Positions 1-64,000 of a stretch of DNA of 64,000 bases are shown one piece after another. The notes beneath the pieces were generated by a model. That model did no database searches and was not told the origin of the DNA. It saw only the letters and a list, made by a program, of their open reading frames with translations. The stretch covers positions 224,001-288,000 of the forward strand of contig CAWJBB010000041.1 in NCBI GenBank assembly GCA_963840855.1, in the 5' to 3' direction. Source of the stretch: an uncultured delta proteobacterium. GTDB taxonomy: Bacteria; Desulfobacterota; Binatia; UBA9968. Made by a program: the position numbers and the translations under genes. Each line of letters opens with the position of its first letter. The first letter of the stretch is position 1.

Positions 1-1
1 T

Positions 2-175
2 GTCCGCAAAGCCATCAAGGCGAAACCTGAACCCCGGCTAGTTGCCACCGTCGGTAAATACACCCTCGAGCGCACCATCAAGCGCGAACTTACCGGCTAT
101 CTCATCACCAAAAAGGCTCTGGATAATTACCAGGTCTCAGAGCGCCACCTTTACGCTGGAAAAAAAACTGAATAA
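2..175 (+). CDS. 3' end of a small basic hypothetical protein (partial)
   Basis: Open frame VRKAIKAKPEPRLVATVGKYTLERTIKRELTGYLITKKALDNYQVSERHLYAGKKTE ending in TAA at 173-175; start lies outside the window. Confidence 0.5.
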   Translation, partial: VRKAIKAKPEPRLVATVGKYTLERTIKRELTGYLITKKALDNYQVSERHLYAGKKTE

Positions 176-259
176 CGGTTGAGTTTGCACTACAAACCAA
201 CGGTTGACACTGCAACGCGAACCGTAGTAAACTTCTAGGCATTCCAAAGGGGGTGCCTA

Positions 260-2266
260 ATGATTTCAACCTGCCAGCGTTTAATCGATGAGACGGACCG
301 CTTGATAGCCGCCAACGCCGCGGCGATAGCGGCACTCAGGAAACTATGGTCCGCAACTATCATCGGGATCCTGCTTCTTTTCGTATCGTCCGCACACGCC
401 CAGCAATCCATTGTCACTGCCGAGTATGCCCGCGGCAATCAGCAAATCACATACATTCTTGACGAGGATGTTTTCCAACCGGGCGATTTCGTCGTCGTGG
501 GAATCTGGCGCTGGGTAAACAACGCGCCCGTTTTTGGCATGTGGTTATCGTCCGAGTGGGCGCAGCCCGGCACTAGCCATTATACTTTTGCAGCATTGAG
601 CGGGGAGAACAGCAACGTCCTCATGTCCGTTGAGACCTGGAACGGCGATCAACGTAAAGACATGGCGTGGTTCTGGGTAATGCAGCCGAACAATAGGGGC
701 GATCTGAATTTTGCAAAAGGACGGGAGCGGATCGAGAATGGCTCGTATTTGAGCATTCAATTGCTCGGAATGAACTATGTCACTCACCCGGGCGAGATCA
801 TGGGGAAGTTGGTGGGCATCACCTATCTCCAAAACGCCAGCGGCTGCTATCCATCCCTATGGATTGACGACGATAAAGTAGCGCAAGGAGCAACAGTGCC
901 ATGCGGGTCGAATCAAAACCTGGTTGTTTTTACTGCAAGCCAAACAGGCAGACAACGAGAAGATCGGCGCAACATCGTGGCATCTGGCCACCACGGTTTG
1001 GTGCTCCGCATGTTACCAACGACTCCTGGCGTGGCGCGGTTTATAAAAGGCAAAAGAGACTGGTGGGAGAGGCACTACGGCACCAGCAACAGTGAAGTGT
1101 CGAAGCGGTATATTCTTGCTCTAGTAGGATATCTCTATTATTCGGCCAAGGGCGAAGCCGAGTTAAATATAGCGGCTAGAACCGGAGGATCTTACCGGAC
1201 CTGGCTGTCCTCGGCGCTGGTAAGCAATCCCAATCCAAGCACGACGTTCATGGACGTCCGAAGTCCTGGCATTTCAGGGGGGAATGGCGATTTCTGGAAT
1301 GCTTCGGGCTGGGTTAGTTCACGATTAGAATCGTCGGTCATTTCAGACACTATGGGAACCGATGCCGTATCAACCGTACGCCTGCTTGAAGCGGCGAAGA
1401 AAAAGAATGAGCCGATCTATCAGATCGATCCCTTCGGATCGATTCCTACCGCCAATCTTGTCTCCGGTGGCTGGCAACAAGGCGAGCTTGTTTTGCTGCA
1501 CCAATGGGTAAACGCGGGATGGTCAGCCATGGTTCCCGCCAGAGTTCAACAAATAGGGAGCTGGCGCGGGATCGGGATGTATATTTACGATATCCCCTCG
1601 GGCTACGGAGCCGCAATCATCAGCGGCAACTTAGGCTCACGAACAGGCAAGAAACCCATCGTGATTCGGGGAGGGTTTAAGGCCAGCACCTCGCCGTTGA
1701 CTGCCGCTCTATTCGAGCCGGGGCTCAATGCAATGGACGTGGGGGACTTCAATTACTTCGGAGGTTGGGCAGATGGCTATATCCAGGAGGCTGCGGCGAG
1801 CTTTCGTGATCTTTCCATGGACATTGAAACGGGGGTTCAAATTGCCGTTGGCCCGCTTGTTGTCGGGCTGGTACGAGGAATACTCCTTGTGGCACCGGAA
1901 GCCCCCGCGGCGCTGGCTTACATAGCATCGCGAGGTTGGTTTCAGCAGGGATACCTTAGCTTTTCGACGTTCAAGCGGATATTAGGAACGGTTCCTCAAA
2001 CACAGTGGCATCATATCGTGCGCCAATATCCCGACAACATTGTTAGATTCGGTTACGAGCAAATCCATCACCCGATGAATTTGATACGCTTGCCAGACTC
2101 TGTTCATTCGGCGATAACTACTTTTTACCGCCATCCACGGCCGGAATTAACCGGAACGGCGGAAGTGCTCAACACTTGGATCTTGAAACAGTCCTATCAG
2201 GTGCAATATGAAATCGGGATAAGGGTTTTGCAGTTGCAGGGCGTCACGAATCTCCCAAGGCCATAA
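260..2266 (+). CDS. Secreted polymorphic-toxin-like protein with C-terminal HNH/EndoVII-type nuclease
   Basis: Signal-peptide-like TIIGILLLFVSSAHA. Central AVSTVRLL..PIYQI..W.GIG..D..SG.GA.IISG segment resembles the conserved pre-toxin region of Rhs/transglutaminase-type toxins. C-terminal WHHIV..IHHPMNLIRL...H motif. Confidence 0.7.
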   Translation: MISTCQRLIDETDRLIAANAAAIAALRKLWSATIIGILLLFVSSAHAQQSIVTAEYARGNQQITYILDEDVFQPGDFVVVGIWRWVNNAPVFGMWLSSEWAQPGTSHYTFAALSGENSNVLMSVETWNGDQRKDMAWFWVMQPNNRGDLNFAKGRERIENGSYLSIQLLGMNYVTHPGEIMGKLVGITYLQNASGCYPSLWIDDDKVAQGATVPCGSNQNLVVFTASQTGRQREDRRNIVASGHHGLVLRMLPTTPGVARFIKGKRDWWERHYGTSNSEVSKRYILALVGYLYYSAKGEAELNIAARTGGSYRTWLSSALVSNPNPSTTFMDVRSPGISGGNGDFWNASGWVSSRLESSVISDTMGTDAVSTVRLLEAAKKKNEPIYQIDPFGSIPTANLVSGGWQQGELVLLHQWVNAGWSAMVPARVQQIGSWRGIGMYIYDIPSGYGAAIISGNLGSRTGKKPIVIRGGFKASTSPLTAALFEPGLNAMDVGDFNYFGGWADGYIQEAAASFRDLSMDIETGVQIAVGPLVVGLVRGILLVAPEAPAALAYIASRGWFQQGYLSFSTFKRILGTVPQTQWHHIVRQYPDNIVRFGYEQIHHPMNLIRLPDSVHSAITTFYRHPRPELTGTAEVLNTWILKQSYQVQYEIGIRVLQLQGVTNLPRP

Positions 2267-2280
2267 AAAGGAGGACACAA

Positions 2281-2583
2281 ATGAAAAAGTTATCTGAAAA
2301 GCAAGAGCAAGAACGAGAGATGAAGCTAGGCTTAAAACGACAAGCGTGGATGCTCAAAGACGCTGCTCAGGTTCAAGCAAAAACGGACAAGGGAATTGCT
2401 GATGCCGTAGAGCGGCTCAAAGAGAAATCCGAGTCTGAGATCAGGGAAGTCTACAACGAAGCATCTAGCGAATATGCGCAATGGCATATTAAAGACCCAG
2501 TGAAGGCTCAACCGGCGATGCACATCATATTCGCCTGCAAAACGATTCTAGGAGATAAACTAGAAGTGAAGTGGCCATCATAG
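2281..2583 (+). CDS. Putative immunity protein (100 aa)
   Basis: Starts 14 bp after the toxin stop, with a strong RBS (AAGGAGG). Function inferred from position only. Confidence 0.55.
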   Translation: MKKLSEKQEQEREMKLGLKRQAWMLKDAAQVQAKTDKGIADAVERLKEKSESEIREVYNEASSEYAQWHIKDPVKAQPAMHIIFACKTILGDKLEVKWPS

Positions 2584-2613
2584 AGCCGCGTCACCGCGAG
2601 ACGTAATTGATCT

Positions 2614-2739
2614 TCATGCCCGCGAACCCTCGCCGCCGGCGAGGGTCTTTTTCTTGTCCCGTTTCCGTTCTGCCTTTCTCTGAGCGCGGAGCTTTTTCGT
2701 AAGTTCGCGGTCTCTTTTTTTCAAGCTTTGCTTGTCCAT
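2614..2739 (-). CDS. Small Lys/Arg-rich hypothetical protein (41 aa)
   Basis: MDKQSLKKRDRELTKKLRAQRKAERKRDKKK..., preceded by a GGGAGGA RBS. Confidence 0.4.
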   Translation of the reverse strand: MDKQSLKKRDRELTKKLRAQRKAERKRDKKKTLAGGEGSRA

Positions 2740-2762
2740 GATTCCTCCCATCGGGGTTTGAC

Positions 2763-2950
2763 CCCCCCTATCTGAAATTCGCGGCCGCCGGAATCGCCTA
2801 TTTTGGAGCCCAATTGGAAGCGCGCTTCCAGTACGAACATCCAACTGGCGCCCGTGCGCATCGCCGCTCGAAACACGCCGGCATTGGCTCATAGCATGAG
2901 CCAATTGACTCTCATCGGCTATTAAGCCCCCCTATGCTAAATTCGCGGCC
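2763..2950. repeat. 24-bp direct repeat pair; candidate cos/packaging region
   Basis: CCCCCCTATCTGAAATTCGCGGCC (2763-2786) and CCCCCCTATGCTAAATTCGCGGCC (2927-2950), 21/24 identical, with palindromes between them. Confidence 0.6.
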
Positions 2951-3162
2951 ATGCGCGCGTGATTGCCAACCGGTCTACAAATAATTTTGGCGTCGAGTTT
3001 GGACCGGCGCCGGCTCATTTCAATATTTCCTTTACTTTTCGCTGAACTAACTCTGCATTCGACTGCCAATCGGTCTCCGTTGGAGGCGGCCTCTAGTTTG
3101 GCGGCCACCTCGGTTATGCGTTAACGCATAAAAGCCAACCCGCAGATGTCTCCGGGTTGGAA

Positions 3163-4443
3163 TTATGGCGTGATCCCGGTCACCATCGCGAAACTTTCCG
3201 GATGCTCAAGCCCGATGTCGGCTCGCAGGTGCGCAAGGAATCCATATTGAAGATTCGCCGCGTACAGTTCGCGCAATACTTCGATACGCAACTGTGTCCG
3301 GATCCCGATCATGAGTTTACTGAAATCGCCCAGGATGATCCTGCTTGCCGTGCCCGGTGCCTCGGTGATTGACAGGCTAGTAGTCTGCATGAAAGGAACA
3401 GCCCTAAGCACTTCCGGTTTTTCCAACGGCGCGTTGGTCGTTGTTTCTTTCAGCTTCGCGAGCGTCGCAAGGGTGCGCGGGTGCATGATGGCGACATTTA
3501 CGACTGGCGAATTATCGACCCAGCATTCGTACATCGCGTCAATGATCTTGTCATAGTTCGCCAGCGCGCCGGCCGCTGCCACGCTGCCGACATTGGTTGT
3601 TGTGCTAATCCCCCGCGGCTCGGGTGGTGTGCCTGTGCCGATCAATGCAACGCGATCAAGCTCCCTGCTAAGACCGCCCAGGAGCGCGGCCGTCAACATG
3701 TCTTCGATGTTCACGCTATCCTCGACCAACTCCCTGGAAACTTTCACCATGACAGCGAGCGACCGCGGTATAAACACAACGCCCTCATAGGTGTTGTCCA
3801 CGATATCAACCGCGGCATTCTCCAGGCGCCATCCGGCCGCTGGGTCGGTCGCTATGCGTGCGATGGTCGTCTTGTCCGAGGTCAGCGGTACAGTCTTCGC
3901 CCCGGCGCGAATCGTTACCGTCGCCGCTCGAAGCCTATCAATAAAGCGACTTAACACGATGTCAGGCACCGAATAACCGCCGGCGCTGTCCGTGCCTTCA
4001 GCCAGTGCGCGCTTCTCCAAGTCCGTCTTCGCCCCGGTCACCATGGAGCGGAGAAAAGCCCCGATGGTGAGTTCCTTGTATTCGGGCTGGCGAATAAGCC
4101 CGCGGGTCTCCATAAACCTTTGGACGGATCGGTTAGGCGCCAGTACGTGGCCTTGTTCGATTTCAGGCACCGGCGCTGCCAAATCGCCAAAGATCGAGTT
4201 AACGGTTGGCAGACCACCAACGGCGCCACCATGCGCCAGCGCTACCACTTCCGCTTCCCGGGCCTCATCCGCCTCGAGCTGGAGAATCTCATGCCCAACT
4301 GCATCCATCCGAAGGTTGATCCCTCCATACTCGGTTTTCTCATCGATGGTCATCTCGCGGTCCTTCGCCGCGTTCAGAAGCTTCGTTGCCTGATCGTAAA
4401 GGGTCACTTTTTCTTGCCGTAGCTCAACACTTTTCATGCTCAT
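3163..4443 (-). CDS. Phage major capsid protein, HK97 family
   Basis: N-terminal coiled-coil (delta-like) region; motifs GGYSVP, VKVSRELVEDS, ALIGTG..EPRGI, IILGDFS, R.DIGLEHPESFA. Confidence 0.92.
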   Translation of the reverse strand: MSMKSVELRQEKVTLYDQATKLLNAAKDREMTIDEKTEYGGINLRMDAVGHEILQLEADEAREAEVVALAHGGAVGGLPTVNSIFGDLAAPVPEIEQGHVLAPNRSVQRFMETRGLIRQPEYKELTIGAFLRSMVTGAKTDLEKRALAEGTDSAGGYSVPDIVLSRFIDRLRAATVTIRAGAKTVPLTSDKTTIARIATDPAAGWRLENAAVDIVDNTYEGVVFIPRSLAVMVKVSRELVEDSVNIEDMLTAALLGGLSRELDRVALIGTGTPPEPRGISTTTNVGSVAAAGALANYDKIIDAMYECWVDNSPVVNVAIMHPRTLATLAKLKETTTNAPLEKPEVLRAVPFMQTTSLSITEAPGTASRIILGDFSKLMIGIRTQLRIEVLRELYAANLQYGFLAHLRADIGLEHPESFAMVTGITP

Positions 4444-4628
4444 TTCCAGACTCCTTTGTGGTTACCAGCGAGCCGGTGAAGGGAGTCTGGTTTTAACGAT
4501 GTTTCATGCTCGAGCGGGGCCTTACGGGAGCGCTCGGGCGATTTTTCTTGCTGATCTATTTCTCTTTCCAGCGCGACGTCGATCGCGTGTATGTGGCGCC
4601 GGATCTCTTTGATGGTTTCCAGTTTCAT
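4440..4628 (-). CDS. Small hypothetical protein (62 aa), coupled to the capsid gene
   Basis: MKLETIKEIRRH...; its stop overlaps the capsid ATG (ATGA). Confidence 0.5.
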   Translation of the reverse strand: MKLETIKEIRRHIHAIDVALEREIDQQEKSPERSRKAPLEHETSLKPDSLHRLAGNHKGVWK

Positions 4629-4629
4629 C

Positions 4630-4968
4630 TCAATGAATAGTCTCGGCGTGCTCTGGCGCGCGCCGTTTGATTTCCTCATCGCACAACGCCAGAATCGCCG
4701 TGCATACCGCAACCGTCTTGAAATACCGCTGGACTTCTTTGCATTCCGCGATTCCGTACATGATGCCGGCGAGGACTTTGATTTCCTTGTCATTCACGTC
4801 CTGATATTTAAGCGGCTGTATCTCCGGCCCGACTTCTCCGGCTTGTCTCGCCGCCCATTCCTGACTCAAGCCAATGAATAACTGACGCGCCAATGGATTG
4901 CCGTCGAATGCCGGATGCCTCACTGCGCTTAACAAGAGTTCGAGCCCTTCGATTTCAATGTCGAGCAT
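4630..4968 (-). CDS. Hypothetical protein (112 aa)
   Basis: MLDIEIEGLELL... with a purine-rich RBS; first gene of the minus-strand operon leading to the capsid gene. Confidence 0.6.
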   Translation of the reverse strand: MLDIEIEGLELLLSAVRHPAFDGNPLARQLFIGLSQEWAARQAGEVGPEIQPLKYQDVNDKEIKVLAGIMYGIAECKEVQRYFKTVAVCTAILALCDEEIKRRAPEHAETIH

Positions 4969-5115
4969 GGGCCTTTTCCCTTTCCTCGCTTGTACAGGTT
5001 CTGTCCAGGTTCGATAGCCAACTATAACCAAAAACAAACAAGTGAGAGAGTATGAAAGAGCGATGTTTACTGTTGGAAAATGGCGGTGGTGTGCTATAGA
5101 TTGAGTGTTCGCAGA

Positions 5116-5179
<64 letters not shown>

Positions 5180-5252
5180 GGATAGGCAATAGGCGTGAGG
5201 CAATAGACAAAAGCAATAGTAGGATAGCTGAACCATTCCCTGTTGCCTTTTT

Positions 5253-5386
5253 GGGGATGTCGATTGCTGATAGTTAGGTCCCGTGCAAGGCGGCACCGTG
5301 AACCCCGTCAGGTCCGGAAGGAAGCAGCGGTAACGGAAGCACCCCTGTGCCACGGGGTAACCTGGCTGTCAGCAATGGGCATCCCC
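5253..5386 (+). ncRNA. ffs: Signal recognition particle RNA (small bacterial SRP)
   Basis: Conserved core TCAGGTCCGGAAGGAAGCAGC inside a long hairpin (GGGGATG...CATCCCC), upstream of dnaX. Confidence 0.95.
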
Positions 5387-5469
5387 GCCCTCGCTCTGCT
5401 CGGGATTTCAGATCGCAGATTTCAAATTTGCGATTTGAGATCCGACATTTGAGATTCCCGAAGGGATTT

Positions 5470-7086
5470 ATGTCCTATTTAGTCGTCGCCAGAAAGTGGC
5501 GTCCTCAGAATTTTGAAGATATTGCGGGTCAAGCCCATATCACGCGCACGCTGCAAAACGCCATCCGGACCAACCGCGTCGCCCACGCGTATCTATTTAC
5601 CGGCGTGCGCGGTGTGGGCAAGACCACCGCCGCCCGCATTCTCGCCAAAGCGCTCAACTGCGAAAAAGGGCCGGCGGCGACGCCCTGTAACCAGTGCAGC
5701 GTCTGCGCCGAGATCACCAGCGGCAACTGCTTTGATGTCTTGGAGATCGACGGCGCCTCGAACCGCGGCATCGACGAAGTGCGCCAGATTATCGAGAACG
5801 TCCGTTACCAGCCGGCCAAATGCCGATTTAAGATCTACATCATCGACGAGGTGCACCAGGTCACCAAGGACGCTTTCAACGCGCTTTTGAAGACCTTGGA
5901 AGAGCCGCCGCCGTCGGTGAAGTTCATTCTTGCCACCACCGAACCGCACCGCCTGCCGGAAACGATTCTGTCGCGCTGCCAGCGTCACGATTTTCGTCGG
6001 ATCGCGCTGCGCGAGATCGTCGAGCGGCTCGGTGAGATCGCCAAGAGCGAAGGATTGGCGATCACCGAAGGCGCCCTGGTGCTTTTGGCGCGTGAAGCCG
6101 ACGGCAGCATGCGCGACGCGCAGTCCTTGTTGGAACAGGTTCTGGCTAGCGCCGGCCCGTCATCACCCGTCGAGGAACGGTCGCTGCAAGAAATGCTCGG
6201 TCTCGCCGAACGGCGCGCGCTTTACGAACTTTCATCCGCGGTGATCGAAGGTCATGCGGGGCGCTGTCTGGAATTGCTCGCCGCGCTGTTTGCCGAAGGG
6301 CGCGATCTTTCCCGTTTGTCGCGTGATCTGGTCGAGCACTTTCGCAATCTCATGGTTGCCCGCCTAGGGGATCATGACCAGGCTTCCAACAGCGGCGGCC
6401 CGCTGCTCGATCTGCCCGATCAGGAGATCGACGATTTGAGGGCGCAGGTCAAGGACCTGTCGGTTGAAACGCTAGTGGATTACTTCGACTTCATGGCCGC
6501 CGGCGACGACGAAGTGACGCGTTCGCCCAATCCGCGATTTGCTTTGGAAGCGGTCATGGTCAAGTTAGCGACGCTCCCCAAAACGCTGCCGGTAAACGAG
6601 CTGCTAGAACGCTTGGAGGGGTTGGAAAAAAAACTCGCCGGGCGGCCGGTAGCCCCACCGGCAACGCCGAAGGAAGCGCCTGCGCCGGTCAGGGCGGCTG
6701 AGCACCGAGCCAACATCGCGCCTGCTGCGCTGCCGGGCGAAGCCTCGCCGAGCCCGAGTAGCCGGCAACCTGCGCCGGCCCAGCCGGTCGTTTCGGGTGA
6801 CAAAGAAGAAATGTGGCGTCATTTTGTTGCAACGGTACGTAGGGAAAAGAGGTTTTTGGCGTCACATCTCGATGGCGCGAAGGTGCTGGATCTGGCTCCC
6901 GGACGCCTCTCGATCGGCGTAGGCGAACGTCTTGAACTCAGCTCTTTGCTGGACACGGAAAATTTCGCGTCCCTTAAGAATATAGCGAAACAGTTTTTCT
7001 CCGAAGACGTCGCCATTGAAGTGAAACTCATCGCGGAAAGTCCGGCGGCAAATGACCCGATAGCCCACGGACCCTACGACGGTTAG
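5470..7086 (+). CDS. dnaX: DNA polymerase III subunit gamma/tau
   Basis: MSYLVVARKWRPQ, Walker A GVRGVGKTT, Zn-finger cysteines, EIDGASN, IIDEVH, SRCQ. The extreme C-terminus may be cut by an indel near 7080. Confidence 0.97.
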   Translation: MSYLVVARKWRPQNFEDIAGQAHITRTLQNAIRTNRVAHAYLFTGVRGVGKTTAARILAKALNCEKGPAATPCNQCSVCAEITSGNCFDVLEIDGASNRGIDEVRQIIENVRYQPAKCRFKIYIIDEVHQVTKDAFNALLKTLEEPPPSVKFILATTEPHRLPETILSRCQRHDFRRIALREIVERLGEIAKSEGLAITEGALVLLAREADGSMRDAQSLLEQVLASAGPSSPVEERSLQEMLGLAERRALYELSSAVIEGHAGRCLELLAALFAEGRDLSRLSRDLVEHFRNLMVARLGDHDQASNSGGPLLDLPDQEIDDLRAQVKDLSVETLVDYFDFMAAGDDEVTRSPNPRFALEAVMVKLATLPKTLPVNELLERLEGLEKKLAGRPVAPPATPKEAPAPVRAAEHRANIAPAALPGEASPSPSSRQPAPAQPVVSGDKEEMWRHFVATVRREKRFLASHLDGAKVLDLAPGRLSIGVGERLELSSLLDTENFASLKNIAKQFFSEDVAIEVKLIAESPAANDPIAHGPYDG

Positions 7087-7218
7087 CGGCCGCCGAGCAA
7101 CTAAGCGACATGGCGAACGAGACACTCCGCATATTTCCTGGGCGTCGGTACGTTCGGTGCGGCGCGAGGGCGGAGAACCGTAGCGATCAGGTCGCGAGCA
7201 ACGGCAAGGAGAAGTTCC

Positions 7219-7545
7219 ATGGCACAGAGTTTCGGCGGCATGGGCGATTTACTCAAGCAGGCTCAGGAAATGCAGGGGCGTATCGCCAAGATCCAGGAAG
7301 AGCTCGGGCAAAAGACCGTGGAAGGATCGGCGGGCGGCGGCATGGTGCAGGTCACCATTAACGGCCAGTTCAATCTCACCGCCGTCAAGATCGAACCATC
7401 AGTTATCAATCCAGCGGAAAAAGAAATGCTGGAGGACTTGATTGTGGCGGCGGTGAACGATGGCATGCGCAAAGCGCGTGACATGGTTTCAACCGAGATG
7501 AGCAAGATCACCGGCGGATTCAAGATTCCCGGGCTTATGCCGTGA
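7219..7545 (+). CDS. ybaB: Nucleoid-associated protein YbaB/EbfC
   Basis: VEGSAGGGMVQV and EMLEDLIVAAVND; dnaX-ybaB-recR synteny. Confidence 0.95.
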   Translation: MAQSFGGMGDLLKQAQEMQGRIAKIQEELGQKTVEGSAGGGMVQVTINGQFNLTAVKIEPSVINPAEKEMLEDLIVAAVNDGMRKARDMVSTEMSKITGGFKIPGLMP

Positions 7546-7764
7546 TCCCAGCCGTTGGCATCGCAAATTCCAGCGCGGCGGCGCCGTGTCGCGGGTTCAA
7601 GGCGTTCAAGATGTTCAAGCCGTTACAGATATCCGAAATCTACTTGAATGATTGGAACGTTTGGAACATACGAAAGCGGGAGCGGTGGGTAATCCAGAGT
7701 ACGAATACGAAGCTTGCAATATGAAATCTAAAATCTGCCATTCCGAGCGAAGCGAGGACGCGCC

Positions 7765-8385
7765 GTGACGACTTACCCCGGGCCGCTGGCGCGTTTGATT
7801 CAAGAGCTTTCAAAGCTGCCGGGCATCGGTGAAAAGACCGCGGCGCGGCTGGCCTTTCATATGCTCAAGGGCAAAAAGGAGGATGTTTTCGCGCTCGCCG
7901 ATAGCATCGGCAAATTGCGCAGCGAGATCGGCCTTTGCCGGCGCTGTTTTGGTTTCAGCGAAGTGGAACCGCGCAACGGCGAAACAGCCCTCTGTGGGAT
8001 CTGCCGTAGCGCGGAGCGCGAGCAGGACAAGATATGCGTTGTCGAAGAGCCGGCGGATCTGATTGCTGTAGAAAAATCGCAAGAGTACCGAGGCCTCTAC
8101 CACGTGCTCCACGGCACCATCTCGCCGCTCGATGGCATTGGCCCGGACGCTTTGCGGATCAAAGAGTTGATTGACCGGCTTGGCGACCATTCGGTGCAAG
8201 AGGTCATCGTCGCCACCAATCCCACCATGGATGGCGAGGCGACAGCGCTTTATTTATCGAAGGTCATCAAACCGTTGGGCGTCGCCGTGACGCGCATCGC
8301 GCGCGGTCTGCCGATGGGCGGCGATCTCGAATACACGGATGCGGTCACGCTTGGCAAGGCCCTCGAAGGGCGGCGGGCGATTTGA
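7765..8385 (+). CDS. recR: Recombination mediator RecR
   Basis: LPGIGEKTAARLA, C4 zinc finger, TOPRIM motifs ATNPTMDGEATA and GGDLEYTD. Confidence 0.97.
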   Translation: MTTYPGPLARLIQELSKLPGIGEKTAARLAFHMLKGKKEDVFALADSIGKLRSEIGLCRRCFGFSEVEPRNGETALCGICRSAEREQDKICVVEEPADLIAVEKSQEYRGLYHVLHGTISPLDGIGPDALRIKELIDRLGDHSVQEVIVATNPTMDGEATALYLSKVIKPLGVAVTRIARGLPMGGDLEYTDAVTLGKALEGRRAI

Positions 8386-8391
8386 GCGCTT

Positions 8392-8679
8392 ATGGGCAAG
8401 CTGCTTTACATTCTGTTCCTGGCATTATCCGGTTGCATGGCCTTAGGTCGGGACTTTGCGACAACTCCCGTGCGCAATATTCAAAACAATATCACGACGC
8501 AAAATGAAGTTTTTGCCAACTTCGGCGAGCCGGCGCGCCGCGGATTGGAGAACGGCTTCGAGACCTGGACCTATTTCTACCAGTATTACCAACTCGCCCA
8601 GCTCAAAGACTCAAAAGAGCTTCATATCGTATTCAATAAAGACAAGACGGTGCTGAGCTATTCCTTCACCGCCCGCTGA
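8392..8679 (+). CDS. Small lipoprotein, SmpA/BamE-like
   Basis: Lipobox LSGC; TQNEV..FGEP...ETWTY pattern. Confidence 0.65.
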   Translation: MGKLLYILFLALSGCMALGRDFATTPVRNIQNNITTQNEVFANFGEPARRGLENGFETWTYFYQYYQLAQLKDSKELHIVFNKDKTVLSYSFTAR

Positions 8680-9106
8680 ACCCGCGCGCATCCTGGGACG
8701 AACGTGTTCGGGGAGCGGACCATTGTCGTTATTCAACGTTTCGAACAGAGCGCCGCCGTTGAACGATTTGAACTACTGGAACCAGCGGTTTCCTAGCCGC
8801 TGATTACGTTGAACTTTGAACGAGCGTTGATCCGATGACGACTTGAACGGCTTGAACGTTCCGCTTCTTACTATTGCCTGTTGCCTCACGCCTTGTGGCT
8901 GCCTGGGGGCCCCTGCGCTCCGAGTTGCCATGATGCTAGCTTAGCTAGACCCCGTAGTTCTACGAGGTTTCTTTTACAAGCGCGCGTTTTCTAATGTCGG
9001 TGACTTCCCAATTTTGCTTTGTATTTCTTTGTGTCGGTTGTTGCTAGGCGGTAAAGTTGCTAAGTCTCGCCCGGGTAGGTGCGTTCACATATACCGAGGA
9101 GAACTC

Positions 9107-10394
9107 ATGAAGGCAACAACGGTAACATCGCTGGGAAATATATCACTCACGTTCTCGATTGGGGGATTGATCGCCACCGAATTGGCATTACGTCACGGAT
9201 GGGTCGCGGCTCCCGGCTGGAAGGTTCTTCTCCAAGCCTTCGAGGCGGCTACCGTCGGTGGGCTGGCGGACTGGTTCGCGGTGAGCGCGCTGTTTCGTGA
9301 GGTTCCCGTGCCGCTGATACGACGGCATACGAATATCATCATCAAGAATCGCCAACGCATCGTCGATGGGATTGCAGACATGGTGCAGAACCGATGGCTC
9401 GCCCCCAAGATCATTCGCGAGTACTTAGTGAATTTCTCGGCATCCCAATATGTTCTGGACTTCCTAGCAAACAAGGATCATTTGGAAACCGTTCTTGCAA
9501 TGGTCCGGGACATCATCCAGCATTTTGCGCGCGGAATCGACGCTCCTGAAGTCGCGGGGTTTCTTGAGCGCACGCTCAAAGACCAACTGCGGGTTCTTAA
9601 CGTCGCCGAGCCCCTCGGACGCTGGTTGGGACAGCGTATACGCAGCGGCGATCATCACGGTGCGTGGGATACGCTTCTTCCGATTATGGAAAATGCGGTT
9701 CGGGAGCCTGAGGTGAAAGCGTTCGTCCAACGGACGATTGCGCGCGCGTTCGAAGCGTACAAAGACGGGCGGACTTCTGAAGCGGCTGGTCGTCGAGTTG
9801 GCGCGCGGGCTTAACGTCGTGAATGAGGAAGAGATGGTTGCATCCTTCTTATCCCAAATGGAAGTGGTGGTCCGCGAGGCGCAATCTGATCCCGCCCATC
9901 CACTCAGAGCTCGAATCGACGGCATTCTGATTGAATTCGCAGATAAACTAGCGGTCGGCGACGCCGATGCTGTGTCGGTGATTGAGAAGCTGCAAGCGGC
10001 TCTCATCAACGGAACGGACGCACGCGAAATACTCCAACGCACGGTGCGGCGGCTCAGTGATACCATCGAGAAGGAGTTTCAAAAACCGGGCTCCGATTTC
10101 AATAATCTCATGCGCCGGACTTTTCACGATCGTCTGGAAATTTTTCGCGCAGACATATCGGCGCAAGAAAAGGCCGATCGGTGGGTGACAGAGGTTGCCC
10201 TGGAATTGATGGAAAAACGGCACGAGATGATCGGTCAAATGGTTCGCGGTAGCCTTGAAAAACTGTCCGATCTCGATCTGGTGGGGCAGATTGAGGAGAA
10301 AGTCGGTCAGGACCTCCAGTACATTCGTCTCAACGGAGCCATCGTCGGCGGACTTGCCGGGGCGGTGCTTGCGATCATGAAACTGTTAGCGTAA
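9107..10394 (+). CDS. DUF445 family membrane-anchored protein (frameshift near 9770)
   Basis: EAATVGGLADWFAV..LFR at the N-terminus and DLQYIRLNGAIVGGLAG at the C-terminus, in two overlapping frames. Confidence 0.85.
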
Positions 10395-10648
10395 ATCAGT
10401 TTTTGTCGACGCGATCCTATGACATGGAGGAGCGAGGTTCTCGAGTAAGTATAAAGAGTGGGGTGAAGACCGCCTCGGCGCGGATATAGAAGCGGATTGG
10501 CAAATGATCGACGAAGTCATATCACGCCGGGATACTAATTTAGATACAGCAGTGAATGGTGTGAAAAGACAAAGAATTTGGATTCGAACGCCGATAAAGT
10601 AAATAAGGCCGATCTTTCGCACGGAAATCAAAATCATGGAGAATCGAT

Positions 10649-11741
10649 ATGAGAAGCAGAATCTTCCTCGTCGCGGTCATATGTTTCACCCTAGCGCTGA
10701 GTGGTTTGGGTGTTTCCTTGTTTTTGCCTATGCAGAGCCGAGAGCGGGTCGCTGATATTGCCTACGCGCAGAATCCATCTTTTTACCAAGGAAAGACCAT
10801 TCGCATCATCGTCGGGAGCGACAGCGGCGGCCTTTACGACCTCTGGGCTCGGCTCTTCGCCAAGCACATGCCGAAGCACATCCCGGGTAATCCGAATATG
10901 ATTGTTCAGAATATGCCTGGCGCCGGCGGTCTCGCGGCGACGAATTATCTTTACGGGCTGACTAAATCAGACGGACTGACTTTGGGGATGTTTCAGGCGC
11001 ATCGGTACATGCAGCAACTCACCGGAGCGGAAGAGGTCAAGTTTGATCTGCGTAAATTCAACTGGATCGGCACCATGGAAAAAACCGAGGTCATGTTTTA
11101 TGTCCGCGCCGATGTTCCTTACAAATCTTTCGACGACGTCCTAAAGTCGAGCGAGCCTCTCAAGTGTGGTGCCACAGGCTCCACCGACGGTACTTACTTG
11201 CTGGCTAAGATTTTTGAGGAGACCCTCGGAGCCAAATTCAATCTGGTCGTCGGCTATCAAAGCGGTAATGCAATCGATCTGGCAATGGAAAAGGGCGAGG
11301 TTGTTTGCCGCGGCATGATCGTCACAGGCCATTTCAGCCGAGAGCCCTTTCTCACATGGCACAAGAAGGGTTTTGATCGTCACTTGGCTCAGAGCGGTCA
11401 AAAAAGAGACCCCAGAATGGCCGAAGTTCCGTCGCTGGTAGAACTGATGGACAAATATAAGACCAGCTGATGTGAGCCGGCGCGTCGCTCAGGTGATACT
11501 GGCCGGCAACGAGTACGGCCGTCCCATGGTGGCTACTCCGGGGGTTCCTGCGGATCGAGTTAGAATACTGCGCGAGGCTTACTCAAGGGCCCTAAAGGAT
11601 CCGCAGCTTCTGGAAGAGGCGAAACAGTCCAAATTGGAAGTTGAACCGGCCTCCGGAGAAGAGTTGCAAGCTCTTACGGAAAGAGTGATGAATCAATCTC
11701 CAGAGGTCATCGAAAGGGTTAAAAGGCTCGTAGGCAATTAG
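10649..11741 (+). CDS. Tripartite tricarboxylate transporter (TctC/Bug) binding protein (frameshift near 11466)
   Basis: FYQGKTIRIIVG..GG.YD, NMPGAGG and DG.TLG motifs; ORF 11472-11741 supplies the C-terminus. Confidence 0.88.
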
Positions 11742-11792
11742 CGTTCGCGATGGGAAGTCGCCCTGGCTAAATCCCAGGTGTAGTGAATTTCG

Positions 11793-12557
11793 CTAGGCGA
11801 GCCGGTTTCCGCTGGCCAACAGTTTTCCCCATCCGGTTACCGGCGGAATAATTCCTGGAAAAACAAGATTGCGCCAGACCTCGGCGCTTGTTCTGGTAAA
11901 GGTAGGTTTGCCAAACTCCTCTTCGATTACGGGTATGACGTGGAGGCTCATTGTCGCTCCGCCCGGAACGAAGATTGCTTCCGCATCTGAGGCCACGCGA
12001 GCAGCCTCGCGGCCAACCTCCAGCGCTAGCTTTAAGCCTTCCTCAAACGACATGGCAAAAGCCTCCTTTCCCCACTGGCCGCGCTTTGTAATTCCAACTA
12101 CCTTGATGCCGCCATCCTCCAGATATCGTACGACGGCCTGATTGAATTCATCTGTCCATCGTCCTCCCACCGCGAGCTTTTTCAATCCCAGGTGTTGCAT
12201 CGCTGCAATAGCGGCTTCGAGAGGCGCATCACCACGTATGCCGGTCTTGTCTTCGGCCTCTTTTAATAACCTTACCACGCGGGGCCGTCCCAACTGCGCG
12301 GATACCGGAGTCCCACCGAGAACAAATACATCGACCTTTTCTTGCGCCAGCGCATCGACGCAATTCCAGTAGTTTGGAATGGCGGCCTCCACAGCGTCCC
12401 GGGTAAAATCTCTTATCCCCAGAACCGCAGTGACCAACATAATATTGGTAGGGACAATCTGGTAAAACTCGTAACCAGGTCCGCGTCTCGCTCTGCGCGC
12501 CTCGACGGCGGCCGGATCAATGTGACCAAAGCGAAATTTTGGTATGAGCCTTTCCAT
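11793..12557 (-). CDS. Maleate isomerase/arylmalonate decarboxylase-like protein lacking catalytic Cys
   Basis: Asp/Glu racemase fold cues (AMQHLGLKKLAV, VVRYLEDGGIKV, IEEEFGKP). The expected Cys sites read LGGTP and VPGGA. Confidence 0.75.
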   Translation of the reverse strand: MERLIPKFRFGHIDPAAVEARRARRGPGYEFYQIVPTNIMLVTAVLGIRDFTRDAVEAAIPNYWNCVDALAQEKVDVFVLGGTPVSAQLGRPRVVRLLKEAEDKTGIRGDAPLEAAIAAMQHLGLKKLAVGGRWTDEFNQAVVRYLEDGGIKVVGITKRGQWGKEAFAMSFEEGLKLALEVGREAARVASDAEAIFVPGGATMSLHVIPVIEEEFGKPTFTRTSAEVWRNLVFPGIIPPVTGWGKLLASGNRLA

Positions 12558-12812
12558 ACTGCCCCTCCCGTTCGAGAACGTCATAGTGGTTTGCGAGCCG
12601 ATCATTTCTTCGCGTAATACAGGGAGACCTGGGTGTCAAGCTACCTTTGCGTCGGACGACGGTAAGGGGCGTGCATAAGACGTGAGGGGAAAAGGTTCCA
12701 GACGTTCCAAGCCTCGGGGTAGCGGAAAGAAGCCGGAAGGAGTATTCCCATATCTTGGGAATTGTCGAAACGTCGAAATGAATGCTAGATCAACAAGAGG
12801 AAGGAAGATGCT

Positions 12813-13583
12813 ATGAAGATCATGAGCCTAGGCAAGATGCCGAGGAAAGTGACCGCCGAGGAGATCGCGGAACTGGAAAAGCCGTGGAATCGTTATGCCT
12901 CGCCAGGCACGCGTGTGGAGGTCGCTTTTCCTGACGATTTCGAAGGGTCCCGGGTCTGGGGAGTCCTCGCCCAGCAAAAAATGCAGAACGGCCTCGATCA
13001 TATTATGGAGGCGCCGTCCCTCATCCGGAAGATCGTGTGGGCGGCGGAGAACGGCTACGACGCGGTCGTCCAGAGTAACACGTTCGATCCGGGAATCGAT
13101 GGCGCGCGGCTCTCTGTTTCCATTCCCGTCATCGGCCCTTTCCGGACCACGATTCACATAGTCGCGAACCTGGTTGACCGGATCGGCATCGTCGTTCCGC
13201 TCCCGTCCCACGTTCCCTATACATGGCGCCTGCTGCGCACCATGGGCATGGACGGGTTCGTCACCGGCATCCGGAGCCTCGATATCTACGGCGCGGACGT
13301 CAAAGAACGGAAGGAGGAAATCACCCGCAAAACGGCCGAGCTGATTCGCAGTCTCGTGAGCGAAACCGGTGCCCACGGCGTGATCCCGCTAGGCGGCGCG
13401 CTCATTCCCAGCGTGGTTGATCCCGCGGAGCTTCAAGAAATAACCGGCGTGCCAGTCTATAACACCAAGGCGATCTCGGTCCGGGTTGCCGAGATGTGCG
13501 TAAACCTGGGGCTGACCCATAGCCCGATAACTTATCCACGTGGCAAGCTCAAGTATCAGGATTTCGCCGCCAAGCTGGCATGA
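12813..13583 (+). CDS. Hydantoin racemase-like protein lacking catalytic Cys
   Basis: AAENGYDAVV..FDPGIDGAR..VSIPVIG and LQEITGVPV. The expected Cys sites read SNTFDPG and PLGGAL. Confidence 0.78.
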   Translation: MKIMSLGKMPRKVTAEEIAELEKPWNRYASPGTRVEVAFPDDFEGSRVWGVLAQQKMQNGLDHIMEAPSLIRKIVWAAENGYDAVVQSNTFDPGIDGARLSVSIPVIGPFRTTIHIVANLVDRIGIVVPLPSHVPYTWRLLRTMGMDGFVTGIRSLDIYGADVKERKEEITRKTAELIRSLVSETGAHGVIPLGGALIPSVVDPAELQEITGVPVYNTKAISVRVAEMCVNLGLTHSPITYPRGKLKYQDFAAKLA

Positions 13584-13639
13584 CTCCGCCTGCGGGGGCG
13601 GATTTTCGATCGAGGCACTTTCTGTTCGGGAAAGTTATT

Positions 13640-13970
13640 TCCCACCAATTCCGCATCCATTACGAGCCTTCCCTTCCATTGAGGCTGCAGGTCCGACATA
13701 GATTTCGGAGCCTCTTCGCGGCTCACCAACTGTTTGTTGAAAACGAAAACCATCGGCGTGGCAAAGGCGCTATTGACGTAACCGCGCTTATCGTAGAAAG
13801 CCTCCCGCAAAAACTTCGCTGCGGCGAGTAGTAGCGCATGATGGCCTGCTCCTTTTGGAGGCTATTCAGGAAGACTGCGAAGTTGCAGGACATCGTACAG
13901 GTGGGCTTTGGCTCTGTTCTCCGTGAGGACTCGATTGGCCAACGCGCCCGGACTTGCCAAGCGTTGATCT
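13640..13970 (-). pseudogene. Fragment of an extracellular solute-binding protein
   Basis: RYYSPQR / FNKQLVSREEAPKS..DL / QWKGRLVMD pieces in shifted frames; both ends missing. Confidence 0.55.
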
Positions 13971-13974
13971 TCAC

Positions 13975-14092
13975 GAGGCTCAGTTTGTTGAAGCCGTATC
14001 CCCCGGATGATATTGAAAGCTACGACGCGTCACTGCTCGTGAATAATCCCCGGCACGATTCGCCGGAATGCATCCGCCCGATTGGAGGTTAA
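13975..14092 (+). pseudogene. C-terminal remnant of SRAP/YedK-family protein
   Basis: LLKPYPPDDIESYDASLLVNNPRHDSPECIRP matches the typical SRAP tail. Confidence 0.6.
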
Positions 14093-14096
14093 CGAG

Positions 14097-15172
14097 ATGA
14101 TGGACGATACCAAGGGTACGGGAAATCTCGGCCGGATCTATTTTTTGGCGCCTTTATTTGCGCATTCCTGATTGCTCTTTTGATTCCTGATTACGCCATA
14201 CCCCAAGCCCCTTTCTACAAAGGGAAGACCATCACTTTCATCAACGGTGTCGAGCCGGGCGGAACAGGAGACCTCCGGGGTAAACCCATCGCAACGTTTC
14301 TTGCCAAACACATTCCTGGAAATCCAACTGTCGTTACGGAGTACATGCCGGGCGCCGGAGGCCGAAAGGCGGCCAATCACATGTACAGCGTTGCTCGCCC
14401 GGACGGCCTCGCCATCGCTCGTATTTCCAGCAGCATAGTGCCGAACGCCGTCCTGGGCGAGACCGGAGTCCGATACGATCTCGACAAGCTCATCTATCTT
14501 GGGTCGGCGGAGAGCGTTTTTCACTTCGTTCTTTTTACGCGCAAAGATGCTGGACTAAACAATCTGGAAAAGCTGCGCGCTACTCCGCAGGTGCGGATCG
14601 CTGCCGGGCCAGTGGGGCATAGCACGTATTACCTGCCCCGGGTATTCGCTTACCTCATCGATATGAAGGAACCGAGGATCGTTCCAGGATACGGTGGGGC
14701 GGAGTCGGATATCGCTTCGATGCGCGGCGAAGTGGACCTAAGAGTCATCAGCACGGGTAGTGTAAATCGCGAGTGGATCGAGAAAGGTCTTGTAGATTTT
14801 CACGTCGCGCTTGAGATTCCACGGGGCAGGAAGTTCCCGGGCTTTACTCGTCTACCCGAGCTCGAGAGCTTTGTCAAATCGGAAAAGGATAGAAAACTCC
14901 TGGCCATGGTGCGAGCGTTCCGGCAAACTGGCGCACCTTGGATTCTTCCGCCAAAAACGCCCAAAGAGCGGGTACAGATCCTGCAGGAAGCGATGCGGAA
15001 GACTTTTGCGGACCCAGACTTCCACAGGGAGTACAAGAAAGTCACCGGCGATGATGCGACGCCGCTTCTGCCGGAGGAGCTAGAGAAGGTGATAAGGGAA
15101 CTTCCTCGCGATCCTGAGGTCGTCGAGCTTTTCAAAAAATTTGTTGGCGGCGGACCTTTGCCTTCCCGATGA
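14097..15172 (+). CDS. TctC/Bug-family binding protein
   Basis: FYKGKTIT, PGGTGD, YMPGAGG, RGEVD motifs. The start is probably shifted by an indel in the T-run near 14145. Confidence 0.85.
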
Positions 15173-15276
15173 TCAGAACATAGCAGAAGGGGTCAACCGG
15201 CTAAAATTCATAGGCGCGGATTGGCGTTTTAAGCTCCATAGGACCACTTTACTGTCGCACTCGCGGAAGGAGAGTC

Positions 15277-15597
15277 ATGACTTTTCCAATCACATCAATT
15301 GCTAAACTGCTGATACAACTAGCCACTATTACCCCTACGGTTAATAATTCCATCGAGCAAATTCGGCGATTAATCGATACAATTCGAAAACCTGGAGCTG
15401 GTACTCAGAATCAGCTAGACGATCTAAAGAAGGCAATAGAATTACAGGCGGCAGTCAATAAGGAGATGAACGACAAGCTGAAACTCATCGAAACGGTTCT
15501 TCAAACCGTGCAAAAGTCCCTTAAGATCTTGGCCGTGACCGGAGCGAGCGTAGGATTAATCGCACTAGTAGCGTTGGTCGTTGCGGTCGTGAAATGA
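15277..15597 (+). CDS. Hypothetical coiled-coil protein with C-terminal TM helix
   Basis: AAGGAG RBS; heptad-like middle; hydrophobic tail. Confidence 0.65.
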   Translation: MTFPITSIAKLLIQLATITPTVNNSIEQIRRLIDTIRKPGAGTQNQLDDLKKAIELQAAVNKEMNDKLKLIETVLQTVQKSLKILAVTGASVGLIALVALVVAVVK

Positions 15598-15631
15598 AAG
15601 ACGTTGTGATCGGTTAATTCAGGGTACTCCG

Positions 15632-17053
15632 CTGACGCCTGGTAATGAGTACGATGCTGTTGTTCTTGGCGGCGGGCCTAACGGGCTTGCCGCCGCCATT
15701 GTCATGGCGCAAGCCGGCAAGTCGGTCGCTGTTTTCGAAGCGAACGACACGATCGGAGGCGGCGTTCGGTCAGGCCAGCTTACGTTGCCCGGTTTCGTGC
15801 ATGACCTCTGTTCCTCGGTTTATCCACTCGCAATAGGCTCGCGGTTTTTTCGTTCGCTGCCGCTCTCGCAATACGGTCTCGAGTGGATCGAGCCGCCGGC
15901 CGCTCTCGCGCATCCGTTCGACGACGGCTCGGCGCTGATCGTCGAGCGCTCGGTTGAAGCAACGGCGGCAAAATTGGCGTCCGACTCAGCCGCCTATCAA
16001 ACGCTATTTGGTCCGTTGTGCACGGACTGGGACAGTCTCTCGGTAGACCTTTTAGCTCCACCCCGGTGGCCGAACCGACCGATTCAATTCGCGCGCTTCG
16101 GACTTGCGGCGCTTCAGCCGGCGCGGCGATTTGCCGAGCGCCGCTTCAACGAAGCTCGGACGAAAGCGTTGTTCGCCGGCTTGGCCGCGCACTCCATGCT
16201 GCCGCTCGAGACATGGGGATCGGCGGCGTTCGGCTTGGTCTTGGGTGTCACCGCGCATGCACTCGGTTGGCCCATTGTTCGCGGCGGCGCGCAGCGCCTG
16301 GCTGATGCCCTATGCTGCTATCTTCGTTCACTAGGGGGTAAGATATTTCTCGACCATCCGGTGCAAACACTGGCAGAGCTGCCGTCATCGCGAATCGTTT
16401 TGTGTGATGTGACGCCGCGCCAGTTAGTGAAAATAGCCGGCCCGCGGCTGCCGTCGTGGTATCGCGACAAGCTGAAAAAATATCGTTACGGGATGAGCGC
16501 CTTTAAGTTGGATTGGGCGTTGTCGGCTGCGGTACCATGGAGCGCGAGAGAGTGTGGCCGGGCGGCCACCGTGCATCTCGGCGGGAGTCTCTCCGAGATC
16601 GCGACTTCCGAGCGCATGGCCTGGCGCGGATCTCACGCGAACAAACCCTTTGTGCTGCTCGTGCAGCCTTCGTTATTCGACCATTCACGAGCGCCCGCGG
16701 GAAAGCACACGCTTTGGGCCTATTGCCACGTGCCGCATGGATCCGACTTCGAAATGACCGGAAGAATCGAGGCGCAGATTGAACGCTTTGCCCCCGGTTT
16801 TCGCGCGACGATCCTTGCCCGCCATGTTTCTACCCCGGCCGAGTTGCAGCGGCGCAATGCCAATCTCGTCGGCGGCGACATCAACGGCGGCGCGCCCACT
16901 CTGCGCCAATTGTTTTTTCGGCCGACCCGACAAGTGTATTCGACGCCGTCGCCCGGACTGTATATTTGCTCGTCGTCAACGCCTCCGGGCGGCGGTGTCC
17001 ATGGTTTATGTGGTTACTATGCCGCATGTACGGCTTTGCGCCAAATGATGTAG
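15632..17053 (+). CDS. Phytoene-desaturase-like FAD-dependent oxidoreductase
   Basis: In-frame YDAVVLGGGPNGL dinucleotide-binding motif lies upstream of the ATG at 15704, so the start is uncertain (CTG 15632?). C-terminal SSTPPGGGVHG. Confidence 0.85.
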   Translation: MTPGNEYDAVVLGGGPNGLAAAIVMAQAGKSVAVFEANDTIGGGVRSGQLTLPGFVHDLCSSVYPLAIGSRFFRSLPLSQYGLEWIEPPAALAHPFDDGSALIVERSVEATAAKLASDSAAYQTLFGPLCTDWDSLSVDLLAPPRWPNRPIQFARFGLAALQPARRFAERRFNEARTKALFAGLAAHSMLPLETWGSAAFGLVLGVTAHALGWPIVRGGAQRLADALCCYLRSLGGKIFLDHPVQTLAELPSSRIVLCDVTPRQLVKIAGPRLPSWYRDKLKKYRYGMSAFKLDWALSAAVPWSARECGRAATVHLGGSLSEIATSERMAWRGSHANKPFVLLVQPSLFDHSRAPAGKHTLWAYCHVPHGSDFEMTGRIEAQIERFAPGFRATILARHVSTPAELQRRNANLVGGDINGGAPTLRQLFFRPTRQVYSTPSPGLYICSSSTPPGGGVHGLCGYYAACTALRQMM

Positions 17054-17273
17054 ACGAGCGTGCTCGTTGCCGCGGACGACGTTCTAAGCGCGGCGCCGCA
17101 AAAATAGATGGTTCCAGTTGTTCCAAACGTTCCAAGCCTGGCGGTAGTTCAAAGATCATTTAGGCATGAGGCGTGCCGTGTGTTTCAGAGATCTTCGTTT
17201 CCAGAAGGTCTGGTCCGCCAGGGGTTTTCGGGGAGCGAGGCACCGTCAACCTCCTTCATGATCGAAGTCCGGT

Positions 17274-18266
17274 CTAACTCAAGAGTAAGAACAGCTTGGT
17301 CGCAAGCCAGCCGATGGCGCCGCAGATCGGAAAAGTCAGGATCCAGGCGGCGACGATCTCGAGGGTTACGCCCCAGCGCACCGCGGATAAGCGCCGCGTT
17401 GCGCCCACGCCGATGATGGACGTGTTGATGGTGTGAGTCGTGCTCAAGGGAATGCCGAGGCGGGTGGCCAGCTCGATGGTCATGGCCGCGCTCGTCTCGG
17501 CGGCAAAGCCGTGCACGGGCTCCAGTTTGGTGAGGCGCAGCCCCATGGTCTTGACGATGCGCCAGCCGCCCACCGCGGTGCCAATGCCCATCGTGGCGGC
17601 GCACATTATGATGACCCAAATGGGCACGTTGAATTCCGGTATGATCCCACCCAAGAGGAGCGATAGCGTGAAAACGCCGATGAACTTCTGCCCATCGTTG
17701 GAGCCGTGGCTAAATGCCATGAATGCGGCGGAGACAATCTGTAATCGACCGAAAATCTTCCGCACCGTTCCGGGCCTGGTGTGGGCCAGGCTGCGGTAGA
17801 GCAAGCCCATCAGGAATAGGCCGCCAAAAAAACCCAAAAAGGTGGAGAACAACAGGCCGATGAGAACTTTGTTCCACCCGGTGGCAACCAGGCTCTCCGG
17901 TCCAGCCGTCGCAAGAGCCGCGCCGGTCAATCCGGCGATCAGGGCATGACTCTCGCTTGTCGGCATGCCGAAATACCACGCCAGAGTACTCCAGAAAATA
18001 ATCCCCACCATGGCTGCGCCCACCGTGGCCAGATTGATAATGTCGGGCCGAACTATGTCCTTGCCGATGGTGGCGGCCACAGCCGTGCCCGACATCGCGC
18101 CTAGCGCGTTTAGAATTGTCGCCATAATGACCGCCTGATAGGGCGACAGCACGCGCGTCGAGACCACCGTGGCGATGGCGTTGGGGGAGTCGGTCCAGCC
18201 GTTGACGAATTCAGCGGCCAGGATGAGTCCCAGGACAAAAATGAGCAGCCAGCTTGCGTCGAACAT
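17274..18266 (-). CDS. pit: PiT family inorganic phosphate transporter
   Basis: NGWTDSPNAIAT, HGSNDGQK and PLSTTH motifs. Confidence 0.95.
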   Translation of the reverse strand: MFDASWLLIFVLGLILAAEFVNGWTDSPNAIATVVSTRVLSPYQAVIMATILNALGAMSGTAVAATIGKDIVRPDIINLATVGAAMVGIIFWSTLAWYFGMPTSESHALIAGLTGAALATAGPESLVATGWNKVLIGLLFSTFLGFFGGLFLMGLLYRSLAHTRPGTVRKIFGRLQIVSAAFMAFSHGSNDGQKFIGVFTLSLLLGGIIPEFNVPIWVIIMCAATMGIGTAVGGWRIVKTMGLRLTKLEPVHGFAAETSAAMTIELATRLGIPLSTTHTINTSIIGVGATRRLSAVRWGVTLEIVAAWILTFPICGAIGWLATKLFLLLS

Positions 18267-18282
18267 TGGAGAAACAGAGCGA

Positions 18283-18897
18283 TCAGGAATTTTTCAGGCC
18301 GATGCTTTCGAGGATATTGGCGACATCTTCGCAACGATCGGTGGCGGATTCGAGGATCTCATATATGTCGAGCCACTTGATGACCTCCATCGGCGAGGTG
18401 CCATCGCCGAAAAGGTTGCCGATGGCTTTACGGTAGATGTCGTCCGCGGCATTCTCCAGGCGGTTGATCTCGATGCAATACTCGTCGATGTCGTCCAGGC
18501 GCGGCATATGCGACACGGCCTTGACCAGTTGTTCAGTAGCCGTAACGATGAGATCGGACAACTCCAGGGCTTCCGCAGTGGGCCGTTCGATTTTGAACAG
18601 GACCATGCGCGACGCACCCGCCTCGATGGCGTCCATCACGTTATCCAACGCCGTCGTCAGCGCGTGAATATCTTCCGCGTCGATGGGGGTTAAAAAGGTC
18701 TGGTTCAGGCTCCGGATCGTCCGATGGGTGAGGCGGTCGCCTTCATGTTCAAGGTCTTTGAGCTTTTTCCACGACTCTTGCGGATTGTCATAGCGCTCAA
18801 ACATTTCCTTTAGGGCTTTGGCGCCGGCGAGGGCGTTTTCCGCGGACTGTTTGAAAAGGTCAAAAAATTTTTCCCGATGGGGGGAGAAATTAAACAT
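18283..18897 (-). CDS. DUF47 / PhoU-like Pit accessory protein
   Basis: LEHEGD, FLTPIDAEDI and LENAAD; directly upstream of pit. Confidence 0.92.
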   Translation of the reverse strand: MFNFSPHREKFFDLFKQSAENALAGAKALKEMFERYDNPQESWKKLKDLEHEGDRLTHRTIRSLNQTFLTPIDAEDIHALTTALDNVMDAIEAGASRMVLFKIERPTAEALELSDLIVTATEQLVKAVSHMPRLDDIDEYCIEINRLENAADDIYRKAIGNLFGDGTSPMEVIKWLDIYEILESATDRCEDVANILESIGLKNS

Positions 18898-18960
18898 GGA
18901 ATCGAAGCCTCTATAAAAGGGGAGAGACTTTTACATAGCAGCTTGGAGAACTTGCCGCAA

Positions 18961-18993
18961 GCAATGTTAAGGAAATGTTACGGCAATGTTACG
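18961..18993 (-). promoter_or_regulatory. Pho-box-like array upstream of DUF47-pit
   Basis: Three 11-bp units GCAATGTTAAG/GAAATGTTACG/GCAATGTTACG; minus-strand core (G/T)TAACA. Confidence 0.8.
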
Positions 18994-21220
18994 AGCCCTC
19001 GTTGGCGAGGGCGATGAGCAACCGTTCGACCCGGGCGCGAATGGCGTCGCGGACGTCGCGGAAAACTTTGAGGATATGTTCCTCGTCGCCGTGCGCTAAC
19101 GCCGGGTCGGGCAAGGTCCAATGATCACGCCTCGCGTCTGCCGGAACAGCAGGGCAGGTCTCCGTCGCGTCGCCGCAAAGCGTGATGAGTAGATCGACGC
19201 TGTCAAGCGGGACTGCGTCTAATCCTTTTGAGCTTTGATTGGAAATATCGATGCCGGCTTCTTTCATCACCTCGACCGCCAGCGGATGGACCGGTTTTGG
19301 CTCCGTTCCCGCGCTGTAGATGCGGTGGCCGTTTACGGCCAGACGGCGCGCGAATCCTTCGGCCATCTGGCTGCGGCAAGAGTTGCCGGTGCAGAGGAAC
19401 AAAATATTTTTGTGATCTGTTTCTTGTTGGACCGCCGGCAATTGAACATGCACCGTGGTGCCCTTTTGCATGACGCTCTCGATCTTAAGTTTGCCCTGGT
19501 GCGCCTGAACGATGTGCTTGACGATGGCGAGACCTAAACCGGTTCCCCCCAGCTCGCGAGAGCGCGCCTTGTCGACGCGGTAAAATCTCTCGGTGAGCCT
19601 GGGAATATCATTTGCGGGGATGCCAGACCCGGTATCGCTCACCGATAATTGAACCATTAACGGCGCGCCAGGAGCGGCCGGCGTCTTCGCAGCTTTCAAC
19701 GCGACCTTGCCGCCAGAGGGCGTGTATTTGACCGCATTATCGATCAAATTGATGAACAGTTGCTGGAGCCGGTCGAAGTCGCCGAGCAGCGGCGGTAATC
19801 CGGGTTCTATTTGTTTGTTGAGTTCGAGATTTTTCGCATTTGCCTGGTTCCAGAAAACCTCCAGCACGCGCTGTGCTAGCTGGGCGATATCCACCGGTCG
19901 CCGCGCCAGCGGCAATTTTCCTGATTCCAAATCGGACAAGGTCAAAAGGTCTTCAGTCAGGCGGCTGAGCCGTTCGGTATTGCGCTCGATGACGCCGAGA
20001 AAATGGCGCATGTCGGCGGGATCCTCTGGCGGAGTTCGGAGCAGCGTTTCGACGTAACCGCGGATGGCGGTGAGTGGCGTGCGTAACTCGTGGGATACGT
20101 TGGCGACTAAGTCCGAACGCACCAACTCCAACCGCTTGATCTCGCTGATGTCGTGAAACACGAGGATCGAACCGCATGCCTCCTGGGCGCCGTCCTTTAG
20201 ACTTACGGCGTTGACGCTGACCCAGCGGCCCTCGTCCAGTTCGACTTCCTTGGAATAGCCCCGGTTGGCGAATTCGACTTCGAGCGCCTCACGCATGACC
20301 GCCAGCATTTCGGGGTGGCGGGAAAGCTCGGCGATGGAGGCGCCCTGGACGTCACGACCGGGTGGGACTTGAAACATCCGTTTCGCCTGCTCGTTGATGA
20401 CCAAAACCCGTCCTTTGGGGTCGAGCACCAGCACGCTCTCGATCATGCAGCGCAGGATCGAGTCCGCCTTTTCCTTTTCGGCGACGATTTGTTGAATGTG
20501 GTCCCGTAGCTTGCGACCCATCTCGTTAAGGTGCCGCTCCAGAAGATTGATTTCATCGCGTCCCGTGGTGGAGAAAAAATCATGGGGAATCGTGCCACCG
20601 GCGACCTGGCGCGAGAATTCCACCAGCCGCCCCAAGCGCCGGCCAAAATGGCGGAAAAAGACATAGGCAATCAGCAAGGCGAGGGCGGAGGCAGTGAGCA
20701 AACCCATTAACAAAGCGCGCCCCAGCGCGCTCGTCCGTTTTTCTATATCGGCCAGGGGAAAGGCAAGCCGGACGATTCTCTTTCGGCTTCCTTCGTTTTG
20801 AAGAATTGCGCGATAGAAGAGATCGTAGCCGACGGTGGTGCTGTGGCGTATCGCGGAGCCACTTCCCTTGGCCAGCGCATCGACGATTTCGGGCCGCCCG
20901 GCATGGTTCTCCATGGCTTCGGCAGGTTCGGCGGAATCGCCGAGCACTTGGCCGTCCAGGGCGATGATCGTTATGCGCGCGCCTAATTCGTCGGACAGGC
21001 TCCGGGTGAGGACATCTAGCGGGGCGCCCTCCAGTTCGAAGGGCAGAGCTTTGGCGAGCAGGCGCGATTCACGCTCCATGCGCGCCCCCAGCGAGGAGAT
21101 ATAAAGGTCTTTAACAAGCGCCTCTGAATAGAAGTAAAAGCTCGCGAACAGCAGCGCGATGATGGCGAGATAGCTAAGGAAGAACTTGAATATGAGGCTA
21201 CTGTTCCAGAGCCTTTTCAT
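18989..21220 (-). CDS. phoR: Phosphate sensor kinase PhoR fused to C-terminal ArsC/LMW-PTP domain
   Basis: TM-periplasmic-TM-HAMP-PAS, then HisKA (SHELRTPL) and HATPase (RFYRVDKARSR), continuing in frame into ILFLCTGNSCRSQMAE...LCGDATETCP...DP. Confidence 0.92.
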   Translation of the reverse strand: MKRLWNSSLIFKFFLSYLAIIALLFASFYFYSEALVKDLYISSLGARMERESRLLAKALPFELEGAPLDVLTRSLSDELGARITIIALDGQVLGDSAEPAEAMENHAGRPEIVDALAKGSGSAIRHSTTVGYDLFYRAILQNEGSRKRIVRLAFPLADIEKRTSALGRALLMGLLTASALALLIAYVFFRHFGRRLGRLVEFSRQVAGGTIPHDFFSTTGRDEINLLERHLNEMGRKLRDHIQQIVAEKEKADSILRCMIESVLVLDPKGRVLVINEQAKRMFQVPPGRDVQGASIAELSRHPEMLAVMREALEVEFANRGYSKEVELDEGRWVSVNAVSLKDGAQEACGSILVFHDISEIKRLELVRSDLVANVSHELRTPLTAIRGYVETLLRTPPEDPADMRHFLGVIERNTERLSRLTEDLLTLSDLESGKLPLARRPVDIAQLAQRVLEVFWNQANAKNLELNKQIEPGLPPLLGDFDRLQQLFINLIDNAVKYTPSGGKVALKAAKTPAAPGAPLMVQLSVSDTGSGIPANDIPRLTERFYRVDKARSRELGGTGLGLAIVKHIVQAHQGKLKIESVMQKGTTVHVQLPAVQQETDHKNILFLCTGNSCRSQMAEGFARRLAVNGHRIYSAGTEPKPVHPLAVEVMKEAGIDISNQSSKGLDAVPLDSVDLLITLCGDATETCPAVPADARRDHWTLPDPALAHGDEEHILKVFRDVRDAIRARVERLLIALANEGS

Positions 21221-21911
21221 CGAATTTGTAGCCCACCCCTCGGAGGGTTAAAATCCATTTGGGATGGCTGTCGTCCTTTTCGATCGCCTTTCGCAAGCGC
21301 CGGATATGAACGTCGACGGTCCGGGGCGTCACGTAGGTCTCGCCACCCCAAACCCGGTCGAGCAGTTGGTCGCGGCTCAGCACCCGGTTGGGATTTTGCG
21401 CCAGAAAGCGCAATAGTTCAAACTCCTTGAGCGTTAGCTTGATGGTTTTTCCTCGGGCGAAAACCTCGTAGGTCGTGAAATCGATGCGCAGCGGCCCTTT
21501 TTCGTACGACGGCGGGCTATCCGCGGCGGCAGCGCTTTCTGACCTCCTGAGTATCGCGCGCACCCGCGCCACCATTTCACGCGGGCTGAAGGGTTTCGCC
21601 AGGTAGTCGTCTGCGCCCATCTCCAAGCCGATGACTTTGTCGGCCTCGCCAGCCTTGGCGGTGAGCATCAGGATCGGCAGGTGCGCCGTGTCTTGGCGGT
21701 CGCGCAAGAGCTTGCAAAGCTCCATTCCGGACATACCGGGAAGCATGAGATCGAGAATTATCAGATTCGGTCTGGCGCGCTGGAGTAGTTTTAGAGCTTG
21801 CTCGCTATCTTCGGCCTCGATCACTTTGTAGCGCTCTTGGACGAGATTGTATTGGAGGAGTTTGCGAATATCGGGCTCGTCTTCGACGACGAGAATCGTT
21901 GGATTGGCCAT
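21198..21911 (-). CDS. phoB: Phosphate regulon response regulator
   Basis: REC domain plus OmpR wHTH (RTVDVHIRRLR); lies between phoU and phoR. Confidence 0.93.
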   Translation of the reverse strand: MANPTILVVEDEPDIRKLLQYNLVQERYKVIEAEDSEQALKLLQRARPNLIILDLMLPGMSGMELCKLLRDRQDTAHLPILMLTAKAGEADKVIGLEMGADDYLAKPFSPREMVARVRAILRRSESAAAADSPPSYEKGPLRIDFTTYEVFARGKTIKLTLKEFELLRFLAQNPNRVLSRDQLLDRVWGGETYVTPRTVDVHIRRLRKAIEKDDSHPKWILTLRGVGYKFDEKALEQ

Positions 21912-21920
21912 ATGTGAAAA

Positions 21921-22613
21921 CTAAACGGTGGGCGGAAGCTCCTTGAGATGGCGAATGCTTTTACCCTTGACCATGAAAATGACCATTTCGGCGATATTCG
22001 TCGCGTGATCGGCGATGCGCTCGAGGTACTTCGAGATCGAGCTGATCTTGATCGCCCGGTTGATGGTGTGCGGGTCGTCGATCATGAAGGTCACCACTTC
22101 GCGAAAGATCTGACTGTTCAATTGATCGACCTCTTCGTCGTCCTTGCAGACTTTGAGCGCCAGATCGGTGTCCTCGCGCACGAAAGCATCGAGGCTCTCG
22201 CGTATCATCCGCTGCGCTACGCGCGCCATGCGCGGGATGTCGATGTAGGGTTTCAACTGCGGTTCCTGGTTCAGCTCCAGGGCGCGCTCGCAGATATTCA
22301 CCGCCATATCGCCGATACGCTCGAGATCGGTCGTAATCTTGAGTCCGGTGGTGATGAATCGGAGATCCCGTCCGGCCGGTTGATGCAAAGCCAGAAGGCG
22401 GACACATATATCGTCAATATCGACGTCGAGACGGTTCACTTCGTGATCCCGCTCGATAATCAGTTCGGCCAGCTTCGAATCCCGCTCGACCAGAGACTTG
22501 ATCGACTTCTGAATCTGGTCTTCGACCATCCCGCCCATGTAGAGGATCTCTTCCCGAAGCTTCTTAAGTTCTTCTTCGTATCTTTTATCGGTATGTTCCA
22601 TTGACGTGGACAT
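21921..22613 (-). CDS. phoU: Phosphate signalling protein PhoU
   Basis: QPAGRDLR, DLERIGD and LERIADHATNIAE. Confidence 0.97.
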   Translation of the reverse strand: MSTSMEHTDKRYEEELKKLREEILYMGGMVEDQIQKSIKSLVERDSKLAELIIERDHEVNRLDVDIDDICVRLLALHQPAGRDLRFITTGLKITTDLERIGDMAVNICERALELNQEPQLKPYIDIPRMARVAQRMIRESLDAFVREDTDLALKVCKDDEEVDQLNSQIFREVVTFMIDDPHTINRAIKISSISKYLERIADHATNIAEMVIFMVKGKSIRHLKELPPTV

Positions 22614-22624
22614 GAGGTTTCTCC

Positions 22625-23503
22625 TTAACCGAAACGACCGGTGATGTAGTCTTCGGTTTGGCGCTTCTCCGGCGCGGTGAAAAGGGTTCCGGTCTCTCCG
22701 AATTCTATCAATTCGCCGAGATAGAAAAAAGCCGTATAGTCCGAGACCCGGGCGGCCTGCTGCATGTTATGGGTCACGATGACGATGGTGAAAGTGTTCT
22801 TGAGTTCATGGATCAATTCTTCGATCTTGGCGGTGGAAATCGGGTCGAGGGCGGAACAGGGCTCGTCCATGAGCAATACTTCGGGTTCAACGGCAAGAGC
22901 CCGGGCAATACAAAGGCGCTGCTGCTGCCCGCCGGACAAATCAACCGCGCTCTTGTGCAGGTTGTCTTTGACCTCGTCCCATATGGCGGCGCGGCGCAAG
23001 TTCTTTTCGACGACTTCGTCGAGGTAGCTTCGGTTATTCACGCCGACGATGCGCAATCCATAAACGATGTTCTCGTAGATACTCTTGGGGAAGGGGTTCC
23101 ATTTCTGAAAAATCATGCCGACGCGGCGGCGCAGATTGATGACATCCATGGACGGGTCGTAGATGTTTTTGCCGTCAAGGTTGATACTGCCGGTAACGCG
23201 GGTATTGAGCACGAGATCGTTCATGCGATTCAGGCAGCGCAGCAGGGTGGTCTTACCGCAACCGGAGGGACCGATGAAGGCGGTCGATTTCTTCTCGCCA
23301 ATCTCCAAATTGATGGATTTTAGCGCATGCTTCTCGCCATAGTAAAAATCGACGTTTTCAACGCTGAAAATATTCCTAACCGGCTCGCCGACTTTGGTTT
23401 TGATGACCGACGTGTCCATGGGTTTAATAGAAGGCCGGCTTGCAATGACGTCTGCCGCTGATTCGTGTACGCTCATCTTACCTCCATTAGGTATATTTGT
23501 CAT
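22625..23503 (-). CDS. pstB: Phosphate ABC transporter ATPase
   Basis: [31 protein letters not shown]. Confidence 0.97.
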
Positions 23504-23518
23504 TGGAGATCCTTGGCG

Positions 23519-24443
23519 CTACCATTTGATGCGTTTTCGGAAACGATAGCGGAAATAGATCGCGATACCGTTCATCACCAAGGTCATAACCATCAGCACC
23601 AAGCCCGTGGCCGCCGCGTTGAGGTGGAATTCGGCTTGGGGCCGCGAAACCCAGTTAAACATTTGAATTGGCATAACTGAAAATGGCGACCACAGCCATT
23701 CAAAAGAGATAAAAGGAAACTCGGCTTTGATCGGAGCGTCGGGCAGGAATGCGATAAAAGTAAGGGCGCCGATGGTGATCAGCGGCGCGGTTTCCCCGAT
23801 GGCGCGCGAGAAGCCCGATAATGACGCCGGTCAAGATGCCGCCCATCGAATAGGGCAACACATGATCGCTGGTGGTTTGCCATTTGGTCGCGCCGAGGGC
23901 GTAAGCTGCTTCTCTCATGCTGCCGGGAACGGCGCGGATGGATTCGCGGGTGGCGACGATGACGATCGGCAAAATCAGCAGCGCCAAGCGTGAGCCCCGC
24001 TGAGAGCACGCTCTGTCCGAATCTGAACTGATAAACAAACAATCCCAGTGCCATCAAGCCGTAAACAATGGACGGCACGCCCGCCAGGTTGGCGATATTG
24101 ATTTCGATGATCGCGGTGAACCAGTTTTTCGGAGCGTATTCCTCCAGGTAAACGCCGGCGCCGACGCCGATTGGAATAGCCGCCAGGGCGGTCACGATCA
24201 TGACGAGAATCGTGCCCACCCAGGAGGAGAGAATGCCCGCTTGGCCGGCAAAACGGGACGGAAACGACGTAAAGAAATGCGGCTGCAGACGCGCCAGCCC
24301 GTCGATGGCGAGGTCAGAAAGCAAGGTGGCCAAGGTGAGCATACCGATGAGGGTCGAGATCAAGCCGACACGGCAAATAGCTTGTCCCGATTCTTATTGC
24401 CGGCGACGCTTTTTTCAATGTCGGATGGAGACGGCTTCTGCAT
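23519..24443 (-). CDS. pstA: Phosphate ABC permease PstA (several frameshifts)
   Basis: [11 protein letters not shown] and [13 protein letters not shown] segments in different frames. Confidence 0.88.
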
Positions 24444-24444
24444 A

Positions 24445-25401
24445 TCAGTAAATCTCCCTGAAGCGCTTTCGAAGCAAGTAACCGCCGATGTTGAAAATCA
24501 GAGTCATGCACATCAAGGTCAAACCCGCGGCAAAAATACTTTGATAGGCGATGCTGCCGTGGGGCAAATCGCCCAAGCTCACTTGCACGATATAGGCAGT
24601 GATCGTCGCGGCGCCTTCCATCGGATTCAGCGTCAGATTGGGCTGGGTGCCGGCAGCGAGGGCAACCACCATGGTTTCGCCGACCGCCCGGGAGAACCCC
24701 AGCACGTAGGCGGAGGCGATGCCGGAAAATGCCGCGGGCACCAGCACGCGAAGCGCCGTCTGCAGCCGCGTCGCGCCCATGGCATAGGAGCCTTCGCGAA
24801 TATGCACCGGGACGGCCTTCATCGCGTCTTCGCTGAGCGAGCTGACATAGGGATGATCATGATGCCGATGACGATGCCGGCGCTCAGCATGTTGAAGCCC
24901 GGCAGATTCGGGCATACAGACTCTGAAGCAGAGGCGTGATGCAACAGCAGCGCAAAATAGCCGAAAACAACCGTCGGCACAGCGCTCAACAGCTCTAGGA
25001 TCGGTTTCAATACTTCACGAACCGTGGTGTTGGCGTATTCACTCAAATAGATGGCAATGGTAGTTCCCAGCGGCAACGCCACCAGCAGAGCGATCGCCCG
25101 AGGTCACAAGGGTGCCAGTCACCAACGGCAAGATGCCATAGCGCGGGTTCTCGAACAGAACCGTCCACTGCGTGTCGGTGAGAAAATCAATGATCGATAC
25201 GTTCTCAAAAAAATGCCAGGACTCAGAGATCAAGAACCCAGACGATGCCCAGCGGTAATCGCGACTGAGAAAACGAGCACAGAGGAACATGCAACACTCG
25301 ATGACTCGCTCGCGAATCTTTTGGAGAGTTAGCCCGGAGCCACGGGCTTTGACTTGGCTTTGTAAAGCGACATAAGCAGCGTCGGCTTGATTTGTCTTCA
25401 C
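24445..25401 (-). CDS. pstC: Phosphate ABC permease PstC (several frameshifts)
   Basis: [12 protein letters not shown] and SRAVGETM segments in different frames. Confidence 0.88.
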
Positions 25402-25501
25402 ATCGTCTTTTCCTCTCTGACCTGATGTGGATCGGAGCGCTCGGCGGAAACGCGAGACGGGGCGCCGGAGTGCGCCCCGTCGCGTCGATCATTGACACCA
25501 G

Positions 25502-26493
25502 CTAGAGTTTCGGCTCTCGCTTCAGAAGTCTTCGATGGTGACTCCGACTTCCGCGCTTGCCGCCGAATGCCGTTCCGACTTTGCCGCTTTTTCACGTGAC
25601 TCGCGCCCAAGCGTATAGGCTTTATCTGCGGTAGCGGCACGTATTTGACTTCCCTGACCAGCTTCGGAGCGTGCTTGAGATAGTACTCCACAAACTCTTT
25701 AACCTCTGGCTTTGCCAAGGACTTCTTGCTCACATAAATATAGATCGGCCGGGAAAGCGGTTGATAAGTGCCATCGAGCACAGTCTTTTCCGACGGGCCG
25801 ACGGGACCTTTGCCGTTATCGATCGCGACGGCTTTGAGCTTACCCTTGTTCTCAGCATAGTAGGCGAAGCCGAAAAATCCCAAGGCATTGTGGTCGTTCG
25901 CAACGCCTTGAACCAGGACGTTATCATCCTCGCTCGCCGTAAAATCGCCGCGGCTGGATTTCGCTTTCCCAGCGATGGCTTCGGTGAAGTAGTCAAAGGT
26001 TCCGGAGTCGGCTCCGGCGCCGAAGAGCTTCAACGGGCGTCGGGCCAACTGGCTCGAACTTGATTCCATTTAGTGACTTTCCCCTGCGCGGCGGGCTCCC
26101 ACATTTTCTTGAGTTCAGCCACGGTCAGAGATTGAGGACCACTCGTTTTTGGGGTTGACGATTACGGTGAGGGCATCGAAAGCGACCGGCAGTTCGATGT
26201 ATTCAATGCCGGCGCCTTTGCACGCCTCCATCTCCTGTTTCAAGATGGGCCGAGATGCGTTGCTGATATCGGTTTCGCCGCGGCAGAATTTCTTAAAGCC
26301 GCCGCCCGTACCCGCGATACCCACGGTTACCTTGATCTTGCCCTTCTTCGCTTTCTGGAACTCTTCGGCAACGGCCTCGGTGACCGGAAACACCGTGCTC
26401 GAACCGTCGATTTGAATCAATTTGCGCCTGGGCAGCTCGCTCGACAAACACGAAAAGACCGAGCAGGCTGAGAATTAACAATATTTTCTTCAT
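25502..26493 (-). CDS. pstS: Phosphate-binding protein PstS (several frameshifts)
   Basis: Signal peptide [11 protein letters not shown]; [33 protein letters not shown]. Confidence 0.9.
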
Positions 26494-26525
26494 AGTTTCC
26501 TCCTGTTATGAGCTTTAGCGATCTA

Positions 26526-26757
26526 TCATTACGATCTGGTTACAACCATGTTAAACAGCTATTAATTCCCGCATGGGCTTCTGCAACGTGATCTCGGCTT
26601 ATGCTTTCGGGAGGCCATCAGGGTTCGTATTTGCTTGATTTGACGAGAAACTTAGAGGACTTGGGTAAAGCCTGCGTAAAGTCAATGTAAAAAATATGTT
26701 AAGGGCGATGCTGGGCTTGGCTTCGAAGGTTGCTGGTCTGTAACACAAACTTAACAA
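26526..26757. promoter_or_regulatory. Three Pho-box-like arrays in the divergent pstS / tmk-like promoter region
   Basis: 11-bp periodicity: TTA at 26529/26540/26551/26562; GT(A/T)AA at 26665/26676/26687/26698; plus-strand GTAACA 26740 and TTAACA 26751. Confidence 0.75.
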
Positions 26758-26840
26758 TGTAGTGGTTCAGTTCAGACTCTGCCTTTGATAGGTTCACCCG
26801 GCGGGTCGGAACAGCTCAAGCGGAAATACGGAGAAACGCT

Positions 26841-27575
26841 ATGGCCGGCGGCATGAAAATGTACGGCAAGCATCGCTTCCCGGGAAGACTTTTTATCGTC
26901 GAGGGCATCGACGGGTCAGGCAAGAGCACGCAGCTGATGCTGCTGCAAAAATGGCTCGAGTCCGAGGGCTATGTCGTTTACTTCAGCGAATGGAATTCCT
27001 CCCCCCTCGTCCGCGACGTCACCAAGCGCGGCAAGAAAAAGCAGATGCTCACGCCGATGACTTTCAGTCTGATCCACGCCACCGATTTTGCCGACCGCAC
27101 CGAACACGATATCATTCCGCCCCTCAAGGCGGGCGCGGTGGTCTTGGCGGACCGCTATATTTATACCGCCTTCGCCCGCGACGTCGTGCGTGGGGTCAGT
27201 CCCAGTTGGGTGAGAGGGCTGTACGATTTCGCGGTTAAGCCCACCGTGTCGTTCTATTTCCGCGCGCCCTTAGACGTGGCGATGAAGCGGATTCTCGGTG
27301 GGCGGGACGCGATCAAGTATTACGAAGCCGGAATGGATCTCGGACTGAGCGACGACATCGAAGAGTGTTTCGAGCTTTTTCAAGGTAAGATCATCGAGGA
27401 ATATGAAAAAATGGTCGATGAGTTCGGCCTAGTGCCCATCGACGCGACGCGTTCCATTGAAGAGCAGCAAGCCGAAGTGAGACGGATCGTGATGCAGGCG
27501 CTGGAAGGTACCAAGAAAACGAGGATTCGCAAATGGCTCGATTTGGCTTCTTTGGCGAAGGACTCCCGGGCATAG
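26841..27575 (+). CDS. Thymidylate-kinase-fold protein 1 (intact P-loop)
   Basis: VEGIDGSGKST and LADRY; atypical YYEAGMDLG insertion. Confidence 0.88.
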   Translation: MAGGMKMYGKHRFPGRLFIVEGIDGSGKSTQLMLLQKWLESEGYVVYFSEWNSSPLVRDVTKRGKKKQMLTPMTFSLIHATDFADRTEHDIIPPLKAGAVVLADRYIYTAFARDVVRGVSPSWVRGLYDFAVKPTVSFYFRAPLDVAMKRILGGRDAIKYYEAGMDLGLSDDIEECFELFQGKIIEEYEKMVDEFGLVPIDATRSIEEQQAEVRRIVMQALEGTKKTRIRKWLDLASLAKDSRA

Positions 27576-28234
27576 ACCTCGAAGAGCTGAAAGGAAAGCT
27601 CATCGTCCTCGAGGGAACCGACGGGGTGGGGCGGTCGACGCATATCGGCTTATTAAAACAGTGGCTGGAGAACAACGGCCACGCCGTGTTGGACACCGGC
27701 ATGACCCGCTCCCCTTTGGCCGGCAAGCGGCTCAAACAGGCGAAGGAAGGCCACACTCTGGGCGGCATCACGATGAGCCTGTTTTACGCCACCGATTTCG
27801 CCGACCGTCTGGAAAACGAAATCATCCCCGCGTTGCGGGCGGGTTTCATCGTGCTTACGGACCGTTATATTTATTCCCTGATGGCCCGCGCCGTCGTGCG
27901 CGGGGCCGACCCGGAGTGGTTGCGCGAAGTCTACGGTTTCGCGCTCAAGCCGGATGCGATTTTTTATTTGCGCGTCAATATCGACGATCTGGTGACCAGG
28001 GTTTTGCAAAGCACGGGGTTCAATTACTGGGAGTCCGGCATGGATCTCCGTATGGGCGAGGACTTGTACGAGAGCTTCGTGCGTTACCAGCGCTGGCTGC
28101 TCGGCGAGTTCGACAAGATGGTGGAAACCTACGGCTTCGACATCGTCGACGCTTCGGGCACCGTCGAGGAGGTGTTTCCGCGCCTGCGCGACCGTATCCA
28201 GAGGATCGTCGAACGCAACGGCCATGCGCAATGA
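27533..28234 (+). CDS. Thymidylate-kinase-fold protein 2 (P-loop Lys to Arg)
   Basis: LEGTDGVGRST, LTDRY, YWESGMDL; paralog of the upstream gene, overlapping it by 43 bp. Confidence 0.88.
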   Translation: MARFGFFGEGLPGIDLEELKGKLIVLEGTDGVGRSTHIGLLKQWLENNGHAVLDTGMTRSPLAGKRLKQAKEGHTLGGITMSLFYATDFADRLENEIIPALRAGFIVLTDRYIYSLMARAVVRGADPEWLREVYGFALKPDAIFYLRVNIDDLVTRVLQSTGFNYWESGMDLRMGEDLYESFVRYQRWLLGEFDKMVETYGFDIVDASGTVEEVFPRLRDRIQRIVERNGHAQ

Positions 28235-28237
28235 TTC

Positions 28238-29206
28238 TTAGTCTTGCCCCACCGCTTCCACCGGATTTTCATCCCCCGCGATTGTGAATTCGGTTTCACC
28301 GAACGCGCGCGAGGTTTTTTCCGCGTGTTTCACCAGGCCGTCGATGCTGGCATTGGCGCGGCGCTGTTCACGCTCCATTTCCACGAGCAACGCCCGCGCC
28401 AGGCCAGGATGGGTGGCTAAGAAATCTTTTCGGCTCAGAAACTCCGCGCAGGTGTCCAAGAGAACCTGGCGGTCGTGCCACGAGCCTAATTGATCCTGCA
28501 GCAAGCGCAAGGATTTCACCCGCGCTTTTGCTGGCCCGTCGCCTAACTCGGCGAGAAGCTCGACCCGGTAGCGCAGCCGCTTGCCGGCGATGCGCAGCGC
28601 GTGCACTTCCTTCGGCTCTGGCCGCGCTTTGGCCGTGGCGATGGCATCCCGCCAATCGGCCAGCGCCCCGGCCACGCTCTTTTTCAGGCTGTCCTCCAGC
28701 GCTTCAGCGCCGCTGTCAATTAGGACGCGCGCGCGGTCGGCGAAGTTCACGAGGTCGAAGCCGCGGAGCTTTTCCCGGCTGCGCTCGACGGCACGGGCGC
28801 GCCGGTTCCCGAGCTGGGCTCGCAGCTGGTCCCAGGCATCCCGCACCACGGGATTACTGGCAGCAGCGATTTTTTCTTGCACCAGTTCGGTCATGACATC
28901 CAGATTGCGCGGCCGACCCAGGATCTTGCGGATACTGCGCAACGCGCGCATGAGCTTGCGCGGCTTATTTTTTTTCGTGGATTGCGACGCGAGCATGCTG
29001 AGAATCTGCTGCAAGCGCCGGCTCCATACCCGCACATCGTGAATCATTTTAGCATCGTCGGTCACAATGACACGGGGCATGAGAGCGGCGAATTTTTCCA
29101 GCCGTTTGCGGCCCAACGCGGATAATTTCCCGTTCGTCGCGGTTGGCGGCGGGTCCGCTGAGTTTGCTTCGTCTGTTGTTGAGTTCGGGGAAGTCGCGGC
29201 ATTCAT
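28238..29206 (-). CDS. CHAD domain (polyphosphate-binding) protein
   Basis: IHDVRVWSRRL, LG..RNLDV, HALRIAGKRLRY and LQDQLG.WHD repeats. Confidence 0.92.
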   Translation of the reverse strand: MNAATSPNSTTDEANSADPPPTATNGKLSALGRKRLEKFAALMPRVIVTDDAKMIHDVRVWSRRLQQILSMLASQSTKKNKPRKLMRALRSIRKILGRPRNLDVMTELVQEKIAAASNPVVRDAWDQLRAQLGNRRARAVERSREKLRGFDLVNFADRARVLIDSGAEALEDSLKKSVAGALADWRDAIATAKARPEPKEVHALRIAGKRLRYRVELLAELGDGPAKARVKSLRLLQDQLGSWHDRQVLLDTCAEFLSRKDFLATHPGLARALLVEMEREQRRANASIDGLVKHAEKTSRAFGETEFTIAGDENPVEAVGQD

Positions 29207-29211
29207 AAAGG

Positions 29212-29730
29212 TCACGATTTGGCGCCGCGTGTGCCCAGGAAACGGAGCTGTTTCGGCGCCAGCAAGGCGCGGAGCGTCCCAGGACTGCGGGGTGGCAAGG
29301 AATCGATCTCGATGTGGCAAAGACCGCCCTTTTTGAGAGCGATCTCGAGGGCGACCGTTTTCTTGCCCGTGACAAGGAAAGCCGCGGTGCCGCTTAGCAA
29401 CGGCTCATGTCCCACAAGTAGCAGGTGCTTGCAGTGTTGGTAGTCGCTCAGGCTGGCGAGCAATTCCTCCACCGAGCAGTTCGGTTGGAGCCCCTCCACC
29501 ACCGTCAATTGGGATTCTAGACCCAGCGCCTCGGCGACGATGTCGGCGGTCTGGCGCGCCCGCGCTAGGGGACTCGTCAAAATGGCGTCGAAGTCGAGGC
29601 CGAGACGGCGCAAGCCGCGCACCGCCTTGCGCATTCTTTTAGTACCTTTTGCCGTGAGCGGCCGCTCGCCGTCCGGTGCCGTTTCTTCGGCACTTACCGC
29701 GATGCCGTGACGCAAGAGATATATGTTCAT
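29212..29730 (-). CDS. sixA: Phosphohistidine phosphatase SixA
   Basis: LLRHG, RPLT..G, SPLARARQTA, LVGHEP. Confidence 0.92.
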   Translation of the reverse strand: MNIYLLRHGIAVSAEETAPDGERPLTAKGTKRMRKAVRGLRRLGLDFDAILTSPLARARQTADIVAEALGLESQLTVVEGLQPNCSVEELLASLSDYQHCKHLLLVGHEPLLSGTAAFLVTGKKTVALEIALKKGGLCHIEIDSLPPRSPGTLRALLAPKQLRFLGTRGAKS

Positions 29731-29772
29731 GGTTCGTCTTACCCGGCGCGGTGGTGGCACCCCAGACGCGGA

Positions 29773-30213
29773 TCAGGTGAGGTTGCGCCAGTAGTCCATA
29801 AACAAAGCGAACACTCTCTTGTTAATTTCATCACGTTCTTCGCGCAGGGTCGATAGGCCGGCCAAATCATTGTTTTGTGCCGCCCTGGAACTCGCAATGG
29901 CCCATTGTTTCACCTTGGCTCTGGCTGGCAGGGTGGCGCATTTCTTGTCAGCGCCGGCGAAGCTTACGATCAGGTCGATTTCATCTAACGGCACCTGGTC
30001 AACGCTTTTGGAATTTTGCGTCGACATGTTGATGCCGAGCTCTTGCATGACTTTGCGCACGGGCACGGGAATGTTGCCGGGGGTGACGCCGGCGCTGAAG
30101 ACGCGCACTTTGGGTGGCCCCAAGTGCTTCGCCACCGCTTCAGCCATCTGGCTCAAACGGGCGTTGTCCTGGTCCAGAAATAAGACGTTTCTCTGGCGAA
30201 TCTCGCGGCGCAT
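29773..30213 (-). CDS. ArsC/LMW-PTP-fold protein with degenerate active site
   Basis: NVLFLDQDNARLSQMAEA..VFSAG; the CX5R nucleophile Cys and the DP motif are absent. Confidence 0.8.
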   Translation of the reverse strand: MRREIRQRNVLFLDQDNARLSQMAEAVAKHLGPPKVRVFSAGVTPGNIPVPVRKVMQELGINMSTQNSKSVDQVPLDEIDLIVSFAGADKKCATLPARAKVKQWAIASSRAAQNNDLAGLSTLREERDEINKRVFALFMDYWRNLT

Positions 30214-30230
30214 GGAATACCTCCTGTGAA

Positions 30231-31778
30231 TTACCGAGTTGCGCTGTTTTTGGACTTTTCAAAAGCAACGTCGATATTAAAAACTTCCTGCATCAAGCTA
30301 GCCTTTTTCGCCGCCCGTTGGAAGTGTTCTTTGAGATTGGCCGCGGCGGAGGCGGCGATGATCAGCTCCTTCGAGTTTTTCTGCGCGCAGCTTACCGCTT
30401 TAACCGTTTGGTCATGGGTGAAATCCAGAGAGTCGGCGACGCGCAGAATAGCGCTCAGCTTGCGTACGATCTGTTGTTGATCGGGATGCAACTGGCTGAA
30501 GGCCAGGTGTTTTTGGCTCGGATGCGCTTTGCGGTGATAGCGCGCGACATTGGCGATGAGATCGAGATCAGTTCTGCTGAAGGAATTCATCGCCGAGCTT
30601 TTGATCAGGTAGTATGAATGCTTGTGGTGCTTGGGGTAGGCGACGAATAAGCCGATGTCGTGCAGGGTGGCCGCCGCATGCAGGACACTCGCGAATTTTT
30701 CCGGCAACTGGTGCAGGTCGTGGAGTTGATAGAAGAGATTTAACGCGAGCTGGCTCACGTGCTCGGCGTGAGCGCGGTCATAGAGGTATTTCTGGCACAC
30801 CTGTTCGAGGGACTCAGCCCGCTCCGCCCCGGCGTGCCAGGGTTCGGCGGCCGAATAATGGCGCTGCAACAAGTCCACCATCAGGCCGTCGCGCAGACCG
30901 CGTCGGCTAACGAAGAGGTAATCCAGTCCGGCTGCCGTCATGATTTCATGGAGCACCAATCCACCGGCAACGATGATGTCGGCGCGCCTGGGATCGCCGC
31001 TGATCATCGACGCGCGTTCAGAGGCGGGCAAGCCTTTCAATAATTCAAGCAAAGCTTTAAGCCGCGACCGGCGCAGGATGGCAAGTGAATCGGGTTTCGT
31101 GTCGCCGCCGACCAGGGTATCGGTTTCGGCCAGAGCGGTAACCGTTCCGCCGCTGCCAAACGCCATGGTGAATTTTTCTTTTTCAATGCGGCGCACCACC
31201 GGCTTGAGTTTTTCCTGAACCAGCTCGCGTAAATTCTTGATCTCGCGGTTGCGCGGCGGGTCGGTGGCGAGAAAGGCTTCGGTCAAGCGCACCGCCCCGA
31301 GGGGCAGGCTGAACAGGCAAAAGAGCGTACTGGTATTGGCCACGGAAAACTCGACGCTGCCGCCGCCAATGTCGAGGAAGAGCCCCAGGGGCAAATGAAA
31401 ACGCAACCCGCTCATGATGCCGAGACTGATGAGACGGGCTTCGTCTTCTTCCGAAATCACGTCCAGTGGGATGCCGGACTTGCGCGCGCGGCGAACGAAA
31501 GCTTTGCCGTCGCGCGCTTCACGCAGGGCGCTGGTGCCTACGGCGCGAACGGATTTCACGCGGTAGCGGTCGGCCAACGCGCGAAAATCACCGAGAACTT
31601 TTAGTGCGGCATCGGCGGTGCGGGGATCGAGTTTCCCAGTGCGGAAAACATCATGGCCCAATCGCACGGGCTGGCGTTCCTGCTCCAGAACTCGATATTG
31701 CTTCGGATGGTCGACGGCGGCAATCTGCAGACGCATCGCGTTACTGCCGACGTCAACGACGGCGAAATGGTCCGGCAT
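30231..31778 (-). CDS. ppx: Exopolyphosphatase Ppx/GppA with HD domain
   Basis: VDVGSN, TSALREA, DIGGGS, GLRDG, LHDIG..HHKHS. Confidence 0.95.
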   Translation of the reverse strand: MPDHFAVVDVGSNAMRLQIAAVDHPKQYRVLEQERQPVRLGHDVFRTGKLDPRTADAALKVLGDFRALADRYRVKSVRAVGTSALREARDGKAFVRRARKSGIPLDVISEEDEARLISLGIMSGLRFHLPLGLFLDIGGGSVEFSVANTSTLFCLFSLPLGAVRLTEAFLATDPPRNREIKNLRELVQEKLKPVVRRIEKEKFTMAFGSGGTVTALAETDTLVGGDTKPDSLAILRRSRLKALLELLKGLPASERASMISGDPRRADIIVAGGLVLHEIMTAAGLDYLFVSRRGLRDGLMVDLLQRHYSAAEPWHAGAERAESLEQVCQKYLYDRAHAEHVSQLALNLFYQLHDLHQLPEKFASVLHAAATLHDIGLFVAYPKHHKHSYYLIKSSAMNSFSRTDLDLIANVARYHRKAHPSQKHLAFSQLHPDQQQIVRKLSAILRVADSLDFTHDQTVKAVSCAQKNSKELIIAASAAANLKEHFQRAAKKASLMQEVFNIDVAFEKSKNSATR

Positions 31779-31820
31779 CGGCGGGTTTATACCATACTTT
31801 GCGCGCGGCCCGATCGCTCA

Positions 31821-31851
31821 AATGTTACAGCAATATTAAGTTTATGTGAAG
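31821..31851 (-). promoter_or_regulatory. Pho-box-like array upstream of ppx
   Basis: TGTTA 31823, TATTA 31834, TGTGA 31845 (11-bp period). Confidence 0.6.
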
Positions 31852-31976
31852 TGTTTTGAAAATGACGAGGTTCTCTGATGCCATACAGGGCCGGCGCCGC
31901 TCTGTGATACGATCGTTCAAAATTGGCGTAGCTTGTGCAAATTTTATGCGACCACCAGTCATGGTGCTAGCGTGTC

Positions 31977-32510
31977 TCATACGCTTTCGGCGCTCGGGCG
32001 CAACCCGCCACCAAATGACGCCGGAAAGAACTTGCCGCGCCATTGCTCGGAGGGCAAAGGAGGGGCGACCGAGAGCACTGGGCAGGGACTCATTCGGGTG
32101 ACTTTCTCGGTGATTCCCGCAGTGAATAACGTTCGCCACCCGCGCTGGCGGCGCGGCGAAAGGACTACGAGATCCGCCTTTTCTTCTGCCGCCATCGCGA
32201 CAATTTGCTCGGGAACGGATCCAAACACCAGGCGTTTGTGCAGTACGGGAACTTTGTTCAGCGAAGCGCTATGCGATTCCAGGAAGCGATTCAGTTCGGT
32301 CGTCGCTTGGTTGAGCATGCGGTCCAGGGGCCAGGTTCCCGTATAACCGAAGGCGTCATCGTGAAGCTCCCAGGCCGCAAATTCATTGGCGACGTGCATG
32401 ATGAAGAGTCGGCCTTTGTTTTCCAGCGCCAGCCAAGCCGCATACTCAACGGCGTGCCGCGATCCTTCCGATAGATCCGTGGGCACGATAATTTTTTCAA
32501 CCGGCTTCAT
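31977..32510 (-). CDS. Universal stress protein
   Basis: KIIVPTDLS, ADLVVL and CPVLSV. Confidence 0.9.
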   Translation of the reverse strand: MKPVEKIIVPTDLSEGSRHAVEYAAWLALENKGRLFIMHVANEFAAWELHDDAFGYTGTWPLDRMLNQATTELNRFLESHSASLNKVPVLHKRLVFGSVPEQIVAMAAEEKADLVVLSPRRQRGWRTLFTAGITEKVTRMSPCPVLSVAPPLPSEQWRGKFFPASFGGGLRPSAESV

Positions 32511-32589
32511 AAAACCTCCATTATTCTGATTTTAGAGGTATATTAGGCTTCCCATGTTATTAGCGAATGACGCGGCCGTGATGCTTCGG

Positions 32590-33147
32590 TTAAACTCGTG
32601 GTGCCATCGAGTTTGGGTTGCCTGCGGCGAGGCCGGGAACCGGCGCGTACTCGAAGACCGGCAGTAAAAGATCGCATTTCAATATGCCACGCCTGGATTC
32701 CAGGCAAATTACCAACTTCCCGCCGCCTTTATTCTTCGGCCCAAAGATACCGAGGCGGGTATCCGAGTTGTCTACTCCGACCCATTCCTCCAAACGGTAG
32801 CCGACACCGGTGAAGATATCTTCGATTAACGGCTCGCTCCGTTTCAGTCCCCGTCCGGACACTCGGAGTTGCACCCAATAGGAGGGGTGCACGCCGACAA
32901 AGTCATTTATGTCCTTGAGCTCGGCGCGGCGCCTGAGCAGCACTTCAACCGCCGCGTCGGGGTTGTTGCTGAGCAAGGCTTCATAAAGAAAGAGCCGGAC
33001 GAACTCTTGTAGGCTTCCGTCGCCCCAAGCAAGCTGCGAGATGCTTGGGGAGAGCATGACGAAAACGAGCGGTTTTACGCCGATACGATTCTGCGTGAAT
33101 CGAGCGATGGTTTGCTGGATTACCAATTCGAAATCGACCTTTTCCAT
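32590..33147 (-). CDS. Hypothetical protein, possibly a degenerate HATPase_c-like fold
   Basis: Strong RBS; WGD..LQ...EAL and WVQLRVSG.G pattern without N/G boxes. Confidence 0.6.
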   Translation of the reverse strand: MEKVDFELVIQQTIARFTQNRIGVKPLVFVMLSPSISQLAWGDGSLQEFVRLFLYEALLSNNPDAAVEVLLRRRAELKDINDFVGVHPSYWVQLRVSGRGLKRSEPLIEDIFTGVGYRLEEWVGVDNSDTRLGIFGPKNKGGGKLVICLESRRGILKCDLLLPVFEYAPVPGLAAGNPNSMAPRV

Positions 33148-33268
33148 AATCCCTCCTTTTGAGAGTTTTGACCTATAATGAGCCGACGTTTGTTAGTGAC
33201 AGATGAAGCAAGCATTAAATGCGGACGAAGTTTTTTGATGCAAGAACTCCAGCCGATGGAACGCGGAG

Positions 33269-33304
33269 AAAAAGACAGGGGCCCCCTTCCGAGAGGGGCC
33301 CCTG
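33269..33304 (-). terminator. Rho-independent terminator after the PhoX-like gene
   Basis: CAGGGGCCCC hairpin followed by TCTTTTT on the minus strand. Confidence 0.7.
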
Positions 33305-33413
33305 GGGGGACGCGAGGTCCCGCAGTGGTGGGAGAGGAGGCGCACTTTCTAATCCATCATAAAGCCGGCTGGTTGCAGCGCCGAGCGCGGCCGGCCGCTG
33401 CGCGAATGGTCAT

Positions 33414-35097
33414 CTAATCGTTGTCATCGTCATCGCGATCATGGTTTCGGCCGCCGCCAATGCGCGGATCTACGTACATCGCCAAGAGTTGCCCGCCCTC
33501 GACGAGTTCCGGATCCAGGCTGGCCTTGTGAACTTGGACATCGAGCAGAAACCAGCCCTTGCCCAGGATATGTTCCGCATCGATGAGGCCGGAGGATTCC
33601 TCGTCATTGGTTATAAACGATGAATTGTTCAAGATGGCAGGGTCGAAAAACTTTCGGGTTATGTTCGGCCACCTGGATGAATTTCGCGGCGTCGATATCG
33701 TATAGCCAGATCTTGGCGATACGGTTGTTGCCACCCGGATCCTCATCCATCAAGATGCGGCCCCGATGATCGATGGTCGACGTTGTCGAGCATGCCGTGA
33801 CCTTCGTCTCCGCGCAGCAAGATCTCTATTTTACCGCCTTTCTTCGGGCTGTTCGATGTCGTCGAAGCGAAGATGCCAGAGCCGGCAGTTTTGCGGTGAG
33901 GCTCGCCGTGGTGACGAAATAGAAGTGATTCCTGCGGCTGCGGGTCCCAGGCGCCGTCCTCGACCCGCTGCAGGCGCGCAACGCCGCCGCTGATGGACAG
34001 ACCTTCGATCTCGACCGGCGGTGAGTCCGCTCACGTCCCCCAATTCCATCAAACCGAATCTTCCTTCGCCGACGAACCCCGAGGCCAGCGTCCCTAGCCC
34101 GAAGTCGTTGCTTTCCTCGGTGACCGGCTGGCCCTTTACGGAAATCGTCAAGCCGTAGAGTTTGCCGTTGGTCAGACCGGCTTCTTCGATCGGGTGTCCG
34201 TGGCGCCTCTTCCTGCCGATATAGAAGTATACTTCGCTGGGAACGTTGCTGGTGATCTGTGGCGCTGTCAAAATGGAGCTGTCATCGAGCAGCGCTACGA
34301 TGGTTTTTTCCTGGGGATATGGGCTGGCAACGGCGTTCTCAAAGGCCATGCGTCCCAGCCGGGGCAACTCGATTGCTTCTCCTGAATGGTTGCCGGTGGC
34401 GATGCGCGCCCAGGCGCGCCCCTGTTCCGTCAACAGGTCCATTGACAACGGTGCTTGTCTCTTCACCGTTCAGATAAATGCGCTCTTTAGTCCCCAAATC
34501 TCGATAGTGGTAAGCGCCTTCCTTGGCCAAGTCGCCGGAGCAGAACCGCGACCACGTGGTCGTACCTTCGAGATACTGGTGCGTCGCGTTGTCCCAATTA
34601 AAAACGTCATTCGGTGATTCGGTGAAGTCGCTGTCCTTTGCGCACTTTGAGCGACCTCCGATCGATGGTCCAACGGGAAGACGAACGCGCCCTTTGAGCC
34701 GTGCTTTCGGACGGCGCCGACCGTGCCTGCTAATTCGTGATTCATGATAACAGTGAATTTATCCCAATCGCTGTTGAATGCGCCCAAGCCGTCCGGGATT
34801 CCCACCATGCGGTAGCCGTCGATCACGTCACCGACGGTTAGGATCGAGACCAACTTCACTCCGGGGACGCTGGGGATCATATACGGCTCGGTGGTCGTAC
34901 TCGGGCCGATACTCCCGAAGTGGCCGTCGGCCTGACGACTTGCGCGGCGTCAATATAGTCGGGCCTGCGATCAACAAGGGCGCCGTCGCCAGGGCTCCCT
35001 TGAGAAACATGCGCCGGCCCATTTTCCCCCGCGCGATTTTACCGGGGGAATCACCGGCGTCGCCGCGCACCGCCTCACTTTTCATTTTTTTCTGCAT
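33414..35097 (-). CDS. Tat-exported PhoX/DUF839-like beta-propeller phosphatase (multiple frameshifts)
   Basis: GRRMFLK Tat motif; GIPDGLGA, MNHE, LNGEE, ENAVA, EESSGLID and EGGQL pieces across frames. Confidence 0.75.
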
Positions 35098-35152
35098 GCT
35101 TTTCCTCCTCGTAGAATTTTATCTTTCGACGGCCGAATCAATACGCTTGATC

Positions 35153-35191
35153 GATGAACGGCGGGTGACGGCGATGCAAAGATTCGGTTAA
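35153..35191 (-). promoter_or_regulatory. Degenerate Pho-box-like array upstream of the PhoX-like gene
   Basis: Minus-strand TTAACC, TTTGCA, GTCACC, TTCATC at 11-bp spacing. Confidence 0.5.
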
Positions 35192-35239
35192 GACAACAGT
35201 GGAATCTGGCAAAAATTGGCTTTATAAGTTGGATTCACT

Positions 35240-36494
35240 ATGCGCGGTTTAATCTGGAAGCTCTTGGGAGCCGATGGGCTGGCGCCGGAGTCGAGAAAAA
35301 AACTTGGCGTGGTGGCGCTCCTTTATTTCATCCAAGGCGCGCCGGCGGCGATTCTGTGGGAGCTCCTGCCGGTCTATTTCCGGATCAACGGCGTGTCGCT
35401 GCGCGCCATCGGCGGGCTGCGGCTGCTAGAGCTTCCCTATTCGTTAAAAGTGTTCTGGTCGCCGCTGGTGCACCGCTACGGTGACAGGCGCCTGTGGATG
35501 TTGGGCTGTATGCTGGGCATCGCCGCTGTATTGTTCGCCTTGCCGTGGGTCGACGTCGGCGAGGGTCGGTTGGATCGTGCTGCTGCTCATCCTGGCGCTG
35601 ACGACTCTGTCGGCAACCCAGGACGTCGCCATCGATTCCTATTCCGTCGGATTGGTGCGGCGCGAGGAGGAGGGCGCCGCCAATGGCGTGCGCGCTTCGG
35701 CTTATCGGGTGGCATTGGTGTTCGCCGGAGGCGGGTTGGTTTTTCTTGCCGCCGTGTTGGAGTGGAACGCGCTGTTTATTATAGCGGGAGTCGTCTTCGC
35801 GTTGCTCGGCATCGCGACGCTGGCAGTGCCACGTTTGAATTTACCGGAACAGGCGCGCGCCCACTGGTTGCAAGGATTTTGGCAATGGGCGGGCACATGG
35901 CGCATCATACCGCTGGTGCTTTTTGTGCTGACTTACAAGCTCGGCGAATTCGCCATCGGCCCGATGGTCAAGCCGTTCTGGGTCGATTACGGCAAGAACA
36001 TCTGGCCCGCGCAGGAAGATTTGATGTTTCAGATCGGACTTTTCCCCACTACCTTCGGCATCGCACTGAGCGTCGTCGGCGCCTTGATGGGCGGGGCGTT
36101 CATCTCGCGCTACGGCATTTTTCGCAGCGTCTGGTTCCTGGGCTTGCTCCAGGCCGTGTCCAACCTCGGCTATTCTTTCGTCCAGTGGCTGGACCTTGGC
36201 CGTTACGGCCTTTATGGCGCGTCGATGTTCGAGTCGCTGAGCGGCGGTCTGGGCACGGCGGCATTTTTGGCTTTCTTGATGAATGTTTGCCAGAAGGAAC
36301 ATGCCACGGTGCAATATGCGTTTCTGTCTTCGATTTTTTCTCTTACCGGCCGGCTGATCGGCGCCATCAGCGGACTCGGAGCGGAGCGCTACGGCTACGG
36401 CAACTATTTCGCTTTGACTTTCTTGTTATCGATGCCGGCCTATTTGCTTTTGCCGTGGGTCAGAGCGTGGATTCAAGAGGACCGCCGTTCCTGA
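35240..36494 (+). CDS. AmpG-family MFS permease (frameshift near 35560)
   Basis: LYFIQG, LPYSLK.FWSPLV, SATQDVAID, ATVQYAFLSS. Confidence 0.88.
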
Positions 36495-37464
36495 GGTGAT
36501 GCTTTACTTTCCATTTTTCCAGCTCGCGCAGGAGCAGTTTCCAACCGGCGATTTCTCGCTGCGGTCGCACCAGAGTAGCGGCCCGCTCGCAGGCTCGTTT
36601 CAGCGATTGATAGAACGCATGATCGTATTCGGCGCGCAAGAATAACTCGGCGAGCGCCATCGTGTCGCCGACGGGAAAATAGCCGGGATACTCCTTGCCC
36701 AGGGTACCTATCAAGCCGGGTATTTTTGACGCAATGACGGGCACCGACGAAGCCAGCGCTTCGGACAAAACATTGGAGCTTCCTTCCATGCGTGACGTGA
36801 TCGCCAGCAAGTGGCTGCGCGCGAGCACGCGGCGGGTCATCCAATAGGGCAGCTCGCCGACCCAACTGTAGCGCGGGTTGGTAGAGGCCTCGGCTTGGGC
36901 CTGTTTACCGAGAGCCGAGTCTAACGCCTTGCCGACATGCAACACTTCGAGACTGGAAAAGCCAGGGATCTCGCGTGCCGCCAGTGCCGCGCGCATCGGG
37001 TCCTTCTCCTCGCGCAGATGGCCGATGACGCAGACTCTGAAGGGTTTGGCTTTCTTCGGCGCTGAGATTTTGTGGGGATCGGCAGATTGGTAAATGATGC
37101 GGGTCTTGGCGTGATAATGCTTAGGCAATTCAGTGAGAGCCTGTTTTTGCAGCGCAATAAGGCGAGTAGCGAGCTTTAATGAATATTGTGCTTCAGCATC
37201 GCCGTGAATATCCCGGTAGACGTCGGTGCCCGTCAAAACGACGACCAGAGGCAGGTCTGGATGAAGCTCGTGGAACGTCAGAATCGATTTGTGACTGCGC
37301 CGGGCATGGAGCGCGACCATTAAATCACAGGACGCGCCGGAGTAGCGTTGGACGACGTCGACTTTATGGCCCAGGCCGCGCAAGATGCGCGACCAGCGCA
37401 CTGCTGTGATCTTATTGCCATTGTTCAAACGCAATGGCGCGGGCGTGACGAGTTGTATTTTCAC
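36460..37464 (-). CDS. senB: Selenosugar synthase SenB-type glycosyltransferase
   Basis: NGN..TA.RW, ALHARRS, VLTGTD.YRD, GHLREEKDP, SRMEG; downstream of senA. Confidence 0.88.
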   Translation of the reverse strand: MKIQLVTPAPLRLNNGNKITAVRWSRILRGLGHKVDVVQRYSGASCDLMVALHARRSHKSILTFHELHPDLPLVVVLTGTDVYRDIHGDAEAQYSLKLATRLIALQKQALTELPKHYHAKTRIIYQSADPHKISAPKKAKPFRVCVIGHLREEKDPMRAALAAREIPGFSSLEVLHVGKALDSALGKQAQAEASTNPRYSWVGELPYWMTRRVLARSHLLAITSRMEGSSNVLSEALASSVPVIASKIPGLIGTLGKEYPGYFPVGDTMALAELFLRAEYDHAFYQSLKRACERAATLVRPQREIAGWKLLLRELEKWKVKHHLRNGGPLESTL

Positions 37465-37473
37465 GGTTTCCAG

Positions 37474-38880
37474 CTATCTCGCGCAAGTTCGAAATCCGGC
37501 CCAGACGTCGCGGCGGTCCGGGGTGTAAAAATTTCTCCAGGTGTTGCGGATGAGCAGCAGAGAAGTTGCCCAGCAGCCGCCACGCAGAACTTTATGAGTA
37601 CCGAACCACGGCTTCGAGTATTCCTTATAAGGATCTACCGTAAACCCCGGATAGGGCAGAAAATCGTCTGCTGTCCACTCCCAAACGTTGCCGATCATCT
37701 GGCGGCAGCCAAAAGCGCTGTCGCCGGCCTCATGGGCGCCGACATCGACGAGACCGCCGGCGCGCCAATCCAAGTTGGCGCGTTCCTCCGTGGACGGACT
37801 GTCGCCCCAGGGAAAATGGCGCCGTCGCGCACTGAGCGAGTTGCGCGCCTCAATGGGTTCACCCGACGCGGCCACTTCCCACTCCGCTTCCGTCGGCAGG
37901 CGGCGTCCAGCCCAGTTGCAATAGGCGTCGGCCTCGAACCAACTGACGTGAACCACCGGAAGATTTTCCTGCAGCGGCACCTGCTGATTGAAAACTCTCT
38001 GTTGCCAGGCGCCGTCGGCCGCTTTCCGCCAGTAGATCGGGTGTTCAAGTTTTTCTTTAAATTCTGATATCTCGGTTTTTTCGTCGAGCGCTTGATTGAA
38101 AAACTTCGCCAATGATCGCTCAAGCTGGGGCGCGCCGCCGGTCTCAAGCCAGCGCCAGCCTTCTCGGTTCCAATATTGTCTTTTGCGATACCCGCCGTCC
38201 TCGACGAAGGCGAGATATTCCCCGTTGGTCACCGCCGCCCGGGCGATATGGAAGGGTTTGATATCGACTTGATGCGCCCATTTCTCGTTGTCGAACACGA
38301 ATGGAAACTCCGGCGTGGCGCCGACGAGAAATGTCCCGCCGGGAATTTTCACGTCGCCGCGGCAAGGGCCGCCGCCGGACTTTGGCATTATTTCATGGTC
38401 GGCCAATCGCGGCGCCGGATAACCAAGTGTCTGGCGCGTATAGGCCAGGGCTTCGGCGTGCATCGCCTCGTGAAAGCTGACGAGTAGATAAAAGTAAAGT
38501 GTATCTTTAGAAATCTTGTCCGACCGTTCAAGCCGTTCGATGCTCTCAGCCAGCACCGACTCCATATATCGAATGGTGGCGTCGCGCCCGGGCAGGCGCA
38601 GCTCCCAGCGCGCGTCGTGCGCAACGTCGGTGGAGTTGTAGAGCTGGTCGCCGTTTTCCAGCAGTGGTTTTCGTTTATATAAGTGGCGCAGCGTCCAGAA
38701 CTCCTGTGTCCACGCGACATGGCCGATTTCCCATAGGGGCGGATTGACGATGGATAGGCGCGGCCCGATCATCTGGCGATCGTCAAGATCTTCGACGAGA
38801 GCAAGTGTGCGGTCGCGAAATGCGCGCATAACGCCGATGATCTCGCGAGAATTCAATTGGGCGGGACACATACTAGCCAC
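37474..38880 (-). CDS. senA: Selenoneine synthase SenA / EgtB-family non-heme iron enzyme
   Basis: NPPLWEIGH, HEAMHAE iron motif, FGE-like C-terminus (RLPTEAEWE, GFRTC); adjacent to senB. Confidence 0.85.
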   Translation of the reverse strand: MASMCPAQLNSREIIGVMRAFRDRTLALVEDLDDRQMIGPRLSIVNPPLWEIGHVAWTQEFWTLRHLYKRKPLLENGDQLYNSTDVAHDARWELRLPGRDATIRYMESVLAESIERLERSDKISKDTLYFYLLVSFHEAMHAEALAYTRQTLGYPAPRLADHEIMPKSGGGPCRGDVKIPGGTFLVGATPEFPFVFDNEKWAHQVDIKPFHIARAAVTNGEYLAFVEDGGYRKRQYWNREGWRWLETGGAPQLERSLAKFFNQALDEKTEISEFKEKLEHPIYWRKAADGAWQQRVFNQQVPLQENLPVVHVSWFEADAYCNWAGRRLPTEAEWEVAASGEPIEARNSLSARRRHFPWGDSPSTEERANLDWRAGGLVDVGAHEAGDSAFGCRQMIGNVWEWTADDFLPYPGFTVDPYKEYSKPWFGTHKVLRGGCWATSLLLIRNTWRNFYTPDRRDVWAGFRTCAR

Positions 38881-39109
38881 AGCAAATACTTATGACAGTG
38901 TAGGGGATGACTCAATGACAAGTAGGTTCAAAGTTCAAGGCTTGCCCCCGTTCGGCGCTTTGAACCTTAAACGTTGAACTTTGAACTTGCATCAATTCGG
39001 CAGAAATTTCGCCGCCAACTTGTGGAACTGGTTTGCTTGCTCCTTAGGGATTGTAATCTCTAGCTCTTCATTTAGCGCAAATCCCGCCGCCTGACAATCC
39101 GAAAGGAGG

Positions 39110-40247
39110 CTAGCGCGAAGCTACGGCCATAAGACCTTGCCACGGCTTTAACTCCCGCGCCCATTTTTTTTGGCGGTTTTTTGCGATGTAATCGCAGGCC
39201 AACCGGAGTCGGGCGCGCCCATAAGGCGATAAGCGCAGCGACTGCCTGGTCTTCTTGGCCCGCTGGTGAGCATCGCAGAATTCGCGCATGGCACGCCAAT
39301 GGGGTAGAGCGGCCGCGCCAAAGCGGCGCTTGACGCCTGCGCGCCAGCTTGTTTCGGGATTGTATATCTGCGGTTTGGCGGCGTAGTCAAGACAGGTTGC
39401 CAGAGGCAGAAAACTCAATTCTTCCTGGAGCAAAGGATTGTTGAGGTAGCCATAGACGATTTGCGGCAAGCGCGGGTCGCGGCCCGTGAGCGGCCCGATG
39501 TGCAACTCATCGCGCATCGATAAATCGTTGACGGGATAGTTATCCCAGAGAATGAGCGGATGGCGGACGCGCTTTGCGATAGATAGCACATGGGCCAACG
39601 TGATATTTTTTGGCACAACCGCCGGCCCGGTCCACAGGCAGGCCACGTCGGCCGGCAAGTGTTTCGGCGAGGTTCTCAAGAAAATCGGGCTCGAAGGAGC
39701 CGAATACCCGCGCAAGCAGCGGGTCGGGGCTGTAATACGACGGGCAAACCCACCATTCAACCCCGCTCCACGGGCGAGGTTGGGCGGCGATAATTTTTGC
39801 CAGCCATTCGCCTTCGGCGCGGGCCAGACTATTCTTAAAACGCCTTCGGTCCACCGCGTGCTCAAGGCGCGATGATATGTCGTCGAACAGCACGGCAAAA
39901 GTTCGTACGCCGGCAGCGTAAAAGCGCGTGGCTTTGGCGAGCAGGATTTTTACCGGTTCATCGGCGGAAAAGCATAATCCTTTGCCGGGGTGAAATCCGT
40001 AAACAAAATCGATCTTGCTTCGCCTCGCGGCGCGGATCAATTGTAACAGCGCATGCCAACGTTTTCTGGGATAGGGAGCTGTCCAGCGCTCGCGGTGGTA
40101 GGGATCATCCTTCGGCGCATAGAGATAAGTATTCATGCCGCCCCTCGCGCCAAATGCAAACAGCGCTTTGCGCTGCGCCATGCTCCAGGGCGGGCCGAAA
40201 AAACCTTCCACGACGCCGTGGCGCCGAAATGTCTGGATCTTCGCCAT
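39110..40247 (-). CDS. GH84 beta-N-acetylglucosaminidase / O-GlcNAcase (frameshift near 39650)
   Basis: GVVEGFFG.PW, YAPKDDPYHR, catalytic LFDDI, WTGP, WDNYPVND; no signal peptide. Confidence 0.88.
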
Positions 40248-40425
40248 GAGCGTTCTTAATGTGGCACAGGGGTGTTATGGTGACAAGGTTCAGTATCGCC
40301 TGGCGAGGTCCACTGCGGCGACGGAATATATTCAAGTTGTCAACGTCCGGCGCGCCATTTTACCCATGGGCGGTCGTTTGAGGGGGGCAAAGGGCGGCAA
40401 GCGCCACGGAAAAGTCGAGGATATT

Positions 40426-40842
40426 TTATGATATGGAGATACGGGGGGGGTCAGTTAGTTTGTCCCGTAATACTGTCGTAACGTGAAGTTTGGCTGCGTG
40501 CCTGCCGGGTTTGCTTCCGACCACGGTGTAAGCTGTGGGTGTTATGAGGTTGATAACGAGATTTACTCCCTGTGTTGACTGAAAGCCAAAAGGTGCGATT
40601 TCCGCCGGTGTCGTGGGGTAGACATATCTCACCCCATAGTAGCTCTCCATCGCCATGGCGGCATTTTTGACGTCTGATTTCATTTGAGTGTCGACTCCGC
40701 TCCTCCGATAGGAAATATACTGAGGAATTCCGATAGCTGCTAAAATCCCTATTATGGCCACCACGACGAGCAGCTCGATGAGCGTGAAGCCCTGTTTGTT
40801 GGCAATGAGATTTATTTTGGTTGGCGCGCCTGTGTTTTCCAT
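40426..40842 (-). CDS. Type IV pilin-like protein (C-terminus possibly frameshifted)
   Basis: Prepilin motif QGFTLIELLVVVAIIGILAAIGIP. Confidence 0.88.
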   Translation of the reverse strand: MENTGAPTKINLIANKQGFTLIELLVVVAIIGILAAIGIPQYISYRRSGVDTQMKSDVKNAAMAMESYYGVRYVYPTTPAEIAPFGFQSTQGVNLVINLITPTAYTVVGSKPGRHAAKLHVTTVLRDKLTDPPRISIS

Positions 40843-41233
40843 AAGTATGAACCTACGACTAAATATTTTAACGTTTTAACCCAATCACGTATCCTACGGT
40901 GTTGGTTAAATAAGAATTCTTTACCGATCTACGCCAATTATGGTCTTTTCTGGTAATTGATGTCGTCATTTTCCGCATCTAGAATTACATCTACTAATAT
41001 GCAGATGTCGGGCCAATATCAATTTACGGCAAGTCTATGCGGCCGTGGTGGGCCGATTACAAGAAATACCCCTGGAATAAGGAGGTATAGTCACAATTTG
41101 CGGCTGCCGCGAGCCGGATTTTGGCAATCTCGTTCTGCGGGCAAAAAGCGGCATAACATTTCCCTTGCGACCAAAAAGCCGTTTGCGTAGGATACCGACT
41201 GTTTCGCCAACGCTAGGCTAAAATTTTCTGAAG

Positions 41234-42037
41234 ATGCATATGTTCAATCGCGTTTGCTCAGTGTTCTTCACCTTGTGTATCCCGCTGACTGTATTTGCCG
41301 CGTCGGATACTAAGTTCCTGGCCGATATGATACTCGTCCCAACGGGGCCGTTCATTATGGGTGGCAACGCCGGACCAGAGGATGAACGGCCGCAGCATCG
41401 AGTCGCCCTCAGAGAATACCTAATCGACCGAAATAAGGTCACCAATGCCCAATTTGCCGGGTTCATTAATGCAAGGGGCACCCACGCAGCCGACGGCCAG
41501 CGCTGGTATGACACCGACGACAATGACGCGCGCATACACCGGCGAAACGGGCGATGGAGCGCCGATCCCGGCCATGAAAATGACCCGGTTGTGGAAGCGT
41601 CTTGGCATGGCGCTCGGGCGTACTGCGAATGGCTGGGAAAAAGACTGCCGACGGAAGCGGAGTGGGAAAAAGCAGCGCGTGGCACCGATGGCCGGAAGTT
41701 TCCCTGGGGCAATGAGCCGCCGGATAAAACCCGCGCCCATTTCGGCGGCGGTTGGAACGAACTTAAACCGGCGGGGAGTCTCCCCAATGGCGCGAGCCCC
41801 TTCGGCGTCCTCGACATGGCTGGCAACGGTTGGGAGTGGGTGAGCAGCGCGTATTTACCGTATCCCTACAACTCAAAGGACGGTAGAGAGGATTTGAACC
41901 GCGACGTGGTGCGCGGCACCCGCGGCGGCGGCCACGATTCTCGGCCCGACGAATTAACGGCCACACATCGCGGGCGCCAGGTCTCACGCAATCCGCGCGG
42001 CGGGCATCATAACATTAGTTTTCGTTGCGCCCGATAA
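41234..42037 (+). CDS. FGE-sulfatase domain protein, exported
   Basis: Signal peptide; F.MG, RLPTEAEWEKAARG, GNGWEW, SFRC. Confidence 0.88.
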   Translation: MHMFNRVCSVFFTLCIPLTVFAASDTKFLADMILVPTGPFIMGGNAGPEDERPQHRVALREYLIDRNKVTNAQFAGFINARGTHAADGQRWYDTDDNDARIHRRNGRWSADPGHENDPVVEASWHGARAYCEWLGKRLPTEAEWEKAARGTDGRKFPWGNEPPDKTRAHFGGGWNELKPAGSLPNGASPFGVLDMAGNGWEWVSSAYLPYPYNSKDGREDLNRDVVRGTRGGGHDSRPDELTATHRGRQVSRNPRGGHHNISFRCAR

Positions 42038-42055
42038 CCGCTGGGCGTTTGGCCT

Positions 42056-42700
42056 ATGCAAGTTTATCTATTCATACAAGGAATGCTCATAGGCTTCATC
42101 GTCGCCATTCCCGTTGGACCATTGGGGCTTCTTTGCATCAACCGGGCACTTGCCATGGGTGCGCTGTGTGGGCTCTTCTCCGGTTTTGGTGTCGCTACTG
42201 CGGACGCCCTGGCGGCGGGTATCACGGCCTTGGGTATCACTCTGATATCGGCGTTTCTCATCGAGCATCAGGAGGCGCTGCGCCTTGTGGGTGGAATTTT
42301 ACTTTGTTATGTAGGCTACAAAATCTATCGGACGCGGCCCATTGCTCAACTACCGCCGAGCAACGTCACCGGTTTGTTCAGTGCATACGCGACAGCTTTC
42401 TTGCTGACTCTCTCCAATCCGGTGACGATTCTCTCGTTTGTGGCGATTTACGCCGGGTGGGGTGTGCAGAGCTTGCGCGAGCATTATCTAAGCGCGGCCA
42501 TCCTTACTCTTGGTGTTTTTGCCGGCTCGGCGCTCTGGTGGGTTCTGGTGTTCAGCGCCATGTCGCTTTTTCGCGACGCCTTTAGTGAGCGGGTCATGGC
42601 TATGATTCACAAGGTTTCGGGAACGATTATCGCCGGGTTCGGCTTGATCGTGTTGCTCAGCCTGTCGCCGCTGCGAGCCGCATTGGGCATTCATTTCTGA
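42056..42700 (+). CDS. LysE-family translocator
   Basis: IPVGP, G.GVATAD, LTLSNPVTI. Confidence 0.9.
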   Translation: MQVYLFIQGMLIGFIVAIPVGPLGLLCINRALAMGALCGLFSGFGVATADALAAGITALGITLISAFLIEHQEALRLVGGILLCYVGYKIYRTRPIAQLPPSNVTGLFSAYATAFLLTLSNPVTILSFVAIYAGWGVQSLREHYLSAAILTLGVFAGSALWWVLVFSAMSLFRDAFSERVMAMIHKVSGTIIAGFGLIVLLSLSPLRAALGIHF

Positions 42701-43066
42701 TGGCCGGCGATCGAAACATGACCCATAGGCGAATATTGGCCGTTGTTTTTGGCCGTGCTCGGAACCCACGGCCTTTTCATTTCTTTTCTCGACAACGTTT
42801 ATCACTACCGCACCCCGGTCAACGATATTTTCTACGACAGCAATCTCTGGCTGCCCGGCCCCTGCGCCAAACTGCTGCTTAATTTCAACTTGCACGGCAT
42901 CCACCACCAGAATCCCGCCGTGCCGTGGAACCGCTTGCCGTTGGTGTTTTACGAGGGAGCCGAAATATATCACGGTAACTACTTCGCCGCCGCCCCGCGC
43001 CAGCTGAACGGGCCGGTGGCGCTGCAGGACCTGACCGTGGTGCAGCGAACCAAATTCGTAGTTTGA
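42700..43066 (+). pseudogene. C-terminal fragment of a fatty-acid-desaturase-family protein
   Basis: DNVYHY and LNFNLHGIHH..P.VPW..LP His box; N-terminal His boxes are missing. Confidence 0.65.
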
Positions 43067-43190
43067 TGAGTCGCGTAAGGGCAATTTCAACTTTGAACCT
43101 TGAACGTTGAACTTTGAACGGCACGCGCGGTGCTGGGGTTGACAGGCGCGCTGCGTTTGGAGCAAATATGGCTCAACAAAGGAGGTTTCT

Positions 43191-43628
43191 ATGGGACTAT
43201 TAAAAATCGAGGGAGTGACGCACTGGTCGATTCCCGTTAACAACTTGGACGAAGCGGAAAAATTCTACGGTGATCTGCTGGGGCTTAAGCATCTGGGGAG
43301 GCTCGGCAACTCAGGGATGTCTTGCTTCAACGTTGGTGACCATAACATACTATTATGTGAGCGCGCGGCGACGGTGGACAAAGCGCATGTGGAGGAGCAA
43401 AACGTGCACCATTCTTTTACCGTGAGCCCAGAGACGCTCGAGCAGGCGTGCAAGATTTTTCAAGAAAGAAAGATTCAGATTGACCGGCTCTATTACCGGA
43501 AGGCCGGTTATTTCCCCGGACGAGAGCTTTATTTCTTCGATCCGAGCGGCAATCGGCTCGAGCTGCGTGATCCGACTTGGAAGGCTGGGATGCCGGAGCA
43601 AACCTTCGAAGAGCTCGCCCGGTCTTAG
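43191..43628 (+). CDS. VOC/glyoxalase family protein
   Basis: H..IPV.NLDEAEKFY...LG, HHSF, YFFDPSGNRLE. Confidence 0.9.
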   Translation: MGLLKIEGVTHWSIPVNNLDEAEKFYGDLLGLKHLGRLGNSGMSCFNVGDHNILLCERAATVDKAHVEEQNVHHSFTVSPETLEQACKIFQERKIQIDRLYYRKAGYFPGRELYFFDPSGNRLELRDPTWKAGMPEQTFEELARS

Positions 43629-43796
43629 CGGGCGAGCTCCGTTCCAGTCGTTCAAACCGTTCAAGCAGTTCAAAACGTTTCCGCGGTGCCATCGCACCGC
43701 GGAAACGTTTTGAAATACCCACGCTGAGCTTTGTTACCCATCCGGTTTTGGGCTGAAGTAGGCGAGCCGATTTAAACGCTCAGGTCGGCCAATTCG

Positions 43797-43835
43797 TTGA
43801 CATGCGGTTAAAATACGCGGTATTTTAACCGCATG
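43797..43835 (+). promoter_or_regulatory. Promoter with a perfect 16-bp-arm inverted repeat over the start codon
   Basis: TTGACA 43797, TATTTT 43821; CATGCGGTTAAAATAC-GCG-GTATTTTAACCGCATG. Confidence 0.7.
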
Positions 43836-44990
43836 ATAAAACGTATTTTGGGGGCGACCCTGGCTCGTGCGAAGAAGAGCTTTCTTCTTCTGGGGCCGCG
43901 GCAAACTGGAAAGTCGACGCTGGTGTCCTCCCTCAAGCCCGACCTTTCCATTAACCTCGCCCACGAGGCCACCTATCTTGAGTTTGCCCGCAACCCGAGA
44001 GAACTTGAGGAGCGATTGGCTGCGTTGCCTTCCTCCGCGAGGCAGGAAACCATTTTTGTTGACGAGGTTCAGCGCTTGCCAAGCCTGCTCAATACAATTC
44101 AAACATTGCTTGACGCTCCCTCGCCTCGCTACCGGTTTTTTCTCACGGGTTCGAGCGCGAGGAAACTACGGCGCGGTAACGCCAATTTGCTTCCTGGGAG
44201 AATATTTACATATCAGCTGGGTCCCATCGTAAGCGGCGAGCTCGATTACAGCCTCGATACCAACCAGGCGCTGTCCAATGGCACGCTTCCGGGGATCCTC
44301 GTGGAACCGGACCGCTACGTACGAGAGAAAACACTCTCCTCTTATGCCGCGACATACCTCAAGGAAGAAGTGCAAGCCGAAGCCCTCACGCGCAACCTGG
44401 AAGGCTTCGCAAGGTTTTTATCGGTGTGCGCCGAATATGCCGGACAGTTCTTGGATCTTGCGAAACTCGCGGCTGACGCGCAGATTGCGCGCCAAACCGC
44501 GGTGCGATACTTCGAAGTTCTCGAGGACTGTTTGATTGTCCACCGGCTGCCGCCTTTCGCCAAAAGCGCTCGGCGCCGGTTGGTGCAACACCCCAGATAC
44601 TACTTCTTTGACCCCGGAGTGCTGAACGGACTATTGGGAAATTTCAAAGTCTCTCCCGACCGGATCGGCAGCCTTTTTGAGCACCTGGTTTTCACTCAAA
44701 TCCTTCACAGTGGACTAGCGCTCGACAAGCGCACCAACCTTTCCTCTTATCGGACCGAACACGGGGCCGAGGTTGATTTTATCTTCACGGGCAACGGAGA
44801 AACGGTGGCCATTGAGTCAAAGGCGTCCCGCAACGTCGGCCCGAGCGACCTCCGAGGTCTCGCCAGCTTTGCTGAGTACTATGGCAAACCCCATCGCGCG
44901 ATGTTGTTCTACCTCGGAGCGCACCGGCGAAAAATCGGGACCGTGGAAATTATTCCTTGGCAAGAAGGGCTCAAGGAGATTGGACTCTAA
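43833..44990 (+). CDS. AAA_14 ATPase with DUF4143 domain
   Basis: GPRQTGKST, VDEVQR, TGSSA, YFFDPG, EVDF..AIESK. Confidence 0.9.
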   Translation: MIKRILGATLARAKKSFLLLGPRQTGKSTLVSSLKPDLSINLAHEATYLEFARNPRELEERLAALPSSARQETIFVDEVQRLPSLLNTIQTLLDAPSPRYRFFLTGSSARKLRRGNANLLPGRIFTYQLGPIVSGELDYSLDTNQALSNGTLPGILVEPDRYVREKTLSSYAATYLKEEVQAEALTRNLEGFARFLSVCAEYAGQFLDLAKLAADAQIARQTAVRYFEVLEDCLIVHRLPPFAKSARRRLVQHPRYYFFDPGVLNGLLGNFKVSPDRIGSLFEHLVFTQILHSGLALDKRTNLSSYRTEHGAEVDFIFTGNGETVAIESKASRNVGPSDLRGLASFAEYYGKPHRAMLFYLGAHRRKIGTVEIIPWQEGLKEIGL

Positions 44991-45457
44991 TTAAGAAGCG
45001 ACGCTGAGTATTATTCCCCGAGCACGAGTGCACTTCCTGGTCTTTTTCAACTGCTAGCTTCGTCCTCCTCGCCGGGCTCAAATCCGGCCTCCGCAACCCC
45101 GTGGTCGCTGGGTAAGCATGAACTTTAGTTTATGCTGAATCACCGTAGAGTTTTCACTACTGGGGGTAGAGGAAAGACTACCCTTTGGATAATTTTCTTC
45201 TTGGCTTGATGTCCCTGCCGGTTGAAAATCCTCCGATTGCTTAAGCCTTTACACTCGCCACGTCTCATACGCTGGCCGTGGCACAGCGCTTGCCTTTTGC
45301 TTGAGGCAGATTCAACCTTTCAACAGACGGGAAGGAGATGAGAAAAATGAAGAGCATCAATAAAAAGGCAGCACGGATCGGTTTTGTGATCAACCAGGAT
45401 GGCAATTCGATCGCCGTGTTAGACAAGGTCCTTAACTCGCTGAAAGGAGGACCAAAG

Positions 45458-46231
45458 ATGAGAACCCCGCTTCTCGCATTAGTACTTGTTTTGGCGCTAG
45501 GCGTATTCGTGACTCGCGCCAATGCCGAGTCGCCTGCGATCTATGAAACCACGTTGATGGAATCCGGCCAAAAGACCCTGGAAGTATCTACCAACGAGCT
45601 CCGTAAGATTCTTACAGAGAAAAGCGCGACCGTTTTTGACGCTCGACCATTAATGGAGTATGCCGTTAGCCATATTCCAGGCGCCGTCAACGTCTCGGCA
45701 AAGCCGGGGGTGCCGATTTCTCAGTACGTGTCAGACGTGGCGGAGGTTGGGCGCGTCGTCGGAAACAACAAAGCCGCGCCTATCGTACTCTATTGCAACG
45801 GACCATTTTGCGGCAAAAGCAAGCGACTCTCGGAGGAATTGTTGGAGGCAGGCTACACGAACGTCCGGCGATATCAACTGGGCATTCCCGTGTGGCGTGC
45901 GCTGATCGGTGTTACCGAAATCCAGCTTTTAGGTCTGCTCTACGTGCTCCACGATGACAAGACAGCCGTGTTTCTTGACGCTCGCAGCCCCGAGGAGTTT
46001 AAGGCCGGGACTATTCCGGGCGCGAAAAGCCTTCCCCTAGCCGATGTGAAGAAGGCGAAGGATGACGGTCGATTACCTATGGATGACCACAACACGCGCA
46101 TCATCGTGTTTGGCCGGGACGGTGCGCAAGCGCGCACGGTTACTGAGGCCATCGCCAAGGAGGCGTTCCACAATGTCGCCTACTTCGGTGGAGCCTTCGA
46201 TGAACTGAAGCTGAAGGTAGCTAGCAAATAG
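45458..46231 (+). CDS. Exported tandem rhodanese-domain protein
   Basis: AAGGAGG RBS, signal peptide, DAR..EY..HIPGA, YCNGPFCGKS; the second domain lacks Cys. Confidence 0.88.
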   Translation: MRTPLLALVLVLALGVFVTRANAESPAIYETTLMESGQKTLEVSTNELRKILTEKSATVFDARPLMEYAVSHIPGAVNVSAKPGVPISQYVSDVAEVGRVVGNNKAAPIVLYCNGPFCGKSKRLSEELLEAGYTNVRRYQLGIPVWRALIGVTEIQLLGLLYVLHDDKTAVFLDARSPEEFKAGTIPGAKSLPLADVKKAKDDGRLPMDDHNTRIIVFGRDGAQARTVTEAIAKEAFHNVAYFGGAFDELKLKVASK

Positions 46232-46258
46232 GGATGCAAACGCGGTAAGGTCACAATC

Positions 46259-47368
46259 ATGGCCTCAGTGAGAGAGCAACTTAAGGGTTGTTTCCACGCC
46301 GGCCAACCACACGTGGTTTGTGTATGTTCCGGCGTAAAGCAGACGTCCCTCCATGGGAAAACGAACGTGACACTCAGAGCTGTTGGCCTTATTTTTAGCC
46401 TCGTCCTTATTATTAACTTCCTGGCGCCGCTTTCCTCTGAAGCTCAACGGTTGGGAAAGACTCACCGACTCGGCTTTTTGGCTTTTGGATCGCCTCCGTC
46501 CGAGCCTGTTCCTACCGAATTTCCTTTCGAGGCGTTCCGCCACAGACTGCATGAGCTTGGTTATATTGAAGGACAAAATCTTGTCATCGAGCGACGGTAC
46601 GCGCGGGGCATACTAGAAATGTTACCTGTTTTCGGCGCCGAATTGGTCCAACATCGAGTTGACATCATCGTAACCTCGGGGGCTTCTGCTGTCCGTGCCG
46701 CCAAAACGGCAACGGCAACCATCCCCATCGTCATGGCAGGTGCGCCGGATCCCATTGCATTCGAGTTGGTCGCCAGCCTCGCGCGGCCGGGCGCCAACGT
46801 AACCGGATTGTCCGATTCAACAGGACGGGAGATCGAAGGCAAGCGTTTGGAGCTATTAAAGGAGAGCTTCCCACGGATCGCGCGAGTCGCGGTGGTCCTG
46901 GATTCTGCCAGTCGAGTAGATGTCACACCTGTAAGAGAAGCAGCTCGAGCATTGGGGCTTAAATTACTTCTCTCGCCCGAGACCGCAACTCCCGAAGAGT
47001 TTCACAGTTCATTTGCTTTACTGAAGCGGGAGGGGGCCCAAGCTCTTTTTGCGCCGGAGACGCCGATCAACGTTCGTCACAGAAGCCTGATCGTAGAACT
47101 CGCCGCAAAGCATCGGCTCCCGGCGATGTATGGATCGAGAGAGTTCGTGGAAGGTGGAGGCCTCATGTCTTATGGGCCGAACTTCTCCGACATTTTCCGA
47201 CGGGCGGCTGTATACGTTGATAGGATCCTGAAGGGTGCAAAGCCAGCGGATCTGCCCGTAGAGCAACCGACAAAATTCGAGCTACTGATTAATCTTAAGA
47301 CTGCCAAGGCGCTCAGCCTGAAGATTCCGGGGGAGGTGCTTATGCAGGCTGATAAGGTAATAAAATGA
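46259..47368 (+). CDS. ABC-type substrate-binding protein (ABC_sub_bind family)
   Basis: LGYIEGQN, SLARPGANVTG, GGLMSYG, PADLPVEQPTKFEL; start uncertain. Confidence 0.9.
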   Translation: MASVREQLKGCFHAGQPHVVCVCSGVKQTSLHGKTNVTLRAVGLIFSLVLIINFLAPLSSEAQRLGKTHRLGFLAFGSPPSEPVPTEFPFEAFRHRLHELGYIEGQNLVIERRYARGILEMLPVFGAELVQHRVDIIVTSGASAVRAAKTATATIPIVMAGAPDPIAFELVASLARPGANVTGLSDSTGREIEGKRLELLKESFPRIARVAVVLDSASRVDVTPVREAARALGLKLLLSPETATPEEFHSSFALLKREGAQALFAPETPINVRHRSLIVELAAKHRLPAMYGSREFVEGGGLMSYGPNFSDIFRRAAVYVDRILKGAKPADLPVEQPTKFELLINLKTAKALSLKIPGEVLMQADKVIK

Positions 47369-47505
47369 TAGCGGTGAGTAATCAGTGGTCAGCGGTCAAG
47401 AAAAAACCGGGACGAAACTCGCGAGAAAAACAATATACTCGCAGACCCCTAAGGGTCCGATAGCAAAAGCAGGTCTTAAAGGTGGCGTCAGGAGCCCGGG
47501 GAACC

Positions 47506-48000
47506 ATGAGTAGAAAGATCCTTCACCTTCTTATTATTACGGCCGTTCTGGGTTCAGCACGTTTGGCCCTCGGGCAGCAGGTGATTTTTCTCGTTCGGCA
47601 TGCCGAACAATCTACTGATGTCGAGGACCCCGCGCTCACTGAGGTCGGGCATCGGCGAGCTCTAGAGTTGGCAGTGGTGTTGAAAGACGTAGGCATCAAT
47701 GTGATTTACACTACCGAACTCAGGCGGTCGATACAGACCGCAGAGCCTATTTCGAAGTCACTGAATATTGAGAGCAAGAGGTTGCCGCTCCGAGATCGCG
47801 ACGGGCTCATCGGTCGACTCCGCACCCAACATTTCAACGACCGTGTCTTGGTCGTCAGCCATTCTCTGACCCTTCCCCGTTTGCTCAAAGCCCTAGGATA
47901 CCCCGTAGATATCACGATTGCAGAGAAAGAATACGATAGTCTCTTCGTGATCGTACCAAAGAGAGACAGCAGCCCTTTAGTATTACGCTTGCGCTATTAG
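47506..48000 (+). CDS. Exported histidine-phosphatase-family protein
   Basis: Signal peptide; LVRHAE, R..QTA, LVVSHS. Confidence 0.85.
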   Translation: MSRKILHLLIITAVLGSARLALGQQVIFLVRHAEQSTDVEDPALTEVGHRRALELAVVLKDVGINVIYTTELRRSIQTAEPISKSLNIESKRLPLRDRDGLIGRLRTQHFNDRVLVVSHSLTLPRLLKALGYPVDITIAEKEYDSLFVIVPKRDSSPLVLRLRY

Positions 48001-48168
48001 TGTCGGCTCGCTTTACTCTCTAATCGGGCTGGTACACAGTATCGTCCATTACCAGAGGATGAAAAAAGGAGGGTTAAGGCAATCCGCGGGGTACAAAGAT
48101 TACTGGCGCTGCCCTTCTTTCGGCTCTTTGGAAGCCGCAGGCGCGGAAGGCTTGTTCGCCATTACTTT

Positions 48169-49983
48169 TTGATTTCAGTCCTGCTTATTAGCGGCGGGCT
48201 GATCGCGAGCGGGCTCTTGGAGGTTTACTTTCGCTATCGAGAGAGCCGAATGCAGCTGGATCTCTTCAATCAAGAGATCGCAGCGGGGGCTGCTTTCAAA
48301 ATAGAGCGTTTCGTTCAAGAAATCGAAACCTTGATGAAAGCAGCAACGAAAAACCGCGATATTGTTCTCAAAGAGCTTTCGCAAGAATACAGATTTGAAC
48401 TAAGGAGACTCTTCCTCGTGGCCCCGGCGATCACCGATGCAGTAGCGGTTGATGTGGCGGGGAAAGCACAGGCTCGATTATCGCGCTTGCGGACTGCGTT
48501 TTCAAAAGTCGATGCGGACCTTGCAAGCTCACCTGCCTTTCTCCAAGGCAAGCAAGGTCGCTCCTATTTTGGTCCGGTTTATTTGGTGCGAGGCTCTGAG
48601 CCGCACATGACTATTGCCGTTCCGATTGAGCCCTTTGCGGGTAACGTCATCGGTGTCCTTGTGGCTCAGGTGAACCTTAAGTACATTAACGAAGTCGTTT
48701 CCGACATTAAAATCGGAAAAGCCGGCTACGCCTATGCTGTGACCCGCTCCGGCGACCTCATTGCCCACCCCGATGTCAGTCTGGTCTTACAAGCACGCAA
48801 CGTAGCCCAGCTTTCTCATATAAAAACAGCTTTTCAGTCTTCCGCGAACGCTGCCAAGCCGAGCGCGACCGTGACTCATAACTTTCAAGGGCTGAAGGTC
48901 CTCAGCTCTTATGCTCTAATACCAGGCCTGAATTGGGCCCTCTTCATTGAACTTCCTGTGAAAGAGGCCTATGCACAGATCTACGCATCGATCTTCCGGA
49001 CTTCCACACTCCTTCTGCTGGGGCTTGGCCTGGCTCTTTTGGCGAGCTTCTTCGTGGCCAGACGCGTAGTCCGCCCGCTGGAGGCGCTGAGAAAAGGCGT
49101 AGAGCGAATCGGTGGAGGCGATATGAGCTTGCGCCTTGATTTAAAGACTGGAGACGAGATCGAAATTCTCGCGGAAGAGTTCAACAAAATGACACAGAAT
49201 CTTCGCCAGGCGTATGCCGGCTTGGAGCGGAGGGTTGCGGAGAGAACCCAGGAACTTGCTATTGCCAACGAAAGGCTCAAGGAGCTGGATCGACTGAAAT
49301 CGGATTTCGTTTCCAACGTGTCGCACGAGCTAAGAACGCCGCTGACGGCGATCAAAGGCGCCGTGGATCTGGTGCTGCGAGAAGTGCCGGGACCTCTCAA
49401 TGAGAAGCAAACCCACTATCTCACCCGCGTGAGGTCGAATACTCAACATCTAGCCGGACTGATCAACGATCTTCTAGACCTGTCAAAGATCGAGGAGGGG
49501 AAAGTCGAGTTCAAAGCGACGCATGTCTCTCTCGGAGGTCTCATGCGCGAGGTAATGGAGACTTTGACGCCCATGGCAGCGGAGAAGCCGATTGCATTAG
49601 ACGTGGCGGTTCCAGAACCTTCTATCCTGGTTTGGGCCGACCGAGAGAAGGTTACACAGGTATTGATGAACCTCATCGGTAATGCGATCAAATTTACACC
49701 GCCCAACGGCATGGTCGGCGTTTCTGCGGAAAGTGACAGCAAGGGATGGGTTCGGGTTTCGATTCGCGACTCGGGAGCCGGGATTCCGACGAGCGAACAA
49801 GAAAAGATTTTTGAAAAGTTTTATCAGGTGGCCGAAAACGGAGGGCCAAAACCCAAAGGGACCGGTCTCGGTCTTGCTATCTCGAAGGCATTGGTCGAAT
49901 TGCACGGCGGAAAGATTTGGGTCGAGTCTGAGATGAGTCGTGGCGCTAATTTCTGCTTTACGCTGCCATTATCACCGCCGTAG
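48169..49983 (+). CDS. Cache-HAMP sensor histidine kinase
   Basis: IAHPD Cache motif, HAMP, SHELRTPL, GTGLGL; the start may lie further upstream. Confidence 0.92.
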   Translation: MISVLLISGGLIASGLLEVYFRYRESRMQLDLFNQEIAAGAAFKIERFVQEIETLMKAATKNRDIVLKELSQEYRFELRRLFLVAPAITDAVAVDVAGKAQARLSRLRTAFSKVDADLASSPAFLQGKQGRSYFGPVYLVRGSEPHMTIAVPIEPFAGNVIGVLVAQVNLKYINEVVSDIKIGKAGYAYAVTRSGDLIAHPDVSLVLQARNVAQLSHIKTAFQSSANAAKPSATVTHNFQGLKVLSSYALIPGLNWALFIELPVKEAYAQIYASIFRTSTLLLLGLGLALLASFFVARRVVRPLEALRKGVERIGGGDMSLRLDLKTGDEIEILAEEFNKMTQNLRQAYAGLERRVAERTQELAIANERLKELDRLKSDFVSNVSHELRTPLTAIKGAVDLVLREVPGPLNEKQTHYLTRVRSNTQHLAGLINDLLDLSKIEEGKVEFKATHVSLGGLMREVMETLTPMAAEKPIALDVAVPEPSILVWADREKVTQVLMNLIGNAIKFTPPNGMVGVSAESDSKGWVRVSIRDSGAGIPTSEQEKIFEKFYQVAENGGPKPKGTGLGLAISKALVELHGGKIWVESEMSRGANFCFTLPLSPP

Positions 49984-50074
49984 AACTCACGCTCGTGCTG
50001 GTGCGCAGCGAAAAAATGTATACCGCGATGAGTGATACTTGCAGTTTCAGAATTAATTCCCTCTCCTTCGTATG

Positions 50075-50206
50075 GAGACTGTATCGTAATTCACTCAGAG
50101 CCCTTCGACAGGCTCAGGGCGAACGGCTAAGTCATTGATTTTTCGTTTGTCGTCTTCCGTTCGTGGTGAGACTCTCGAATCATGAACGGTATTGCGACAC
50201 GGTCTC
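50075..50206. mobile_element. MITE/REP-like 132-bp element
   Basis: Imperfect 16-bp terminal inverted repeats (13/16) around CTTCGACAGGCTCAGGGCGAACGG...CCGTTCGTGGTGAG. Confidence 0.55.
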
Positions 50207-50258
50207 AAGGGCGAGGGAGAAAGAAAGACTCCCGGAGAAAACCAAGACTACGAACGCG

Positions 50259-51611
50259 ATGAAACCTCTAACAGGAACCATCCTTGTCGCGGATGACGAT
50301 CCCGACATTCGCGACATCCTACGAGACACCCTGAATAGCCTTGGCTCGCGAGTAACTACGGCGACCAATGGACAGGAGTGTCTGGACAAATTCGACAAGG
50401 ACGGTCCCGACCTTGTTCTGCTCGATATCGAAATGCCGATTAAAAGCGGACTCCAGGTGCTGCAGGAACTACGGCAACGCGGCAGTGAGATGACCGTCAT
50501 CATGATCACCGCTTACGGCACCATCGAGCGAGCCGTGCAGGCGATGAAGGAGGGCGCCTACGATTTCATAACCAAGCCCTTCGATCTCGATCATATCGCC
50601 CTGGTGGTTGAAAAAGCGTTGGAGCGAGAAAGGCTCAAACGTGGCCTCGAACACTTTGCCGAAGAGGCTGGCGAGCGCTACCGACTGGTGGGGGACTCGA
50701 GCCCGAAGATGCGCGAGGCTATCGATACCGCCAAGAAGGCCGCGGCGAGCAAATCGACGGTTTTGCTCCTTGGCGAAAGCGGTACGGGGAAAGAGGTTTT
50801 TGCACGGGCCATTCATGCCTGGAGCGAGAGAAAGAGCGAACCGTTCGTCGCGATCAACTGCGTCGGTCTCTCCAAGGATCTTCTTGAAAGCGAACTCTTC
50901 GGTCATGAGAAAGGAGCGTTTACAGGAGCGCATCAACTCAAGAAGGGCAAGATGGAACAGGCGAACGGAGGTACGGTTTTTCTCGATGAGGTTGGCGACA
51001 TATCGTCGGAACTGCAAACCAAACTGCTTAGATTCCTTCAGGAACGGGAGTTCGAGCGTGTCGGCGGCACACAGCCGATTCACGTCGATGTCCGAGTGAT
51101 TGCGGCCACCAACCGAGGCCTGACTAGCGCCATAAAAGATGGACGATTTCGTGAAGACCTCTATTATCGGCTTAACGTGATTCCTATCTCGCTTCCGCCG
51201 TTGAGAGAAAGAAGGGAAGACATCCCCGTCCTGGCAAAATATTTCTTGCGACGATTTGCGTTGGACACAAAGAAGAGCTTGACCGGGATGACAATTGAGA
51301 CAGAGGCAAGTCTCGTAGCTTACGAATGGCCGGGGAACGTCCGCGAGCTGGGGAACGTGATCGAGCGCGCTGCCGTGCTCGGAGAGGGGCCGGAGATTAC
51401 CATCGAAGATCTGCCGCCGCGGATAGGCGGTGGGGATATGGAAAGCGCCGCCGATGAATTTTCATATCGCCACGCCGTGGATGCCGCCAGAGCGGGCGTC
51501 ATTAAAAAAGCGCTCGCTCACACCAACGGGAATCGCGCCGCAGCCGCGAGAATGCTCGGCATGCACAAGACGCACTTATTGAATCTCATCAAGTCGCTTC
51601 GAATTGAATAG
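50259..51611 (+). CDS. Sigma-54-dependent response regulator (NtrC/AtoC family)
   Basis: REC, GESGTGKE, GAFTGA, C-terminal Fis-type HTH. Confidence 0.95.
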   Translation: MKPLTGTILVADDDPDIRDILRDTLNSLGSRVTTATNGQECLDKFDKDGPDLVLLDIEMPIKSGLQVLQELRQRGSEMTVIMITAYGTIERAVQAMKEGAYDFITKPFDLDHIALVVEKALERERLKRGLEHFAEEAGERYRLVGDSSPKMREAIDTAKKAAASKSTVLLLGESGTGKEVFARAIHAWSERKSEPFVAINCVGLSKDLLESELFGHEKGAFTGAHQLKKGKMEQANGGTVFLDEVGDISSELQTKLLRFLQEREFERVGGTQPIHVDVRVIAATNRGLTSAIKDGRFREDLYYRLNVIPISLPPLRERREDIPVLAKYFLRRFALDTKKSLTGMTIETEASLVAYEWPGNVRELGNVIERAAVLGEGPEITIEDLPPRIGGGDMESAADEFSYRHAVDAARAGVIKKALAHTNGNRAAAARMLGMHKTHLLNLIKSLRIE

Positions 51612-51757
51612 AGCCAAGCGCGTTGCGTTCCAACCGTCCCAGTAGTTCCAATCGTTCCGCGGTTCGGAATTTCGGAGGATTGCGGCCGAATAAGCATTGG
51701 AACGGCTGGAACGATTGGAATCTTTATAACAGTCCAATCGCTCCAGCGCGTTAAGAA

Positions 51758-52599
51758 CTATTTGACGGGATCGGGAACCCCTGGCGGTTTGGTCTTGGCA
51801 TCGTAGTATTCTTGCGAGAACTCGGGCTTGCGCCGCTCGGCGAATGCCGCTGATCCCTCGTCGTATGCTTTGCTCTGGCGCAGATGGGCGTAGAATTCGC
51901 GGTGGATCTCGAAGGCTTTTTCCCAGCCCTGGATCCCATAGAAAAGTTTGTCTTCGACGAATTCCATCGTGTGCTGGGCGATCAGGCGGCCGTTGCGATT
52001 GATCGTCGTGCACAGCTCGACACAATCGTCGATGAGCTTGTCCGGCTGGCAAATTTTTTGGACCAGCCCAAGACGAAAAGCGGTGTCCGCATCGATCATC
52101 TGGCCGGTGAGTGCTAACCAGTAGCCCCATCCAGTGGGGATCTGGCAGAGGTAATGCGGCCAGGCGGCCATGTGGGACCAGCGGACCTCGGAGCAGCCGA
52201 ATTTCGACGCCGGTACGCAGTAGCGAATATGGCAGGCCAGCGACAAACTGAAACCGCCGCCGACGGCGTAGCCGTTGATCGCCGCGATGATCGGTTTGTG
52301 CATCTGCAGCGATGCGGGTGTTGGAGTATGGTCGCGGCCCGGTGCGCGGGCCCTTTCATTTCGCCTTTGGCAAAAGCAAGATTCTCTTTGAGATCGCCGC
52401 CGGCGCAAAAAGCGTCTCCACTACCCGTGAGAATAATCGACCAGACGTCGTCATCATCCTTCGCCTTATGCCAGGCTTCATCGAGCGCCCAGTAAAGATC
52501 GCGACTGATGGCGTTCTTTTTCTCCGGACGGTTGAGACGAATAATCGCGATATGGGGATCGCGCTTTTCGTAAATACATAATGGTTGTGCTTCAGCCAT
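51758..52599 (-). CDS. Enoyl-CoA hydratase/isomerase (frameshift near 52330)
   Basis: LNRPEKKNA, FCAGGDL, KPIIAAINGYAVGGG. Confidence 0.88.
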
Positions 52600-52724
52600 T
52601 GGTCCTCCTTGTTTTATGGTCAGTAATCAGACGTCAGAGGTCAGAAATCAGAGGTCGACGTGTCAGAACAGAGGAGTTTGGTGTGCTCCGAACCGACCGC
52701 TGAGTGCTGATCGCTGATCTCTGG

Positions 52725-53933
52725 CTAATACAACACCTTCTCTTCATCCAGCTTCTTGATCTCTTCGTCCGAAAGCCCGAGCAAGTTCTTCGCGATCTCG
52801 TGAGTGTGCTCGCCCATAAGGGGCGCGAGGCCGCGCACTTTGCCGGGCGTGTCGGACAAGCGCAACGGCACGTTCTCCGTCACCATGTCGCCGGCTTCGG
52901 GTTCGGTCATATGGACCAGAAAGCCGGTGGCGGCGTATTGCTTGTCGTTCTTGAATTGGTCTTCGACGTCTTGCACCACGGCAGCGCAAACATCGATGCC
53001 TTGCACCATTTCCATGACTTCATAGGGGTCATGCTGCAGGGTCCAGCTCGTGACCCACTTATCCAGCTCGTCTTTGTGGCGCACCCGCTGAAAGTGGGTG
53101 GCGAACTTCGGATCGCCTTTCAACCCCGACTTTTCCAATAACTGGGCGAACCGTTTCCACTCCTCTTCGTTATACACCGCGATGACGCACCAGCGGTCTT
53201 TACCTTGGCATTGGTACGGTCCATAGGGAGCGGCGATCAAGCTCCGGTTTCCTTCCGGTTGGGGCTCCCGTTTGTTGACGTTATACTCCAGATACTTCGG
53301 CCCGAGGATCGACGCGCCAATTTCCTGCTGCGCGCTGTCGATCCACTGACCGCGGCCGCTTTTCTTGCGTTGCATCAGCGCCAGCACGACGCCGAACGCT
53401 CCTGTGACTCCGCCCATAAAATCGGGATGCTGCGTGCGCGGCTCGGCGGTGGCCGTCGTCGCTCCCGGATAATTCCACAAATAGGTGGTGGCCATGGTGT
53501 TGCCGACATTGGGGCCGTAGGTAAGATCCGCGGCATGGGGTCCGCTGCAGCCCATACCTTTTACCCGGATTAAAATTATTCGGGGGTTGATCTCTTTCAG
53601 GTCGGGCCAGTTCAGGCCCCATTTTTCGAGAATGCCCAGGCCGAAGTTCTCCACCAGCACGTCGGCCTTTTTCACCAGCTCATAGACGAGCTTGCGGCCT
53701 TTCTCCGTCTGCATGTTTACCGTGAAAGACTTCTTGCCGCGCTGAAGTTTCATGAAGTCGGGCTTCTTGTTCCAGAGCTTGGGGTCTTCGCCGCGGTGGC
53801 CGTCGCCGCGCAAGCGGGTTTCACAGCGAATGACTTCGGCGCCGAACTCGCACAGCACGCGCGCCACCGTCGGCCCAGCGGCGCCGGTGGTCAACTCGAC
53901 AACGCGTATTCCCTCTAATGGAAGCTTTGACAT
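52725..53933 (-). CDS. Class III CoA-transferase (catalytic-type subunit)
   Basis: PLEGIRVV, ADVLVENF, HPDFMGG containing the catalytic Asp. Confidence 0.92.
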   Translation of the reverse strand: MSKLPLEGIRVVELTTGAAGPTVARVLCEFGAEVIRCETRLRGDGHRGEDPKLWNKKPDFMKLQRGKKSFTVNMQTEKGRKLVYELVKKADVLVENFGLGILEKWGLNWPDLKEINPRIILIRVKGMGCSGPHAADLTYGPNVGNTMATTYLWNYPGATTATAEPRTQHPDFMGGVTGAFGVVLALMQRKKSGRGQWIDSAQQEIGASILGPKYLEYNVNKREPQPEGNRSLIAAPYGPYQCQGKDRWCVIAVYNEEEWKRFAQLLEKSGLKGDPKFATHFQRVRHKDELDKWVTSWTLQHDPYEVMEMVQGIDVCAAVVQDVEDQFKNDKQYAATGFLVHMTEPEAGDMVTENVPLRLSDTPGKVRGLAPLMGEHTHEIAKNLLGLSDEEIKKLDEEKVLY

Positions 53934-53971
53934 ATAGCTCCTTTCCTGCGAGTAAAAATGAGACGGAATTT

Positions 53972-54042
53972 TCACCACGAAGGCACGAAGGGTTCGGATA
54001 TTTATACTATTAAACTTCGTGAACTTCGTGCCTTCGTGGTGA
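53972..54042. repeat. REP-like hairpin with 19-bp perfect arms
   Basis: TCACCACGAAGGCACGAAG ... CTTCGTGCCTTCGTGGTGA. Confidence 0.8.
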
Positions 54043-54052
54043 GTTGTCCCGT

Positions 54053-55264
54053 TCAGATCACTCCCTCGGCGCGCAGCGCCACCAGATCATCGGCATTCAT
54101 ACCCAACTCGCCGCGATAGATTTCGTCGTTGTGCTCGCCGAGCAGCGGCGCGGGCCGAAAAATTCCGCCGGGGGTGTCCATCAGCCGGGGCACCACGCCG
54201 AACTGTTTGTACTTGCCGATCACCGGATGCTCCATGTCAACGAAAAGGCCACGCGCTTTGGTCTGTTCCATTTCAATGAATTCGCCCGCGGTGTTGATCG
54301 GGGTGACGGCGATGCGGCGCTTTTGCCCTTCGTCATACAATTCTTCCTTGGTGTGCCGCGCGCAGAACTCCGCGATGGCTTTGGTCACGATATCCGGATG
54401 CTGCCGCCGGTACGACATCTTTTCGAACTCCGGACCGGAGATCGACGGGGGCCGTCCCATCCAGTCTACGAGGCGCCGCCATTGTTCGACGGGAATGATG
54501 AAAATCCGCGCGTAACCATTCTTGGTCGCGTAGGGATCGTAAAGATCGGTCTCTTCGCCTTTGCGCGAAGCGCGCGCTGGTTTCTCGCCGGTGTAACCGT
54601 AGTTTGGGATAAAATAGCCGGCGATATGGCCGGCGCACTCGTGCATTGAGACATCGATGTACTGGCCGTCACCGCCTTCGAGCCGATGGTAGAGCGCCAC
54701 GGCGATACCGAATGCTCCGTAGGTCGAGGCCATACCGTAAGCGATCTCGCCGGGCGGCTGCAGCGGCGGCTCGCCGGGTTCTCCGGCGAGATACAGCAGA
54801 TTTCCCAGCGCGATACCGGCCATGTCGTTGGCTTTGTAATCACGCCACGGCCCGCGCTGCCCGAAAGGCGTGATAGCGGCGTAAATCAAACGGGGATACT
54901 GCGCGTGCAGGGTCTCGTAGCCGAGGCCCAACTTATCCATTGTTCCGGGACGCGCCGTCTCAATCACGACGTCGGCTTTACGCGCCAGTTCGAGAAACAG
55001 CGCGCGGCCGTCAGGTTTTTCGATGTCGAGGGTGATGCCGCGCTTGTTGGTATTGAAGTGCAGGAAGTAAAGACTCTTCTCGGCGTGCGGCGTGTCGTCT
55101 TTAAACGGCGGGATGCGCCGGGATTCGTCGCCGGACGGCTGCTCGATCTTGATCACGTCCGCGCCCATGTCGGCGAGAAGTTTGGTGCAGTGCAGTCCCA
55201 ACGGCCCCGCCAAGTCGAGCACCCGATAATCGGACAGCGGCCCTATCCTTTGTGCATTTGCCAT
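54053..55264 (-). CDS. Class III CoA-transferase (Asp-less subunit)
   Basis: YRVLDL, LADMGADVIKIE, NTNKRGITLD; the catalytic region reads EIAYGMAS. Confidence 0.92.
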   Translation of the reverse strand: MANAQRIGPLSDYRVLDLAGPLGLHCTKLLADMGADVIKIEQPSGDESRRIPPFKDDTPHAEKSLYFLHFNTNKRGITLDIEKPDGRALFLELARKADVVIETARPGTMDKLGLGYETLHAQYPRLIYAAITPFGQRGPWRDYKANDMAGIALGNLLYLAGEPGEPPLQPPGEIAYGMASTYGAFGIAVALYHRLEGGDGQYIDVSMHECAGHIAGYFIPNYGYTGEKPARASRKGEETDLYDPYATKNGYARIFIIPVEQWRRLVDWMGRPPSISGPEFEKMSYRRQHPDIVTKAIAEFCARHTKEELYDEGQKRRIAVTPINTAGEFIEMEQTKARGLFVDMEHPVIGKYKQFGVVPRLMDTPGGIFRPAPLLGEHNDEIYRGELGMNADDLVALRAEGVI

Positions 55265-55518
55265 CGTCAGTCCTTTTGAGCGTGATGCAAAGTTCAATTG
55301 GGTTTTATGTTAGATGGAACAACGGTGTCAAGCGCGCGTGTGCGCGGCGCTCTGATCTCACTGTGTAGTCAGCATCTAGCGGTAGGTTGAATAGGCGATT
55401 TTTGAAGCAAACAGGCCCTTCCTTACTTTCCCGTCGCGTGCTAGAAGGCAGCCAGTTCTGGCGTAATCCAGGTCGCACGCTAGGGAGACGCGCCACGCGA
55501 GAAAGGAGTAAGACCGGG

Positions 55519-56490
55519 ATGAAGCTAGTTTCCTGCCTGTTAGCTCTATTGGTTTTCCTGCCGGTTAAAGGGCTCTGCCAGGAGCGCATCAAGTTTCCCG
55601 TGGGGGTGTCTTCCAAGGTGCTCGGTTACGGGCATCTATGGGCGGCTTGGCGCCGCGGTTATTTCGAGCGTGAAGGTCTCGACGCGGAAGTCGTCGTGAT
55701 GCGCGGCACGGCGCCGGCCGTGCAGGCGCTGATCGCCGGGTCGATCAACGCGGGGCTATTGGCCAACGACGGGCCGATCACAGCGGTGGAGCAGGGGATG
55801 GATCTTTCGATGGTTGCCAGCGGCAGTAAACTCACCCATATGCTTCTCGGCGCGAAGAACTACAAGACCTGGGAAGATCTGCGCGGCGCGACCATCGGCT
55901 CTTCGACGCTGACTTCAGGGACGGCATTCGTTCTTCGAAGGGCATTGAAGCTCAAGGGCTTGGAGTACCCACGCGATTACAAGCTTCTCGCGGTCGGCGG
56001 CACGGGGCCATCCTTCGCCGCCATGAATGCCGGACAGATTGCCGCGGCAATGCAAGCAGTTCCCTATGCTTTTCAAGCCCAGGACGCGGGATTTAACGTG
56101 ATCGGCCGTATCTCGGATATTCTGCCGAATTATTTGCTGTCCGCCTATACCGTGAGACGTAGCTGGGCCGAAAAGAATCGCCCCACGGTGGTTCGTTTTC
56201 TGAAGTCGATTGTGCGCGCCAAGAAATGGTTCGAACAAGACCGCAAGGCCGCAACCGACTTTTTGGCGAAGGAATTTCAGCTGACCCCGAGCCTTGCCGA
56301 GAAAGGGCTCGACTATTATCTAACTACCCAGGCGTGGCACCCGGAGCTTGAAATCGAATTGGATGGTCTCAAGACGGTGATCGACATCTACGCCGAGCAA
56401 ACCGGAATGAAAGGGGCGATACCGAGCCCGGAAAAATACGTCGACGCGAGTTACCTGCGGCAGGCGCTGAAGGAACTCGGCCTGCGGTAA
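55519..56490 (+). CDS. NMT1/SsuA-like ABC substrate-binding protein
   Basis: Signal peptide; GYFEREGLD, DLRGATIG, VVRFLKS. Confidence 0.88.
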   Translation: MKLVSCLLALLVFLPVKGLCQERIKFPVGVSSKVLGYGHLWAAWRRGYFEREGLDAEVVVMRGTAPAVQALIAGSINAGLLANDGPITAVEQGMDLSMVASGSKLTHMLLGAKNYKTWEDLRGATIGSSTLTSGTAFVLRRALKLKGLEYPRDYKLLAVGGTGPSFAAMNAGQIAAAMQAVPYAFQAQDAGFNVIGRISDILPNYLLSAYTVRRSWAEKNRPTVVRFLKSIVRAKKWFEQDRKAATDFLAKEFQLTPSLAEKGLDYYLTTQAWHPELEIELDGLKTVIDIYAEQTGMKGAIPSPEKYVDASYLRQALKELGLR

Positions 56491-56491
56491 C

Positions 56492-56540
56492 GCCTGCGTG
56501 CTTGCCCTCCGAACGGGCAACCACATAGGGTTGCCCCGAC
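56492..56540 (-). repeat. GTAG-type REP remnant
   Basis: Minus strand GTCGGGGCAACCCTATGTGGTTGCCC..GGGCAAGCACGCAGGC. Confidence 0.55.
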
Positions 56541-56648
56541 AAATTTTGGCGACGCTGAACCACTACCCCGTTTATGGTTTGCTTGACAGTTTAGTTTCAG
56601 GCTTGCTATGGATGATAGGATAAATTTTTCTTTCGAGGAGACCACTAC

Positions 56649-57689
56649 ATGCTAGACGGAAAACTTAGGATCGCGCCTACCTGTTATCATATGCTTCATC
56701 AAGTGCCGGTTCGGGTCGCGCACGAAATGAATTTCTTTTACGATGAGGGACTCAAGACCGCCGATGGCTCCCTCGCCTACGAGTTGCTCACCGACTCCAT
56801 GGTGCCCTTCGGACTCGAAAAGCTCGGCATTTCGCAAGCGATGAAAGAGAAGTCGGTGGATATCGCCCTCGACGTCCAATCACGGACCATTTTCTATCAG
56901 CGGGCACGCGGCGCGGATATTTACATCCTCGCGGGTTGGCGCAATCAACATACGAACCTGTGGGTGGGGCCGCCGCATATAAAGTCCCTGCAGGAGCTGA
57001 AGGGCAAACGGGTGGGCATCAGCGACTATAACAGCATTCGCCATTGGGCGATCCAGATTCAATTGAAAAAAGCCGGTCTGGATCTGGAACGCGACGTCGA
57101 ATGGGTCAGGATCGGTGTCAATTCGAGCCTTCACGTTGATGCGATCCGTAGCGGTCGAGTCGAGTGCGCTCCGGTGCCGCCCTGGTACGCGGAGGACCTG
57201 ATCAAAGAGGGCTGCAACGTGCTCGTCTCGCCGGCGGATCAATATCCCGACGGGCGTCCCGAGCGGATCATTGCCGCTACAGGAAGAATCCTGGAAGAGC
57301 ACCCCGATATGGTCAAAGCTTTTCTCAAGGGGATGATCCGCTCCTATTGGTTTGTCCGGGACATGCCCAAGAACTACGAGTATATAGGAAATCTCGAAAA
57401 ACGCATTCGCCTCCTTAGTCCGGACCCCGAGGAACGTATCGTTCGTGAGCCACGCTCCCTCCGCGATCTGGAAGCAATGCCGTTTCCACTGGATGGAAAA
57501 GCGACGGGATTTGAAGACATGCTCAAAGAGGAGGAGCGGCTGGGCGAGCTTAATTACAATGTCCCGCCGATCAAAGAGGTTGCGGCGCAGGATCTGGTCG
57601 ACGAGGCTTATCAAGAACTGAGAGCGCGTCCGCAGTTGGCGGAGGAATACCAGCGGGTAAGCAAGATCGCCGAGAAGTGGGGATACTAG
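56649..57689 (+). CDS. NMT1/SsuA-like binding-protein-fold protein without signal peptide
   Basis: FFYDEGL, ELKGKRVGI, VKAFLKG. Confidence 0.8.
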   Translation: MLDGKLRIAPTCYHMLHQVPVRVAHEMNFFYDEGLKTADGSLAYELLTDSMVPFGLEKLGISQAMKEKSVDIALDVQSRTIFYQRARGADIYILAGWRNQHTNLWVGPPHIKSLQELKGKRVGISDYNSIRHWAIQIQLKKAGLDLERDVEWVRIGVNSSLHVDAIRSGRVECAPVPPWYAEDLIKEGCNVLVSPADQYPDGRPERIIAATGRILEEHPDMVKAFLKGMIRSYWFVRDMPKNYEYIGNLEKRIRLLSPDPEERIVREPRSLRDLEAMPFPLDGKATGFEDMLKEEERLGELNYNVPPIKEVAAQDLVDEAYQELRARPQLAEEYQRVSKIAEKWGY

Positions 57690-57721
57690 TGCCGCTGGAC
57701 AGGGTAGGACGAGAGGGTTTG

Positions 57722-58753
57722 ATGAAAACTAAAAGCTTGGCTGTACTCTTTTTAGTTATCGCCGCGCTTTTCGGCACGCGGCTGTACGCTCAAAGCGGCA
57801 AGAACTTCTACGAGGGAAAATCCATTTCGTATCTCGTCGGTTCAACCGCCGGTGGCGGAAGCGATTTGACGGCCAGGCTCGTCGCGCGGCACATGGAAAG
57901 GCACATCCCAGGTAAGCCGCGCATCGACGTCATCAATAAACCGGGCGCTGGCGGCATGATCGCCATGAACGAACTATACAACCTGAGAAAGCCCGACGGC
58001 CTGAGCATGGTTCCGATCAACGTAAGTGCCCTGTTTGCCATGGCTGCGGGTAATGAAGCGATCAAGTTTGACCTGCGGAAATTTATCTGGCTCGGGCAAG
58101 CCTTCGACGACGCGCAGACGCTTTACTTGCGCTCCTCGACTCCCTACACGAGCTTCGATGCGATCCGAAAAGCCAATAAAGAAGGCAAGCTGCCGAAAAT
58201 GGGCGCACAGTCCCTCGACCACACGAGCAACGTTGTCGTCAAGATCGTCGGTCACATTCTCGGCCTGGAGTTCCACGTTATTCCTGGTTATCCGGGCACG
58301 CCGCAGATCTTGCTCGACATCGAGCGGGGCGCCCTCGATGGCCGGGCACAAAGCACGGGCTCACTCTTCGCAACCAAACGGGAGTGGCTGAAAAGCGGGT
58401 ATGTGAAGGCGCTATTAACTTCCAAAAAAACCCGTGACCCGCGAACCCCCGAGCTGCCCAGCATTGAAGAACTCGCGCCGTCGGGGAGCAAAGGCTTACT
58501 AAACGCTCTTCATGCGGCGCAAAATATATCCAGATCTACCGCAGTGGCACCCGGGGTGCCGGCCGACCGGGTGAAAATCTTACGCGACGCCTTTAGCGCA
58601 ATGACTAAGGATGAGCTTTTCCTGAAAGAGGCCGAAAAGATGGGATTGGAAATCAGTTTGATTCGCGGTGAAGACATGAACCGGGACGTCGAAGAAACCA
58701 TCCGGGACAAGCGGCTCATGGAGATGTACCGGACGATTACTGAGGTGAAGTAG
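57722..58753 (+). CDS. TctC/Bug-family binding protein
   Basis: FYEGKSI, GGGSD, NKPGAGG, ERGALDG. Confidence 0.9.
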   Translation: MKTKSLAVLFLVIAALFGTRLYAQSGKNFYEGKSISYLVGSTAGGGSDLTARLVARHMERHIPGKPRIDVINKPGAGGMIAMNELYNLRKPDGLSMVPINVSALFAMAAGNEAIKFDLRKFIWLGQAFDDAQTLYLRSSTPYTSFDAIRKANKEGKLPKMGAQSLDHTSNVVVKIVGHILGLEFHVIPGYPGTPQILLDIERGALDGRAQSTGSLFATKREWLKSGYVKALLTSKKTRDPRTPELPSIEELAPSGSKGLLNALHAAQNISRSTAVAPGVPADRVKILRDAFSAMTKDELFLKEAEKMGLEISLIRGEDMNRDVEETIRDKRLMEMYRTITEVK

Positions 58754-58840
58754 AAACAGCGCAGCTTGCGGTCGGCGGAGTTCGGTATGTTTAAGGGGCG
58801 TTTTTGAACAGACGAATACCCAGACATACTCCAACCTCTG

Positions 58841-58897
58841 ACCATGCGCGACAAGCGGCTCATGGCTATGTACAAGACGATCACGACGGTAAAGTGA
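58841..58897 (+). pseudogene. 3'-end remnant of a paralog of the upstream TctC gene
   Basis: TMRDKRLMAMYKTITTVK* versus TIRDKRLMEMYRTITEVK* at 58697-58753. Confidence 0.8.
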
Positions 58898-59005
58898 AAT
58901 GTGTCACCAGCGATCAGTTTCAATTGCCAGGAAATTTAAATGAAGGAGGGAGGGGATACCAATCTCTGACGATTGACCATTTTCCCCTCCATATTTTTGT
59001 CCACT

Positions 59006-60442
59006 ATGTCTTCCCTCGCCATGCTCATCGATTTCGGCAGCACTTATACGAAAGTTGTCGCGGTAGATCTCGCTTCCGCCGAAGTTGTCGGCCGGAGCCA
59101 GTCGGCGTCAACCGTTCAAACCGACGTGCGTGAAGGATTGCTCGACGCGCTGACGCAACTGCACGCGCGTCACGGCTTATTCGACTCACAACCCAAGGAT
59201 CTCGCCGCTCTCGATGGCACGCTGGTGCTTGCTTCGAGCAGCGCCGCGGGCGGACTGCGCATGGCGGTGATCGGTTTGGTTCCCGGCCTGACGGTGGAGG
59301 CCGCGAACCAGGCGGCGCTGGGCGCCGGGGCTAAACTGATCGGCTCATGGTCGTTCAAGCTTCGTGACCAAGCGGTCGTTGAGATCGAAGCGCAGCGCCC
59401 CGACATGATCCTGCTCACGGGTGGAACCGATGGCGGCGACTCGGAAACGATCCTGCACAATGCAAGGCTGTTGGCCGGCTCCTCCCTCGCGGTACCCATT
59501 GTCGTAGCGGGTAACCAAGCCGTCGCCGGGGAAGTTGGCGCGATCCTCGGGCGGGGCGGAAAAGAAGTCCGCGCCGCCGCCAACGTTATGCCTCGTTCGG
59601 GTAAACTGGCGGTTGAGACCGCGCGCGAAGAAATCCGCAAATTGTTCATGGAGCGCATCACGCAGGCGAAAGGCATGGACCGATTGGGCGCTCTAGTTCC
59701 TGTGATTTTGCCGACGCCGATGGCGGTTCTCGAAGGCGCGCAGCTCGGCGCGCAGGGGACGGATGGAGATAATGGCTGGGGAGATCTGCTCCTGGTCGAT
59801 GTGGGCGGCGCGACCACAGATGTTCATTCAATCGGCTACGGACAGGCGACGGGACCGCAGGTGGCAGAAAAGGGATTACCCGAGCCCTTCGCCAAACGCA
59901 CCGTCGAAGGCGACTTAGGTATCCGCTTCAACGCAGGGACGCTGGTGGAGCGCGTCGGCATCGAGTGCTTTGAAGGTGAATTCCGCGAAGCGTTTCCCCA
60001 ATTCGACATCTCCCGCGCGCAAATCGCGCAGTACGTCGACGACATCAGCCGGGAAACTTCCAGAGTTCCTCAATCGGAGTGGCACGCCGCGGTGGACGCG
60101 CAACTGGCGCGCATCGCCGTGGATATCGGCGTGGAGCGCCATGTCGGCAAAAAGGAAAGAATCGTCACCCACGAAGGGGAAGCATGGATGTACTACGGCA
60201 AGGACTTAACCGAGACTCGGACAGTGATCGGCACGGGCGGCGTGTTTATTTACAATCCCCACGCCGGCCACATTCTTTCGGCGGGCAGTGTGGGCAATGG
60301 CCGTTATGAAATTCTCAGGCCGAAACAACCCGAGCTCTTCGTCGATGGGTCCTATCTGCTTTACGCCGTCGGCTTACTGTCGCGCGGCCACGCCGACGTG
60401 GCGCTGCGGCTGTTCAAACATTTCATAACGCCGCTGCAGTGA
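59006..60442 (+). CDS. glmL: Glutamate/methylaspartate mutase accessory protein GlmL (MutL-type)
   Basis: IDFGSTYTK, SSAAGGL, GGTDGG, PTP.AV, DVGGATTDVHS, KRTVEGDLG. Confidence 0.88.
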   Translation: MSSLAMLIDFGSTYTKVVAVDLASAEVVGRSQSASTVQTDVREGLLDALTQLHARHGLFDSQPKDLAALDGTLVLASSSAAGGLRMAVIGLVPGLTVEAANQAALGAGAKLIGSWSFKLRDQAVVEIEAQRPDMILLTGGTDGGDSETILHNARLLAGSSLAVPIVVAGNQAVAGEVGAILGRGGKEVRAAANVMPRSGKLAVETAREEIRKLFMERITQAKGMDRLGALVPVILPTPMAVLEGAQLGAQGTDGDNGWGDLLLVDVGGATTDVHSIGYGQATGPQVAEKGLPEPFAKRTVEGDLGIRFNAGTLVERVGIECFEGEFREAFPQFDISRAQIAQYVDDISRETSRVPQSEWHAAVDAQLARIAVDIGVERHVGKKERIVTHEGEAWMYYGKDLTETRTVIGTGGVFIYNPHAGHILSAGSVGNGRYEILRPKQPELFVDGSYLLYAVGLLSRGHADVALRLFKHFITPLQ

Positions 60443-60456
60443 GAAACGGCGCCGTG

Positions 60457-61530
60457 CTACAAGGCAAAAAGCGCCTTCGGATTGTGATAGGTGATCTTGT
60501 CGTATTGGCTTTCGCTAATCGTGCCTTGTCTCTTGAGAATACGCAGCGCTTCGACTTCGGTGGACTGGTCGTTGTGTCCGTAGTCCGTGCCGATCGTAAT
60601 ATTGTCCTCGCCGGAATATTTGAGAATATAATCCACGTCATCGTCGGTCTGGCAGCTGACGAACTGGCGGTACTCTTTTAGCGGGTACTCCGGTATTGCC
60701 TTGCCAATGGCGCCCCAGCGGCGCTGCAAATCCTTTACCACATAGGGTATCCACTGCGCGGCGGCCTCGGCCCAGTGGAAGCGGAGCTTGGGAAATAACT
60801 GCGGTACCTCGCTCATCATTACGGAATGACACGCGCCGATGACCGGGATGCGAAATTTCCAGAAGCTGCCGCCGCCGTTGTACTGCGAGACCAGATCGAG
60901 CACTTGCGGATTGCCGTTGCCGACGTGCACTCCGACGGCCATATCGAGGCGGCTTATCTCTTCGTACAGTGGATAGAAATAGGGATGGGTGATCATGCGG
61001 TTACCTTCGATGCCCCGCATGAATACGCCGCAGGCGCCATGCTGGCGGCAAAAGCGCAGTTCCTCCAGCGACGCGCTCATGTCGAGCAGCGGCAGGACGC
61101 AGATCCATCGCAGCCGCCCTTGGCCCTGCCTGTGAATATCGGCGAGCCAGCGGTTGTAACCCCTGCAGATGGCGATTTCCCACTCGGCCTTGTCGGCGAT
61201 TTGCTCGATGAATATGGTCGGATAGAGCACCTGGATGTCGATGCCGAGTTGATCCATATGGCGCAGGCGGGCCGGCACGTTTTCCATTTCGCGGGTTTCC
61301 CGGGGCGTACCCATGTCGCGGCCCGTACGCTCGGCTACGTCCGCTATCTCCTTGGCCGTCAAGATGATCCGCACTAGCCCGCGTATCTTGCCGTCGATGT
61401 ACCAGTATTCGCCGCCGCTCTCGCCGCGCGGGCGCACGATGAGCGGGCGATACTTTTGATCGGCGGAGTCCATGAAGTCCCAAGTATGCTCGGACTCCAC
61501 GACGTGGGCGTCGGAATCGATGGTCGGCAT
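60457..61530 (-). CDS. Amidohydrolase_2 family protein
   Basis: IDSDAH, GIDIQVLYPT, VHVG, GTDYGH.D. Confidence 0.92.
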   Translation of the reverse strand: MPTIDSDAHVVESEHTWDFMDSADQKYRPLIVRPRGESGGEYWYIDGKIRGLVRIILTAKEIADVAERTGRDMGTPRETREMENVPARLRHMDQLGIDIQVLYPTIFIEQIADKAEWEIAICRGYNRWLADIHRQGQGRLRWICVLPLLDMSASLEELRFCRQHGACGVFMRGIEGNRMITHPYFYPLYEEISRLDMAVGVHVGNGNPQVLDLVSQYNGGGSFWKFRIPVIGACHSVMMSEVPQLFPKLRFHWAEAAAQWIPYVVKDLQRRWGAIGKAIPEYPLKEYRQFVSCQTDDDVDYILKYSGEDNITIGTDYGHNDQSTEVEALRILKRQGTISESQYDKITYHNPKALFAL

Positions 61531-61600
61531 GGCTGTTATCTCCGCGGCTCGGTCTCAAATCGGCGGTCCAGGCTTGGTCCGCGAGACCCTCGTGCTGTGC

Positions 61601-61855
61601 TTATTCTTTGCCCTTGAGCAGGTGATCGTTGTCTTTGAGAAAAGCCTTCATCTCGTCGGCGATGTCGAAGAGCCGGCGCCATTGCTCCTTATAAAGCGTC
61701 ACGGGAAACCTGCCGAGGCCGTAGACGGACAGCGCGCCTTTTTCGCTGACCTTGAGGCGCAGTTGGCCGGGTTTTCGTTGATCCATCTGCTCCCGCAAGA
61801 CTTTGTTTTCCGCCTCGAGACGGGCAAGTTTTTCTTCGGCTGATTCTTCCGCCAT
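61601..61855 (-). CDS. Small conserved hypothetical protein
   Basis: GGAG RBS; LKVSEKGALSVYGLGRFPVTLYKEQW. Confidence 0.8.
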   Translation of the reverse strand: MAEESAEEKLARLEAENKVLREQMDQRKPGQLRLKVSEKGALSVYGLGRFPVTLYKEQWRRLFDIADEMKAFLKDNDHLLKGKE

Positions 61856-62138
61856 AACGACTCCATTCAAATCATTTATTTCCCCGCGCGCCGCTGAACT
61901 CGGCGCAGCGCGCGTGAATGGCCCTATCCTTAGCACAAGCGCCGTCCTAAGTCAGGCTGATTTTCGTGGCCCGTGTTCGTCCGAGCAAAAGCGCGAGGAA
62001 TGATGACGATTTCCGCGACGCCGTCGAGCGCACCCTTCCACCTTGCTCAGGGCAGGCCAGGTGCGTCTTTTTTATGGCCCGCGAACAGCCGATTGGGCAT
62101 TGACACCAACCACGCGTCGATGATAACCGCGAAGGAGA

Positions 62139-63011
62139 ATGGCTGAGCCCAACGAAGTCCTTTACGACAAACAGCGGAGCGGCGTGCTCATCACGCTCAA
62201 CCGGCCGGAGGCGATGAATGCCGCCACCCGGCCGATGATCAGGAAATTGTCGTCGGCGCTCGATGACGCCGTCGCCGATCCAGAGGTGCGCGCCATCGTG
62301 CTTACCGGTGCCGGCCGCGCTTTCTGCACCGGCATGGATCAAGGCGGTGGGCCGGGGCGGCGCCGGGAGATCGACTGGCCTTACGGCGTTCGCTCGGGTA
62401 TGACGGCCTCGGAATTTATCGACGAGTTCCGCGGTCATCACAGTTTCTTCATGAGAATGTTTGAGTGCGAAAAACCCATCATCGGCGCGATCAATGGATG
62501 GGCCATGGGAGTGGGTTCATGGATGGCGTTATTTACCCACATCACCATCGCCTCGGAGCAGGCAGTTATCGCGCAGCCCGAAGTGCGGCATGGCTCGAAC
62601 ACGGGATTCATCTGGAGCTTGCTGGCGGGTTTCAAGGACGGGCTCCGTTATTCCCTGACCGGCGATCACATCGATGCCCAGGAGGCCTTGCGCATCGGTC
62701 TTGTCTCTAAAGTGGTGCCGCAGGATCGGTTGCTGGAAGAATGTTTCAAGATCGTCGAGCGCATCGCGCTGGTGCCGCCGGAGACCGTCAAGCTCAATCT
62801 TGCGACCGCGATCATGGGTATGCAGATGATGGGTTTTCGTGACGCATGGACTCTGGACGGCCAGCTTTCGGCCGGGGCGCACACGATGCTGCGCGAGGAA
62901 TTGCGCCGCCCGCTGGAAGAAACGCGCAAGAATCACGGCACGAAAGCGTATCTGCAGATGCGCGACGGGCCGTTTCAGCCGGAGCCGTTCGGGCCAAGAG
63001 CGAAAAAATAA
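62139..63011 (+). CDS. Enoyl-CoA hydratase/isomerase family protein
   Basis: LNRPEAMNA, FCTGMD, KPIIGAING, QPEVRHG. Confidence 0.92.
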   Translation: MAEPNEVLYDKQRSGVLITLNRPEAMNAATRPMIRKLSSALDDAVADPEVRAIVLTGAGRAFCTGMDQGGGPGRRREIDWPYGVRSGMTASEFIDEFRGHHSFFMRMFECEKPIIGAINGWAMGVGSWMALFTHITIASEQAVIAQPEVRHGSNTGFIWSLLAGFKDGLRYSLTGDHIDAQEALRIGLVSKVVPQDRLLEECFKIVERIALVPPETVKLNLATAIMGMQMMGFRDAWTLDGQLSAGAHTMLREELRRPLEETRKNHGTKAYLQMRDGPFQPEPFGPRAKK

Positions 63012-63141
63012 AGATGTTCCAAATGTTCAAGTCGTTCCAAACGTTCCAATCGTTGGATACAAAGAATTGATCCACATGATGTCGCTCTTCGGGACGACTC
63101 GAACGGCCGCTTTCGAGTAAGCAATAGATTGGAAAGTTAAC

Positions 63142-64000
63142 ATGGAGAGATACCAAACCATTCTATATGATAAACAAAGTAAGGGCGTTCTGATCACGCT
63201 TAACCGGCCGCGGGTGCTCAATGCCATGAACAAGCAGCTCAAAGAAGAACTGCGGGCGGCCTTGGCTGCGGCGGAAGTTGACGAGGATATTCGCGCGGTA
63301 GTTATCGCGGGCGCGGGCGATGCGTTTTCCGTCGGCGATGATTTGGCCGAAGCGGGCGACCGGCCGATGGCATGGCCATATAGCATCCCGGAAGGAAATT
63401 CTTTAGGCCGTGAATACGACCGGCTGCGGGATGCGGCGCGCCAAGAAATGTTGGATCGCCAAATTGAGCGTTGGGAATTTCCCAAACCCATCATCGCTGC
63501 GGTGAGCGGATGGTGTCTTGGCGCCGCTTCGGCTTTGGCCTTGACCTGTCACCTTACCGTCGCAGCCGATGATGCGGTTTTCGGTCAACCTCAGGTGCGC
63601 CACGGCGACGGCAGCGATTTTATTTGGACGGTGCTGGCGAAGTTCAAAAACGCGCTGCGCTACGGTCTCACCGGAGACCCGCTCGATGCCAATGAAGCGT
63701 TGCGTCTACGCCTGGTAAATAAAGTCGTTCCTAAGGAAAGGCTCTTGGGCGAATGTTTTCGTCTGGTTGAGCGCATCGCGCTGGTGCCCCCGGAAACCGT
63801 TAAGATCAACCTGCAAAAGGCGACACTCGGCTGGGAAATGATGGGCTTGGCGAAAGCCTGGTCGTTAAACGCCGAGCTGGCGGCGATGGCGCGGGTGGCG
63901 AAACGCGAGGAGTTTGCTCGCCCATTGGAAGAAGCCAAGAGCCGGGGCGGCATTCGCGCGTTTATCGAGACCCGCGATGCGCCGTTTCAGCCTGAACCCT
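63142..64000 (+). CDS. Enoyl-CoA hydratase/isomerase paralog (partial, runs off the window)
   Basis: MERYQTILYDKQ..LNRPRVLNA, KPIIAAV.G, ERIALVPPETVK; closely similar to the upstream gene. Confidence 0.9.
   Translation, partial: MERYQTILYDKQSKGVLITLNRPRVLNAMNKQLKEELRAALAAAEVDEDIRAVVIAGAGDAFSVGDDLAEAGDRPMAWPYSIPEGNSLGREYDRLRDAARQEMLDRQIERWEFPKPIIAAVSGWCLGAASALALTCHLTVAADDAVFGQPQVRHGDGSDFIWTVLAKFKNALRYGLTGDPLDANEALRLRLVNKVVPKERLLGECFRLVERIALVPPETVKINLQKATLGWEMMGLAKAWSLNAELAAMARVAKREEFARPLEEAKSRGGIRAFIETRDAPFQPEP

Follow-up and report, generated by a model that had tools for sequence, protein, structure and literature searches.

A thymidylate kinase-fold gene pair of an uncultured Binatia bacterium as a probable PPK3-type polyphosphate kinase

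Two overlapping genes for thymidylate kinase (Tmk)-fold proteins lie between phosphate-uptake genes and genes of polyphosphate (polyP) turnover in the window, the whole 64,000-nt stretch of DNA that we analysed, and both are still called dTMP kinase in databases. Are they dTMP kinases or a polyP kinase and, if the latter, do they stand in for PPK1 and PPK2 or accompany them? The initial annotation proposed a new heteromeric polyP kinase. A heteromeric, Tmk-derived enzyme with a catalytic and a regulatory subunit is known from Sulfolobus as PPK3 (Hofmann et al., J Biol Chem 2026, PMC12995831), and the pair fits it; the novelty falls away, PPK3 having been posted in 2024 (preprint 10.1101/2024.08.28.610084) and published in 2026, with bacterial operons containing ppx, sixA, CHAD and pstS already predicted (PMC12995831). 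The source genome, a MAG, has 94% completeness with 8% contamination; the closest relative with a name is a Candidatus Binatia MAG. The genes of the locus are as follows.

18989-21220, minus strand: PhoR-like histidine kinase with a fused C-terminal LMWPc/ArsC domain
21198-21911, minus strand: PhoB-like response regulator
21921-22613, minus strand: phoU, intact
22625-23503, minus strand: pstB, intact
23503-26505, minus strand: pstS-pstC-pstA, broken, divergent from the pair
26841-27575, plus strand: P0001, assigned as cPPK3, the putative catalytic Tmk-fold subunit, 244 aa (209 bits to PDB 2plr/5h70, tree position, c-specific basic residues kept)
27533-28234, plus strand: P0002, assigned as rPPK3, the putative regulatory Tmk-fold subunit, 233 aa (r clade, 99 SH-aLRT)
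28238-29320, minus strand: CHAD-domain protein (PF05235, 117.6 bits)
29212-29760, minus strand: SixA-type phosphohistidine phosphatase (TIGR00249, 102.6 bits against a cut-off of 74.5)
29773-30213, minus strand: degenerate LMW-phosphatase/ArsC-fold (LMWPc) protein (PF01451, 38.6 bits)
30231-31778, minus strand: exopolyphosphatase Ppx/GppA with HD-type domain III (PF02541, 190.6 bits; PF21447, 96.9 bits)

The ORFs of P0001 and P0002 overlap by 43 nt, the two genes are probably translationally coupled, and the start of P0002 is backed by the alignment of its relatives from residue 1. Their products are 42% identical across 208 aa (E 8e-59). P0001 carries GSGKST at residues 25-30, ATDFADR at 80-86 and KYYEAGMDL at 159-167, and P0002 carries GVGRST at 31-36, ATDFADR at 86-92 and NYWESGMDL at 164-172, confirming the motif-sharing overlapping paralogs described in the initial annotation. 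Domain matches likewise bear out its gene order, in which the pair diverges from pstS (PBP_like_2) and converges on the minus-strand genes for CHAD, SixA, the LMWP-fold (ArsC-like) protein and Ppx, with pstS in pieces in this genome: numerous single-base indels interrupt the pstS-pstC-pstA stretch, which also contains a TGA in frame at 26115-26117. The longest CHAD ORF begins with TTG, and an ATG at 29206, 5 nt past the sixA stop, is the likelier start; the likelier start of sixA is an ATG at 29730. The LMWP-fold protein has lost the CX5R arginine in all orthologues from the clusters of family relatives and of loci L048-L050, and at this locus the CX5R cysteine is also replaced, by Asp. Among these neighbours, Ppx would hydrolyse polyP and CHAD would bind it.

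The closest relatives of the pair point to PPK3. P0001 matches STK_15430 (PDB 2plr/5h70) with 209.4 bits (E 4e-61), and the next PDB matches, which are true Tmks, reach 53.3 bits at most; P0002 matches the same 2plr chain with 145.4 bits, and the c subunit is about 55–60% identical to the archaeal homologue. STK_15430 is named as a cPPK3 homologue by PMC12995831. A quick IQ-TREE of 76 rows (34 c, 34 r and 8 canonical Tmks), in which Sulfolobaceae-like operons stand in for Saci_2019/Saci_2020 on the Sulfolobus side, separates the 68 c and r rows from the canonical Tmks at 100 SH-aLRT. All 34 r rows fall into a single clade at 99 that includes P0002 and five Sulfolobaceae-like r subunits, and P0001 falls among the 34 c rows, which group at 71; the c partner of one of these Sulfolobaceae-like r subunits (L133) scores 357 bits to 2plr. 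On sequence grounds, P0001 and P0002 are orthologous to the Sulfolobus PPK3 enzyme.

Divergent kinases of dTMP or of another NMP, unconnected with polyP metabolism, would also show the Tmk fold and the Pfam match seen here (about 72 bits each to Thymidylate_kin, PF02223, joined in P0001 by a weak NTPase match; PF03976, the PPK2 domain, is absent from the Pfam scan of both proteins), and the preprint cites an older report of STK_15430 as an unusual thymidylate kinase (10.1101/2024.08.28.610084). Like canonical dTMP kinases, the pair has the P-loop, the DRX motif and the lid layout. However, it scores 76.2 and 75.8 bits on the dTMP-kinase model TIGR00041, under the NCBIfam cut-off of 83.25, whereas a separate canonical tmk, whose presence the initial annotation had proposed as a check, lies on contig C51 (C51:3457-4044; PF02223 171.9 bits, TIGR00041 186.7 bits); the two types occupy separate clades; and the pair has 'FARD' where the Tmk 'AYQG' stretch aligns. 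In S. acidocaldarius polyP is made by Saci_2019, the dTMPK role is assigned to Saci_0893, Saci_2020 has neither dTMPK nor PPK activity, and dTMP-contact residues are not retained in PPK3, according to PMC12995831. Together with a linkage to ppx, CHAD and sixA that persists across phyla, this makes a pure nucleotide-kinase role highly improbable. The pair is in all likelihood a bacterial PPK3, a heteromeric Tmk-derived polyP kinase, with its enzyme activity predicted from sequence.

The arrangement in which pstS diverges from the c-r pair and CHAD-SixA-LMWP-Ppx converges on it recurs in the 10 pair-holding family relatives, in some of them cut by contig ends, except that one (L035, genome G132) is without a match to LMWP, Ppx or pstS; CHAD is conserved adjoining the pair in relatives, and CHAD-SixA-LMWP-Ppx/pstS genes also lie near the pair in two distant genomes of the same phylum. 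Further afield, at least 440 species-level genome loci were confirmed, and we surveyed the best 80, which span at least 13 phyla. Both subunits are present in 77 of these, the other 3 ending at a contig edge. The order is c then r in 72 of the best 80; in 3, r is found some 2.6 kb upstream; in 2, the r ORF, taken from stop to stop, starts ahead of c; and a contig end cuts 3. Of the best 80 loci, 51 have Ppx within 7 kb, 37 have CHAD and 35 have SixA, counts that bear on the co-occurrence with CHAD and ppx that had been proposed as a test. More than 8000 close relatives of the c subunit alone occur in metagenomes, and at 50% identity (E<=1e-30) it has 390 clusters. The PPK3 family is thus widespread in bacteria and not confined to 'a few bacteria'.

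How the two subunits divide the work was approached through a survey of 81 c and 78 r sequences. P0001 has the Walker-A GSGKST, DRY, the lid residues Arg155/Lys159 and a basic loop (R58/K62/R63/K65/K66). Across the c sequences the Walker-A Lys (K28) is present in 81/81, the DRX Arg (R105) and lid R155 are likewise at 100%, lid K159 is at 96%, and the loop residues R58/K62/R63/K66 are found in 85–90% of c sequences versus 4–38% of r. P0001 would transfer the terminal phosphate in either direction between ATP/ADP and a polyP chain held in a basic cleft. P0002 has GVGRST, with the Walker-A Lys changed to Arg, keeps DRY, is without the lid Arg/Lys and has a conserved N-terminal arm, FFGxGLP. The Walker-A Arg (GR[ST]) occurs in 78/78 r-type sequences, which are without the basic residues of lid and loop.

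The PPK3 papers attribute the inactivity of rPPK3 to loss of the DRX arginine (PMC12995831; 10.1101/2024.08.28.610084). This reason is not transferable to P0002, because P0002 keeps that arginine (LTDRY), as do 77/78 r-type sequences; the placement of P0002 in the r clade (99) stands. The Sulfolobaceae-like r subunits have DGY in 5/5 and keep the Walker-A Lys in 4/5, and r subunits without DRX sit only on one very long branch (2.43) within the r clade. DRX loss is a property of the characterised subunit and not a clade criterion. The common r lesion, as read from the alignments, is the Walker-A Lys-to-Arg change plus loss of the lid basic residues, unlike that of the assayed subunit.

Could both subunits be active, the Lys-to-Arg subunit being a working kinase or a nucleotide-binding sensor and not an inert scaffold? 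The enzyme mechanism would then be unlike that of SaPPK3. Besides the DRX Arg, P0002 retains the ATDFADR Arg, R119, R123 and R156, its r-specific Arg59 recurs in 99% of the 78 r sequences, and the confinement of DRX-less subunits to a single branch points the same way. Against this stand the replacement of the Walker-A Lys in every r sequence and the missing basic residues of lid and c-type loop; in P-loop enzymes a Walker-A Lys-to-Arg change usually abolishes phosphoryl transfer, although such a protein may still bind nucleotide. We consider two active subunits quite unlikely and favour P0002 as a catalytically impaired paralog that would bind P0001 and boost its activity, by analogy with Saci_2020 acting on Saci_2019; the preferred direction would by the same analogy be from polyP and ADP to ATP, which is favoured in Sulfolobus.

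Structure prediction is consistent with such a complex. A 1:1 c-r model scored 0.67 versus 0.00 for the best of three controls, a pass that may reflect the model's memory of any like Tmk dimer already solved; the mark for a complex is reached by 58/80 solved complexes and 2/110 mismatched pairs, a calibration that applies only roughly since our own alignments were used. Between runs at least 94% of contacts agree, with a partner pLDDT of at least 80. Both chains build the modelled interface from the helix region that bears ATDFADR and the helices next to it, in what we take to be the place where Tmks dimerise. One c-r fusion (P0007, 427 aa, from reads) carries GKS and then GRS; in the two-domain P0127 from Alicyclobacillaceae (460 aa) the second Walker A is not recognisable.

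The initial annotation also gave the pair its own Pho-box. The repeat is real, its function a prediction, and it is one of four Pho-box-like features around the two convergent operons:

26541-26561, minus strand: pstS-side Pho-box-like pair TTAACA-N5-GTAACC, conserved in relatives L040, L047 and L038
26676-26703, no strand assigned: three 11-bp-spaced units in the pstS/PPK3 intergenic region, reading TTAACA-N5-TTTACA-N5-TTTACG on the minus strand
26741-26757, plus strand: Pho-box-like pair GTAACA-N5-TTAACA, 84-100 nt upstream of the cPPK3 start
31823-31850, minus strand: three-unit array TTCACA-N5-TTAATA-N5-GTAACA, 45-72 nt upstream of the ppx start

The direct repeat at 26741-26757, with its 11-bp spacing, is kept in three relatives with divergent pstS (L040, L047 and L038), and the ppx-side array shares its register and GTAACA unit with L040, L039, L038 and L042. 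Units of the GTAACA/TTAACA type also occur upstream of other phosphate genes. Genome-wide, the strict Pho pattern is not enriched (9 matches versus 0–10 with other spacings and 0–5 with permuted units), nor is the naive CTGTAAC consensus. From the position and conservation of the sites, Pho control of both convergent operons is predicted. The [GT]T[AT]ACA-like, 11-bp-spaced arrays of the two operons would most likely be bound by the PhoB-like regulator encoded 5 kb away, and such binding would put the module under the switch of phosphate supply.

Does PPK3 then replace the other polyP kinases? A profile search of the 94%-complete genome gave no match to PF02503 (PPK1) or PF03976 (PPK2), and hence none in the window, as the initial annotation had noted; tblastn of the genome with relatives' PPK2 found nothing. 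According to section 8 of PMC12995831, most PPK3 holders have neither PPK1 nor PPK2. These observations favour the pair as the organism's only polyP kinase, the substitution that had been proposed, but the wider evidence does not. Contig C38 (21,602 bp) carries the region upstream of ppk1 and breaks off soon after the ninth codon of that gene; it is syntenic with, and 87–91% identical to, a congener's intact ppk1 locus, the likeness stopping 21 nt before the contig end. PPK1 is present in 3/4 congeners and PPK2 in 2/4. Within the organism's own family, PPK3 holders have a PPK2 match in 8/11 (one a fragment with stops) and PPK1 in 3/11, whereas 13/14 genomes without PPK3 have no PPK match at all, so the anti-correlation with ppk anticipated by the initial annotation has the opposite sign here. 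PPK2 lies directly upstream of the c-r pair in G132, and it occurs in 4/5 hand-picked PPK3 holders from five other phyla (PPK1 in 1/5). A role as sole polyP kinase is therefore unlikely, and this lineage probably has several polyP kinases, with PPK3 as one of them and not as a substitute for PPK1 or PPK2.

A further, tentative reading, possible though doubtful, is that the r subunit of the bacterial and Nitrososphaerota loci surveyed is no dead scaffold like Saci_2020 but a nucleotide-binding sensor through which ATP/ADP would decide the direction of c, and that the Binatia enzyme is a Pho-controlled third polyP kinase beside PPK1 and PPK2. For the sensor, this reading draws on the Walker-A Lys-to-Arg change of r, its intact DRX, the invariant r-specific Arg59 and the N-terminal arm. 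The PPK3 family is already known and its bacterial operons already predicted; the r lesion type, the bacterial spread and the Pho-box-like arrays go beyond the papers' main text, which our survey qualifies on three points, namely bacterial spread, the usual impairment of r and the presence of PPK2 beside PPK3. Because of the dTMP kinase label, polyP metabolism is under-annotated in abundant soil lineages, and a mesophilic bacterial PPK3 would lend itself readily to biochemistry and to use in ATP regeneration.

Among known systems, SaPPK3 of S. acidocaldarius (Saci_2019 as cPPK3, Saci_2020 as rPPK3) is the counterpart in most respects: adjacent Tmk-fold paralogs, one bearing all motifs and a basic cleft and the other impaired, ppx, sixA and CHAD as partners, a separate canonical tmk in another part of the genome and the same tree clade. 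The Sulfolobus heteromer is an a2b2 assembly with an r-dimer core (PMC12995831). The window's r differs in its conserved DRX and ATDFADR arginines, Walker-A Arg and N-terminal FFGxGLP arm, set against the DGY and mostly retained Walker-A Lys of the Sulfolobaceae-like subunits; its genes form two convergent operons beside pst/phoU/phoBR, whereas SaPPK3 is one operon; and its host is a mesophilic soil bacterium with PPK1 or PPK2 in its relatives. STK_15430 of Sulfurisphaera tokodaii (PDB 2plr, 4nzy, 4rzx, 5h70), deposited as 'probable thymidylate kinase', is the closest solved structure to P0001, aligning over residues 15-222 without long gaps and sharing the blocks GIDGSGKS, TFSLIHATDF.DR and DRYIYTA.ARD; it is archaeal and from a thermophile, with K-IKPQEAG in the lid against AIKYYEAG in P0001. 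Two-domain class II PPK2 (P. aeruginosa PA3455; PMC12995831) likewise joins an active P-loop kinase module to an inactive paralogous one and uses polyP and nucleotide substrates, but it belongs to another P-loop kinase family, and its modules are fused where those of the Binatia pair are encoded by separate genes.

All the features by which the initial annotation had described this region, two overlapping thymidylate kinase (Tmk)-fold paralogs with their quoted motifs, diverging from pstS and converging on ppx, an ArsC-like gene, sixA and a CHAD gene, were seen again in the host genome, a metagenome-assembled genome of 7.1 Mb in 93 contigs (completeness 94%, contamination 8%).

Genes of the pair and of the convergent operon
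26841-27575, + strand: P0001, ORF of 244 aa, catalytic (c) subunit cPPK3
27533-28234, + strand: P0002, ORF of 233 aa, regulatory (r) subunit rPPK3
28238-29320, - strand: CHAD gene, same convergent operon as ppx
29212-29760, - strand: sixA, same convergent operon as ppx
29773-30213, - strand: LMWPc/ArsC-like gene, same convergent operon as ppx
30231-31778, - strand: ppx, in the operon convergent on the pair

The ORFs of P0001 and P0002 overlap by 43 nt, and the proteins are 42% identical across 208 residues. Each matches Pfam Thymidylate_kin with ~72 bits, and both miss the NCBIfam dTMP-kinase cut-off of 83.25 (76.2 and 75.8). The Walker-A motif is GSGKST in P0001 and GVGRST in P0002, both carry ATDFADR, and the Y(Y/W)E-type motif reads KYYEAGMDL in the former and NYWESGMDL in the latter. 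Three bases lie between the P0002 stop and the end of the convergent minus-strand operon. Upstream and divergent from P0001 are pstS, pstC, pstA, pstB and phoU, and past phoU a PhoB-like response regulator, a PhoR-like kinase and then an operon of PhoU_div and PHO4 (Pit).

The pair had been put forward as a new polyphosphate (polyP) kinase; the kind is not new, as the accessible portions of two sources already report this Tmk-paralog pair architecture as PPK3, 2024-2026 (PMC12995831; preprint 10.1101/2024.08.28.610084). According to the portion of the first that was available, Saci_2019, the cPPK3 of Sulfolobus acidocaldarius, is a reversible polyP kinase favouring polyP + ADP -> ATP; Saci_2020, the rPPK3, is inactive itself and stimulates Saci_2019 in an a2b2 complex; the S. 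acidocaldarius operon includes sixA, ppx and a CHAD gene; bacterial Tmk paralogs neighbouring ppx, sixA, CHAD or pstS are assigned to the PPK3 clade; and STK_15430 (PDB 2plr/5h70) is a cPPK3 homologue (PMC12995831). In our comparisons, P0001 matched STK_15430 with 209 bits and any true Tmk with at most 53 bits, and P0002 matched STK_15430 with 145 bits. A separate canonical tmk, for which the initial annotation had suggested a search, is present on contig C51 (PF02223 171.9 bits, TIGR00041 186.7 bits). Archaeal pairs came from 151 genomes sampled from the phylum of a Nitrososphaerota holder, of which 9 matched at E<=1e-25, five of these nine with ppx-c-r-CHAD operons; the c subunit of one such operon (L133) scored 357 bits against STK_15430. 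Unnamed Sulfolobaceae-like operons served in place of Saci_2019 and Saci_2020. A quick IQ-TREE phylogeny with SH-aLRT support only (76 rows: the window pair, 22 named loci, 2 same-phylum genomes, 9 Thermoproteota genomes and 8 canonical Tmks) separated PPK3 from the Tmks with a support of 100 and united all 34 r rows with a support of 99, placing P0001 within the c rows and P0002 within the r rows. Judged by sequence, the window pair is a bacterial member of the published PPK3, real and conserved. The mechanism first read from the genes, a heteromeric polyP kinase, was right, in that the pair matches the Sulfolobus PPK3 by its score against STK_15430 and by its place in the tree.

By structure prediction the two subunits may form a heteromer. 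The 1:1 fold of P0001 and P0002 with alignments supports binding, with a score of 0.67 and 0.00 for the best of 3 controls. Of 80 solved complexes, 58 attain the mark for binding, as do 2 of 110 mismatched pairs; since the fold used our own alignments, these rates apply only roughly. Model runs share at least 94% of contacts, with a partner pLDDT of at least 80. The predicted contacts join c residues 71-88 and 117-130 to r residues 8-13, 76-95 and 126-136, an interface that would take in the helix region bearing ATDFADR. Because this region is presumably the Tmk dimerisation site, the pass may reflect the model's memory if a similar dimer has already been solved.

The proposal that the pair takes the place of PPK was not supported by comparison with the rest of the genome and its relatives. 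A genome check for ppk1 and ppk2 gave a divided answer: a domain search of the genome (94% complete) turned up neither PPK1 nor PPK2, but tblastn with a congener's PPK1 gave a match at the extreme end of contig C38 (21,602 bp). Over its last 800 nt (locus at C38:20817-21602) this contig resembles the congener's intact ppk1 locus, from the upstream region through codon nine of the gene, at 87-91% identity; the resemblance ends 21 nt short of the contig end, and the assembly contains no further part of ppk1. From this start of the gene we conclude that a ppk1 locus exists in the host genome, either cut by assembly or disrupted. Family counts cover 24 other genomes, 10 with the pair, and the window's own. 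The 11 PPK3 holders, the window's genome counted, include 8 with a PPK2 match (one a fragment with stops) and 3 with a PPK1 match, versus one for each among the 14 genomes lacking PPK3; both of the latter belong to a single genome (G123), and neither PPK1 nor PPK2 was matched in the other 13. Members of this family seem to carry the set of polyP kinases either entire or not at all. PPK3 was sought in 16 genomes from two sister families within the order and found in none; one of these families has PPK1 and PPK2 in 10/11. In a relative (locus L035, G132:C128, 8091-11084), a PPK2 gene sits immediately upstream of cPPK3-rPPK3 on the same strand, physically linking the PPK2 and PPK3 families. Five PPK3 holders hand-picked by phylum had PPK2 in four cases and PPK1 in one, and PPK2 was found in one of three Nitrososphaerota holders. 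An anti-correlation with ppk, expected under replacement, was looked for and within the family the opposite sign was obtained: the counts point to co-occurrence of PPK3 with PPK1/PPK2 and not to replacement, in small samples of kin that are not independent.

Parts of the neighbourhood are damaged or unusual. Numerous indels of 1-2 nt, together with an in-frame TGA at 26115-26117, break up the genes pstS, pstC and pstA (23503-26505, - strand); pstB and phoU are intact, and the relatives' pstS, pstC and pstA are whole (338, 335 and 318 aa). In a search of sequencing runs, none contained more than 0.25 of the sampled words. Contigs from four sequencing runs aligned to the window all derive from relatives 90-95% alike, and the parts that they leave uncovered are uninformative. 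Those of three soil studies (90-95% alike) show 1-nt indels relative to the window at 12 listed places within 24368-26131, and several of these pieces are gap-free over the PPK3 genes. The damage is either real decay, the three genes being pseudogenes, or a local assembly fault. Contigs of an RNA-library run (X18) cover 27538-28300, which in itself is not a sign of transcription.

Two proteins here share the LMWP/ArsC fold. In the LMWP-like protein of the cluster (29773-30213, - strand), the CX5R arginine is lost in the orthologues of the family relatives' clusters and of loci L048-L050 (LFLC-EDNAC-L-S), and the window's copy has lost the cysteine too (LFLDQDNARLS). A third degenerate paralog is at C50:97110-97529. 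The cluster's protein is unlikely to act as a conventional phosphatase or arsenate reductase. The PhoR/PnpS-like histidine kinase (18989-21220, - strand, 743 aa) carries the same fold as a fused C-terminal LMWPc/ArsC-type domain (residues about 606-735) in which the CX5R motif is intact; for a kinase of the phosphate regulon, such an output or sensor module is unusual.

Repeated 11-bp-spaced units precede several of these operons.

Pho-box-like arrays and the operon downstream of the first
17274-18897: PhoU_div (DUF47) and PHO4/Pit phosphate-transporter operon
18965-18992, - strand: three 11-bp-spaced units GTAACA-N5-GTAACA-N5-TTAACA, 68-95 nt upstream of the PhoU_div-Pit operon
26541-26561: pstS-side pair
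26676-26703: three-unit array upstream of cPPK3
26741-26757: Pho-box-like pair GTAACA-N5-TTAACA upstream of cPPK3
31823-31850: array TTCACA-N5-TTAATA-N5-GTAACA upstream of ppx

The three relatives in which pstS is likewise divergent all keep the three arrays at 26541-26757; the intergenic alignment with distant relatives (L035-L037, L039, L045) was uninformative, and L035-L037 appear to have another upstream gene. A pattern derived from these sites, for which 0.21 matches would be expected over the whole window, matched at two more places there, overlapping each other at 18965-18992. Four relatives, with Ppx proteins 62-89% identical to the window's, keep the array upstream of ppx in register, and the ppk1 remnant on C38 has GTAACG-N5-TTCATC-N5-GTAACA upstream. 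The strict pattern KTWACA-N5-KTWACA has 9 matches in the genome, versus 0-10 when the spacing was set to one of seven other values and 0-5 when the unit was permuted in eight ways; since this is no higher than with other spacings, the count is not evidence and only the locations were used. Four of the 9 fall within the window's phosphate-gene island. Another two are one palindromic GTAACA-N5-GTAACA site in the region C2:80740-82157. From this site it is 14 nt to the earliest possible start, a TTG, of a gene for a secreted Phytase-like (PF13449) protein, which is a candidate additional member of the Pho regulon; the matches at C46:78737, C46:148384 and C82:40867 adjoin unannotated ORFs. The gene for a PhoB-like regulator (21198-21911) lies 5 kb off (top NCBIfam match PhoB, 270 bits, below the cut-off of 296). 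We infer that the 11-bp-spaced arrays are putative Pho boxes, and their occurrence on both operons is a modest addition to what is known of PPK3. Separately, an E. coli-like pattern, CTGTAAC-N4-CTGTAAC (>=12/14), had 17 genome sites versus 8-80 for 12 permuted half-sites; it was unenriched and was dropped.

Among metagenome proteins, close relatives of the c subunit number more than 8000, which is every one that was scored. The best 120 are 76-96% identical and bear the label 'dTMP kinase'; several of them come from 'Candidatus Binatia bacterium'. The c subunit also has 390 clusters at 50% identity (E<=1e-30). With one genome per species, at least 598 stretches fit the peptide pattern and at least 440 were confirmed, the best 80 of which span at least 13 phyla: Binatota, Thermodesulfobacteriota (as labelled), Acidobacteriota, Chloroflexota, Planctomycetota, Nitrospirota, Armatimonadota, Bacteroidota, Actinomycetota, Verrucomicrobiota, Gemmatimonadota, Eiseniibacteriota, Bdellovibrionota and Nitrososphaerota. 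The closest named record among the matches listed is a Candidatus Binatia MAG contig (97% identity). Both subunits are present in 77 of these best 80 loci, the other 3 being cut by the contig end directly after c, and within 7 kb we found Ppx in 51, CHAD in 37, SixA in 35, PstB in 14, PPK2 in 4 and PPK1 in 3. The window's gene layout recurs in the family's 10 other pair-holding genomes, some truncated by contig ends; near the pair in L035, no match to LMWP, Ppx or pstS was found. A phylum-wide sample had the pair in 2/120 other genomes, which fits a patchy distribution and does not indicate the direction of any transfer. The breadth of PPK3 in bacteria and its co-occurrence with PPK2 are likewise modest additions, measured against the main text of the PPK3 papers.

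Some arrangements depart from the tandem pair. In three Planctomycetota loci (L077, L078, L104), r lies ~2.6 kb upstream of c rather than directly after it. A read-derived protein of 427 aa (P0007), with GKS then GRS, is the sole c-r fusion observed, and a 460-aa protein of Alicyclobacillaceae (P0127) has two Tmk-like halves, the second without a recognisable Walker A. A cPPK3-like domain also occurs within very long multidomain proteins of 1030-2575 aa (P0175, P0183, P0198, P0205, P0206, P0214).

The two subunit types differ consistently in their residues (81 c and 78 r sequences, the window's included). Walker A has Lys in every c and Arg in every r, and the DRX Asp-Arg-Tyr is retained in 100% of c and 77/78 r. 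The lid residues Arg155 (100%) and Lys159 (96%) are kept by c alone, and the basic loop R58/K62/R63/K66 is conserved in 85-90% of c vs 4-38% of r; this agrees with the available part of PMC12995831, which reports conservation of the cleft residues for c but not for r. Features specific to r are an invariant Arg59 and a conserved N-terminal arm, FFGxGLP. The PPK3 papers, in the portions accessible, describe the DRX arginine as absent or replaced in rPPK3s and give this as the cause of inactivity (PMC12995831; 10.1101/2024.08.28.610084). Here, its loss is confined to five Sulfolobaceae-like r subunits (DGY), 4 of which retain the Walker-A Lys and which sit on a branch of length 2.43 nested in the r clade; the assayed r subunit consequently looks like a derived form. 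The one Nitrososphaerota r subunit examined has GR[ST] and DRY, as in bacterial r. In one Sulfolobaceae-like r (L131, G201, 2118-2750), the Walker-A Lys->Arg change occurs together with loss of the DRX Arg.

The common r form, P0002 included, would be inactive, as suggested by Lys->Arg and the absent lid residues, and this lesion pattern is a further modest addition to the papers' main text. Unlike the characterised Sulfolobus rPPK3, the common r subunit would be impaired by the Walker-A Lys->Arg change and lid loss, with its DRX motif intact.
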